A DNA stretch of 44,606 nucleotides, taken from the IMG/VR virus record IMGVR_UViG_2711768040_000011, positions 1 to 44,606 of that record, one strand, 5' to 3'. The stretch's first letter is position 1. The number at the start of each line of letters is the position of its first letter. Below the pieces are notes generated by a model. That model saw nothing but the letters and a program-made list of their open reading frames with translations. It searched no databases and was not told where the DNA came from. Below are positions 1 to 44,606 of this stretch, in pieces. Source of the stretch: a virus (lineage: Duplodnaviria > Heunggongvirae > Uroviricota > Caudoviricetes). The translations under genes and the position numbers were made by a program.

Positions 1-672
1 ATGTGTGGACGTTTTGCACAAGCCCAAACCCGTGAAGACTATCTGGCGTACCTGGCCGACGAAGGAGATCGTGACATCGCCTACGACCCGGAGCCTATTG
101 GCCGTTACAACGTGTCGCCCGGTACCAAAGTCCTACTGCTGAGCGAGCGAGACGAGCAGCTGCATCTCGATCCGGTTCTGTGGTCGTACGCGCCCGGGTG
201 GTGGGATAAGCAGCCGCTGATTAACGCGCGCGTCGAGACGGCGGCCACTAGCAGAATGTTCAAACCTCTCTGGCAGCATGGCCGGGCGATCTGTTTTGCG
301 GATGGATGGTTTGAATGGAAGAAGGAAGGCGACAAGAAACAGCCCTACTTCATTCACCGGGCCGATGGCCTGCCCATTTTCATGGCGGCGATCGGCAGTA
401 CGCCTTTCGAACGCGGCGATGAAGCGGAAGGATTTCTGATAGTGACGTCTGCAGCTGACAAAGGCCTGGTCGATATTCACGACCGCCGGCCGCTGGTTCT
501 GTCACCTGAAGCGGCGCGCGAATGGATGCGTCAGGATGTAGGCGGGAAAGAAGCTGAGGAGATAATTGCCGACGGTACAGTGCCCGCCGACAAGTTTATC
601 TGGCACCCTGTTACGCGCGCCGTGGGCAATGTGAAGAATCAGGGCTCGGAGCTGATCCAGCCGCTTTCGTGA
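1..672 (+). CDS. yedK: SOS response-associated peptidase (SRAP/YedK family, abasic-site DNA-protein crosslink enzyme)
   Basis: 223-aa ORF beginning MCGRFAQ (Cys2 nucleophile hallmark of SRAP); starts at window base 1. Confidence 0.85.
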   Translation: MCGRFAQAQTREDYLAYLADEGDRDIAYDPEPIGRYNVSPGTKVLLLSERDEQLHLDPVLWSYAPGWWDKQPLINARVETAATSRMFKPLWQHGRAICFADGWFEWKKEGDKKQPYFIHRADGLPIFMAAIGSTPFERGDEAEGFLIVTSAADKGLVDIHDRRPLVLSPEAAREWMRQDVGGKEAEEIIADGTVPADKFIWHPVTRAVGNVKNQGSELIQPLS

Positions 673-681
673 GTTGCGGGT

Positions 682-999
682 TTATATCGGAAGCTCGTCA
701 TCCCTCGCACGGTTGATGAAGAACGTCACCCGCCCCATCACCTCTACCTCTTCCAGTGCCGGGCCTTCTATCGCCTCGCCATCGTCCGTGATTAACGCCT
801 TACCCATCAACTTGGCGAACTGCGTATGCCCTTCGCACAGGATCAGCAACACATCGCCTGGCGTCTTTTTCGTAGCCGGCTCTATTACTGCGTACCCCGT
901 ATCAGTCTCGAGAACCCTGCTCTCGGGCTTAATGTGGCACAGAACAACCGGGGAGAGCTGGCGCTCAACGTAATCCATCGCCGGTGAAGGAAATCCCAT
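682..999 (-). CDS. UmuD'-like protein (HumD-like; LexA/S24 fold, starts at the position of processed UmuD')
   Basis: N-terminus MGFPSPAMDYVERQ matches the UmuD segment immediately after the RecA-dependent cleavage site (GFPSPAADYVEQ); C-terminal blocks resemble UmuD; start overlaps upstream stop (TGATG). Confidence 0.55.
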   Translation of the reverse strand: MGFPSPAMDYVERQLSPVVLCHIKPESRVLETDTGYAVIEPATKKTPGDVLLILCEGHTQFAKLMGKALITDDGEAIEGPALEEVEVMGRVTFFINRARDDELPI

Positions 1000-1238
1000 C
1001 AGTGAACCCTCCCCATGTTGCGCAGGATCCAGTAGTGGTTGTCTGTCCCGTCAGTCGTCTTATCCGTGAAGTCTGGCTGATAGCGATCTATCCAGGCATT
1101 GGCGTCTGTTCGGGTAAAGTGCCAGTTGAACTCCCGCAGCTTCTCGATAAAGCTGTCTGTGCTCAGATAGCGGTAGCCCTTGGGATTGAGCTGTATGACC
1201 GCAACAAAGGCGGCATGTATGTCTGCTGTGCGTGGCAT
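999..1238 (-). CDS. hypothetical protein, first gene of SOS-box cassette
   Basis: 79-aa ORF from ATG at 1238 with GAGGTG SD; translationally coupled to downstream UmuD'-like gene; LexA box 19-34 nt upstream. Confidence 0.45.
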   Translation of the reverse strand: MPRTADIHAAFVAVIQLNPKGYRYLSTDSFIEKLREFNWHFTRTDANAWIDRYQPDFTDKTTDGTDNHYWILRNMGRVH

Positions 1239-1256
1239 AATCACCTCACAAAATAA

Positions 1257-1272
1257 CTGTATAGATATACAG
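1257..1272 (-). promoter_or_regulatory. LexA (SOS) box CTGT-N8-ACAG
   Basis: Palindrome aaCTGTATAGATATACAGta at 1255-1274, matching the enterobacterial SOS box consensus, immediately upstream of the minus-strand cassette. Confidence 0.6.
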
Positions 1273-1542
1273 TATCGTTGAGTATTAGCCTTGGTCAACC
1301 CGAAATTTTCTGATTTTCGTTACTGAGAGCTTAGGTATGGTGTAAGCTATTGACGTTAGTTTGCTCTCAACAAGTTACTAACTAGGGGGTCAGGCGGGCT
1401 TCGCTCTCTTGACCCCTGACTTTCCACATTGGTAGTTGTCCACTCCCTGCATCTGTTTTTACAAAGCACATAATCATTACACAAATTAAGCTTTATGATT
1501 ATAATGCTATTGTCTCTACATCTTTTGAGCCTAACAATCAAT

Positions 1543-2655
1543 ATGAAATTATCTCAAAATCAGTCTGATGCACTTGAGTCTCTCAGGGGGTTGTCAGCTA
1601 TCGCAGTGTTAATCTGTCACTTTTTTCAGGTCTTTCTGGCTAGATTTTATCCTGATTACTTTCATGCCGATTTGATCATTGCTCAGTCTAGCGTAATGAT
1701 TTTTTTTGTTATGAGTGGCTTTCTTATTGGTGTATCAGTGCAGTCAAACATCAGTCGAAACGGAAGTTTTGACCTCATTTCGTATGCCAAATCACGATTT
1801 CTTCGTATTTACCCGCCTTTATTGTTTGCCATTATATTGTGTTTCATTTTGTCTAGCTTGGCCCCAATTTTCTTTGAAAGCGGAAGCGCCTCTTTCATGA
1901 TCCCAGATGCTTTTACACGAGGTAAATCTCTGGAAATGCCAGCAAAAGAGATTTTGGCCTCACTTACTTTCATGAATGGATTCTTGCCAGTAGGTGCAAA
2001 TTTTAACTCCCCTCTGTGGAGCCTACCGTACGAGGTGTGGTACTACGTTGTCTTTGGCCTACTTGCAACTCTACGCCCTGGGCTTGTGATTCTTGGTCTT
2101 ATTTTTTTCTTTGTCATTTCAATGGCAAATGATCGCTTCATGGCTTACTCAGTAATATGGGGAGCCGGTTTCGCAATGTCATTCTTACTTTCAAGAACTG
2201 CTTATGCTAAAGCGCTATGTGTTATCGGGCTTGCTTATTTCGGTTATCAATCTTATTTAAATGCAGGAACATTCCTGGACGGAACAACCGATCTAGAAAT
2301 GTATAAAATTACATTCGGCCTCGCATTTTCCATGCTCGTTTATATAGCACTCTTCATTTATGACCTGCCTTTCAAGGTGTTAAAGAAATCATCAAAAATT
2401 TCATACACGTTATATATCACTCATTTCCCTGTTATGCTTTTCTTCATCGGAGCTTTCGAGTACACAGTTAAAAATGATGCTTCGTTATCTGCGGTCATTG
2501 GGATCTGCGCAATGGTTGTGGCCTTAATCATTTCGCATTACGCATCACAAGTTTTTGAGAACAAAAAAGTAATGGCTGCAATGTTTATGAAAAAGGCCAT
2601 GCAAGAAAAATCAAATATCAGAAGTCCGGAGCATACGTCCCTGACACAAAAATAG
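1543..2655 (+). CDS. membrane acyltransferase (acyltransferase-3/OafA family; putative O-antigen O-acetyltransferase, lysogenic conversion)
   Basis: Multi-TM protein with ESLRGLSAIAVLICH motif typical of acyltransferase-3; AT-rich; in-frame alternative start at 1495; 3' end overlaps tailspike 3' end. Confidence 0.8.
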   Translation: MKLSQNQSDALESLRGLSAIAVLICHFFQVFLARFYPDYFHADLIIAQSSVMIFFVMSGFLIGVSVQSNISRNGSFDLISYAKSRFLRIYPPLLFAIILCFILSSLAPIFFESGSASFMIPDAFTRGKSLEMPAKEILASLTFMNGFLPVGANFNSPLWSLPYEVWYYVVFGLLATLRPGLVILGLIFFFVISMANDRFMAYSVIWGAGFAMSFLLSRTAYAKALCVIGLAYFGYQSYLNAGTFLDGTTDLEMYKITFGLAFSMLVYIALFIYDLPFKVLKKSSKISYTLYITHFPVMLFFIGAFEYTVKNDASLSAVIGICAMVVALIISHYASQVFENKKVMAAMFMKKAMQEKSNIRSPEHTSLTQK

Positions 2656-4570
2656 TCGTGCCGAGAGACTGCAGGAATGCTGGTTTTACTAGAACATTCT
2701 TGAGGCTAACTGCTACCCACGTGCTATTCGAAACGTTGGCCGCCATCACGATAGTTTGTGTCGTTGATGGCGCATTCACTCCCACCGTAGCAGACGTGTC
2801 TACAAGAGTAGAACCAGCATAATATGACACTGCAGGTAACGTAGTTGTTGCTCCATGTGTCAATGTCACAAGACCAGCTGAACCAGATGCCGACACAAGG
2901 GATGAAATCCATGCTGGGGGAGTTGCGGCAGGCCTGCCAGATCTGATTTCGCCAGTATTTACGTTTACTATAATATCCAGATTGGCATATATAGTTACAC
3001 GCAAATTATAATCTGTGCTTACGTTTAATCTGTCAGCAATAGCAAACAAGCCACTGGTTAATTCTGTTCTGTTTAAATATGCGGTAAAATCAAACCAACA
3101 CGACGCATTATCTGAAATGGTAAATAATAATGAGTTACCGTCACTTGCAGGAGCAACCTTCGATATATTCGACGGGCGCATCACTCCAGTATCGTTATTT
3201 AGATTAAGAATTTGCCACGAAGAACTAGATGAGGCATATCGTGCTGCTGCAGCACAATGCTTTGCCCTTAGCCATGGCGCAACGTTGTTTCCTGTGTACT
3301 GTAACAGATCCTCAGGGGTCTTTGTTTTCACTCCCCCCTTCTCGATAGCCCACAATCCTCTCGCCGCTCCTGCACCCATGGTGTTATAGCCTTTTTGGGT
3401 ATAGTGAACTCCTTCTGTTCCTACGTTTCCGTCACGATTAAGGAATGAAGGACACCCATCAAAAGCAGTAACAGCAATATCTCGAGCATTAACAACATAT
3501 CTCTGAGCGTTCTGGATGGTTTGCCATGTGTATTCTGGTCGGTTCTTTGGGCTGCCAACTGTACAGTTTGCGAACCTTGCCAGAGGTATATCTGCAGAAA
3601 GATTATCGATGAGATTAACAAACAAAGATCGGTAAGAATCGAACGATGTCTCGTTAAGCTGATCTGTTTCACCCTGATGGAAGAGAACATATACTTTTCC
3701 GAGCGTTAACCCCTGAGTCCCCATTCTTGATATTGCATTATTAACACCTGCAACTAATAAGCCATAATAGTCAGACGCGCCAGTAGATGCCCCCTTAGAA
3801 AGTTGAGCTAACGAGGTAGCACCACGACCACAATGAACAACAACAGCACCCCTGCCACTCAGTCGATACCATTCGTTAGTAAATTCACCCCATGCATGCC
3901 CTGAAGATGCCACTCCTGACGAGCTTACAATGGCCTGAATGATCGGTTTAATAGTACCGTCTGTGAAATCATACATCAGTGATTTCGGCAGCGGGGATGG
4001 GAATCCAGACGTATCACCAGAAAGAATGGCCTCGCCAGCGCTATTGGACTGGCCGTAGGTCACGATCAGGTCATATACATCAGGGGCTTCAAGATATTTT
4101 GTACCCCTAACGTTCTGCGCAACCTGAGATGCCGGCACTCCAGCAATACTCACCGTGCTATTAACATCGGCTAGCTGCTTACGGAGAACATCGCTAACGT
4201 CAACGAGTTGCCATTTACCCTCGCCTGTTCCGCCTGATGAGCCAGGCGTTGATCCAGAAGGAACTGTCTTGGGTAATGTCGAAAGGTCATCCCATCGGTA
4301 CCATGCGCCAGAGGTAGTGTCCTGGATGATATCTCCTGGGTTATTGACTATCGCCCCACCCTGGAAGGTTCCTACGGGATTCCAGCCAAGGGCATAGATC
4401 TGTTCGAGAACCAAAGCCTTCAGACCTTCAATCGTGTAGTGCTTATTCCCGAAGCGATCGATATACCACTCAGCAAAAGAGGTAACGAATTCATCTATTT
4501 TCCCGGCGTTAAATTTCAGGTCAATTGGGGATTCGCTCGGTACAGGCCTATTGGTAGGTGTAGTAGCCAT
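2618..4570 (-). CDS. tailspike / receptor-binding protein with SGNH (SASA/DUF303-type) esterase domain
   Basis: 650-aa ORF at distal end of tail module; central GQSNSAGEA and HQGETD blocks resemble sialate O-acetylesterase family motifs; C-terminal third is AT-rich. Confidence 0.75.
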   Translation of the reverse strand: MATTPTNRPVPSESPIDLKFNAGKIDEFVTSFAEWYIDRFGNKHYTIEGLKALVLEQIYALGWNPVGTFQGGAIVNNPGDIIQDTTSGAWYRWDDLSTLPKTVPSGSTPGSSGGTGEGKWQLVDVSDVLRKQLADVNSTVSIAGVPASQVAQNVRGTKYLEAPDVYDLIVTYGQSNSAGEAILSGDTSGFPSPLPKSLMYDFTDGTIKPIIQAIVSSSGVASSGHAWGEFTNEWYRLSGRGAVVVHCGRGATSLAQLSKGASTGASDYYGLLVAGVNNAISRMGTQGLTLGKVYVLFHQGETDQLNETSFDSYRSLFVNLIDNLSADIPLARFANCTVGSPKNRPEYTWQTIQNAQRYVVNARDIAVTAFDGCPSFLNRDGNVGTEGVHYTQKGYNTMGAGAARGLWAIEKGGVKTKTPEDLLQYTGNNVAPWLRAKHCAAAARYASSSSSWQILNLNNDTGVMRPSNISKVAPASDGNSLLFTISDNASCWFDFTAYLNRTELTSGLFAIADRLNVSTDYNLRVTIYANLDIIVNVNTGEIRSGRPAATPPAWISSLVSASGSAGLVTLTHGATTTLPAVSYYAGSTLVDTSATVGVNAPSTTQTIVMAANVSNSTWVAVSLKNVLVKPAFLQSLGTTIFVSGTYAPDF

Positions 4571-4581
4571 ATTTATTCCAT

Positions 4582-4605
4582 AAAAAACCCGGCACAGTGG
4601 CCGGG
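4582..4605 (-). terminator. rho-independent terminator-like hairpin between tail tip gene and tailspike
   Basis: cccggc-acagtg-gccggg stem-loop followed by U-run on minus strand. Confidence 0.45.
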
Positions 4606-4627
4606 TCGGGTTGGTCGGGGACGGTTC

Positions 4628-7105
4628 TTATTGATAGATGGCGTCGCTGTACTCTGCGACAGTCAGAGATACCGTGTTATCTGTGTTCGGTTTGATGCTG
4701 TTGACCTTCCATAGTTGGCTGTTCAGCTCTTCCACTGTCGCAATGAGGTAGCGCGACGGGAGCTGTACAGTGTCTCCGTTCCAGATATTGAGTTGAATCT
4801 CGGGTATTGCCGCGGTGAATCCGTACTTCGTATCGGCGCGGGCGGTGGCCGGATAGCGCAGAGTCGGGTTGCCCAGGCTGTCGGTCACCAGGACATACAT
4901 CGAGCCGGTAAACGTTATTGGCTCGCTGGTATCAAAATTATTCCCGGCGCGGCCAGTGATATAACCTTGCTGCTGGTTGCTGTCGTAGATATCCGCTATC
5001 TGCACGACGCTACCGACCTGCATGATCCCGTCCTCAAACACTTTGGCGTTCATCTTCACCCGGGAGTAGATAAGGCGCCTCGTTTCGCGCAGAGCGCGTT
5101 CCCGCGCCTGATACTCGTTACGGAAGCCGACTATCTCGATTTTGTTCGGGTTCTCCGCTTCCTGCTCGACGATAGCGCCGTTCAGAACGCGGTAGTTGAT
5201 GTACGTCTTGTTGTTCGTGGTTGGATGCACGTAGGACACCTGCACGCCGTCGTAGCCGCCAGGAAGAGTGGCCTCGTACGTCATTTTGTACTCGTCCGTC
5301 TTCATGTTGGCACGGTTGAATACGGCCGCCGGGTAGTCAACCTTTTGATCACGGGTAAACGTCAGCACGCCGTCGTCCCAGTACGCAATGACAGATGCCG
5401 CATTGCAGATCGCCTGCACGCGGTCGCCGAGAGAATCGTTCTCGTCATCAAACGTGTAGTCGAAGTAACCCAGGCGTTCGTCAGGTAAGCTTTCAGCGAT
5501 CGAGTACAGGCCGTAAAGGTCAATGCTGCTAACAGGTTGCTCACCCATAATCAGCCAGGTATGCGCCACTGCATCAGCGAACGAGCGCGAGGCCCGCAGG
5601 GTGTAATCCACCGCTTGCGTCGTCAGGTTGTAACTGATGGTCTGACGCGTCACCAGGGCGTTGTATTTGCGGTCACGGCTGCCCAGGGCGTTCTCCGTCG
5701 CCCTTACCTTCACGCGCACCAGCGTATCGGTTGGATGCACGACGTTGGTTCTGACGTTGACCGAGTGGATCTCCTCAACCTTCAGGATAGAGGCATCACT
5801 GGAGTTATCTGTGCGCTGGAAGTTAATGGCGTACTTGCCGAAACCGCCGGTCGGCGTCAGCTTATCGGTGCGGTAAAATACTTCGCTCGATGATTTGTGC
5901 GGCGTACCCTGATGGTAGGTGAACGTCTGTTGCGTTCCCGGCACCTGGTTGTAGTCATCGTCAATCTTCCAGATCGTTACCTTCCAGTCAGCGGACTTTT
6001 TGCCGCCCAGCTGCACCTGAGTGTGCAGCCACAACTGAGAGGATTCGACAGGCGAGAAGAACGGGCCTACCACGAGCGCTTCGTTATCGTTGAGTATGAA
6101 CTTTGTCGTGTTGATGGTCGCCGTTGCCGGCACGTCAGGAGGGCCAATCAGATCCCCCATCGTGAATGTGTACCACCGGACCGGGTTAACCACTGCGCCG
6201 TCGTTGGTTTCGACAGCTGAAATCAGCGTGCCGGAGAAATCGACATCCTGCGTAACGTTTCCGGTTGGCGAGCTGTAGGTGACGTTAATCGTAAAGGTAA
6301 CGGCGTGCGGCAGGACCAGGCCCATGAAGTAATCAAACTCAGGCTGCTTGACGATTTTTACTGCAATCTGCCCGCCGGAGTAAGTTCCGCTCACAACCGT
6401 AGTAGCCGTAGCAGTCTCGATCGGGAAATTATCCGATTCGTTTTGCCCGGGCACTTCCTGGCCATCCACGTCGTCGAACCCGTAGCCTTCGTTGATGGTA
6501 GGGATCACTTCACCCGGCTGGTAAAACTGGAATTCTGCACCGGCCATGCTTCCGAGGCTGGACTCTGAATAACGCACAGACTCGTAATCATATTTGCCGA
6601 TCCCGATGCACATCCACTCAGTAACGTACTTCAGGCCGCCATCCGTGTCGCTCTGGCGCACGTATTCGAACAGCGACTCCTGAATCAGGTCCGGGAACGA
6701 ACGGATTTGTCCGTAGATGTCCGGTTTTGCTTTGTAGACGCGTGCCGTATTCGTCTGGCCGGTTAGGCTATTGTTTGGCGAGTCAATCGTGTTGCCGCCG
6801 GTATTGGCTATCGCCGGCTTTGGTGCAAGGAAAGAGAATACCGCGCCGACAACTTTGAAGATCGGGCTGAGAATGTCGCCAATGATGCCCTTGGGCTGGT
6901 CGAATATCTGGACGGTGTCCAGTTCACATAGCTCAAACGCCAGCTCATCATCTTCGCCCAGCTTTACGCCGTTGCGGACGATCAGCAGATCGCGGTGAAA
7001 GGTAGCGTCATTAGCTGCAAGCCAGTCATAAAAAAGGGTGCCGTTTGGCACCCTGCAACGCAGCTTAGGCGTTCCTGGAAAATTCGATATCTCAACCAGA
7101 GCCAT
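4628..7105 (-). CDS. tail tip / host specificity protein (gpJ-like central tail fibre)
   Basis: 825-aa ORF directly downstream of NlpC/P60 tail gene in conserved tail-tip order. Confidence 0.65.
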   Translation of the reverse strand: MALVEISNFPGTPKLRCRVPNGTLFYDWLAANDATFHRDLLIVRNGVKLGEDDELAFELCELDTVQIFDQPKGIIGDILSPIFKVVGAVFSFLAPKPAIANTGGNTIDSPNNSLTGQTNTARVYKAKPDIYGQIRSFPDLIQESLFEYVRQSDTDGGLKYVTEWMCIGIGKYDYESVRYSESSLGSMAGAEFQFYQPGEVIPTINEGYGFDDVDGQEVPGQNESDNFPIETATATTVVSGTYSGGQIAVKIVKQPEFDYFMGLVLPHAVTFTINVTYSSPTGNVTQDVDFSGTLISAVETNDGAVVNPVRWYTFTMGDLIGPPDVPATATINTTKFILNDNEALVVGPFFSPVESSQLWLHTQVQLGGKKSADWKVTIWKIDDDYNQVPGTQQTFTYHQGTPHKSSSEVFYRTDKLTPTGGFGKYAINFQRTDNSSDASILKVEEIHSVNVRTNVVHPTDTLVRVKVRATENALGSRDRKYNALVTRQTISYNLTTQAVDYTLRASRSFADAVAHTWLIMGEQPVSSIDLYGLYSIAESLPDERLGYFDYTFDDENDSLGDRVQAICNAASVIAYWDDGVLTFTRDQKVDYPAAVFNRANMKTDEYKMTYEATLPGGYDGVQVSYVHPTTNNKTYINYRVLNGAIVEQEAENPNKIEIVGFRNEYQARERALRETRRLIYSRVKMNAKVFEDGIMQVGSVVQIADIYDSNQQQGYITGRAGNNFDTSEPITFTGSMYVLVTDSLGNPTLRYPATARADTKYGFTAAIPEIQLNIWNGDTVQLPSRYLIATVEELNSQLWKVNSIKPNTDNTVSLTVAEYSDAIYQ

Positions 7106-7508
7106 ATTCGAAAAACTCCACTTTGGTGAATGCCCGCTGAATGACCAGCAACGAGTCCATGCGTACGCTTCCGTTCTCGCCGCGCGAGTGCAGCGCCTGA
7201 CGGTTTAGTACCAGACCAACATGCGCCGGTTGCGCGCCGCGGTACCCGACGAATATCCCACCCTCGACCGGCTTATCCACCGGGCGCCAGAAAACGACAT
7301 CACCTTGGTAGCAGGTGAAGAAGTCCTCACCGGCTTCGTAGTCCGGCGTCTGGTGCAGTTCAATGCCGAGAACGTGCCGGTAATACAGCACCACCAGGCC
7401 CCAACAATCGACCTTCTCGAAAGAGCAGGCCCGGTTAGCCCACGGCACGCCGATCACCTTCCGAACAAAATCAGAGGTACTGCAGGCCGGTATATTCCGT
7501 TGGGTCAT
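7092..7508 (-). CDS. tail assembly protein, NlpC/P60-like (gpK-like)
   Basis: 138-aa ORF with Cys-containing CWGLV motif; position between minor tail protein and tip protein. Confidence 0.55.
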   Translation of the reverse strand: MTQRNIPACSTSDFVRKVIGVPWANRACSFEKVDCWGLVVLYYRHVLGIELHQTPDYEAGEDFFTCYQGDVVFWRPVDKPVEGGIFVGYRGAQPAHVGLVLNRQALHSRGENGSVRMDSLLVIQRAFTKVEFFEYGSG

Positions 7509-7941
7509 AGAGCCTTCCGATGTTGTTGTTCAGCGGGTTGGTGACGGACAGGGTTACTGACGCGGAGTCAGCGTCGATGTCCACTGTCTTGACGTATAAC
7601 TGCCAGGACTTAATCGGCACAGACACGTCCCCGCTGTCGAAGATCTGCCTTGTGGCCGTGATGGCCGTCAGCCGGGCCGCGCCCTTCCACTGCTTCATCA
7701 GCGCTTTGATATCCGACGACAGCCGCCCTAATTTCACCGTCGCGTCGATCACCGGCGTACCGCTCTGCTGGCTCTCTTCGATTTCAAAACGCGCGGGCGT
7801 GTACGTCTGGCCACCAAGCGTTTTCTCGAAGAACTGCTTATCGACCAGGCGGACATAACCAAATGATGGATGGTAGAACGTGATGGTGTCGTACAGACCT
7901 CGCGTCGGGCGCTGCTGCTTATACTCCCTAAAGCTCGGCAT
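7471..7941 (-). CDS. minor tail protein
   Basis: ORF with start MPSFREYK coupled to upstream stop at 7941; tail module position. Confidence 0.55.
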   Translation of the reverse strand: MPSFREYKQQRPTRGLYDTITFYHPSFGYVRLVDKQFFEKTLGGQTYTPARFEIEESQQSGTPVIDATVKLGRLSSDIKALMKQWKGAARLTAITATRQIFDSGDVSVPIKSWQLYVKTVDIDADSASVTLSVTNPLNNNIGRLYDPTEYTGLQYL

Positions 7942-8438
7942 TACGGCACCCTCGGTAGTGATTCCGGATCGCGTCCGTCCGGATAGCCAGTGACAACGAT
8001 ATCCAGCCAGGAATCCCACGGCGGCGGCAGTTCAACAATGATGTCGTCGAATTCGTCGTCGGCGTTGTAGAGGTGGTTCGCAATAACGGTCCCCGTCCAG
8101 GTCACCACCCCGCCGTCGATACTGGTTTGCACCGGCATCTGCGTGAAGTGAAGCTCCTGCAGCTGCAGGCCACTGCCGCCCAGGTTGATATTCATCCGGA
8201 ACCAGTTCAGGCCCCGGTTGAGATAGTTCGGGCTGCGCAGCCACTGTTGGAAAGCGCGCTCCTGCGCCAGGGTGAATATCCACGTCAGCGACCAGGTCAC
8301 TTTCAGGTCGTCGGTTTGGTTCTCGAATATGGCCGGGCCGACCGCTGGCTGATCGGTCTGGAACCCGGTATCGAGCGTCATGTTTTTGCTGGCCTTCTGC
8401 GCCAGCGGCAGCCAGTCGGGATAGTCGATAATTGGCAT
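7941..8438 (-). CDS. minor tail protein (distal tail component)
   Basis: 165-aa ORF immediately after tape measure gene, start overlaps TMP stop. Confidence 0.5.
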   Translation of the reverse strand: MPIIDYPDWLPLAQKASKNMTLDTGFQTDQPAVGPAIFENQTDDLKVTWSLTWIFTLAQERAFQQWLRSPNYLNRGLNWFRMNINLGGSGLQLQELHFTQMPVQTSIDGGVVTWTGTVIANHLYNADDEFDDIIVELPPPWDSWLDIVVTGYPDGRDPESLPRVP

Positions 8439-10771
8439 CAGCCCTGCCCCCTTGGCGTGCGTTTAACGTTCATGTTGCTGGTAATGGCGTTACTGATTGG
8501 GCCGCCGTTGTTCAGGTCTGCAACGATGAAATCAACGGTAAGCCCGCCGTTTGCATCTGTACCAGCCTGGGCATCGACAGAGGATGACGTATAGTTCTGG
8601 ATGTTGATTACCACCCCGCCGCCACCCCCTGCAGTCATATCCTTGTTACTGATCACCTTGCCGTTGTCGCCCGGTATCATGTACTGCTTACCGGTACTGG
8701 CCTGGTAAATCTCCGGCATGCCACCTTCGCCGACCTGGTACATTCCGCCCGCCGTTACCGGACCGCCGTTCTTACGTTTACCGAGAAGGTTCGCGCCAAT
8801 AACGCCGGCCACCGCGCCGAGACCGATCGCCGCCGCCGTACCCATTGAGGCTATTGAGGAAAGGATCGCCGCCGGGGTCCATGCCGCCGCAGTCGTTGCC
8901 GCCGCCGCTGTGCTGGTAGCAGTCTGTGTTGCCACTGCTGCCGTCTGCACTGCTGTCACCGTGCCGATAGCAGCAGTTTGTGCCGCTTGCCCCATGATGG
9001 CCGACTTCACCCACTCGATACCCATCTGGACGAACGAATTAACAACGCTGTTCAGGACCGTCATGCCTATACTGCGCATTGCGTCGCTGGCAGACATGCT
9101 GCCTGTGATGATTCCTGTCAGCGCGTTACTGGCAACCGAGCCGAGTGAATCGAAAGCTGCCGCCGCTGCTTGTGTGGCCGCGTTCTGCTGCGCCCACTCT
9201 TCCCACATCGCCGCGTTGCGCTGATCCCGATATTGCTGTTCGATAGCAGCGCGCGCAGCCTCAGCCTCCCCGACCTTTTGCGGGTAAAGCTGAGCGTATT
9301 GTTGGATATCCGAGATGTCTTTCTGATACTGACTATCCAGTCCGGCAGTTTTGCTGGTTTTACCCTGGATGGTGCTGAACTTATTGGCAGCGTCAGTACG
9401 CTCCTTTTCTGCCTTGGCCTGGGCGCGCAATGCGTTGGCGTTATCCCAGGCTTTAGCCGCGTATTGCCCGGCCAGAATGACCTGTTCCTGTGTCGCATCA
9501 TTACCGAGAGACTGCTGTGCATTAAGCACGGCCTGAGCTCGCGATAACTCACCAACGCTTCCGGCTGACAGTTCGGCTTTCTGCTTCAGTTCATCGAGTT
9601 TTTGGTTAACAGACTCTTGAGCTTTAGCGTATTGCTCTGCCTCTTTCTGAGCAGCAGACTTTCCGCCTTTCGCTTTGCTGCCAGCAGCTGAGCCGGACGT
9701 TTTAATCTCGATCGGCTTTGTGTTAGCCGCGGTCTGTGATGCTTTGGAAACAGCAGCCAGATCGCCAACCAGCATGGCAGCTTTATTGCTCAGCCCGGCC
9801 AGGGCTTTGTTTTGCGCTTCCCAGCCATCAAGTCCAAGCCAGGACCAGGTGCGCGCCCGACGCGTGAACATTTCTGCAGTGCTGTTCAGATCTGATATCT
9901 GAGCGTCTGCCGACGCCGCTTTACCCACCAGCCGGTCGAGCGCTGCAGTCATTGAGTCGATAACCGCAACCAGTCCTGTGCTTGCTCCTGTCGCCTGGTT
10001 AACAGAGTCAATCATCGACAGGAATGAGTTAGTCAGCGCGGTATTAGCCTGGGAAAGCGTGCGAGGGAGTTTCTCGAATTCTGCATTCACTGAGCCGGTT
10101 TGCTTCTGAATGGCGTTGAGAGCATCTTCTGCCGTCAGTTTGCCGTCCAGCATCAGCTGACGAAGTTCTCCAATACTTACACCCATCCCGGCGGCAATCT
10201 GGCGCGCAAGTTCAGGCATTTGCTCAAGGATGGAGTTGAACTCCTCCGCCCGGACAGTACCGGAGGAAATTGACTGACCGAACTGGCGCAGCGCATTCGC
10301 CATTTCCTCTGATGAGGATCCGCCAATGCGACCGATTTTCTGAAGCGTCTCGGTGAGCTGAATGATCTGGCCGTTCGTCGCGCCGGTATCGCGAAGTGCA
10401 GTGCTGAGAGTTTCCCACAGTTTTGCGGTGTCCTGCAGCGACCCGCCGGTTGCAGAGCTTATGCGCATCAAGGCCTGCATTGTCTGCGATGCCGCTGCAG
10501 CGCTGCCTGTCAGACGCTCAATGCGCGCGTTGAGCTGGCTCATGTTGTCAGCAGCAACGAGAAACGCCTTACCCCAGTCAACAACGAGTGAAGCCGCAAT
10601 AGCGCCGGCCACGCGGTTGATATTGGTCTGCAGCTCATCCATCTTTTTGGCTGCGTTAGTGGCAGAGTTGCCGATTGAGTCGAGTGACTTATTGGCCTTT
10701 CCCTGCGCCTTCAGCAAGCCAGAAACATCGGCCTCGATGTCGTAATAGATCTCGCCTGCTTTCTCAGACAT
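8438..10771 (-). CDS. tail tape measure protein
   Basis: 777-aa Ala/Gln-rich mostly helical protein with hydrophobic Gly-rich segment, located between chaperone and tail tip genes. Confidence 0.9.
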   Translation of the reverse strand: MSEKAGEIYYDIEADVSGLLKAQGKANKSLDSIGNSATNAAKKMDELQTNINRVAGAIAASLVVDWGKAFLVAADNMSQLNARIERLTGSAAAASQTMQALMRISSATGGSLQDTAKLWETLSTALRDTGATNGQIIQLTETLQKIGRIGGSSSEEMANALRQFGQSISSGTVRAEEFNSILEQMPELARQIAAGMGVSIGELRQLMLDGKLTAEDALNAIQKQTGSVNAEFEKLPRTLSQANTALTNSFLSMIDSVNQATGASTGLVAVIDSMTAALDRLVGKAASADAQISDLNSTAEMFTRRARTWSWLGLDGWEAQNKALAGLSNKAAMLVGDLAAVSKASQTAANTKPIEIKTSGSAAGSKAKGGKSAAQKEAEQYAKAQESVNQKLDELKQKAELSAGSVGELSRAQAVLNAQQSLGNDATQEQVILAGQYAAKAWDNANALRAQAKAEKERTDAANKFSTIQGKTSKTAGLDSQYQKDISDIQQYAQLYPQKVGEAEAARAAIEQQYRDQRNAAMWEEWAQQNAATQAAAAAFDSLGSVASNALTGIITGSMSASDAMRSIGMTVLNSVVNSFVQMGIEWVKSAIMGQAAQTAAIGTVTAVQTAAVATQTATSTAAAATTAAAWTPAAILSSIASMGTAAAIGLGAVAGVIGANLLGKRKNGGPVTAGGMYQVGEGGMPEIYQASTGKQYMIPGDNGKVISNKDMTAGGGGGVVINIQNYTSSSVDAQAGTDANGGLTVDFIVADLNNGGPISNAITSNMNVKRTPRGQG

Positions 10772-10788
10772 CAGTTTTCTCCGGGCAT

Positions 10789-10811
10789 AAAAAAACCCAC
10801 CGAGTGGTGGG
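10789..10811 (-). terminator. rho-independent terminator downstream of lipoprotein moron
   Basis: cccacc-gagt-ggtggg hairpin followed by 7 U on minus strand. Confidence 0.55.
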
Positions 10812-10828
10812 TTAGTTATTCGTGTCGT

Positions 10829-11203
10829 TTATTGGCATCGGTCTATGTATGCCTGAGGCGGCGGCGTATCTTTCGAGCTGAGGAAGTGTTCACCAAGCGT
10901 GTAATCGACACCTTTTGAGAACATCCCTTTCGATTTCATGTTCAGCTCAACGAAGAAAGGATGAAATCCAGCATACGCCCCGAAGCCGTTCTTGCCGTTA
11001 ATCTCACCGCAAACTACAGCAATGATACGGCCGTCATCGGCATCAGTCATTTTGGCTATTTTCACGTTGCGGAACTGTGCGCTAGCCGGGTCTTTAAGAT
11101 TTGCAGCAACCTCTGATTTCGCCAGTGATATAGCCTTTTCCTCGCCGGGCTTGCAGCCAGCCAGAACCAGTGGAATCGCCAAAGCCAAAAGTATTTTCTT
11201 CAC
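10829..11203 (-). CDS. lipoprotein (moron inside tail module)
   Basis: MKKILLALAIPLVLAGC signal peptide with lipobox; inserted between chaperone and tape measure genes, with its own terminator. Confidence 0.8.
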   Translation of the reverse strand: MKKILLALAIPLVLAGCKPGEEKAISLAKSEVAANLKDPASAQFRNVKIAKMTDADDGRIIAVVCGEINGKNGFGAYAGFHPFFVELNMKSKGMFSKGVDYTLGEHFLSSKDTPPPQAYIDRCQ

Positions 11204-11275
11204 CCTTATCCCCTGAGTTTTATTGTCGAGCCATATTACGCCCGGTCAGGCGTGGCTGGTATACCCATTATTAAC

Positions 11276-12019
11276 TCAGGCCGCTCTCTTTGCTGATTTT
11301 TCGCGCTCAATCATTTCCTGCCAACGGCGATCGTCATCGTCCATAACAGCGTCGTACTCTTCCCTGGTGAAGCCTTTCTGGTCCGGGTATTTGGCATTCA
11401 GCATCATTGCAAATTCGGTCATGGTGAGTTCCATCGCCTCTTCCTTGCTGATACCGAAGTGATTGCGGGCTGCCATGATGTATTCAGTCGCATGGAATTC
11501 TGGAGTCGTCTCCTTTCCTTCATGTTTCTGAAGTTTTCGAACCCTGGCCCGGCCGATAATGCCATGCATGATGAGAGACTGGGCTATGAGGATCAGGTTT
11601 TCTGGTGGGAGCGCGCCGCGGCGCCATACGAATGTACGACGACCTGTGCGAGAGGGTTCACTCCAGCCTGTTAACTCGGAAACATCTTCATCGCAGCAGG
11701 ATTGAATGACATTGATGGCCGAGAGAAGCGCCTCACGCACAAAAGCGGCAGAGCCTGCAGCATCAAGCGCCCAACGTGGAACCGAGACGTCACCGAAATA
11801 GTGGGCGTAGAACTTGCGCTGATGCTCAGGTATAGCGCTGTGAATTTCTCTCGCCGCATCAAGCATTCTCGCCACGTCGTCATTAAACAGCGCATAGAAC
11901 GTCCTGACGATATGGTCTGGCTCGCCAATGCGCGTCATGCTACGGAAAGACGGACGGAAGAAATATTCCCGCTCTCCAGCGCCTATCATGCACTCGCCAA
12001 TTTCTTTCAAAGGGGTCAT
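11276..12019 (-). CDS. putative tail assembly chaperone
   Basis: Position between major tail and tape measure genes; start ATG 12019 with GGAGA SD; no frameshift site identified. Confidence 0.45.
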   Translation of the reverse strand: MTPLKEIGECMIGAGEREYFFRPSFRSMTRIGEPDHIVRTFYALFNDDVARMLDAAREIHSAIPEHQRKFYAHYFGDVSVPRWALDAAGSAAFVREALLSAINVIQSCCDEDVSELTGWSEPSRTGRRTFVWRRGALPPENLILIAQSLIMHGIIGRARVRKLQKHEGKETTPEFHATEYIMAARNHFGISKEEAMELTMTEFAMMLNAKYPDQKGFTREEYDAVMDDDDRRWQEMIEREKSAKRAA

Positions 12020-12069
12020 ATAAATCTCCATAACCAGTATCAAGGGCAGCACGCCGCCCTTTGTAGTGA

Positions 12070-12825
12070 TTACGGTGCAGCAGTCACGGTAACAGCACAG
12101 GTATCGGTGAAGTCACCATCTGAGGTTGTAGCCGTAATTGTCGCGGTGCCGGCGGCAACAGCCGTTACCAGGCCGGTTGAGCTAACGGTTGCGATAGATG
12201 GAGCCGAGGTCGTCCAGGTGATCGCTTTGTTAGTCGCATCGGTTGGCTGAACTGCACCGCTCAGTTGCTGGGTTGCACCAACGACCAGAGAAGCAGTTGC
12301 AGGGGTAACCTCAACGCCAGTGGCTGCGATGGAATCAGCGACTTCAAATACAACGGTGTCGGCGTCGTATACTTTCCATTCGCCGGAGAAGGTGGAAATA
12401 TCGTTGGTTCCGAAATCACCAGACCACGAAGTGGTGTTCATGTAACCCTGGATATAGGTGCCAGCGTTCTCACCCGCGAAGTCGAAACGCACCCACAGGT
12501 TAGGCTGACGGCCAGCCTGAACTTCATCAAAGATATACTTCGACAGACGCCACGCGCCAATCTCGTTGTCTTTATCGGACTTTCGAAACTCTCCTTCACC
12601 GGAGATCGTCAGATCCATGTTGTTGACCAGGTTTTCCACCAGCCCTTTAGCATCATCTGCCTCTGAGTTGATGGTGTTCATCGAATAGTCGATGCCCTTA
12701 GTCGTCATAGCGCCGAGACGCTTCCATTCGGAAAGCGCTGGCACTGCGTCGGGGCAGCCAAAGGCCATGCGTAGCACAGCTACTTTCCCGATCAGCTTGC
12801 CAAAATCATTAGCACAGCCTTGCAT
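12070..12825 (-). CDS. major tail protein with C-terminal Ig-like (Big_2-type) domain (gpV-like)
   Basis: 251-aa ORF; C-terminal TPATASLVVGATQQL...TATTSDG Ig-like repeat as in lambda V; GAGAGG SD. Confidence 0.8.
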   Translation of the reverse strand: MQGCANDFGKLIGKVAVLRMAFGCPDAVPALSEWKRLGAMTTKGIDYSMNTINSEADDAKGLVENLVNNMDLTISGEGEFRKSDKDNEIGAWRLSKYIFDEVQAGRQPNLWVRFDFAGENAGTYIQGYMNTTSWSGDFGTNDISTFSGEWKVYDADTVVFEVADSIAATGVEVTPATASLVVGATQQLSGAVQPTDATNKAITWTTSAPSIATVSSTGLVTAVAAGTATITATTSDGDFTDTCAVTVTAAP

Positions 12826-12837
12826 GTGTACCTCTCA

Positions 12838-12864
12838 AATAAAAAAGGCCGCCGGATGGCAGCC
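12838..12864 (-). terminator. hairpin with U-run upstream of major tail gene
   Basis: ggcugcc-aucc-ggcggcc stem (one G-U pair) followed by UUUUUUAUUU on minus strand. Confidence 0.4.
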
Positions 12865-12883
12865 TGATGGGTTGGTGATTGGG

Positions 12884-13267
12884 TTATTCGCCGTAGACAC
12901 ACATGAACTGAAGCCGGAAGACCAGACGGCCCTCCTCAGTCAGGATAGGCGCCGGCATGTTGCCGAGATTTTGAATCAGGCCAAGACACTCATCCGTAAT
13001 GTCGTTCTGTTCGACATAATTTATGATTTCCTGGGCTTTATCTGCGGTAGCGCGGCGCTTGTCCTTGGCGGAGATGACATCCACCAGCACGTAGGGATCA
13101 GATCCGAGGTCATTTCGGATGTCGGTACCGCCGTTAGGCCTGAATACGATGAATGCGTCGGTTAATTTCTTTGTATCGTCCCATGCCAGTAACTGAACGA
13201 TGAAGCCAGTAGTAAGGCCAGCATCAACGAAATAGTTACGCACGCGCTCGTACATGGCTGGTGTCAT
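12884..13267 (-). CDS. putative tail terminator / tail completion protein
   Basis: 127-aa ORF just upstream of major tail gene in the head-tail joining block. Confidence 0.45.
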   Translation of the reverse strand: MTPAMYERVRNYFVDAGLTTGFIVQLLAWDDTKKLTDAFIVFRPNGGTDIRNDLGSDPYVLVDVISAKDKRRATADKAQEIINYVEQNDITDECLGLIQNLGNMPAPILTEEGRLVFRLQFMCVYGE

Positions 13268-13632
13268 ACTGATAGCTCCTTGCGCATTACGGCATCAATC
13301 TGGCTGCGGGTATCTTCAAAGCCTTTAGTGAGGAACTCTTTCTGCGCGGTTGCGCGGCGGAAGGTTTGTAGCACGTTCGGATCGTGTACGAAAACAGCGT
13401 AGTTCGCCGTATACCCCACACGCCCTGTCAGTCGAACGCCGTTGTTTATCAACTCCCTATACTGGCTATTAAGCAGCGTTGAGGTGTCGATCGGCGTGTA
13501 CAACGCAGCCTGTGAGCTGCCGATTATCATTGCTGACTGCAGCGCCCGGACAACCTTGCGCCCTTTCACATCGTTAATGATGCGATTTAGCCCGGCTTTG
13601 GACTGTTTAACGCCACGCACTTTGATGCCCAT
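13264..13632 (-). CDS. head-tail joining protein (HK97 gp10-like)
   Basis: 122-aa ORF coupled to neighbours by overlapping stop/start; position. Confidence 0.5.
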   Translation of the reverse strand: MGIKVRGVKQSKAGLNRIINDVKGRKVVRALQSAMIIGSSQAALYTPIDTSTLLNSQYRELINNGVRLTGRVGYTANYAVFVHDPNVLQTFRRATAQKEFLTKGFEDTRSQIDAVMRKELSV

Positions 13633-13634
13633 GG

Positions 13635-13982
13635 CTACATTCCCGTCAGGATGGCGTAATCATCCGCCAGGCGCTCGAACGTGTCGGCGTAGCGGATAAC
13701 CTGCCGCACCTCGTCGGCACCGGCCACAACCGGGTCCGCTTCGGTCGATACGCCAATCAGCAAGTAATCACCCGCAGCCGCCAGTGCATACTCAGTCCAA
13801 ACGGTATTCTTCACGACGATTTCAGATCCGATATTGCCGATGCGCTTTGACAGGCCACCTTCGTAATCACAGAGAATCGACTCAGGGGCAGAGAAGCCGA
13901 GCGAGTCACCGTATTCATCGTTACCGAGATTGCGCCAGATTGTCGCCGTCGCGGTGTATGACCAATTAGCGGTTGACGACAT
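13635..13982 (-). CDS. head-tail joining / head completion protein
   Basis: 115-aa ORF, start overlaps stop of small upstream ORF (TGATG). Confidence 0.5.
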   Translation of the reverse strand: MSSTANWSYTATATIWRNLGNDEYGDSLGFSAPESILCDYEGGLSKRIGNIGSEIVVKNTVWTEYALAAAGDYLLIGVSTEADPVVAGADEVRQVIRYADTFERLADDYAILTGM

Positions 13983-13984
13983 CA

Positions 13985-14155
13985 GTCATCCCTCCATCGC
14001 AGCACAGCGGCGCCAGTCGCCCGGATGCGCGGGCAGTTGATGAACCACTCGCCGTCCGACTTAACGTAACCGGTTGTCTCCCGCCCTGTGTCGGTCATCA
14101 CCCAGACGCGGGTGAATGAGCGCGGCAGGCCGTGCTTAACTGATTTGTACGTCAT
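13985..14155 (-). CDS. small hypothetical protein (57 aa), not in supplied ORF track
   Basis: Hand-translated MTYKSVKHGLPRSF...VLRWRDD; fills the 13982-14155 gap exactly with TGATG overlaps at both ends. Confidence 0.4.
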
Positions 14156-14535
14156 CAGCAGCCCCCGACCACCATGAACAGGCCGACACTATTACCAGCG
14201 CTGATCGGTAACTCACCGGTGCATCCGCTGGTATCGAGACGAGCCAACGAGTCGCGCAGCCAGGTAATGCTGTCGTCACCATATTCAAACGAGCGGGACG
14301 CGCCAGACGGCGCACCCTGTGATTTGATGCGGCGCGCACCAGACGACGTAGCCATAAGCGCGGCGGCGTACATCAGAATCAGCTTTGCAGTGCACTCGTC
14401 ATACCCCGCACCATCGAGGCACGGGATAATTTTGTTGACCGCGCAGAGAATTGGATCCAGCAACGCCATGGGAATGGTGTAACCCAATTCACCGAGGTAC
14501 GCCTGCACGTCTGCCGCTGTGATTGGGTCAGCCAT
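14155..14535 (-). CDS. putative head-tail connector / adaptor protein
   Basis: 126-aa ORF after capsid genes, first of a translationally coupled chain. Confidence 0.5.
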   Translation of the reverse strand: MADPITAADVQAYLGELGYTIPMALLDPILCAVNKIIPCLDGAGYDECTAKLILMYAAALMATSSGARRIKSQGAPSGASRSFEYGDDSITWLRDSLARLDTSGCTGELPISAGNSVGLFMVVGGC

Positions 14536-14537
14536 GG

Positions 14538-14903
14538 TTATTTCGCCTTCTTGGTTGCTTCCGCCAATGCCGCTTCGGCTTCGTCAGCGCGTTTTGTTTC
14601 TGCTGCCAGTGCGTCGGCGTGAGCCTTGTCTTTTGCTTCACCATCGGCGATTAGCTTTTGGTTCTGCTCCAGCGCGTCGGCGAGTTGCTTTTGCAGGCCA
14701 GAAAGGTCTGCCGCCTGCGCGGACGGAGTTGCCACTTCGAAGGTAAGCTTCTCGCCTTTCTTCTTGTCGGTTTGCTTCGCCTTGCCAGCGCTGATCCAGC
14801 GCTCAGCCGTTGCGTCGTCAACATCCACCACCGAACCAACCTCCAGTTTGCGGAGATTGGCACCGGCGTGCAGGTTACTTGCCACGATTTCTACCAGTGC
14901 CAT
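14538..14903 (-). CDS. hypothetical head-associated protein (Ala/Lys-rich C-terminus)
   Basis: 121-aa ORF directly downstream of major capsid gene. Confidence 0.45.
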   Translation of the reverse strand: MALVEIVASNLHAGANLRKLEVGSVVDVDDATAERWISAGKAKQTDKKKGEKLTFEVATPSAQAADLSGLQKQLADALEQNQKLIADGEAKDKAHADALAAETKRADEAEAALAEATKKAK

Positions 14904-14912
14904 GATTTATCC

Positions 14913-16010
14913 TTAGCTTGATGCGTGAATTACGGAGTATTTGTTGTTGATGTCCTGCTTGACCATCAACCCCATTGCACCCCAGGTGCGCCAGATGTAG
15001 TCGCTGTTGTACTCAGGACGCGGAGATGCAACGGTACCGATAGCCTGGCCGACGATTGGAGCAATGACACCTGCACTCAGTGGAACGATGACGATTTCGT
15101 TACCTGACAGTTGGCTGTCTTCTTTAATCGCCGCTACACCGGTCAGCTTCAGGATTTCATCCATGATCGTTCCGGACTGGAAGTTGTCGGAGAAGTAGCG
15201 TTCCAGGTTGGAGATGATTTCGCCGGATACATACCAGGTCTGCTCTGCATACTGGTTGTTTACGCGACGCATCTGATCACGAAGCACGATTGCCCCGGCG
15301 CGGATGTCCTGAGACGTTGCTGTGCCAGAGGTAAAATCGATGTTCAGGCCTGAAGCGCCAAGGTCGATCTGCGCTACGCGCTCATCGTCACGCAACCCTT
15401 TCCAGGTCAGACCGTCAAACACTGCGAAGTTGCCAGCTTTGTCGCGGAAGCCGTTGAAGATGTAGTCAACGTAACGACGCTGAACGTCTTCAACCGAACC
15501 ACGCTGCGCATCAGCCTGCGACTGCAATGCCTGTGGGCTGTTGAAGATTGGATCACGCCATTCGAACTTAAAGCCCGAGTCGTGAATAGGTACCATGGTG
15601 CCATCGAAGGAATAGCTGCGAGCATCCAGCGCCGCACCAACCTGACCGGACATGGAAGTATGAGCCCAGCCGCGGCCGCCGGTACGAGCGTAATCGTAAC
15701 GAGACTGCTCAATTCGCACGGAGCGAGAGAGCGGCATCAGATCGTTCAGCAGGGTGAATTCGGTATTTGGCTCGAACTGCTGAAGCACAGTTGTGTCGAA
15801 AGCGCGATACAGGCGGCGGATATCGTCAACTGCGTTCACCGCGTCGAGATAAGGGGCGTTTTCTGCATCACCACGGAACTGAGTGCGCGCCAGAAAATCA
15901 GCTGCTGCCTGAGCACTGGCGTTTCGCTCAAGTTCGAGAGCGCGCCATTGCGCCTGGTTTACCGCGAGGTTACCGGTCTTCTCGCCGATAGACTTGGAGA
16001 ATACAAACAT
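14913..16010 (-). CDS. putative major capsid protein
   Basis: 365-aa ORF between scaffold/protease-like gene and head-tail genes. Confidence 0.6.
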   Translation of the reverse strand: MFVFSKSIGEKTGNLAVNQAQWRALELERNASAQAAADFLARTQFRGDAENAPYLDAVNAVDDIRRLYRAFDTTVLQQFEPNTEFTLLNDLMPLSRSVRIEQSRYDYARTGGRGWAHTSMSGQVGAALDARSYSFDGTMVPIHDSGFKFEWRDPIFNSPQALQSQADAQRGSVEDVQRRYVDYIFNGFRDKAGNFAVFDGLTWKGLRDDERVAQIDLGASGLNIDFTSGTATSQDIRAGAIVLRDQMRRVNNQYAEQTWYVSGEIISNLERYFSDNFQSGTIMDEILKLTGVAAIKEDSQLSGNEIVIVPLSAGVIAPIVGQAIGTVASPRPEYNSDYIWRTWGAMGLMVKQDINNKYSVIHASS

Positions 16011-16020
16011 TCAGTGCTCC

Positions 16021-16455
16021 TTATTTGAACACAACGCGAATCAGATCGCCCGCCACCGCAGTGACTGCTTTATCTTCTTCGACATAAGCGAATACGGCGA
16101 CATCATCTACAACCGCAGTGATCTGACCGTTGGCTACTGCAACCGGCTGGCCTTTGGTGTAAGTGCCCGCTGCTGCTCGCACATTTAGGAACATGCCAGG
16201 CAGCGGATGAATACCAACAACCAATTCATTGGCTGGGATTGCGTCATCAACACTCAGGCAGCGCAGGTAGTCTTTGTTTGCCACATACTTGATGGCGGAT
16301 TCTGCCCCGACCACAGAGGCCGTGAACTTGTCAGCAGTACTGAAGAAGCCAACAGTACCAGGCAGAGTCGATGCAGCCGCCCCGCCTTCGCGGTTAAGCA
16401 GCGGATTAGGGAACACGCCGCCGGCGTGGATAATATGCTTTCCGTCTTTAGCCAT
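16021..16455 (-). CDS. capsid-associated structural protein (possible decoration)
   Basis: 144-aa Gly/Ala/Val-rich ORF between scaffold-like and capsid genes. Confidence 0.45.
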   Translation of the reverse strand: MAKDGKHIIHAGGVFPNPLLNREGGAAASTLPGTVGFFSTADKFTASVVGAESAIKYVANKDYLRCLSVDDAIPANELVVGIHPLPGMFLNVRAAAGTYTKGQPVAVANGQITAVVDDVAVFAYVEEDKAVTAVAGDLIRVVFK

Positions 16456-16458
16456 TTT

Positions 16459-17847
16459 TTACTCCGGCATTTCGCTGACTGATTGGGTGTTGGTTGCCTG
16501 ATGGCGGAATGCACCGTTCAGGCCGAAAGATGTCTGGCACTTGGCGTACATGGCGTCGAGCGCCTTACCGTCCAGATCCGCGACTTCGTCGTCGCTCATG
16601 TTCATCGCCAGCTTCACAGCCGCGCGCTTTTCGCCTTTCTCTTTATCGGCGTTAGCGCTCAGGCTGTTGAAAACGACGTCCACGCGATCGGCGAGTTTCT
16701 GCGCCCACGCTGGCATCTCTTCGTTATTGGCGGCCTGCTCTTTTTTCTTGGGCTTGCCGGTTTCCGGGTCGATTTCTTCATCGCCTTTTTTCTTGGCGGT
16801 GGCTTCTTCGGCCTTCATCTGGTTGTATGCGTCCATCAGCTCGGCGTCGGACTTGCCTTCAGTCGGCTTACCAGCGGCTTGCAGCGCATTGATAATCAGT
16901 TCTTTCATCGGATCGTTCTCTCCGTTGGTTTTAATCTCGTACTCAGTGGGTTTGCGCACGACTTCTACAGGTTCGCCGACGAACACGGCCTTGCCGTCAT
17001 CATCGATGAGGTACTTCTGTTTCAGGTATTTGGTGTCATTGCGGTAGATGAAGCTGTCCGGCCACACCGTTTCAGGCCAAAGCCACTTATCTTCGGTGTC
17101 ACCCTCGCGCAGCTTGTCGCTGATAGCGCGGGAGATATCGTCGAAAGAGAAATTAGAGGCATTGGTGAAGAAGAATTTGGTCTTGTTGAGCAGGCCGTCT
17201 CGGGTACAGTCGATGCCATCAGCCAGACGGGCAACTTCAATCTGCTGCTCATCACCTTCAGAGTTAACGAAGATGCCCACGCCATCCTCCGGCGTACCCG
17301 CGCCAGGCTCATCGAGCAGCACCGCCACATGGTCAAACATCATGTTGGTGGCGATCTCGTTGTACTTCTTGCCCTTCGACTCACCATTGGCGGCGATGCC
17401 GGAATACAGCAGACCGGTTGAGATGTGGATCGGGTCGGAGTTGGTACCAGCCAACATCTCATCCAGACGGTTAATCAGGCGCTTGCCCTTGTCGCTGGAT
17501 TCGGCGTACTGGCGGTTAACGTACATATCGCCCGTCACTTTCCCGTCTTTGTGGCTGACGTTCTGCAGCCATGCCCCGACGTGATACTCATTCACCGCCC
17601 GGACATCGCGCGCCGAAACATGCTTGCCGTCCACTTTCGGATGGCCCAGCGGCATCGGGTTGCGCTCGAGTGTGTTGTAGGCCTTTTCGATTTCGGCTGC
17701 CGGGTACAACTTCCGGTTCATCACAATATCGTCCACGACAGGCGTGATGCCGCGAACCACGATATGTGGCTTGCCGTCGATGGTTTCAGTGGTGATGTTT
17801 GAAGCGGAGTTGACGACGGTCAGCACGTTAACGCGGTTGCGTTTCAT
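16459..17847 (-). CDS. putative prohead scaffolding/protease protein (DUF2213-like)
   Basis: 462-aa ORF with acidic/Lys-rich C-terminal region, upstream of capsid gene. Confidence 0.55.
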   Translation of the reverse strand: MKRNRVNVLTVVNSASNITTETIDGKPHIVVRGITPVVDDIVMNRKLYPAAEIEKAYNTLERNPMPLGHPKVDGKHVSARDVRAVNEYHVGAWLQNVSHKDGKVTGDMYVNRQYAESSDKGKRLINRLDEMLAGTNSDPIHISTGLLYSGIAANGESKGKKYNEIATNMMFDHVAVLLDEPGAGTPEDGVGIFVNSEGDEQQIEVARLADGIDCTRDGLLNKTKFFFTNASNFSFDDISRAISDKLREGDTEDKWLWPETVWPDSFIYRNDTKYLKQKYLIDDDGKAVFVGEPVEVVRKPTEYEIKTNGENDPMKELIINALQAAGKPTEGKSDAELMDAYNQMKAEEATAKKKGDEEIDPETGKPKKKEQAANNEEMPAWAQKLADRVDVVFNSLSANADKEKGEKRAAVKLAMNMSDDEVADLDGKALDAMYAKCQTSFGLNGAFRHQATNTQSVSEMPE

Positions 17848-17876
17848 GCTGGGTCCTCGTTATTGGATATCTGGCA

Positions 17877-17900
17877 ATAAAAAAGGCCGCCGTAGCGACC
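17877..17900 (-). terminator. rho-independent terminator downstream of head-module moron
   Basis: ggucgc-uacg-gcggcc hairpin (one G-U) followed by UUUUUUAUU on minus strand. Confidence 0.45.
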
Positions 17901-17916
17901 TTCAGGAGCTCTGAGG

Positions 17917-18432
17917 TTATTTAAATTTAAGTTCTTTTTCAGCGTCCAAGACAATGGCATCAATAAGTTGCTGGGTCGCAATCGTCATATCATTGTATGC
18001 CACAAAATCTGGGTAACCCTCTTCGTAAACACTATGATCGGAATCAGCGTCCTGCTTGAAGAAATTATTGAGCAAATCCCTTGTATTATTGCTTAGAGAG
18101 ATTGGTGCGAGCACATAAAACCGATGGAGTTGCGCTTTTATTTGATGGAATGTATTCCAATCAACAGACCCTTTCGGCGGCGGCCTACCATACATACCAG
18201 CATTGTATTCAGCCTCGTAAAAATCTGAGGCGTGGGAATAAATTGCTTTGATTTCAAATAATTTATCAATTAATTGATTGTACGCAGCATGTTTCTTCTC
18301 CCACCATTTTTCTTTGTAAAATCGATTCAGAGCGAAAAATGCAGTAAATCCTGCTGCCACAACCCCAGTGGTGATTGGAACAACTAGAGATAAAAAGAAT
18401 GAACCGACTTCTGCCGGAGTTACACTGCTCAT
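17917..18432 (-). CDS. AT-rich membrane-anchored moron protein of unknown function
   Basis: 171-aa ORF, N-terminal TM helix (FFLSLVVPITTGVVAAGFTAFFAL); AT-rich versus flanking head genes; AAGGGTGAG SD and own terminator. Confidence 0.7.
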   Translation of the reverse strand: MSSVTPAEVGSFFLSLVVPITTGVVAAGFTAFFALNRFYKEKWWEKKHAAYNQLIDKLFEIKAIYSHASDFYEAEYNAGMYGRPPPKGSVDWNTFHQIKAQLHRFYVLAPISLSNNTRDLLNNFFKQDADSDHSVYEEGYPDFVAYNDMTIATQQLIDAIVLDAEKELKFK

Positions 18433-18471
18433 TGCTCACCCTTAAGCAACTTTATCATTTACATGATGATA

Positions 18472-19476
18472 TCACTCCGACTCGGATTTCCAAGCTTTCC
18501 TCTCTTTCGCCAGTTTCTCAGCCAGCCCCTCATTGAAGATGCTGCCGTCGTCGTTGAGCAGCACTGGGATCTGGCTGCAGTAGCAGTTGTACCGGTTGCC
18601 GTTCTCGGCGTAGAAGTCCCGAATCTCTTCGGTGGTGTAGACCTTGCCGTGGCGGCTGGCATGCCAGGTTCGCGTCGTTGGTTTTAGCGCTGACAACCAC
18701 AGTAGGCCGGTATTCAGCCCCAGCCGGTCAGCAGCCCAGTCGGTTTCGTTCCATTGTGCCTGCCGCAGTGCGCCGACCTGCTCAGTCTGAGCGATGGTCT
18801 TTGCCTTCGACATCGACACATCGAGGCGCTTGCTGATTACGCTGGCCGTCTCGCGAGGGTTCACCCCGCGCGCGACCGCATCGGTGATGATGTTGGTCAG
18901 GTCGCCGCGGGCTGTATCGCTGATGACCTTCCAGTCACTGAACGTTGTCAGCCTTGCCGCTGCCACCTGATTAAGATGACCGGGACTGCTTAAAAGCTGC
19001 TGCAGCGTCGTCTGACTGGCATACACCTGCGACTGTTGCGAGAGGTTATTGAATGCCTCAAGCGTGCCGCGCTGCGCTTCTGCGACGACGTAATCCATCG
19101 CCCAGAGATTTTGCTCGCCACCATCCAGCAGGTAATCGTCGAGAATGGCCTGCACCGCTTCCAGCAGGTCCGCCAGTTCCTGCGCCGACATGTCGTAGAT
19201 GAACTTGCCGGCGTTTACCTGGTAGAGGCGCATATCCGCGCCGTGGTCATGACAAAGGAAGTGCCAGTTATGGCTGTTAACCTCGCGCTCACGCCCGGTA
19301 AGGCGCTGGTCGAACAGAGATTTCAGCGCTCGCTTGATGCCGATATATCGCTTCTCGATATCCCGGAACATCGCGGTTACCTGCTTTGCCGATAGGGTTG
19401 GGTCAACCTTGCTGCGCGGAACTACCGGTGTCCCGACTTTCGTCTTTTGCTCCGGCGTCATCGGAAAGAGGATCAT
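18472..19476 (-). CDS. head morphogenesis protein (SPP1 gp7 / Mu F-like minor capsid protein)
   Basis: 334-aa ORF immediately downstream of portal gene; start may be an internal Met. Confidence 0.7.
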   Translation of the reverse strand: MILFPMTPEQKTKVGTPVVPRSKVDPTLSAKQVTAMFRDIEKRYIGIKRALKSLFDQRLTGREREVNSHNWHFLCHDHGADMRLYQVNAGKFIYDMSAQELADLLEAVQAILDDYLLDGGEQNLWAMDYVVAEAQRGTLEAFNNLSQQSQVYASQTTLQQLLSSPGHLNQVAAARLTTFSDWKVISDTARGDLTNIITDAVARGVNPRETASVISKRLDVSMSKAKTIAQTEQVGALRQAQWNETDWAADRLGLNTGLLWLSALKPTTRTWHASRHGKVYTTEEIRDFYAENGNRYNCYCSQIPVLLNDDGSIFNEGLAEKLAKERKAWKSESE

Positions 19477-20878
19477 CGGTCGTTACCTTTTTATTTGGAT
19501 CAGGCGGCTTAACATCTTCACGCGGCTCAAGTTCTCCCGCTTCCCTGACCTCGTTCTCATCAACAGCAGGTGTGCCGTAGGCTTGCTGGGTATCCTTCGC
19601 CACCGCAGCCATTTCCTTCATGTTGGCAATCTTCTCTTTCTCGCTTGGAGCGAGTAGATCAGACCAGGTTAACGTGATTTCGCCAGATTTAGGTGGTTCG
19701 ATAACCTCCACAGTCCAAAGCCGTTCTATAACTGCACTTGCCCGGTCAGTCTGGAACCCGTTGCGGCGACCATTACAGCGCTTGGCAAAGTCGTTTTTGT
19801 CCTGATCTGAAGCAAGCCTTCCTGTCTGCTGACCAAACAAGATGGTGAATGGCATCTGGACTGAAGATGAAAACTGGTTAGCTGACACTGTCCACGTTGG
19901 ACTCGGATCGGCAGCGGCAACGGAAAGCACTTTAGCCTCTCCGTCCTGCGTCACCAGGGCCGAATCTGTACCAGAGTTAAGCTTCTGGATAGCAGCGTTA
20001 AGCGCCTCAGCCAGCCCCGAGTAACCAGCCTTCTTGGCATCCTCCATGATTTTGTCAATCTTGGTGTCTTTCGACATGTTAATGCCGAGCTGCCTGCTGG
20101 CGTTTTTCAGGAACCCCTCAGCGCTGCCGCCGGAGGTTTTAGCCATATCCAGCAGGTCGTTATAGCCTGCACGCAAGAACGGGATGCCAGCCTGTGAGGA
20201 TTCATCTTCTGAACCCTCGCAAAAAATAATGATGCGCTCAGGATGAATTTTGATTGAGCGCATAGGACCAACAATACTGCCGTTGTCCCCTACAGGTTGC
20301 TCCTGAAAATAATAAAACTTCGGCATGGCGTAATCAGGGGACTTCTGATCCTGCTCTAATTCGCCAGGCTTTACCTGCGATTCCCATGCAGGAATCATCT
20401 TCACCAGGCCACGCTCGCGCGAATTACGCATTACGTCACGATTAACTGGCTCAGACCATTCACGACTATCGGCAAACTGAAGAATTAGGGCTGAGTAGTG
20501 ACCGACAAGGTTACGTCTATCAGCGTCCTTCACCTTGGCCCAGTATTTCTTCATGAGCTTGGTGACTTTCTTTTCCCATGGCGTCGACTTTTTAGACTTC
20601 TTCGTCTCATCGCCGTCGACGATCACCGGGGTATCAGTCCAGCATGCATCGAGCAACTTATGAACAGCACCGAACGCGGCACCGTTGCGCTCATACATGT
20701 TGTAGAAGTGGTCAAAGTCGAGGCGCTCAGGATAGCCAAATTCACACCACAGATGATGTCGCTTGGTGTTGCCTGATTTATTGAAGCCAGCCGCATAAAG
20801 CTGTCGAGATCGCGATACCTCGTTGAGGCTATTCACAATCAGCCCAGCGAGGACTTGCATTTCTGTATCGTTACTCAC
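19403..20878 (-). CDS. portal protein
   Basis: About 490 aa, directly downstream of large terminase, acidic C-terminus; start GTG 20878 or ATG 20860 (ORF open to 20950). Confidence 0.7.
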   Translation of the reverse strand: MSNDTEMQVLAGLIVNSLNEVSRSRQLYAAGFNKSGNTKRHHLWCEFGYPERLDFDHFYNMYERNGAAFGAVHKLLDACWTDTPVIVDGDETKKSKKSTPWEKKVTKLMKKYWAKVKDADRRNLVGHYSALILQFADSREWSEPVNRDVMRNSRERGLVKMIPAWESQVKPGELEQDQKSPDYAMPKFYYFQEQPVGDNGSIVGPMRSIKIHPERIIIFCEGSEDESSQAGIPFLRAGYNDLLDMAKTSGGSAEGFLKNASRQLGINMSKDTKIDKIMEDAKKAGYSGLAEALNAAIQKLNSGTDSALVTQDGEAKVLSVAAADPSPTWTVSANQFSSSVQMPFTILFGQQTGRLASDQDKNDFAKRCNGRRNGFQTDRASAVIERLWTVEVIEPPKSGEITLTWSDLLAPSEKEKIANMKEMAAVAKDTQQAYGTPAVDENEVREAGELEPREDVKPPDPNKKVTTDDPLSDDAGAKDESRDTGSSAQQG

Positions 20879-20888
20879 TGAGTTGTCC

Positions 20889-22451
20889 TTATGTGAAGAA
20901 TATCGCCCCTGAACGGCGAGGTGAGTGCAGCACGCGGTAACGGGTAGCATCCCAGTCGTGGTCTTCCTGCTGGGTATCTACGTCATCCGGGTTTTTGCTG
21001 TCGCGAACCAGCACGGGTATGCGGCTAATCCAGCCACGGCAATGCTCCAACACGTAAAAAGCAGGCTTCTCAGGAATTCCAGATTCCAGCTTCTTACCCT
21101 CAACCACCGCCTCAAGCATGTCGGCGAATACCGAAGCCCCGTTGACTCGAGAGCCTGGCTTCTTATTGGCCTCAAGCCATTCAACACCCTGATTTTCCAT
21201 TTTCTGACCGATCGATAACTCATCGTCGCCAGTGTTGAAAATGGCGCTATCAGCTGGGCCAGGAATAACCTCCGAGCAAATTCCCGGCACAATGTTGAGT
21301 TGGCCCTGCGTGACCCCGTCGATTTGAATCTCTTCCGGCTCGTCGACGTCTTCGCCCACAAGCCGCTTGTCAATCCACGCCACGCCTTTCGCGACGTTGG
21401 TGGATGACATGTTCAGGCCTTTGTTCAGCTCGTCAGGCGGGCAGCCGTACCATTCTCCGATCAGGATTATCGAACCAGCCGGCGGGCAGAACTGTCGACC
21501 ATCTGGCAGCTCGGCGGCAGTGCCGTCAGCTTGGGCCCACCAGAGGTTAGAGAACGGCTTCGACTCACCCCAGTCATGGGAGCGGTCGACGGTCCAACTA
21601 TCCGGTATGCGGAACGGCTTAATGACGTGCAGCGCTTCATTCCACAGGTGGTCAAATCGTCCGCCACTGGTCACATCCCAGGAGCCCTCTACCCAGGCCT
21701 TGCGTCGGTTAGGGTCTTTGATGGCCATCAGGGTCGCGATGTACTGCGGGTCGAGGTACGGGTTTTCTTTAAACGAGCCGTGGATTGCCACGCGGGTCAG
21801 CGTGATTTCCTCTTCTCGCTCAGTCTGAGGGTTGAATACCATTTGCCGGTCGCGCTGTACGGTTCCGCGCGGCGCTGGCTCAATGAAGCGCTTCTTCACC
21901 CAGGTATGCCCGATGCCAAACGGGTTGGTCGTGCTGAATGTCTCTAGCGGGATTGGCCTCAGTAACTTGCCATTCTCCAGCGGGTAGTTTTCCGGCCTGA
22001 ACGATGAACGTCGGCACGAGAACATCATTTCGTAGAATTCCGGGGACTGCTGTTTAGTCAGCTCGTTAAAGCCGATAAACGGGAATTCCTGCCCGTGGAA
22101 ATCCCAGTAGTCGTCTGCCTCTTTGCCGAAGCGGAAGAGAAGTTCCTCGCTTGTGGGCCATACCCATCGCAATTCGCTCGCAGATGACAGATAGCGCGCA
22201 CCGTCGTTGAATAGGCGAAACATACGCTTCGACTGAGTGATGATGTCGGCAAGGTTCTTATATTCGGTGTCGAAAATGACGCCGCGCCAGAACGAGCCAT
22301 AACCCACGCCGACATTACGCCTGAACCTGGCTAACTGCGCAGCTGTCTTGCCCGGTCCGCGAGTGCCCTCGAACAGGATTTCGTTACACGGGCAGCTCAG
22401 CGCCAGGGACTGAGATCCAGGCAGTGGCTTCCATACAGCTTTGTAATTCAT
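20889..22451 (-). CDS. terminase large subunit
   Basis: 520-aa ORF with Walker A-like FEGTRGPGKT and C-terminal nuclease-type acidic motifs. Confidence 0.9.
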   Translation of the reverse strand: MNYKAVWKPLPGSQSLALSCPCNEILFEGTRGPGKTAAQLARFRRNVGVGYGSFWRGVIFDTEYKNLADIITQSKRMFRLFNDGARYLSSASELRWVWPTSEELLFRFGKEADDYWDFHGQEFPFIGFNELTKQQSPEFYEMMFSCRRSSFRPENYPLENGKLLRPIPLETFSTTNPFGIGHTWVKKRFIEPAPRGTVQRDRQMVFNPQTEREEEITLTRVAIHGSFKENPYLDPQYIATLMAIKDPNRRKAWVEGSWDVTSGGRFDHLWNEALHVIKPFRIPDSWTVDRSHDWGESKPFSNLWWAQADGTAAELPDGRQFCPPAGSIILIGEWYGCPPDELNKGLNMSSTNVAKGVAWIDKRLVGEDVDEPEEIQIDGVTQGQLNIVPGICSEVIPGPADSAIFNTGDDELSIGQKMENQGVEWLEANKKPGSRVNGASVFADMLEAVVEGKKLESGIPEKPAFYVLEHCRGWISRIPVLVRDSKNPDDVDTQQEDHDWDATRYRVLHSPRRSGAIFFT

Positions 22452-23098
22452 CCACCGAGCACCCCGTCCTGATGTTTCTGCGCTGCCGCCTCCCAGTCAT
22501 CCACGTTGTCACTGGTTGGCACCAGCATGACGTTATGGGTGACCTCTTTCGTTTCAGCCTTATTCTCGATGCTGTATGCCTCACGCTCGAGGCCGATCAG
22601 CGTCTTTAGGCTGTCGCTCAGGTCTTTCATGGATTTAACGCGGGAAGGCAGGCTGATCACTTTCTGATAAATTTCATTGAGCCGGTCCCGCCCTTTATCG
22701 TCGGGGTCAAACATGATGTCGCCCAACTGCTCGAGCGCGCTTACATCTGCGCACTGCGCACCAAGTTCATCGAATAGCGTGTTGGTCAGTTCACGAGCCC
22801 GGCGGATGTCTCCCCGGTGCTCCATGCGTACCGTGGCAATTACCTCGGCAGTCGCCTCTATCAGTACGCGCTCGGTCAAAGTGCTTTCGTTGCGTACCTG
22901 TTTGCGTACCTCCTGTTTGCGTACCAGATCATCAGCCTTTTGCTGAATCTTCGCATTGAGGTCACGCGACCAGTCGTCACGCTTGGCACGCTTACGGATA
23001 GCGCCTTCGCTAATACCGTGCTGTGAAGCAATTTCTCGGAGGGACATCACTCCGGCCCGGTACGCCGTCTCGATGGCCTCCCAGTCCGGTTTGCTCAT
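22448..23098 (-). CDS. terminase small subunit
   Basis: 216-aa ORF with N-terminal HTH (MSLREIASQHGISEGAIRKRAKRD), overlapping start of large terminase. Confidence 0.7.
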   Translation of the reverse strand: MSKPDWEAIETAYRAGVMSLREIASQHGISEGAIRKRAKRDDWSRDLNAKIQQKADDLVRKQEVRKQVRNESTLTERVLIEATAEVIATVRMEHRGDIRRARELTNTLFDELGAQCADVSALEQLGDIMFDPDDKGRDRLNEIYQKVISLPSRVKSMKDLSDSLKTLIGLEREAYSIENKAETKEVTHNVMLVPTSDNVDDWEAAAQKHQDGVLGG

Positions 23099-23101
23099 TC
23101 G

Positions 23102-23320
23102 TTACTCCGTTGTTTGTCCTGCTGGCTGTTCGGTCTGCTCTGCCGGTACTGGCGTAAACTGCACGCGCTTCACATCGGCCGGAGCGAAATAAAGCCACTC
23201 GCCCGTCTCTGTCGCCAGCGGCACAAAGCCATTAACCAACTCAGGCTGACGTCGTGACATCTTGCCCGTGAAGGTTTCGCCTGTTTGAGTGGTTAGCGTG
23301 ATTTGGTAGATGTCGGACAT
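23102..23320 (-). CDS. small hypothetical protein
   Basis: 72-aa ORF from ATG 23320 with GAGGG SD, directly upstream of terminase small subunit. Confidence 0.45.
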   Translation of the reverse strand: MSDIYQITLTTQTGETFTGKMSRRQPELVNGFVPLATETGEWLYFAPADVKRVQFTPVPAEQTEQPAGQTTE

Positions 23321-23349
23321 GAAGACCCTCACAAGCCACTGTTGAAGAA

Positions 23350-23375
23350 AATGCCATCAGCATGGTGATGGCATT
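23350..23375 (-). terminator. terminator-like hairpin downstream of AT-rich moron
   Basis: 10-bp inverted repeat aatgccatca/tgatggcatt with 6-nt loop, followed by U-rich tract on minus strand. Confidence 0.4.
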
Positions 23376-23397
23376 ACAATTCAATAATATGGCTGTA

Positions 23398-23979
23398 TTA
23401 TTTTGCAGTTTTGTATTCAATAAACCCGTCAAAAATCAGACTATCGATGGTCATCATTTTCGTAAGTTTTTCCATAACCTCAGGATTTTCTTGCATATCA
23501 ACAAGCCATCTCCTCACGCCATTAGCTATATCATTACATAACTCAATAACATCTAATTGCAGAACACCATTAAAAGCATTCATATGTGCATGAAGGTTTT
23601 CTCGCGCAGGGGTCGTTATCTTAAACTTCCTTAGCTTCGTTTCATCAACGCCTTCATGCAAACATGCATTCCTTAAACTCCAACAGTCTTCTGCAGTGAA
23701 TGAGACTACGGGTTTTTGCGCCCTTAAGCTTTGCTTTATTCCTTCAGGCATGCTCTGAACCATTGCAGGGCTGGTGAGACTTAAATAGTCATACATGTTA
23801 TCAGCGTTATATCTTGGCTTAAGATAGCGATTAAACCAGTCCTTGTACCTCGCGCCATTTCCTTTGATTTTATCCTCTGTCGCGCCACAGATGTCAGGAA
23901 GTGATATTGCTATGAATAAAGCACCAAACCAATTCTTTTTAGACAAGCAATCATCTATTCCACTCAGCAACTGTTGCAT
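23398..23979 (-). CDS. AT-rich moron protein with HEPN-like R-x4-H motif (candidate abortive-infection/defence protein)
   Basis: ORF open to 24060 (GTG); ATG 23979 with AAGGTG SD gives 193 aa; AT-rich; contains SLRNACLHEG (R-x4-H). Confidence 0.6.
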   Translation of the reverse strand: MQQLLSGIDDCLSKKNWFGALFIAISLPDICGATEDKIKGNGARYKDWFNRYLKPRYNADNMYDYLSLTSPAMVQSMPEGIKQSLRAQKPVVSFTAEDCWSLRNACLHEGVDETKLRKFKITTPARENLHAHMNAFNGVLQLDVIELCNDIANGVRRWLVDMQENPEVMEKLTKMMTIDSLIFDGFIEYKTAK

Positions 23980-24047
23980 ATATGAGCACCTTATTTTGTT
24001 GTAGACAGAGCCTACAATACAACCAGATGCAACTATTAAGAAAACCT

Positions 24048-24527
24048 TTACTTCAAGCACTGAGTGCTTAGATATTCCTGAAGATAGCCAACCTGCTTCA
24101 TCACTGTGGCGATTCTTTCTCTGAGGGTGAAATAATCCCGTTCAGCGGAGTCAGTAAGTCGGGGGCCGGAAGCATCGCCCATGCCGCTGGAGCCGGTCGT
24201 TCCGTTCGCGGGACAGTTTGCGTTGAGCTGCAGCCGCTTACGGCCAGCAATGACATCGCTATGCAGACGCTCAATGGTTTCTTTCGCATCAGCTAGTTCT
24301 CCGGTGTATTTGGCATCCAGTGCAGCGACATCACGCTGGCGGGCCTGCATGTCTTTTATGGTGGTGTTAGCCAGGCTGAGTTTCTCAGTGGCTTTATCGC
24401 GCTGGTCTTTATAAGCGATGGCGTTGTCGCGGTAGTGGTTAATCGCCCAGGCCATGGAAACGAGCAGGCAGATAACGACAGCACAGATGATTGCTGTTAA
24501 TCGGCTCATTTCTGGCCCCACTCGCAA
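24048..24527 (-). CDS. Rz: i-spanin Rz
   Basis: 159-aa ORF with N-terminal TM, coiled-coil middle, downstream of endolysin, with Rz1 embedded. Confidence 0.8.
24101..24289 (-). CDS. Rz1: o-spanin Rz1 (lipoprotein embedded in Rz in alternate frame)
   Basis: 62-aa [23 protein letters not shown] (lipobox), Pro-rich, entirely inside Rz. Confidence 0.75.
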
Positions 24528-25000
24528 ACTTCGCGCTCAATCTCGCGCCGGGTTATCAGTCCCTTCCACTGCTTGCCACCGGCATACGTCCAGCGTTGCA
24601 GTTCTTTGCATGCCCCCGGCACGTCTCCGGCGTTCAGCTTCTTCAGCAGCGTCGAGCTGGCAAAAGCACCAGAGCCAACGTTATAGGTGAAGGAGTAAAG
24701 CGCGGCGCGGGTTGGCTCAGGAATGCGAACCTTGATCAGCGGGTCGATAGCATTTGCCACCTTTCGCAGATCGGCCTTCAGCATGTTGTCGCACTCTTTG
24801 TCGGTGTATCGGTGACCGCGGCGAATGTCCGCTCCGGTGTGCCCATCGCAAACAGTCCAGACGCCGACCACATCCTGATAGGCGTAATAGCGCCGTCCTT
24901 CCAGCCCATCGGCATTGCCCAGCATTACTGCAGCAATGGTGATGGCTCCGGATCCGCCAACAATGGCACCCACCAGCTTATTCCTCAACGTTGGGTTCAT
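24506..25000 (-). CDS. SAR endolysin (lysozyme, T4/P21 R-like)
   Basis: 164-aa ORF with N-terminal hydrophobic signal-arrest-release segment ([20 protein letters not shown]) followed by lysozyme-like region. Confidence 0.8.
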
Positions 25001-25202
25001 CTCGGCTCCTGCTGCGGCGGTTGTCTTCGCGGATCTTGAAATAGAGATTCGTCAGATACGTCAGTACGGCAATGATGATACCCACCAGCACGCCGATAGC
25101 GTTCCACTGCTCGGGGCTGTAGGCATTAAGCATGCCGTTTAGGATGCTCCCGGCTGAAGCGCCATAGGCAGCACCAGTGGTTATTTTTTCCATGCGATAC
25201 AT
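24978..25202 (-). CDS. holin (pinholin-type, dual-start motif)
   Basis: 74-aa ORF starting MYRM (dual Met starts), TM segments, charged C-terminus; immediately upstream of SAR endolysin. Confidence 0.75.
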
Positions 25203-25302
25203 GCTCTCACCTCGCGTAGTTAGCGGGTGCTGTTCGTGTAGTGGGAAAGGCCGTCAAACACGATAGCTACGGGGCATCTGAAAGTGATTGTCTGCGGCCT
25301 GA

Positions 25303-25327
25303 ATAAAAAACCCGGCGACAGGCCGGG
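25303..25327 (-). terminator. rho-independent terminator in late-operon leader (tR'-like)
   Basis: cccggc-cuguc-gccggg hairpin followed by 8 U on minus strand, between tRNA and holin. Confidence 0.6.
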
Positions 25328-25381
25328 AAGATGAGGGTAAGGCAATGTCGGCTCTACGGCCTATCCCAGCTGGCGGGATTC

Positions 25382-25457
25382 TGGTGCTGATTGACGGAGT
25401 TGAACCGCCGACATCCTGCTTACAAGGCAGGCGCTCTACCTACTGAGCTAAATCAGC
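25382..25457 (-). tRNA. tRNA-Thr (anticodon UGU), phage-encoded
   Basis: 76-nt cloverleaf GCTGATT...AATCAGC-A-CCA: 7-bp acceptor stem, U8, GG in D-loop, anticodon loop CTTGTAA, T-loop TTCAACT, encoded CCA. Confidence 0.8.
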
Positions 25458-25549
25458 CAATAAAAAAGCCCCGCACGATGGCGAGGCTGGTTATTCATTC
25501 ATGTCACACACAACAATGGCAACATATACGAATTATTCTGCTCATTTGT

Positions 25550-26050
25550 TCATTGAAAAGCAAGCACGTTGTGAACATTTTTTGCAACTTTGTTCACATT
25601 ATCGCGGCTGATAAAGGCATTTTGCAGCGGTTGATACAGGCAGAACAGTGCCGCGTTAAGTGTTTCCTTCACCTCCCGGCGTATGGTGGATATGCTCGGG
25701 TGCTTATACTGATTCCCGCCACGCGTCTTCATCACTCGAGGTTTGCTCACAGCGTGCTGCCAGCTGGCGATGCGGATCTCACTGGAGTTGCAGACGTAAT
25801 AGGCGAAGACAACACGCCAGGCGTTCTCGTCGATATTTTTCAGGTAATGGCGCAGCACTGCGTCAATCAGCATACCGTCGTCGTCGCTACATACCGGGCG
25901 AGATGCCTGCTGCGGTTCGACGGTCGCCATAAACTTGGCAATCATGTTGATCATCGCCTTGTCTATCTTCCCGGTCTGCGACCATGCACCCCACAACTGG
26001 AGCCACTGATCAATCCACTGATGCTGCTCGTTGGTTAATTCCAGTTTCAT
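25550..26050 (-). CDS. putative late-gene antiterminator Q
   Basis: 166-aa ORF immediately upstream of tRNA/terminator/lysis genes; N-terminal QWIDQWLQLWGAWS block typical of one Q family. Confidence 0.55.
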   Translation of the reverse strand: MKLELTNEQHQWIDQWLQLWGAWSQTGKIDKAMINMIAKFMATVEPQQASRPVCSDDDGMLIDAVLRHYLKNIDENAWRVVFAYYVCNSSEIRIASWQHAVSKPRVMKTRGGNQYKHPSISTIRREVKETLNAALFCLYQPLQNAFISRDNVNKVAKNVHNVLAFQ

Positions 26051-26162
26051 GCGGCCTCCTTCTTTGGCTGGTTGGTTTTGGTCTGGCTGTGCTTTGCTAT
26101 TGGCGGCAGACTGGCGCGCTTAACGCTTTCGGCCTGGTATCTGGCTATCTGGTCACTGGTCA

Positions 26163-26375
26163 TCAAATCGCCCTCGGCCTAGTTACGCACACAGAAATTC
26201 GGTAATGCTCACCTGCATCAAATACGAATCCTTTTGCGTAAGTGGATAGCCCATCAGATACCGTCTTCCTTGCTAGCCTGTCAGCCGCGTGTTGTGCCTG
26301 CCTCTTGCTCATCCTGATAGCGTTAAAATCGGCGTCCGTCAGCGGGCCACCTATGCCGAAAACTGGCTTTATCAT
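26163..26375 (-). CDS. small hypothetical protein (nin region)
   Basis: 70-aa ORF between NinG and Q, start overlaps NinG stop. Confidence 0.4.
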   Translation of the reverse strand: MIKPVFGIGGPLTDADFNAIRMSKRQAQHAADRLARKTVSDGLSTYAKGFVFDAGEHYRISVCVTRPRAI

Positions 26376-27004
26376 GCTGCCTCCTGTTGACGGGCGCGGC
26401 GCTTCTCCAGCGCGCGGGCTTTACGGGTGAAAATGGATTTGATGCGTTGCAGGTATTGGATGTCGAACCGGCGGACGGAGTTATCGTTGTTTATCGCCTC
26501 AACTTTTTCGGCACCGATGCGCTCGATAAGGCCCTGTTCAAATGCCTTTTGCGCGCCGTCCCGATCCCGGTTGCAATAGACACACTGGGCAGCGGTATTG
26601 TGAAGGTTGAAAGCCAGATGCGCGGCAGCGCCACGGGTGCGATAGTGTCCGCAGTCCATGGTTCCGCCAAACTTCTGCTCTGGCAGCCTGCCGCAGCTGA
26701 TGCACGGCTTACCTGCATCCCTCAGACGGACGTACCGGTTGAATGCCGCCTGCGCTTCCGATCTCCACTGCGGTTTCGTTTTTAGCGCCACCTTTCTCGC
26801 TTTCAGATCCCGGCGTTCCGCGCGCTCTTTCTCTTTGCGCTCCTTGATGCGCTTAGCCGCGGCTTTAACCTTCTCCTTTTCGCGCTCCTCCATCGCGAGG
26901 ATTGCGCCGTGCTCCGGACAGCACCAGCGGATCCGGATGTCGTGGAATTTCGGCACGAAGTATTCACCGCATACTTTGCACTTACGGCGGGATGGTTTAC
27001 GCAT
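26372..27004 (-). CDS. ninG: NinG/Rap recombination protein
   Basis: Start [16 protein letters not shown], multiple Cys pairs and Arg/Lys-rich coiled region as in lambda NinG; ORF open to 27082. Confidence 0.75.
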
Positions 27005-27665
27005 GGGCACCACCTTGAACCTGTACCAGCGTGAGGTTTCCGCAGAACACGGCACCGGTATCGATGTACATCTGGTTGGCATACTTCAGGGGCTGGCGCG
27101 CTGGGGTGTGTCCGAAGATAAACAGATCAGCACCGGATATCGGCGAGACAATGCCGTCCTGAGCGTCGCTAACCCGCTCACGATTCCAGATGACCATTTC
27201 TTTCGGCACTGGCTTATCAAATTCATATTCGTTGTGCGGGTAGTCAGCGTGACAGATGACTATTTTTCGATCGGAGGTAACCAACTCGATGATGAGTGGT
27301 AACTCAGCCGCTTTGTGAACCAGAGCCTTAGCCAGCACTTCTTTGTCATAGTCGAGATTGAAGAACCAACCGCCACCATTTACCAGCCAGTGATTGACGT
27401 TTCCATACTCCGACAGCCCATCAATCATCATCTGCTCATGGTTTCCTCGCACAGCCCGGAGCCAAGGCATAGTAATCAACTCCAGGCACTCGACGTTTTC
27501 CGCGCCGCGGTCAACAAGGTCTCCAACCGAAATCAGCAAATCACACGCAGGGTCGAACGAAACTTTTTCGAGCTCATTCATCAGCAGCGTGTAGCACCCA
27601 TGCAGATCGCCGACGACGAAAATATTGCGCCATTCAGCGCCATTAATGCGTTGATACATGCTCAT
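26997..27665 (-). CDS. ninI: serine/threonine protein phosphatase (lambda NinI-like metallophosphoesterase)
   Basis: GDLHGC, GDLVDRG, GNHE and HADYP metallophosphatase motifs; near-colinear with lambda NinI; start MSMYQ at 27665. Confidence 0.9.
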
Positions 27666-27832
27666 GCAGATTTTCTCCTCGCCGCGAGACGCAGCCATTT
27701 CTGATCCACCAGACGGGCGGTGTAGCCCTTCAGTGTCGGGATGTCGGACGGCTTAACCGCAGGCTTACGCTGGCGGCGCGCAGGAACGCGGAATATTTCG
27801 TTTGTGATGATGCGGGAAAGTGGAGTAGACAT
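27662..27832 (-). CDS. small hypothetical protein (56 aa, NinF-position), not in supplied ORF track
   Basis: Hand-translated [23 protein letters not shown]...; AGGAGG SD; ATGA overlaps with NinB stop and phosphatase start. Confidence 0.45.
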
Positions 27833-28287
27833 CAGGCCTCCTGCTTATCGCGCAGCTGCTGGTATTCACAGCTCTGCGGAATGGTCAGGTGGCAGCCGAT
27901 ATTCATCGCCCAGGCTTCGACCTTGCACAGGAAGATGTACATTTCGCCAGTTTCCAGATCAGACGTATGGCGGAGGGATTGGACGGTGGTGACCTCGCCG
28001 GACACGACGTCTACACGGTCTTTGCTTTCGTAGCCGAGATAGGTGTGCTTCATCGCGTCTTTGACCCACTCAGGCGTAGCGAAGGTCTTGCCGCGGGCGA
28101 TGAGGTACTCGCTGATTTCCGTGTACCACATGTGGCTGAGCGCGTTCTGTGACAGGCTGCGCTTCTCTCGCCACGGCTTAACCTGCAGGCGGAAGCACTG
28201 CCCGGCATCCAGCAATGGCTGAATCTGCTGGCCGATGGCCGCGAAGTTGCCACGATGGAGTTTGATACCGTCTACTGGCAGAGTCAT
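27832..28287 (-). CDS. ninB: NinB recombination protein
   Basis: 151-aa ORF with EKRSLSQNA block resembling lambda NinB; position ahead of nin genes. Confidence 0.7.
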   Translation of the reverse strand: MTLPVDGIKLHRGNFAAIGQQIQPLLDAGQCFRLQVKPWREKRSLSQNALSHMWYTEISEYLIARGKTFATPEWVKDAMKHTYLGYESKDRVDVVSGEVTTVQSLRHTSDLETGEMYIFLCKVEAWAMNIGCHLTIPQSCEYQQLRDKQEA

Positions 28288-28499
28288 ACGGCCTCCTTAA
28301 CGGAAACCGCAGAATGCAGAAAATCGCAGGTGCATTTCTGCATCTGTGACAATGTGAGGAGTTCAGATTGTGGTCGCATTTAAGTCCCCTTAAATGCGCA
28401 GAAGTCACCAATGGGTGTTCAGACCATCAGCAAAGAAAGTATGGACGGTTGATTCAACAAAATCAACTGAAGAGAAAGGCCTCCGGAGAGGCCAATGAG

Positions 28500-28781
28500 T
28501 TAGTCGTCCACGCGTTTAAAGCACTGCGGGCAAACATCATTTCCACCGTGTTCTTCGTATGCGCTTTTAACAGCATCAGTCATCTCTTTAAAGCTTTCGA
28601 ATAGATGACTACCGTTGCTTTTTTTATAAGCTCCGGCTGCGTATTTGTAGATGTCGGACTCTTCTATGCCCTCATCAACATAAGTGCCCTCATGATGAGG
28701 GCACTGCGTTAAAGCGCCAACCCTACCAAGCATCTCCAATGCCCAACACTCTTGTTTCATGCAAAGTTGATCGATACTCAT
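28500..28781 (-). CDS. hypothetical Cys-containing small protein (AT-rich cassette)
   Basis: 93 aa from ATG 28781 with AGGAGG SD; Cys pairs incl. CPQC; AT-rich. Confidence 0.5.
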   Translation of the reverse strand: MSIDQLCMKQECWALEMLGRVGALTQCPHHEGTYVDEGIEESDIYKYAAGAYKKSNGSHLFESFKEMTDAVKSAYEEHGGNDVCPQCFKRVDD

Positions 28782-29047
28782 AACGCCTCCTGTTGGTTTT
28801 ACATCGCCAAATGAATGTACCACCATGCAAGAGGAAATGAAGCAGTTAAATTGTAAAACATGTGTATATATCAATGAGTTAAAATAGTTTGCTATTTTTC
28901 TTACAGCCTTGCTGCGTCGAATGGGTTAGGCATGGCGACCTCTACACGAGCTGAAAATATAAGCCGCTACAGCCAAATCCTGAATTGCTGTTATTGCCAG
29001 CATCCAACCATAAATGCTGTCATTGAAATGCCACGCCAGCGCTGTAA

Positions 29048-29263
29048 TCACGGCTTCACCTCCTTAGCCGTTTTGACGATTGCAGCGAGGCACTTCTTGC
29101 ATGGAACCTGCAATGAACCCTGCTCAATGCTCAACAGTGCATGCTGAGCGTCCTGAAACAACCAGTCAGAAAATTGAGGCTTATGTCCGCACCATGTTTC
29201 TGTTTCATGCTTCGCAAGTTTTACGCCGTCACGATAGTCATATTTGATGATGTGATTACTCAC
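29048..29263 (-). CDS. small hypothetical protein (AT-rich cassette)
   Basis: 71-aa ORF, GTG start with AGGAGG SD, overlaps Lar stop. Confidence 0.45.
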   Translation of the reverse strand: MSNHIIKYDYRDGVKLAKHETETWCGHKPQFSDWLFQDAQHALLSIEQGSLQVPCKKCLAAIVKTAKEVKP

Positions 29264-29559
29264 GGCTGTACCTCCTGCTGCGGTGCTGCAATTAGTTCTA
29301 GCGTGAAGCCGTCTTGCTTAAGACTATCAATGTAAGCCGCAGTTCTCCTGCGCTCGCCAGCACATGCCAGCGTTTCTGGGTCGTAAAACCACACCTTCAT
29401 TCGGCTATTCCATGCAGAAATTGCTTCAGCCTTATTGCGCTTTAATGGCCCATGAGCACCACATTTGCAGTGGACGTAGCGCTTCTTTCCCATAATACTG
29501 AATGAGTAGCCAATACCAAGCGCTGTCGATTCGCAAAATGGGCAGAGTAGTGGAGTCAT
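29260..29559 (-). CDS. lar: Lar-family restriction alleviation protein
   Basis: CPFCES...VHCKCGAHGP...AISAWNSR motif set typical of Lar/RalR family; AGGAGG SD. Confidence 0.7.
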   Translation of the reverse strand: MTPLLCPFCESTALGIGYSFSIMGKKRYVHCKCGAHGPLKRNKAEAISAWNSRMKVWFYDPETLACAGERRRTAAYIDSLKQDGFTLELIAAPQQEVQP

Positions 29560-30260
29560 TTATCCTCCTGCTGAGGTGCTGCTGAAGATGCAAAAATATC
29601 AATCAGCGTATCTTCTCCCATGCTATTGCAATGAGCCTGAAGCCTATTGATGATTGCCTGAAGAGCAAACTTCGGAACCATATTTTCCTTACCTATCTGC
29701 GGGCAGTTTTCGGTACCGAACCAAAATTGCTCGATCTGCAGCAGCAGACCATTTTTGCCTTCAGTTGCACTGAATACGCCGAACGCTTCAATGTCGTATG
29801 CTTTCGCAATCACAGGAGAGTTGCCATCGGCACCCTGAAGCATGGCGGCGCGGCGCTCCCAGTCAGCTATTGCGGCTGAATGTTCCATCGAGTCGTCGCC
29901 AAACTCAGCATGTGCGCACTCGTCTGCCGCATTGGCGGCAGTTTTCGCAATCGTCAAGAGATCTGACAGGAGCGAATCAGATATCGGTGCTGGCGGGGCG
30001 GTGTAAAGCGGCTCACATTCCCAGCCTTGCTTTTGCCAGGATGCCAGGACATTTTTTGAATCTGTCAGAAGGCCGTGATTCTCGTAATAAAGCGATCGCC
30101 ACGCCACAGGATCCGCTTCGAGAGATGCCAGCGCGATACGAAACACCTCTGCAGTCATGCTGCGAGGCGACTGATTGTCATGCGCTGGGTCGGTAAGGAA
30201 GCCAGTAATAAACGCCTTCAATTGCTGATTGTGAATATCGCGTTTGTCGATGTTGCTCAT
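29556..30260 (-). CDS. hypothetical protein
   Basis: ORF start MSNIDKRD (ATG 30260; ORF open to 30275); coupled to neighbours. Confidence 0.5.
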   Translation of the reverse strand: MSNIDKRDIHNQQLKAFITGFLTDPAHDNQSPRSMTAEVFRIALASLEADPVAWRSLYYENHGLLTDSKNVLASWQKQGWECEPLYTAPPAPISDSLLSDLLTIAKTAANAADECAHAEFGDDSMEHSAAIADWERRAAMLQGADGNSPVIAKAYDIEAFGVFSATEGKNGLLLQIEQFWFGTENCPQIGKENMVPKFALQAIINRLQAHCNSMGEDTLIDIFASSAAPQQEDK

Positions 30261-30904
30261 TGGGCGGTCCTCCAACCTTCACATTCAATGTCACTGCAGC
30301 CATCGAAATCGTATGGATTTAGCTGCCAGCTAATCTTTCCGCAGCAAGGGCAATTCCAGCGAACCTTACCGCTGCGTGATTTTTTTCGGTTGTGCTTTTT
30401 CAGCCACTCAGGCATGACAAGCCCTGCCGCCTGAACCATGGTGCGTCGGTTAAACTCATTGATGCTGAACGTGCGGCGCTTAGCCTTGTCAGCTAAAGCA
30501 AAAGGAATCCAGACAATGCCAGGCTCTGCCGTGTTGGCGGATACAAAAACGAATGCCTTACTGAAGTCGTCAGTTGGAAGGCCTCCATGTTGCAACCAGT
30601 ACACATCGTTACCGTTCCAACTGCCTTTTTTGTAGGCCACATAGGACTCACAGCCAGGCTCAATAACACTTTCGGTAGGTATGTACTGACAATCGACATG
30701 CCAGACAGCCATGGAATCAACACTGTCAGCGCAAACCGGCTGATCAATCTCTCTACCCAATTCCCAGCTTCTTTGAGCTTCTTCACGGGTGTACACGTGG
30801 GCGCGGTCTATATTGGAGCTATATCCGTTGCCGTTGTGGCAGTGGAATGACGCGTTACTGCCAACCGTTTCGCGAGTACAAAGCATGTAAAATCTATCGC
30901 TCAT
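30257..30904 (-). CDS. hypothetical protein with C-terminal CPCCG Cys cluster
   Basis: 215-aa ORF, overlapping start/stop with neighbours. Confidence 0.5.
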   Translation of the reverse strand: MSDRFYMLCTRETVGSNASFHCHNGNGYSSNIDRAHVYTREEAQRSWELGREIDQPVCADSVDSMAVWHVDCQYIPTESVIEPGCESYVAYKKGSWNGNDVYWLQHGGLPTDDFSKAFVFVSANTAEPGIVWIPFALADKAKRRTFSINEFNRRTMVQAAGLVMPEWLKKHNRKKSRSGKVRWNCPCCGKISWQLNPYDFDGCSDIECEGWRTAQ

Positions 30905-31335
30905 GACTGCACTCCTTTGCGAAGCTCGTCGGCGAAGTTCTCAGCATCTGCGGCCATGCCAGCAGCCTCTTCAGACATCCTCATGCTTCGGCTACGCAGA
31001 GCCTGCTGTCGTTCTCGCTTATGTGCGGCAAACATCTCCACACCCTGCGCCCGCACTTCAGCCAGGAAAGCGTCGGTGGCTGGGGTTTTGACCTTATTCG
31101 CAGCGAACTCAATTTTTTCTTTCGTGTCTCTGCCGATTTCGCTTGAGCCCAACTTTCCGATGAAGCTAACGATTTGGTCAGGGAACTGCTTCAGCCCCGC
31201 ATTCTCCGCAGCCAGCGCAGCGAATGTGGTTTCAAACACGTTAAGCAGAGTCGTAACTTCTGCCGGTGACATGTGCTCACCACATTCTGCATTCACCCTG
31301 GCGTTTTTAATCAGATCTTCGTATTTGTTGCTCAT
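30901..31335 (-). CDS. hypothetical protein
   Basis: 144 aa from ATG 31335 with GGGGGAGGG SD; the longer ORF to 31692 is a composition-odd extension. Confidence 0.5.
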   Translation of the reverse strand: MSNKYEDLIKNARVNAECGEHMSPAEVTTLLNVFETTFAALAAENAGLKQFPDQIVSFIGKLGSSEIGRDTKEKIEFAANKVKTPATDAFLAEVRAQGVEMFAAHKRERQQALRSRSMRMSEEAAGMAADAENFADELRKGVQS

Positions 31336-31631
31336 ACCCCTACCCTCCCCCAAACCATCAATACTCGCTTCATCGCCGCGCTGTTGCGGCACTCCTGAAA
31401 TATTCCGTTGGTGCAGCTGCGCGCGGTACCATCTTGCTCTTCCGGCGTCGCCAGGCGGTAAGTCACCGTTCGCCAGACCTTGCTCACGCGCACAATCTTC
31501 CTGGCCCGCTCCAGATCGATAGCGTTCTTGGTGATGCAGTTGATGGTCATGACGCACTCTGTGGCCACATCCTTCGCAGTGAAGGTCCGGTGCGTTTCGA
31601 GATAACGCAGAATTGCCTGTTTGCCTTTCAT
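31332..31631 (-). CDS. hypothetical protein
   Basis: 99-aa ORF between helicase and downstream genes, coupled overlaps. Confidence 0.45.
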   Translation of the reverse strand: MKGKQAILRYLETHRTFTAKDVATECVMTINCITKNAIDLERARKIVRVSKVWRTVTYRLATPEEQDGTARSCTNGIFQECRNSAAMKRVLMVWGRVGV

Positions 31632-33067
31632 CAGAAGCCCCCTTTCTTTTTCGGCTGCTGCTCGCGCCCGCGACGTTCTGCGGCGGCGGCATGCTGGTCT
31701 GTGTCGTAAATTGCCCCGTTAATCTGATTGCAATAAACCGTTCCGGTACTGCCGTGGCGGTTGAGTCGCAGGATTAACTCGGTTTCGCCCGGCGGCACGC
31801 TGTCATCGAAAGCACCTTCCCGGTGGATACCAACCCAGTAGTCGCAGTCCTGCTCAATCTGTCCTGTGTCGCGGGAATCACTCGGCAACGGGCGTTTATT
31901 CACTCGCTTCTCCAGTTCGCGGTTGAGCTGAGTCAGCAGCACGACGACGCAGCCAAGCTCTTTGGCCAGGTTCTTCAACCCTTTGGTGATCATCCCGTAG
32001 GCCAGGTCATTACGGTCTGCTTTTTCGGCGGTCATCAGCGTCAGGTAGTCAACCAGAATCATGCCTACGCAGCCTTTCTCGCGCTTAATTCGACGGCATT
32101 CGGTAACGATATGCGCCAGTGACAGGCCAGGAGTGTCGTCGATGTACAGCATGTCGATTTCACTCAGCCGCCCGGCTGTTGCGATCGCCTTCTTAAAGTC
32201 GCCGTCGTAGTCGCCCTGATACTGGTCATCGGCATCATCCGTGGCGGGCATGTAAAAAATGCTCGGGTTAATGCCCGACTTCTGACCAACCAGTTTTTCG
32301 AGGATCTGGTCGCCTGGCATTTCCAGGCTGAACATCAGCGCCGGCTTTTTCTCACGAACCGCGCAGTTGATCGCCATCTGCCCGTACAGGGTTGTTTTGC
32401 CCATTTTTGGCCTTGCGCCAATTACGAACAGAGAGCCTTTAACCAGACCTTTCGGCGCCAGCAGCCGGTCGAGTGACGGGATACCGGTACTCATGCCGCG
32501 CTGTTCGCCTGAGGGGTCAAATCGTTTTTCCAGATCTGCTACCCAGTCATCCATAACCTCGCCGAACGACCGCAACCCACGACGATTTCCGGTTTTTGAA
32601 TGATCTGCGAGCTGGGTGAAGATACCCTGAATGGCCTCATACTTCTGCGTAGCGCTCATACCGTTGCGGGAATACAGCAGCTCAGTAGCTTCGGTCAGAC
32701 GGTTGATACCGTAGCGCTCCATTGCGGCTTCCCGGACTGATTCTGCGTATGCCACGATGTTTGCTGCGCTTGGAGTGTTCTTGGCTATCTCCGCCAGGTA
32801 AGCAAAGCCACCTACCTGCTCCGCGAGCCCTTTTCCTTCAAGCGCGTCGAACAATGTCAGACCATCGACTGGCTTGTTGTCGCGGAACATCTGGCGCATC
32901 TCGGCAAAGATCAGCTGGTGAGGTCGGCTGTAGAACGACTCAGGCTTGAGCATCGCCAGAACCTTCTGGACTCGCTCGCTGTTGTCATCATCCAGCAGCA
33001 GGCCACCGATAACGCTCTGCTCCGCTTCGAGGTTTTGTGGCACAGCCATGAATTCAGCGGTCATCAC
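31631..33067 (-). CDS. replicative DNA helicase (DnaB family)
   Basis: 478-aa ORF with Walker A GARPKMGKTT and DnaB-like helicase blocks; overlaps O-like gene stop. Confidence 0.9.
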   Translation of the reverse strand: MMTAEFMAVPQNLEAEQSVIGGLLLDDDNSERVQKVLAMLKPESFYSRPHQLIFAEMRQMFRDNKPVDGLTLFDALEGKGLAEQVGGFAYLAEIAKNTPSAANIVAYAESVREAAMERYGINRLTEATELLYSRNGMSATQKYEAIQGIFTQLADHSKTGNRRGLRSFGEVMDDWVADLEKRFDPSGEQRGMSTGIPSLDRLLAPKGLVKGSLFVIGARPKMGKTTLYGQMAINCAVREKKPALMFSLEMPGDQILEKLVGQKSGINPSIFYMPATDDADDQYQGDYDGDFKKAIATAGRLSEIDMLYIDDTPGLSLAHIVTECRRIKREKGCVGMILVDYLTLMTAEKADRNDLAYGMITKGLKNLAKELGCVVVLLTQLNRELEKRVNKRPLPSDSRDTGQIEQDCDYWVGIHREGAFDDSVPPGETELILRLNRHGSTGTVYCNQINGAIYDTDQHAAAAERRGREQQPKKKGGF

Positions 33068-33959
33068 GATCCCCCTCGCGCACTTCGATGTAGAGCTTTT
33101 CGGTCAGGAACTTATCGAATTTCATGCGGCGCCAGGTTTTCCCGGATTTCTGGTCTGGTCGGTCTTCAAGCATCCAGCGGCAGTTTTGAGCGATATATCG
33201 CAGATAGCTTCTGAAACCGTCCATATCCATCGGCTTGCCGTCCAGGTTGCGGGCAATCTTGTTAGCCTTACCCCAGAAGGTGCGGATCAGATTGCGTCGC
33301 TCATCAGTGAGGCATCTCCATCCCCGGGCTTCAGGCAGTTCGTCTTTCAGGCATTGCCATACTTCATCGCATGACAAACGGGACTTTTTCTCTTCAGCGG
33401 GGTTCTGGTCATTTGCGACATACTTACTACCTTTAGGTAGTAAGTTATTTAATATATTGTTATCTGTGGACACCGGCTGGACATCGGCTGGACACACATC
33501 CTCCACAGGCATTGTTATTACTGCGTTTGCGCTGGACACTGGCTGGACATCGGCTGGACAAAAATTTGACTGATATTCGTCATATTTGACCACTTTTAGA
33601 ACAGTAAAACGGTTGTTCGATTTGGTGGTGATCATGCCCAGATTCTGGAATTTACGGAGCAGTGATTTAACGCGATCAGCGGTCAAACCCGTTTCCATTG
33701 CCAGCGTGTTACGCCCGGTGATGAACTCGCCGCGCTCGCAGATCACATCGCCAACATCAGTCGATACCAGTGTCTGTTCGTGATTAGCGCGCAGGAGCAG
33801 GTGAACCCATAAATGAGCCGCCTCAGCGTCCTTGTAGAACGGCACATCCATAATTTTACGGTGCAGCAAGGCAAACCCCTTACCGTCATTCGTGCGCGGT
33901 TTCTGGAGCCTTCTGGCCTCTCTGGCTTCGGCTAAATTGGATACGTTACCCACGGCCAC
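33054..33959 (-). CDS. replication initiation protein (lambda O-like) containing ori iterons
   Basis: 301-aa ORF upstream of helicase; DNA iterons inside the gene encode duplicated CPADVQPVS peptide; GTG start with AAGGAGAG SD. Confidence 0.7.
   Translation of the reverse strand: MAVGNVSNLAEAREARRLQKPRTNDGKGFALLHRKIMDVPFYKDAEAAHLWVHLLLRANHEQTLVSTDVGDVICERGEFITGRNTLAMETGLTADRVKSLLRKFQNLGMITTKSNNRFTVLKVVKYDEYQSNFCPADVQPVSSANAVITMPVEDVCPADVQPVSTDNNILNNLLPKGSKYVANDQNPAEEKKSRLSCDEVWQCLKDELPEARGWRCLTDERRNLIRTFWGKANKIARNLDGKPMDMDGFRSYLRYIAQNCRWMLEDRPDQKSGKTWRRMKFDKFLTEKLYIEVREGDRDDR
33465..33565. repeat. replication origin iterons (two clusters of GGCTGGACA-type repeats) followed by AT-rich segment
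   Basis: tggacaccggctggacatcggctggaca ... gctggacactggctggacatcggctggacaaaaatttgactgatattcgtcatatttgacc. Confidence 0.6.
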
Positions 33960-34185
33960 TCTCCTTACGTTTCAATTCTTCCAGGATGGCGCGCATCTTC
34001 TCTGCCACAATCGGGTTAACCGAGCGGATGAAGCGGTCGCGGGCTATGTTTTTATGTACAGCGGTATGGTAATAGCGTGGATTTTTTGCCATTATTCCTC
34101 CTGCAATGAGTGCACACGATTTGCATCTGAAGGCCAGTTCTGTTCGCGCAGACTGGCTTTCGCCATTTTTGATACTTCCCATCAC
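33946..34185 (-). CDS. small hypothetical protein
   Basis: 79-aa ORF between YdaT-like gene and O-like gene. Confidence 0.4.
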   Translation of the reverse strand: MMGSIKNGESQSARTELAFRCKSCALIAGGIMAKNPRYYHTAVHKNIARDRFIRSVNPIVAEKMRAILEELKRKESGRG

Positions 34186-34724
34186 ATAACCCCCAGCATC
34201 GACGTGACCATCGTCATCAGTGGTCCTACCTGCTCCGGCATGAGGCGGAACAGCGAAGCTATACCCTCGCTTACCTCTTTCAGCTTCTGATGCTCTGGGG
34301 CGTCCAAAAGCACGGCCTGTTTAGCTTCAGCACACTCTTTCATCGCAGAAGCGATCAGCGACATCGTGTCGTTCTGCGGCGCCAGGCGGTTGCGGTACTC
34401 CAGCGGCAATACGGACATGATTGCGGGTGTCAGCTGGCGCACGTTCTCGCGGTACTGTTCGGAGTCGAAACGGTTATCCAGGAAGCGGAACAGCTTCTGG
34501 CGCGCACGGCTGATGTCGTCAGGAAAGCTGATGGCGGTCCCGCCCTGCTCCCGGTATTCGTTGATGATCAGTGCCGAAACGACGTCCTGATTGTCCAGCG
34601 CCGAAGACCATGCCCGGACCGCATCGCGGATCTTTTCGTGGTCAGGCGCCGCCTTAGGTTGAGCGCGGTTTATCATCGCTCCCGGGTGTATTCCGGTATT
34701 GTGTTGATACGCAAGTGAATGCAT
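34182..34724 (-). CDS. YdaT-like protein (functional CII-equivalent family of Rac-type prophages)
   Basis: INEYREQGG and LTPAIMSVLPLEYRNRL blocks resemble Rac YdaT; located directly downstream of Cro-like gene. Confidence 0.6.
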   Translation of the reverse strand: MHSLAYQHNTGIHPGAMINRAQPKAAPDHEKIRDAVRAWSSALDNQDVVSALIINEYREQGGTAISFPDDISRARQKLFRFLDNRFDSEQYRENVRQLTPAIMSVLPLEYRNRLAPQNDTMSLIASAMKECAEAKQAVLLDAPEHQKLKEVSEGIASLFRLMPEQVGPLMTMVTSMLGVM

Positions 34725-34741
34725 TGCTTTCCCTTTCGTGG

Positions 34742-34975
34742 TTAGGCCGCAGTATCACGCGGCGATGCGAATACCAGGCTTTCTTTTAGGACCGGAGCCT
34801 GGCGGTGAAAATTCTTCGTGCCTTTCTCGATAGCAGATGCCATTTCTGGAGATGCCCGGCGATTTCCGTAGGCGATCTGGTCCAGGTAACCTGGCGTCGT
34901 GTTAGCCAACTTTGCGAGCTGCGCCCATTCGTCGGTAGTGGCGGCCTTGCGCCAGCGGTGTAGTTCAGTGCTCAT
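34742..34975 (-). CDS. Cro-like / YdaS-like HTH regulator
   Basis: 77-aa ORF with HTH (WAQLAKLANTTPGYLDQIAYG), divergent from cI across operator region. Confidence 0.65.
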   Translation of the reverse strand: MSTELHRWRKAATTDEWAQLAKLANTTPGYLDQIAYGNRRASPEMASAIEKGTKNFHRQAPVLKESLVFASPRDTAA

Positions 34976-35007
34976 TGGTGTCTCCGGGTGAGTCGTTTGA
35001 TTTGGAG

Positions 35008-35073
35008 TTTAGCGTTATGCTAAATACTACGCAAGCATCATTTAGCAATTTGCACATTTATCATTTTGCTAAA
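35008..35073. promoter_or_regulatory. OR-like operator cluster (TTTAGC-N5-GCTAAA palindromes) with divergent promoters
   Basis: TTTAGCgttatGCTAAA at 35008-35024, TTTATCattttGCTAAA at 35057-35073, weaker site at 35041-35057. Confidence 0.5.
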
Positions 35074-35091
35074 AGCAGTAACAATGCAGGT

Positions 35092-35769
35092 ATGGAAAAT
35101 AAAGAAATCAGAAAAGCCAACCTGGAAGCGCTGTACGAGAAGCGTCAGCACGAGTCTGGAATGACCAAAGCGCAGTTTGCCGAGCTCATCGAGACAAGTC
35201 CGGCTGCGCTTAGCCAGCTACTGGGACCAAACCCTCATCGCAATATCGGCGATAAGATGGCTCGCAAAATTGAAACTGCGCTTGATCTGCCTTTTGGCTG
35301 GATGGATGTTTTACACGCCAGTGAAGAACCTTCGAACGTTGCATTTCGAGGACTGAACGAGACAAAAGGAAGTTATCCTGTAATCAGCTGGGTAAGCGCG
35401 GGGCAATGGATGGAAGCTGTAGAACCTTATCACCGAAGAGCGATAGATCGCTGGTATGACACGACTGTTGACTGCTCAGAAGATTCATTCTGGCTGGACG
35501 TTAAAGGGGATTCTATGACCTCCCCGGCTGGACTGAGCATACCCGAGGGAGCAGCGATACTTGTTGATCCTGAAGTCGAGCCGCGCAACGGAAAGCTGGT
35601 TGTCGCGAAGCTAGAAGGCGATAACGAAGCGACCTTTAAGAAGCTTGTAATCGATGCCGGCAGACGCTTCCTAAAGCCCCTTAACCCCGCATATCCAATG
35701 CTAGAAATTAATGGAAACTGCAAAATCATCGGCGTTGTGGTTGATGCCAAAATACTAAACATCCCATAA
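35092..35769 (+). CDS. cI: CI-type prophage repressor (HTH + LexA-like S24 autopeptidase)
   Basis: N-terminal HTH, Ala-Gly cleavage site (SAGQW), GDSM Ser and FKKL Lys motifs; ATG 35092 (ORF open from 34975). Confidence 0.9.
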   Translation: MENKEIRKANLEALYEKRQHESGMTKAQFAELIETSPAALSQLLGPNPHRNIGDKMARKIETALDLPFGWMDVLHASEEPSNVAFRGLNETKGSYPVISWVSAGQWMEAVEPYHRRAIDRWYDTTVDCSEDSFWLDVKGDSMTSPAGLSIPEGAAILVDPEVEPRNGKLVVAKLEGDNEATFKKLVIDAGRRFLKPLNPAYPMLEINGNCKIIGVVVDAKILNIP

Positions 35770-35788
35770 CCTCACGCAAAACCCCTCA

Positions 35789-35813
35789 AGCCCGCCATCG
35801 CGCGGGCTTTTTT
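35789..35813 (+). terminator. rho-independent terminator after cI
   Basis: agcccgc-catcgc-gcgggct hairpin followed by TTTTTT. Confidence 0.6.
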
Positions 35814-35885
35814 ACGTCCCGAATTCCTTCGCTGTAAATTTTTAATCGCTTATTAATCAATACGCTAAATAAAACCATTCAACAA

Positions 35886-35927
35886 TTTAGCATTTTGCTA
35901 TTGCGCATAATTTAGCATCACGCTAAA
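35886..35927. promoter_or_regulatory. OL-like operator cluster (TTTAGC-N5-GCTAAA)
   Basis: Perfect TTTAGCatcacGCTAAA at 35911-35927 and partial TTTAGCattttGCTAtt at 35886-35902. Confidence 0.45.
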
Positions 35928-36124
35928 TTCACCCTATCGAAACGAAACATCGACAGCTGAGCGAAGTTAGCCAGCGGCGAAGTGGAGATTCGGTCAGTCG
36001 AACGGCGCGACAGTAAACCATGCGTCGGACCATAGGCGGGCTCAGGAAGAGCGGCAATTATGGCTAAACGATTTACCAGCAGCTCTTTGCGAGGGGCTGA
36101 CGGTAAACAATCAGAGGGGTGTAT

Positions 36125-36466
36125 ATGTCAGATAAAAAAATGGCGCCACTACTGCTCAATGTAGACGCCAGCGAAGTGCTTACCCAGACCGGGGAGCTTT
36201 TAAAGTTACTTGAACTTCCAGCCAGCTCCCTTCAGGGAATTCCTGAGCATGTCGTCGATCTGTTTTTTGACCGTGTCCGTGGCCTGATTGACAACATCGT
36301 CCTTAGTGATTTCGCGACCACAGTCAGCACAACTGACGCCGGTGAAATTTGTCTCAAAGTCAAAATCATCGGGCTGGTTGAACATCTCACTTCCGCAGTC
36401 AGGGCACACGGTCCGCATGGTTTGCATGAACATATCCTTTCTACTGTTGGGGAGCTTAAAGAGTAA
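36125..36466 (+). CDS. hypothetical protein (first gene of early-left operon); conflicts with antisense ORF
   Basis: 113-aa ORF with GAGGGG SD, same strand as downstream early genes; not Arg-rich. Confidence 0.4.
   Translation: MSDKKMAPLLLNVDASEVLTQTGELLKLLELPASSLQGIPEHVVDLFFDRVRGLIDNIVLSDFATTVSTTDAGEICLKVKIIGLVEHLTSAVRAHGPHGLHEHILSTVGELKE
36206..36433 (-). CDS. alternative antisense small zinc-ribbon protein (two CxxCG pairs)
   Basis: MFMQTMRTVCPDCG...CADCG ORF with AAAGGA SD; fully overlaps 36125-36466 on opposite strand, so only one is likely real. Confidence 0.3.
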   Translation of the reverse strand: MFMQTMRTVCPDCGSEMFNQPDDFDFETNFTGVSCADCGREITKDDVVNQATDTVKKQIDDMLRNSLKGAGWKFK

Positions 36467-36655
36467 GCGATTTCTTGCTGTTGGGGAATAGCGGGAAAGC
36501 GCGCGCCGGGCGCGGATAAATACCCCGGCAATAACTGGAATGTTTTGTAGTGCAGTGAATTGCAGCTGCATCGACGGCAACCGGAAGATAAGCACCCGGC
36601 GCTGCACCACAAAGCATTTCTCCCGCATCAGCGGGTAACGACAGAGGGTAAGGGG

Positions 36656-36952
36656 ATGATCGACGACATCAAGCGCATCGACTCAATGATAAATGCGCTT
36701 CGCAATATGAAACAGGACATCAAGCGTCAGCAGAAACTAAGTGAAATAAACAGTTTAGACCTGTCGCCGAAGCAAGCTCAAAAGCGCAATGCCGATGCTG
36801 ACTGGATTGCGATGGAACAGATTAAGCGTCGGCATGAGCTGCACGCTCTGTCTGTTGAGCTTGGGTTCGCTGAGCGCCGGGAAAGTTATGCTCCATTTGA
36901 ATTAACTGACGGGTGGCACCGATTCGACCACAAGCCGCGCGAACCTCAATAG
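36656..36952 (+). CDS. hypothetical protein
   Basis: 98 aa from ATG 36656 with GGGTAAGGGG SD (ORF open from 36560). Confidence 0.5.
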   Translation: MIDDIKRIDSMINALRNMKQDIKRQQKLSEINSLDLSPKQAQKRNADADWIAMEQIKRRHELHALSVELGFAERRESYAPFELTDGWHRFDHKPREPQ

Positions 36953-37107
36953 CCGCCTAACCAGCGGCTTTTTCATACCTGGAGTCATTTACGAGTGGCT
37001 CAAGTTATGACAACCGGCGGCCATCCACCGCCCATTGAAACACTGAATAAATGCGTTGAAGTCTTGTATTAACCGTTCCGTTCGCCGCGATAAGGCCAAG
37101 AGGATTT

Positions 37108-37317
37108 ATGAGTGATTTGGAGTTGGGCTTAAAGATATACGCATTATGGTTTGTCGGGACGTTTCTGCTCGGCATAGCAATCAACTCGCTGACGAAAAAA
37201 GAACATCGCCAGCCACTTTCAAAACTAGCCATTGACCATGTACGCATGTCTTCCGCAATAACCATTGTGGGCCTGATTGTGTGCGGTATGGGCTGGTTCT
37301 TATTCAAGGTGGTGTGA
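37108..37317 (+). CDS. small membrane protein (two predicted TM helices)
   Basis: 69-aa ORF, AAGAGGA SD, hydrophobic segments. Confidence 0.55.
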   Translation: MSDLELGLKIYALWFVGTFLLGIAINSLTKKEHRQPLSKLAIDHVRMSSAITIVGLIVCGMGWFLFKVV

Positions 37318-37318
37318 G

Positions 37319-37477
37319 ATGACAGTCACCCACAACGGCAAGCAGTACACCGCCAAAAAGCTCAACGATAACGAGTGGCAGCTGACGTCGGTATCTAACC
37401 CGCGTGAAAAGCTGACGATGAACCGCTGGCATATGAAGCTGGCTGGCCTCCTGGAACAGGTTGAGGTGAAGGCATGA
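37319..37477 (+). CDS. small hypothetical protein
   Basis: 52-aa ORF MTVTHNGKQY... starting right after previous stop. Confidence 0.4.
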   Translation: MTVTHNGKQYTAKKLNDNEWQLTSVSNPREKLTMNRWHMKLAGLLEQVEVKA

Positions 37478-37683
37478 TCAACCACTACGGCACCACCCCG
37501 CTCATTCGCCAGTGCGTCACGCCCGGCATGATGGCATTGCATGAAGGCCGCACATATCGCGTCTCAGCAGTCATTCAGGAGCGCAAATGGGTATACCTGC
37601 ACACTGACGCAGAAATAATCCGACTCAGTGACTGCGTGATTGACGTCCTTCTTGACGGTCACGGCAACCCTATCCAGCACTAA
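37474..37683 (+). CDS. small hypothetical protein
   Basis: 69-aa ORF with ATGA overlap to upstream ORF. Confidence 0.45.
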   Translation: MINHYGTTPLIRQCVTPGMMALHEGRTYRVSAVIQERKWVYLHTDAEIIRLSDCVIDVLLDGHGNPIQH

Positions 37684-37753
37684 CCACCCTATTCAACCGT
37701 TCGGCCTGGCATTACGCGGGCGGGATCTGCACATCCAAATTTCAGGAGAAACC

Positions 37754-38725
37754 ATGAGCGAAGTAACGGACTTAACTGTCATCGAAATCAAGCCGGAACA
37801 GGCCCCAGTGCTTTACGTAGCGGGCGGCCTTGACGCGTACCTTGAGCAAATCCGCCAGGCTGTAAACGAAGTGCCGGACCTGTCCACGAAGAAAGGCCGT
37901 GACCGTGTTGCCTCTCTGGCAGCGCAGGTGTCCCGCAGCAAGACGGCAATCGAAAAGCCGGGCCGTGAGTACCTGAAGCGCCTGAAAGAGGCTGTGCGTC
38001 CGGCTGAGGCCGAAATTAAGCGATTCGTTGATGCCTGCGACGAGCTGCGCGATGCGACCCGCCGCCCACTCACCGAATGGGAAGCCGAGCAGGAACGCAT
38101 TAAGGCTGAAGAAGCCATGAACGCGATGCACGCCGAAGCGCTGGAGATGAACATCAGGTTCGATCAGGAACTGGCTGCCAAGTTCGAAGCGGACCACGAA
38201 ATGGCTCTACTGATGAACAAGGATTTTGACCGTGACCGCGAAGAGCAGCGCCGTCTGGCGGAACAGGCTCAGCGTGAACGTGATGAGCGGCTGAAACAGG
38301 AAGCGGCAGAACAAGCCCGCCGCGATGCCGAAGCGAAGCACAAAGCGGAGATTGAAGCCGCAGCGCGCCGTGAAGCCGAAGAGAAAGCCCGCGCTGAACT
38401 GGCGGAGCGCCAGCGCGTCGAAGCGGAACAGCGTGCAGCTCGCGAGAAGCAGGAAGCGGAAGCCCGGGCGGAACGCGAAAAAGCCGCGGCGGTTGAAGCC
38501 GAGCGCCTGAAGGCCAAACAGGCCGAAGATGCCCGCCTGGCCGAAGAGAAGCGCCTCGCCGATGAGCAGGCAAAGCGTGAAGCTGACGTTAAGCACCGCA
38601 AGACGGTCGGCACCAACATCGTTAACGCGCTCACCAGCCAAACCAGCTTAACCCGCGAGCAGGCTATCGAAGTGCTTACCGCTCTGAAAGATGACCTGAT
38701 CCCCTGCGCGAAAATTCATTACTGA
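37754..38725 (+). CDS. coiled-coil protein with long E/A/R/K-rich low-complexity region
   Basis: Start MSEVTDLTVIEIK with AGGAGA SD (ORF open from 37640); about 150 aa of AEQARRDAEAKHKAEIEAAARREAEEKARAE-type repeats. Confidence 0.6.
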   Translation: MSEVTDLTVIEIKPEQAPVLYVAGGLDAYLEQIRQAVNEVPDLSTKKGRDRVASLAAQVSRSKTAIEKPGREYLKRLKEAVRPAEAEIKRFVDACDELRDATRRPLTEWEAEQERIKAEEAMNAMHAEALEMNIRFDQELAAKFEADHEMALLMNKDFDRDREEQRRLAEQAQRERDERLKQEAAEQARRDAEAKHKAEIEAAARREAEEKARAELAERQRVEAEQRAAREKQEAEARAEREKAAAVEAERLKAKQAEDARLAEEKRLADEQAKREADVKHRKTVGTNIVNALTSQTSLTREQAIEVLTALKDDLIPCAKIHY

Positions 38726-38732
38726 GGCAACC

Positions 38733-39017
38733 ATGAACGCATACCTCACTTACGACCGCATCGAAGATCGGCGCTGGGCTGAGCAGCAGATCACCGACGA
38801 GAAAGAGAAGTGGATCGACGACCGGGCGCAGAAAATCATCGACATGATGCCTAAAGAGCCGTCCGGCCTCTTCCACTTCACGATCCCGATAGACTCCAGC
38901 CCATACGAAGGGCTTCGCAGCGATAAAGCTGGCGAGGCCTACAACGATTTCATTTCGGTAGTTGCTTACGCCCAGGCGGAATACGACTGGGAACACCGTA
39001 CCGGCTGCCCGTTTTAA
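38733..39017 (+). CDS. hypothetical protein
   Basis: 94-aa ORF between coiled-coil gene and bet. Confidence 0.5.
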   Translation: MNAYLTYDRIEDRRWAEQQITDEKEKWIDDRAQKIIDMMPKEPSGLFHFTIPIDSSPYEGLRSDKAGEAYNDFISVVAYAQAEYDWEHRTGCPF

Positions 39018-39035
39018 TTTTTGAGGGATTTAACA

Positions 39036-39782
39036 ATGAGTACTGCACTTTCCACCATGGCCGGGAAACTGGCCGCACGCCTCGGCATGGATGCCGGTAC
39101 AGACCTGATGAATACGCTGAAGAATACAGCGTTCAAAGGTGGCAACGTCACGGACGAGCAGTTTACAGCCCTGTTGATCGTCGCCAACCAGTACGGCCTG
39201 AACCCATGGACCAAAGAGATTTACGCATTCCCAGATAAAGGCGGGATTGTCCCGGTCGTCGGCGTTGATGGATGGGCTCGCATTATCAACGAGCATCCTC
39301 AGTTTGACGGCATGGAGTTCTCTTACGACAAGGAGGAAGGCGCGTGTACCTGCAAGATTTACCGCAAAGACCGTAAGCACCCGACCATCGTCACCGAGTA
39401 CATGGGAGAGTGCAAACGCAACACTCAGCCATGGCAGTCCCACCCTACCCGCATGCTTCGCCACAAGACGCTGATCCAGTGCGCGCGTCTGGCCTTTGGT
39501 TTCGCTGGCATCTTCGACCAGGACGAGGCAGAGCGAGTAATTGAAGGAACAACGGCAGAGGTTCATGCGGGCCATGAATCAGATAGCCGCCGCCCGGAAC
39601 TGATCGCAAAAGGTGAGTCCGCCGCGCGCCTTGGAACCGTTAAGTATCAGGAGTTCTGGGTGGCGCTGAGCGCCGAAGAGAAACAGGTGATCGGCGCAGT
39701 TGAGAAACGACGCATGTATGACATGAGTCTTGCTGTCGACAACGCCGAACCTGTCAATGTCGCAGAGACGGAGGCTGAATGA
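39036..39782 (+). CDS. bet: recombination protein Bet (RecT-family single-strand annealing protein)
   Basis: Long colinear identity blocks with lambda Bet as recalled (LLIVANQYGLNPWTKEIYAFPDK, MLRHK, IQCARLAFGFAGI); GAGGGA SD. Confidence 0.9.
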   Translation: MSTALSTMAGKLAARLGMDAGTDLMNTLKNTAFKGGNVTDEQFTALLIVANQYGLNPWTKEIYAFPDKGGIVPVVGVDGWARIINEHPQFDGMEFSYDKEEGACTCKIYRKDRKHPTIVTEYMGECKRNTQPWQSHPTRMLRHKTLIQCARLAFGFAGIFDQDEAERVIEGTTAEVHAGHESDSRRPELIAKGESAARLGTVKYQEFWVALSAEEKQVIGAVEKRRMYDMSLAVDNAEPVNVAETEAE

Positions 39783-40396
39783 TAGAGCAACGCACCCCTG
39801 AATGGTTTGCTGCGCGCTGCGGCAAGGTCACAGCCAGTCGCCTGGCTGATGTCATGGCCCGGACTAAGTCGGGCTACTCCACCAGCCGCCAGAACTACAT
39901 GGCCGAGCTGATTTGCCAACGGCTGACCGGGAAGCTGGAGGAAGGGTTTTCGAATGCCGCGATGATGCGCGGCACTGAACTTGAGCCAGTGGCACGCGAA
40001 ATGTACGCGCTGAATGAGTTCAATGCGGAAATCACTGAAGTTGGACTCATCGATCACCCAACCATACCCGGATTCGCAGCCAGCCCGGACGGACTTGTAA
40101 ACGACGACGGGCTTATCGAAATCAAATGCCCCAATACCTGGACCCATATCGAAACGCTGAAAACCGGTGAACCAAAGCGCCAGTACATGCTGCAAATGCA
40201 TGCACAGATGATGTGCACCGGGCGGAAATGGTGTGATTTCGTTAGTTTCGATGATCGCCTGCCGCCTGACCTCGCCTATTTCAAGAAGCGTATTCATTTC
40301 GATGAAGAGCTGGCGCGCGAAATCGAGTCTGAGGTTAAGACCTTCCTTGCAGATCTGGAATCTGAAATTCAGAAAATCACAGAGCGTGCAGCATGA
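39779..40396 (+). CDS. YqaJ-type viral recombinase exonuclease (Exo partner of Bet)
   Basis: 205-aa ORF with PD-(D/E)xK-like blocks (ASPDG...IEIKC), ATGA overlap with bet stop. Confidence 0.8.
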   Translation: MIEQRTPEWFAARCGKVTASRLADVMARTKSGYSTSRQNYMAELICQRLTGKLEEGFSNAAMMRGTELEPVAREMYALNEFNAEITEVGLIDHPTIPGFAASPDGLVNDDGLIEIKCPNTWTHIETLKTGEPKRQYMLQMHAQMMCTGRKWCDFVSFDDRLPPDLAYFKKRIHFDEELAREIESEVKTFLADLESEIQKITERAA

Positions 40397-40487
40397 AGGC
40401 ACTCATCACCCGGGAGCTTAAAGCTCCTTTTTTATTGCTGGCGTTCACCTTCAACCGAATTAACCGACAGTTCCGGGAGCATTGACC

Positions 40488-40706
40488 ATGGACATCATCG
40501 ATACCGCAGCAGAGATTGAAGAGCTTCAGCGTAACGCTGCCCTTTCCGCTCACCGCATCGACCGTAATGCCGTTTCAGCGGAGCATTGCGAAGAATGCGA
40601 CGAACCAATTCCCGAACCGCGGCGCGCTGCCGTTCCCGGCTGCCAGACGTGTGCAGAGTGCCAATCCGTCATCGAGCTGAAGAATAAGCAAAGGGGGTTG
40701 CAGTGA
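40488..40706 (+). CDS. TraR/DksA-family C4 zinc-finger protein
   Basis: CEEC...CQTCAEC spacing typical of phage TraR-like proteins; ATG 40488. Confidence 0.65.
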   Translation: MDIIDTAAEIEELQRNAALSAHRIDRNAVSAEHCEECDEPIPEPRRAAVPGCQTCAECQSVIELKNKQRGLQ

Positions 40707-41371
40707 AAGAGCGCGGAATGATTTTCAACGGCGAGATGGTGCGCGCCATCCTCGACGGCAAAAAGACGCAGACGCGGCGCATCATGAAGGTTCAGCCGTC
40801 TGATGGTTTCCACCCAACGCATAACGGTTACGATCTGGATTTAAACGCACACTGGTACACACCTGGCGTGATCGATAAAAACGGATACCTGCAACCTGCA
40901 AAGAAAGATGCATTTGGCGTTGCTGATGAGAATGAAGGCTATACCTGCCCGTTCGGTGCCGTCGGCGATCGCATCTGGGTGCGCGAAACGTGGGCTGAAG
41001 CTGGTGCTGGCGCGCCGGACCTGAAACTTTATCGCGCGGATTACCCTGAGCATGTTCCAACTCATTACGAGAATGTGCCGCTGGCTGATGAAATACGCTG
41101 GACGCCTTCGATTCACATGCCGCGCTGGGCTAGTCGTCTAACTCTGGAGATTACCGGAGTGCGAGTTGAGCGATTGCAGGCCATTACCCTTGGGGATATC
41201 TGTAAGGAAATCGGCTGCGGTCTTTACGACTTCCGCCCTGCTACTTATGGCTTTCAGGTGTGGGAAGAACTGTGGAAGTCCATCTACGGCGAAGAAAACT
41301 GGCAGGCCAACCCCTGGGTCTGGGTAATCGAATTTAAGGTGGTGCCCAATGTTCAGGATAATCCAGCCTAA
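40703..41371 (+). CDS. hypothetical protein (possible ASCH/PUA-like domain)
   Basis: 222-aa ORF; N-terminal FNGEMVRAILDGKKTQTRR block resembles ASCH-type domains. Confidence 0.45.
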   Translation: MKERGMIFNGEMVRAILDGKKTQTRRIMKVQPSDGFHPTHNGYDLDLNAHWYTPGVIDKNGYLQPAKKDAFGVADENEGYTCPFGAVGDRIWVRETWAEAGAGAPDLKLYRADYPEHVPTHYENVPLADEIRWTPSIHMPRWASRLTLEITGVRVERLQAITLGDICKEIGCGLYDFRPATYGFQVWEELWKSIYGEENWQANPWVWVIEFKVVPNVQDNPA

Positions 41372-41663
41372 TACCTGGTACGCCGATCCCCACGGCGCGT
41401 CCTGCAAAATCCTCCGCGCTACCCACGAAGTAATCCACTACATCCGCAACGGTCGCACCTGCATCGCCAGCATTGGCCGCTTTCAACATGAATTCGAGCC
41501 GCTGATCAAAGCACAGGCTGAGCGGATCGCCGAAGAAATCGAAACAGCAAAGCACATCGAAAAATTAAGGAGCATGAGACGTGATCGGAATACTCAAGCC
41601 GGTACCGGAATCGCAATGGCCGGTACGATGCCACGACCCCAAGCGGAGCAACGTGTGGGCTAA
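41349..41663 (+). CDS. hypothetical protein
   Basis: 104-aa ORF overlapping neighbours; no motif recognised. Confidence 0.4.
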   Translation: MFRIIQPNTWYADPHGASCKILRATHEVIHYIRNGRTCIASIGRFQHEFEPLIKAQAERIAEEIETAKHIEKLRSMRRDRNTQAGTGIAMAGTMPRPQAEQRVG

Positions 41664-41922
41664 CTCTTACTTTCTTGTTCAGGAGTTTCAGGAAGAGAAC
41701 GGTGTTATTCGCCTGACGGTGAACACCACCAGCATTGGCAGCTCTGGCCGGTGGAAGGATGGCATCAGTTGGGATGCATTGCAGGAGATAAAGTCAGCCG
41801 TTGGCTATGGGGATCGGGATGCCGTGGAGATTTACCCGCGGGATTATGATGTGGTGAACGTGGCGAACATGCGCCACCTGTGGATTACGCCGGAGCCAAT
41901 TAGCTTCGCCTGGCGGAAGTAA
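41581..41922 (+). CDS. hypothetical protein
   Basis: 113-aa ORF (GTG start; alternative GTG at 41653 removes overlap); ends immediately before IS left end. Confidence 0.45.
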   Translation: MIGILKPVPESQWPVRCHDPKRSNVWANSYFLVQEFQEENGVIRLTVNTTSIGSSGRWKDGISWDALQEIKSAVGYGDRDAVEIYPRDYDVVNVANMRHLWITPEPISFAWRK

Positions 41923-42012
41923 ACAGCATCAGCGCATCGCCGTGTGGCGGGTGACATCCCGCCAAATAACGACGATCAACTGAACATCAACACATTATAT
42001 GTACATACGACC

Positions 42013-43104
42013 ATGAACATTCAGATCAAAACACTATCTGTCCGAATTAAAGACAAGCACGCAGCCGTTTTGCGGCAGATGGCCTTTGAGGTCAATCAGA
42101 TCTTTAATCTGGCAAACGAGATAACCAGCGCAGCATACGGCAACGCTGGCTTTTTTGGCGCGCAAAAACCGCAATGGCTATCGGCGTTTGATGTTCAGAA
42201 ACCGCTCCTTAAAGAGCGAAAAGAGCGCGGGTATACCATCCCCAGCCATACCGTACAGGAAATCGCAGCAATTCACGGCAAGGCACGGAAGCAATTTAAA
42301 CGCTCTCGCTTACGCTGGCGAGTCAGTGGGGGATCTCGCCGTTCGTTGGGTTGGGTGCCGTTTAAAATAGGCAGCGCTGTCTGGAAAAATGGCGCGGTGC
42401 GGTTCGCTGGCAGGATTTTTAATGTCTGGGATAGCTACGGCTTGGGAGGATTTAAATTCCGTGCTGGAAGCTTTTCAGAAGACAGCCGTGGACGCTGGTA
42501 CTTCAATGTTTGCGTAGAGGTCGAAACTGTCCCATCAACGGCCACTTCCGCCGTGGGTATCGATTTAGGGCTGAAAGACTACGCCACCCCGTCAGAAGGT
42601 GATCCGCTGATTGCCGGTAGATTCTATCGAGATCTGGAGCCTGCATTAGGAAAGGCACAGCGTGCAAACAAAAAAGCCCGTGTACGCGCCATACACGCCA
42701 AAATTAAGAACCGCCGCAAAGATGCCCTGCACAAGTACAGCACGGCGCTGGTTAACAGCCATGCGGCAATATTCGTAGGCGACGCGAGCAGTAAGAAACT
42801 GGTTAAAACCAAAATGGCAAAAAGCATTTTGGACGCTGGCTGGTTCATGCTCAAAACACAACTGGAATATAAAGCGATTGCGCGGTCAGTGGTGTTTGAA
42901 GTGGTCAACGAAAGTTATTCCACCCAAGCTTGTTCGTGTTGCGGGGCTATCTCCGCCAACAGTCCGAAAGGTAGAGCAGGCCTGCGAATAAGAGAATGGA
43001 CTTGTTGTGAGTGCGGAACCACTCATGACCGCGACGTGAACGCCGCAAAGAACATTCTCGCGGCGGGGCATCGCCGTCTAGCTGTAGGAATCCCCTTCCT
43101 TTAG
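42013..43104 (+). CDS. tnpB: TnpB (RNA-guided endonuclease / IS605 OrfB family transposase accessory protein)
   Basis: RuvC-like blocks (SAVGIDLGLKDYAT; DRDVNAAKNIL) and C-terminal zinc finger CSCCG...CCECG; ATG 42013. Confidence 0.85.
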   Translation: MNIQIKTLSVRIKDKHAAVLRQMAFEVNQIFNLANEITSAAYGNAGFFGAQKPQWLSAFDVQKPLLKERKERGYTIPSHTVQEIAAIHGKARKQFKRSRLRWRVSGGSRRSLGWVPFKIGSAVWKNGAVRFAGRIFNVWDSYGLGGFKFRAGSFSEDSRGRWYFNVCVEVETVPSTATSAVGIDLGLKDYATPSEGDPLIAGRFYRDLEPALGKAQRANKKARVRAIHAKIKNRRKDALHKYSTALVNSHAAIFVGDASSKKLVKTKMAKSILDAGWFMLKTQLEYKAIARSVVFEVVNESYSTQACSCCGAISANSPKGRAGLRIREWTCCECGTTHDRDVNAAKNILAAGHRRLAVGIPFL

Positions 43105-43187
43105 GACGGGGAGGATGTCAAGCAACTGATAGCCAGTTATGAGCTGGCTATTGGGTGCGAAAGCACTGCTCAGTTATCCCCCATTTT

Positions 43188-43215
43188 GCCCGGCCCCGCG
43201 CCGGGCGCTCTTTTT
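43188..43215 (+). terminator. hairpin plus T-run at right end of IS element (terminator and/or IS right-end structure)
   Basis: gcccggc-cccgc-gccgggc followed by gctcTTTTT. Confidence 0.45.
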
Positions 43216-43228
43216 CTGGAGATCACAG

Positions 43229-43444
43229 ATGAATGACAGCATCCTGGTTACAAGCGAAATCCTTGCGCGCTACAAAATATCGCGCAGCACGCTCTATTTC
43301 TGGAGCACTCCCGCACGTATGCCATCCAGCTTTTCATGCCCATTCCCGAAACCAACCATCCCCGGAAATCCGAAGCGCTGGCGTGAGTCAGAAATCAAGT
43401 CATGGGAAGACAAGGTCAACTTTGCTAAAGGGGATACCCAATAA
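43229..43444 (+). CDS. alpA: AlpA-family phage regulatory protein / excisionase
   Basis: 71-aa ORF MNDSILVTSEILARYKISRSTLYFW (AlpA-type HTH), GGAGA SD, adjacent to integrase. Confidence 0.7.
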   Translation: MNDSILVTSEILARYKISRSTLYFWSTPARMPSSFSCPFPKPTIPGNPKRWRESEIKSWEDKVNFAKGDTQ

Positions 43445-44606
43445 TCTCCTGCAAATGCTTCTGCCAGATATCCAGCCATTCATGCTGATCGTCCATATAG
43501 TCATGAAGGTTGTATCTGGCCATAACCCCGCCCATCTGATGTCCGAGCAACTTTTCTATAACGTGTGGTGGAGCGCCAAGCTCGGACAGGCGCGTGGCCA
43601 CCGTTCTCCGCAAATCATGTAATGACCACTCCTTCATTCCGTTCTTACGCACTACCTGCATTGAGTACGTCGAGACAAGCGTCTGCCCAGGTGGGACATC
43701 TTCTTTATCCCGGAACTGTGCTGGAGTCAGAACGTGCTTAGTGATTGATCCGCGTTGATGCTCTTGCAGAAGCCTGACCGCAGTATCCGGCAACGCACGA
43801 CGAATAGTTTTACCGGTCTTATAATCCTCTGCCGGCACAGTCCAGGACCTTTCTTTGAAATCGAACCACTCCCATCTCGACTTTCTTATTTCTGCGGCGC
43901 GGCATCCGGTTAGAATCATGAACCTGATTACCAGTTGTTGAGAGGGAGGCAGAGAGAAAAGAGTATCCCACACCTGCTTTATCTCACTATCTGAAAGCCG
44001 CCTCTCCTTCATCTTCGCTGCTATACCGACATCCGATTTTCGTAACGACTCCAGTGGATTGGTTTTGATTACTCCCCTGTTGTGGCAGAACCGGAAAGCA
44101 CGCTTGGTCAGAGACAGCATCTCACCTGATATGACACTCCTCCCCATTGCATCGAAAACCTCAAGCCAGTTCGCCTTCACTGTCTGGTCCACAATAGCCT
44201 TCCCTAGCCGCGGGCTAATGTGCTTTTTGAAGCTTTTACCGTTCGCATCAATTTTAATGAGCCCCTCCGGGATACAGTAATGCTTCACCCAGTACTCATA
44301 GGCCTCATCGACTGTCAGCGCTTCTATTCTTTCAGCCTTCTCCACCAGCACTTTCTGCCGGGGATCATACCCCTCGCTCAACCACGCTCTGAACTGCTGT
44401 CTTCTGTCTCTCGCCTGAGAGAGTGAAATAGTTGGATAGTCACCAATGCTTAACTGCACAGGCTTGCCCAGCCAGCGATACCGATAGAAGAATGTGATAG
44501 AACCGGTTATGCTTAGACGCACATTCAGTCCGTTTGAATCAGAGAGAACCTCAACCTTCTCCCTGCGCTTTCCGAGCGACTTTCGTAACTTAGTATCTGT
44601 GAGCAC
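43425..44606 (-). CDS. int: tyrosine integrase (P4-like), N-terminus runs off window end
   Basis: HxxR block (HDLRRTVAT), LLGH and catalytic Tyr region (ARYNLHDY); first codon at the window edge. Confidence 0.9.
   Translation of the reverse strand: MLTDTKLRKSLGKRREKVEVLSDSNGLNVRLSITGSITFFYRYRWLGKPVQLSIGDYPTISLSQARDRRQQFRAWLSEGYDPRQKVLVEKAERIEALTVDEAYEYWVKHYCIPEGLIKIDANGKSFKKHISPRLGKAIVDQTVKANWLEVFDAMGRSVISGEMLSLTKRAFRFCHNRGVIKTNPLESLRKSDVGIAAKMKERRLSDSEIKQVWDTLFSLPPSQQLVIRFMILTGCRAAEIRKSRWEWFDFKERSWTVPAEDYKTGKTIRRALPDTAVRLLQEHQRGSITKHVLTPAQFRDKEDVPPGQTLVSTYSMQVVRKNGMKEWSLHDLRRTVATRLSELGAPPHVIEKLLGHQMGGVMARYNLHDYMDDQHEWLDIWQKHLQEIIGYPL

What the first reader, a model, noticed from the sequence alone, without database searches (positions are those of the whole stretch)
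41925..43225. tnpB-only IS200/IS605-type element inserted between early genes and alpA/int; likely encodes an omega-RNA
A 364-aa TnpB (RuvC-like motifs plus CxxC...CxxC zinc finger) is flanked by a hairpin near its 5' side and a hairpin plus T-run at its 3' side, with no TnpA. TnpB proteins are RNA-guided nucleases whose guide RNA derives from the 3' end of the gene and the element's right end (about 42900-43225 here). The insertion abuts the alpA promoter region and could affect excision control.
Basis: partly seen in the sequence, partly recalled or inferred. Interest (0 to 1): 0.5.

Follow-up and report, generated by a model that had tools for sequence, protein, structure and literature searches.

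The report
Stranded TnpB guide-RNA cassette in prophage
This E. coli prophage carries the tnpB gene and guide-RNA half of an IS605-type transposon that has lost its transposase and its left end, so it can no longer jump. Its built-in guide matches a linker sequence shared by many related phages.

Summary
A 363-aa TnpB (42013-43104, +) is present. It scores above the curated cut-offs of Pfam and NCBIfam TnpB models. Its 3' end carries a conserved structured RNA. In 42 relatives 98% of predicted pairs form, and 14 pairs show compensatory changes. A covariance model built without the window hits it once, at 42972-43121 (E 1.7e-53).

The transposon's right end is at 43121 (...GGAGGATGTCAA|), not about 43225. 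The hairpin plus T-run at 43187-43216 belongs to a roughly 95-nt phage linker found in more than 120 viral contigs. The predicted guide is 43122-43141.

The element is not a complete IS. It lacks the left-end hairpin, the guide tetranucleotide and the target-adjacent motif (TAM). The 5' hairpin (41946-41963) is only an internal relic. No cognate tnpA lies in the window, and none was found in 5,426 E. coli genomes.

Every copy shares the same junctions, which points to one ancestral insertion, probably at TCAC|GCAACTG. Related prophages keep that site empty with a TCAC.

The cassette sits as a near-identical island in phage backgrounds whose neighbouring genes differ by 4-14%. It is an ordinary kind of element. 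One modestly interesting possibility is that it still cuts "empty" relatives.

The parts
41923..41945 (+). Junction filler of unknown origin, directly after the DUF7694 stop codon. It is found only in tnpB-bearing phages. The truncation point of the left end lies somewhere in here.
   Evidence: DUF7694-bearing phages without tnpB diverge from the window right after 41922. No similarity to the left ends of relatives.
41946..41963 (+). It corresponds to the internal 'hairpin 2' of this IS family and is not the TnpA-binding left-end hairpin.
   Evidence: 14 of 16 bases are identical to GCGGGCGACAGCCCGC at the same position in the closest copy (Salmonella pRSE21, L251). There it lies downstream of a true but degenerate left end: TCAC|CAAGTCTTTTCGCGGGAAGCCCCGTC.... 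The left-end-type hairpin pattern is absent from the window.
41964..42012 (+). Leader between the relic hairpin and the tnpB start. No sigma-70-like promoter was detected.
   Evidence: One search found 0 promoter-like sites. There is loose similarity to the leaders of L008 and L251. blastn homology of all other copies begins only at 42013.
42013..43104 (+). tnpB CDS, 363 aa. Key residues: RuvC-I D184 (42562-42564); G256 at the canonical RuvC-II glutamate position (42778-42780); alternative glutamate E300 (42910-42912); RuvC-III D341 (43033-43035); zinc finger C307, C310, C331, C334.
   Evidence: The homology of all relatives starts at this ATG.
42924..43121 (+). Omega-RNA scaffold overlapping the 3' end of tnpB. 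Helices: 42929-42935/42974-42980; 42939-42944/42964-42970; 42992-42998/43053-43059; 43060-43066/43071-43077; 43078-43080/43085-43087; and the terminal hairpin. The 5' limit is approximate.
   Evidence: RNAalifold on 42 relatives gave 40 pairs, 14 with compensatory changes. 98.0% of cells pair, against 43-52% when partners are slid, and 0 of 500 shuffles reach the observed values. Covariance model R1, built from 39 relatives without the window, gives a single hit at 42972-43121, 170.7 bits, E 1.7e-53.
43088..43121 (+). Right end of the IS. It comprises the guide tetranucleotide GAAT (43088-43091), the subterminal hairpin CCCCTTCC-ttta-GGACGGGG (43092-43111, one T.C mismatch), and AGGATGTCAA ending in the cleavage tetranucleotide TCAA (43118-43121).
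   Evidence: In all relatives examined, conservation runs to ...GTCAA and the flanks diverge completely after it. Pattern hit. This is the IS608-like code, from my own knowledge of IS608.
43122..43141 (+). Predicted guide-encoding flank (GCAACTGATAGCCAGTTATG; 16-20 nt would be used). It is also the first 20 nt of the conserved phage linker.
   Evidence: Position immediately 3' of the right end. The same sequence, preceded by TCAC, is present in E. coli FLI21 and in IMG/VR loci L090, L094 and L096.
43122..43216 (+). Context, not part of the element. This is the conserved lambdoid linker at the end of the early-left operon. It has a 13-bp hairpin (43126-43154), a GNRA hairpin (43155-43166) and an intrinsic terminator (43187-43207 plus T-run).

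Best explanation
This is the tnpB plus omega-RNA half of an IS605-group insertion sequence. The family's full-length members carry a divergently transcribed Y1 tnpA. Its TnpB is of the type with a rearranged RuvC-II site.

History (inferred). The element inserted once into a lambdoid phage, 3' of a TCAC, at the first base of a conserved linker that precedes the excisionase gene (TCAC|GCAACTGATAGCC...). It later lost tnpA. It also lost the left end together with the target-adjacent motif (TAM) and a small neighbouring phage gene.

Consequences. What remains cannot be moved by a TnpA. It is inherited with the phage and passed between phages by homologous recombination in its flanks.

Likely mechanism (inferred). 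The cassette lies on the same strand as the early-left (gam-bet-exo) operon, and no promoter of its own was detected. It is therefore most likely transcribed only when that operon is on. TnpB would then trim its own mRNA into an omega-RNA: scaffold about 42924-43121, guide from 43122. The transcript would end at the linker's terminator. The resulting complex would recognise TCAC followed by GCAACTGATAGCCAGT, which is the uninterrupted ('empty') version of its own site in related phages. Its own copy is protected because TCAA replaces the TAM.

Shown here: gene, RNA structure, right boundary, absence of a left end and of tnpA, single origin, and existence of empty target sites. Inferred: transcription, nuclease activity, the TAM, and the order of the deletion events.
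For: - TnpB identity and residues.
- The family is a real mobile IS. It is multi-copy in Thiofilum flexile and a Psychromonas MAG, and full-length copies carry tnpA.
- Right end at 43121.
- Omega-RNA covariation and covariance-model hit.
- Left-end anatomy of relatives, with the rule GAAG-TCAC, AAAG-TTAC, AAAA-TTAT, and GAAT-TCAA at the right end.
- The window lacks a left end.
- No cognate tnpA in the window or in 5,426 E. coli genomes.
- All copies at or near 100% identity share the same two junctions.
- The closest relatives use TCAC: L251, L004, L005, L008, L009, L011, L252.
- Uninterrupted sites with TCAC exist: L096, which also carries DUF7694 upstream, and E. coli FLI21.
- No promoter-like site; terminator at 43187-43216.
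[quoted passage not shown] Description of the rearranged clade: PMC10691335.
Against: - No exact empty allele of this phage and no copy with an intact left end at this site was found, so the insertion-then-deletion history is inferred.
- 100 of 120 linker-bearing viral contigs have TGAC rather than TCAC 5' of the target. The ancestral TAM could therefore have been TGAC, or most relatives may not be cleavable.
- Substitutions within tnpB among prophage copies are few (8 sites across five diverged copies; of the 6 classified, 4 are non-synonymous and 2 synonymous). They give no sign of purifying selection.
- The terminal hairpin has one mismatch.
- One copy (strain A14) is 5'-truncated.
- No expression or activity data exist.
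Confidence: 0.6

Rival explanations
1. The cassette is kept, or drives itself, as an RNA-guided homing or exclusion nuclease of the phage. During lytic growth it would cut co-resident or co-infecting relatives that carry the uninterrupted linker. Repair from the tnpB-bearing genome, helped by the phage's own Red functions encoded just upstream, would copy tnpB and the adjacent DUF7694 gene into them. Uncut or unrepaired rivals would be lost.
For: - The guide equals a sequence conserved in more than 120 viral contigs.
- TCAC-flanked perfect targets exist in nature.
- The DUF7694-tnpB-target block (about 41551-43170) is 99.8-100% identical in backgrounds whose flanks differ: DUF4222 3.9%, alpA 13.4%, int 13.6%. 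The left and right crossover points vary. This is the 'island without discrete boundaries' expected of homing with co-conversion (review PMC13565253).
- gam, bet and exo lie in the same operon.
- The ORF and all catalytic residues are intact.
Against: - The same pattern arises from ordinary lambdoid mosaic exchange, because the linker's first 50 nt or so are conserved in all these phages anyway.
- Only 3 of 120 sampled targets carry TCAC.
- There is no purifying-selection signal.
- The cassette is rare: about 10 of 5,426 E. coli genomes carry it at 97.8% identity or more.
- One copy is truncated.
Confidence: 0.2
2. It is an inert relic. The gene is still open only because the insertion is recent. 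No functional ribonucleoprotein is made, and it is a neutral passenger on its way to decay.
For: - Loss of the left end and of tnpA.
- No own promoter or obvious ribosome-binding site.
- Non-synonymous changes are at least as frequent as synonymous ones among copies.
- A mismatch in the terminal hairpin and a right-end point mutation in L209.
- A truncated copy in strain A14.
- Other decayed fragments of the family are in E. coli plasmids, annotated 'ykiE'. The left-end hairpin of the closest copy, L251, is also degenerate.
Against: The ORF is intact with every catalytic and zinc-binding residue in all but one copy. The RNA matches the family model over its full length. Read-through from the early operon is plausible, because no terminator lies between DUF7694 and tnpB.
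Confidence: 0.15
3. One reading: a complete, mobilisable tnpB-only (IS1341-type) element spanning 41925-43225, with a hairpin at each end.
For: Hairpins do exist near both ends of that interval. tnpB-only members with both ends exist in this family, for example in Thiofilum and Psychromonas.
Against: - The right end is at 43121.
- The 3' hairpin belongs to the phage linker, which is present in tnpB-less phages.
- The 5' hairpin is not a left-end hairpin.
- There is no cognate TnpA.
- There is never more than one copy per genome, and always at the same junctions.
Confidence: 0.03
4. A nuclease-dead, TldR-like RNA-guided repressor domesticated by the phage.
For: It is phage-borne, immobile and single-copy, as TldR genes are (PMC10705468, listed). 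The canonical RuvC-II glutamate is missing.
Against: - G256 is invariant across the whole family, including multi-copy mobile members, and is paired with an invariant E300. This is the rearranged but active type (PMC10691335; PMC10278001).
- D184, D341 and the zinc finger are intact and there is no C-terminal truncation.
- The guide matches the element's own flank, not a host promoter.
Confidence: 0.02

Closest known systems
IS608 / IS605-group insertion sequences (IS200/IS605 family, Y1 TnpA plus TnpB)
   Same: - The right end has a subterminal hairpin preceded by GAAT and ends in TCAA.
- Relatives have a left end with the same hairpin, preceded by [G/A]AA[G/A], and insert 3' of T[C/T]A[C/T]. 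These are the same tetranucleotides as IS608 (TTAC/AAAG, TCAA/GAAT; my own knowledge of IS608).
- Full-length relatives carry a Y1 tnpA.
   Different: This copy has no tnpA, no left-end hairpin, no left guide tetranucleotide and no TAM. It is single-copy and fixed in one phage context.
TnpB-omega-RNA (OMEGA) nucleases such as ISDra2 TnpB and AmaTnpB
   Same: - Sequence homology to ISDra2 TnpB (PDB 8bf8/8exa, E 1.2e-23).
- The omega-RNA overlaps the 3' end of the gene and ends at the transposon end, with the guide read from the flank.
- The inferred TAM, TCAC, equals that of AmaTnpB (PMC10278001).
   Different: The canonical RuvC-II glutamate is replaced by glycine, with an alternative invariant glutamate 44 residues downstream. 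This matches the RuvC-II-rearranged clades described in PMC10691335. Formal assignment to clade RIIr-5 was not tested.
Free-standing homing endonuclease genes of phages (T4 seg/mob; 'intronless homing'), and 'transposon non-restorative homing' as defined in PMC13565253
   Same: - A nuclease gene sits between conserved phage sequences.
- Its predicted target is the allele that lacks it.
- It forms a near-identical island with ragged boundaries in divergent backgrounds.
   Different: Target recognition would be RNA-guided. No cleavage or biased inheritance has been shown here.
TldR (prophage-encoded, nuclease-dead TnpB-like repressors)
   Same: A prophage-borne, immobilised TnpB homologue with a fixed guide.
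   Different: The catalytic residues and C-terminus are intact, there is no flagellin or transporter partner gene, and the guide matches phage DNA.

Membership tests
TnpB (OMEGA RNA-guided endonuclease) | Scores above the curated thresholds of the family models | tested here: met
   PF07282 77.7 bits (cut-off 26.3); PF01385 48.8 bits (cut-off 30.5); NF040570 guided_TnpB 229.8 bits (cut-off 100). ISDra2 TnpB structures match at E 1.2e-23.
TnpB (OMEGA RNA-guided endonuclease) | RuvC catalytic triad D-E-D | tested here: inconclusive
   D184 and D341 are present and invariant. The canonical glutamate position is G256, invariant in 100 relatives. E300 is invariant and fits the published 'alternative glutamate' rearrangement. 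The geometry was not checked on a structure.
TnpB (OMEGA RNA-guided endonuclease) | C4 zinc finger between RuvC-II and RuvC-III | tested here: met
   C307, C310 and C334 are invariant and C331 is present in 99 of 100 relatives.
TnpB (OMEGA RNA-guided endonuclease) | Structured omega-RNA overlapping the 3' end of the gene and ending at the transposon's right end | tested here: met
   Covariation: 98% of cells paired, 14 compensatory pairs, both controls passed. Independent covariance-model hit at 42972-43121, E 1.7e-53.
TnpB (OMEGA RNA-guided endonuclease) | RNA-guided, TAM-dependent DNA cleavage | not testable with these tools
   Needs a TAM-library or plasmid-interference assay.
IS200/IS605-family insertion sequence (mobile unit, including tnpB-only IS1341 type) | Right end: subterminal hairpin, guide tetranucleotide, cleavage tetranucleotide | tested here: met
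   GAAT, then the hairpin at 43092-43111, then ...TCAA at 43118-43121. Shared by all relatives.
IS200/IS605-family insertion sequence (mobile unit, including tnpB-only IS1341 type) | Left end: subterminal hairpin like that of the right end, guide tetranucleotide, and TAM at the boundary | tested here: not met
   The pattern CCCCNNCCTTTAGGNNGGGG (up to 3 mismatches) hits only the right end. The upstream 90 nt align to no left end. Only the internal hairpin 2 is retained.
IS200/IS605-family insertion sequence (mobile unit, including tnpB-only IS1341 type) | A Y1 TnpA available in cis or in trans | tested here: not met
   tblastn of a cognate TnpA against the window gave nothing better than E 0.54. 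Across 5,426 E. coli genomes there was only a partial match at 77% identity to the tnpA of ISEc41.
IS200/IS605-family insertion sequence (mobile unit, including tnpB-only IS1341 type) | Copies at different sites (evidence of transposition) | tested here: not met
   At most one cassette copy in any E. coli genome that has it. The intact copies at 97.8% identity or more share both junctions; strain A14 is 5'-truncated and keeps only the right one.
TldR (nuclease-dead TnpB-like repressor) | Loss of RuvC residues and/or C-terminal truncation; partner gene (fliC-like or oppF) | tested here: not met
   The protein is full length, D184, E300 and D341 are intact, and the neighbours are DUF7694 and alpA.
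Homing nuclease gene ('non-restorative homing') | The allele lacking the gene carries a cleavable target | tested here: inconclusive
   A perfect target of at least 45 nt preceded by TCAC is present in E. coli FLI21; a perfect target of at least 40 nt preceded by TCAC is present in L096, L090 and L094. However, 100 of 120 sampled alleles have TGAC, and the TAM of this protein is inferred from relatives only.
Homing nuclease gene ('non-restorative homing') | Biased inheritance or co-conversion after cleavage | not testable with these tools
   Only an indirect footprint is available: a near-identical island in flanks that differ by 4-14%.

The most novel reading that the evidence does not exclude
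A transposon-derived TnpB that has lost all transposition machinery may survive in temperate phages as an RNA-guided homing or exclusion nuclease. Its hard-wired guide targets the conserved linker at the end of the early-left operon of rival lambdoid phages. The phage's own Red recombination genes would then copy the DUF7694-tnpB island into the cut genome. This would be a natural phage example of TnpA-independent 'non-restorative homing'.
Probability: 0.2. Interest if true: 0.65.

Novelty: new member of a known kind. Interest (0 to 1): 0.35.

Why it matters
As it stands, this is a correctly annotated TnpB gene whose anatomy has now been worked out. It gives exact coordinates for the right end, the guide and the missing left end. 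It also shows that the nearby terminator and the region upstream of alpA belong to the phage and were not disturbed.

Its wider value is as a clean natural test case. The cassette has no transposase or left end and a fixed guide, and natural TAM-bearing targets exist in sister prophages. It is a near-identical island in divergent backgrounds. Together these make it possible to ask by experiment whether TnpB alone can drive its own spread between phages.

It is also a documented member of the poorly studied RuvC-II-rearranged TnpB type from a genetically tractable host.

Tried and rejected
- Exact empty site. A query joining the two flanks, searched against E. coli genomes, found no DUF7694-linker joint. 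Every E. coli genome with this DUF7694 allele has tnpB. Relatives either have another gene in between or a different upstream gene.
- Copy with an intact left end at this site. Exact search for the right-end junction in metagenome contigs gave three more copies with the same junctions or cut by the contig end. It also gave one chance 26-nt match inside an unrelated ORF (L260).
- TGAC in the loop of the 5' hairpin (41952-41955) as the TAM and left boundary. Rejected, because the hairpin is homologous to an internal hairpin of L251 and L252, and nothing downstream resembles a left end.
- D257 as a substitute for the RuvC-II glutamate. Rejected, because the position is N in 55 and D in 44 of 100 relatives.
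- Rfam. There is no family at gathering score. There are only two weak hits: HgcC (E 0.27), and an archaeal snoRNA match (E 0.097) that I take to be chance.
- Selection test on tnpB among prophage copies. There are too few substitutions: 8 sites across five diverged copies, 6 of them classified.
- Multiple alignment of the 90-nt leader to the left-end regions of relatives. Uninformative beyond hairpin 2 and the last 35 nt or so.
- Not done: structure prediction (the tools do not return coordinates, so catalytic geometry could not be read) and large protein-database searches (not needed).
Full report
**What is there.** The window is the right arm of an E. coli lambdoid prophage integrated next to yciA/tonB. 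The queried region (41800-43450) is 100% identical to strain 53, NZ_CP048359. On the + strand the early-left operon (gam, bet, exo, TraR-like, DUF4222, DUF7694) is followed by one ORF. This ORF runs 42013-43104 from its ATG (363 aa); PGAP starts it at the GTG at 41944. It scores above the curated cut-offs of Pfam OrfB_IS605 and Cas12f1-like_TNB and of NCBIfam guided_TnpB (229.8 bits against 100). It aligns to ISDra2 TnpB structures at E 1.2e-23.

**Catalytic site.** In the alignment to ISDra2 and to an AI-designed TnpB, the canonical RuvC-II glutamate position is a glycine (G256 in ...FVGDASS...). I aligned 100 distinct relatives.
- G256 is invariant.
- The neighbouring residue 257 is N in 55 sequences and D in 44, so it is not catalytic.
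- D184 (RuvC-I), D341 (RuvC-III) and E300 (in VNESYSTQ) are invariant. Of the four zinc-finger cysteines, C307, C310 and C334 are invariant and C331 is present in 99 of 100.

This matches the published 'RuvC-II rearranged' TnpB clades, in which glycine replaces the glutamate and an alternative glutamate is proposed to compensate (PMC10691335). One member of such a clade was active in a TAM screen (PMC10278001). The protein therefore looks nuclease-competent and not TldR-like. I did not formally place it in the published tree.

**Right boundary.** Three independent comparisons put the right end at 43121.
- Homologues elsewhere stop matching at 43121. These include an E. coli plasmid at 84% identity, a Salmonella plasmid at 87%, Klebsiella plasmids at 83%, Salmonella phage LPSTLL, and the 'ykiE' fragments.
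- tnpB-less prophages at the same attachment site begin to match at 43122-43125.
- In the 22 relatives printed from the genome-contig loci, conservation runs to ...GGAAT[CCCCnnCCTTTAGGnnGGGG]AGGATGTCAA and the flanks are unrelated beyond it. The viral copies inspected show the same end, with small changes in the tail.

**Omega-RNA.** I aligned the last 280 nt before TCAA from 42 relatives that are under 93% identical to one another. RNAalifold predicts 40 pairs, 14 of them with compensatory changes. In the pair count, 98.0% of cells form standard pairs, against 43-52% when partners are slid by 1-3 columns. There are 117 cells with double changes against 7-33 when slid, and 0 of 500 shuffles reach any observed measure. 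The strongest helices map to:
- 43060-43066/43071-43077;
- 43078-43080/43085-43087;
- the terminal hairpin at 43092-43111;
- a long-range helix at 42992-42998/43053-43059.

A covariance model built from 39 relatives without the window finds one hit in the whole window. It lies at 42972-43121 on the + strand, scores 170.7 bits (E 1.7e-53), covers the model's full length and ends exactly at 43121. Rfam has no family at threshold. The only hit at this site is a weak match of HgcC over the terminal hairpin (19 bits, E 0.27). From my own recollection, HgcC is an archaeal RNA from the 3' end of IS1341-type tnpB genes. The guide would be read from 43122 onward (GCAACTGATAGCCAGTTATG).

**The 3' hairpin plus T-run is phage DNA, not transposon.** The stretch 43122-43216 is a conserved non-coding linker. 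The linker has three parts:
- an invariant 13-bp hairpin;
- a GNRA hairpin;
- an intrinsic terminator whose stem is exchanged between phages while staying paired.

Different genes lie upstream and different excisionase-type genes lie downstream. The terminator is the site at 43187-43216. It is intact here, so the insertion lies upstream of the linker and does not touch alpA's immediate upstream region. No sigma-70-like promoter was found between 41500 and 43500.

**No left end.** In multi-copy genomes the left boundary is sharp:
- TTAC|CGAACCAGCCGTAAAG[CCCC...GGGG] in Thiofilum;
- TTTAA|CGAACC... in Psychromonas.

Across relatives, the tetranucleotide just 5' of the left hairpin predicts the flanking motif: GAAG with TCAC, AAAG with TTAC, AAAA with TTAT. 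At the right end, GAAT goes with TCAA. This is the IS608 logic, from my own knowledge. Many relatives, including Klebsiella plasmids, carry a divergent Y1 tnpA between the left end and tnpB.

In the window, the hairpin pattern occurs only at the right end. blastn homology to every other copy starts at the ATG.

The left hairpin, its guide tetranucleotide and the TAM are therefore missing. The breakpoint lies between 41923 and 41945. No cognate tnpA is in the window. In 5,426 complete E. coli genomes the only match was a partial one, at 77% identity, to the tnpA of ISEc41. Failing these defining features, the cassette should not be filed as a mobile IS, although it clearly derives from one.

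**History (inferred).** The intact copies at or near 100% identity share both junctions, so they descend from one event; the 5'-truncated copy in strain A14 keeps the right junction only. They come from about ten E. coli genomes, six IMG/VR contigs and three metagenome contigs.

In 120 linker-bearing viral contigs, the four bases 5' of GCAACTG are TGAC in 100, TAAC in 7 and TCAC in 3. They are TCAA in the two tnpB-bearing ones. The closest relatives of this TnpB insert at TCAC.

Two TCAC alleles are informative. IMG/VR locus L096 has DUF7694, then one small gene, then TAA-C-TCAC|GCAACTGATAGCC. E. coli FLI21 has the same small gene and joint, with at least 45 nt identical to the window's flank.

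The simplest history is insertion at such a TCAC site. A deletion then ran from the DUF7694 stop codon into the left end. tnpA was also lost; the order of the two losses is unknown. No intact intermediate was found.

**Distribution.** The block of DUF7694, tnpB and the first part of the linker is 99.8-100% identical in phages that otherwise differ.
- In metagenome locus L257, tnpB has 2 differences in 1,092 nt. Its DUF4222 differs by 3.9%, the rest of the linker by 9.2%, alpA by 13.4% and int by 13.6%. E. coli XJ55 carries the same 2 tnpB differences, and its linker and alpA also diverge.
- Left crossovers lie before 39013, at 41346 and at 41603.
- Right crossovers lie near 43170, 43195, 43206 and 43219, or beyond the window.
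- Strain L73 carries the block in a phage with a different excisionase, integrated at dsdC.
- Strain A14 has a 5'-truncated copy.

This footprint fits recombinational spread of an island. Nuclease-driven homing with co-conversion predicts the same thing (PMC13565253), but so does ordinary lambdoid mosaicism through the conserved linker. The few substitutions in tnpB (4 of the 6 classified are non-synonymous) give no selection signal.

**Verdict.** The cassette is a stranded tnpB-omega-RNA unit, a new member of a well-known kind. Most likely it is a selfish passenger, transcribed with the early-left operon and still able to form a guide-RNA complex aimed at 'empty' TCAC alleles in sister phages. 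Whether that activity exists and contributes to the island's spread is the only part with real interest, and it is directly testable.

Noticed in passing
window 43122-43216: A conserved non-coding linker of about 95 nt lies at the end of the early-left operon. It has an invariant 13-bp hairpin, a GNRA hairpin, and an intrinsic terminator whose stem sequence is swapped between phages while pairing is kept. It is present in more than 120 IMG/VR contigs, with varied genes on both sides, and no Rfam family matches it. It looks like a mosaic joint, or possibly a 3'-UTR-derived RNA.
   Followed up: partly
L256 (E. coli FLI21) 1495-1560; L096, L090, L094: Prophages without tnpB carry TCAC immediately 5' of a perfect match to the predicted guide. 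These are natural candidate targets, or pre-insertion alleles.
   Followed up: partly
window about 41551-43170, compared with L257, L253, L209, L205, L208, L255: The DUF7694-tnpB block is a 99.8-100% identical island in phage backgrounds whose adjacent genes differ by 4-14%. Its left and right crossover points vary.
   Followed up: partly
E. coli plasmids of about 77 kb (hits H12-H18): Genes annotated 'ykiE' overlap a 360-nt fragment (77% identity) of the 3' end of a tnpB of this family. The fragment ends at the same right end, so it is a decayed tnpB/omega-RNA remnant.
   Followed up: no
L003 (E. coli ET210 plasmid) 2460-3620: An 84%-identical tnpB on a plasmid with phage-like genes also lacks a recognisable left end. 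Only a short hairpin precedes the ATG, but the right end is intact, with a different flank and so a different guide.
   Followed up: no
window 42943-43134: A sub-threshold Rfam hit to HgcC (RF00062; 19 bits, E 0.27) is centred on the right-end hairpin and the GGAGGAUGUCA tail. It suggests that this terminal omega-RNA module is conserved as far as archaeal tnpB-associated RNAs.
   Followed up: no
window 43425-43444: alpA (43229-43444, + strand) and int (43425-44606, - strand) converge, and their 3' ends overlap by 20 nt.
   Followed up: no
L254 (E. coli A14) 1418-3374: In strain A14 the tnpB copy is truncated at window position 42228 and abuts a partial anti-CBASS Acb1-family gene and head genes. 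This indicates a large rearrangement or deletion in that prophage.
   Followed up: no
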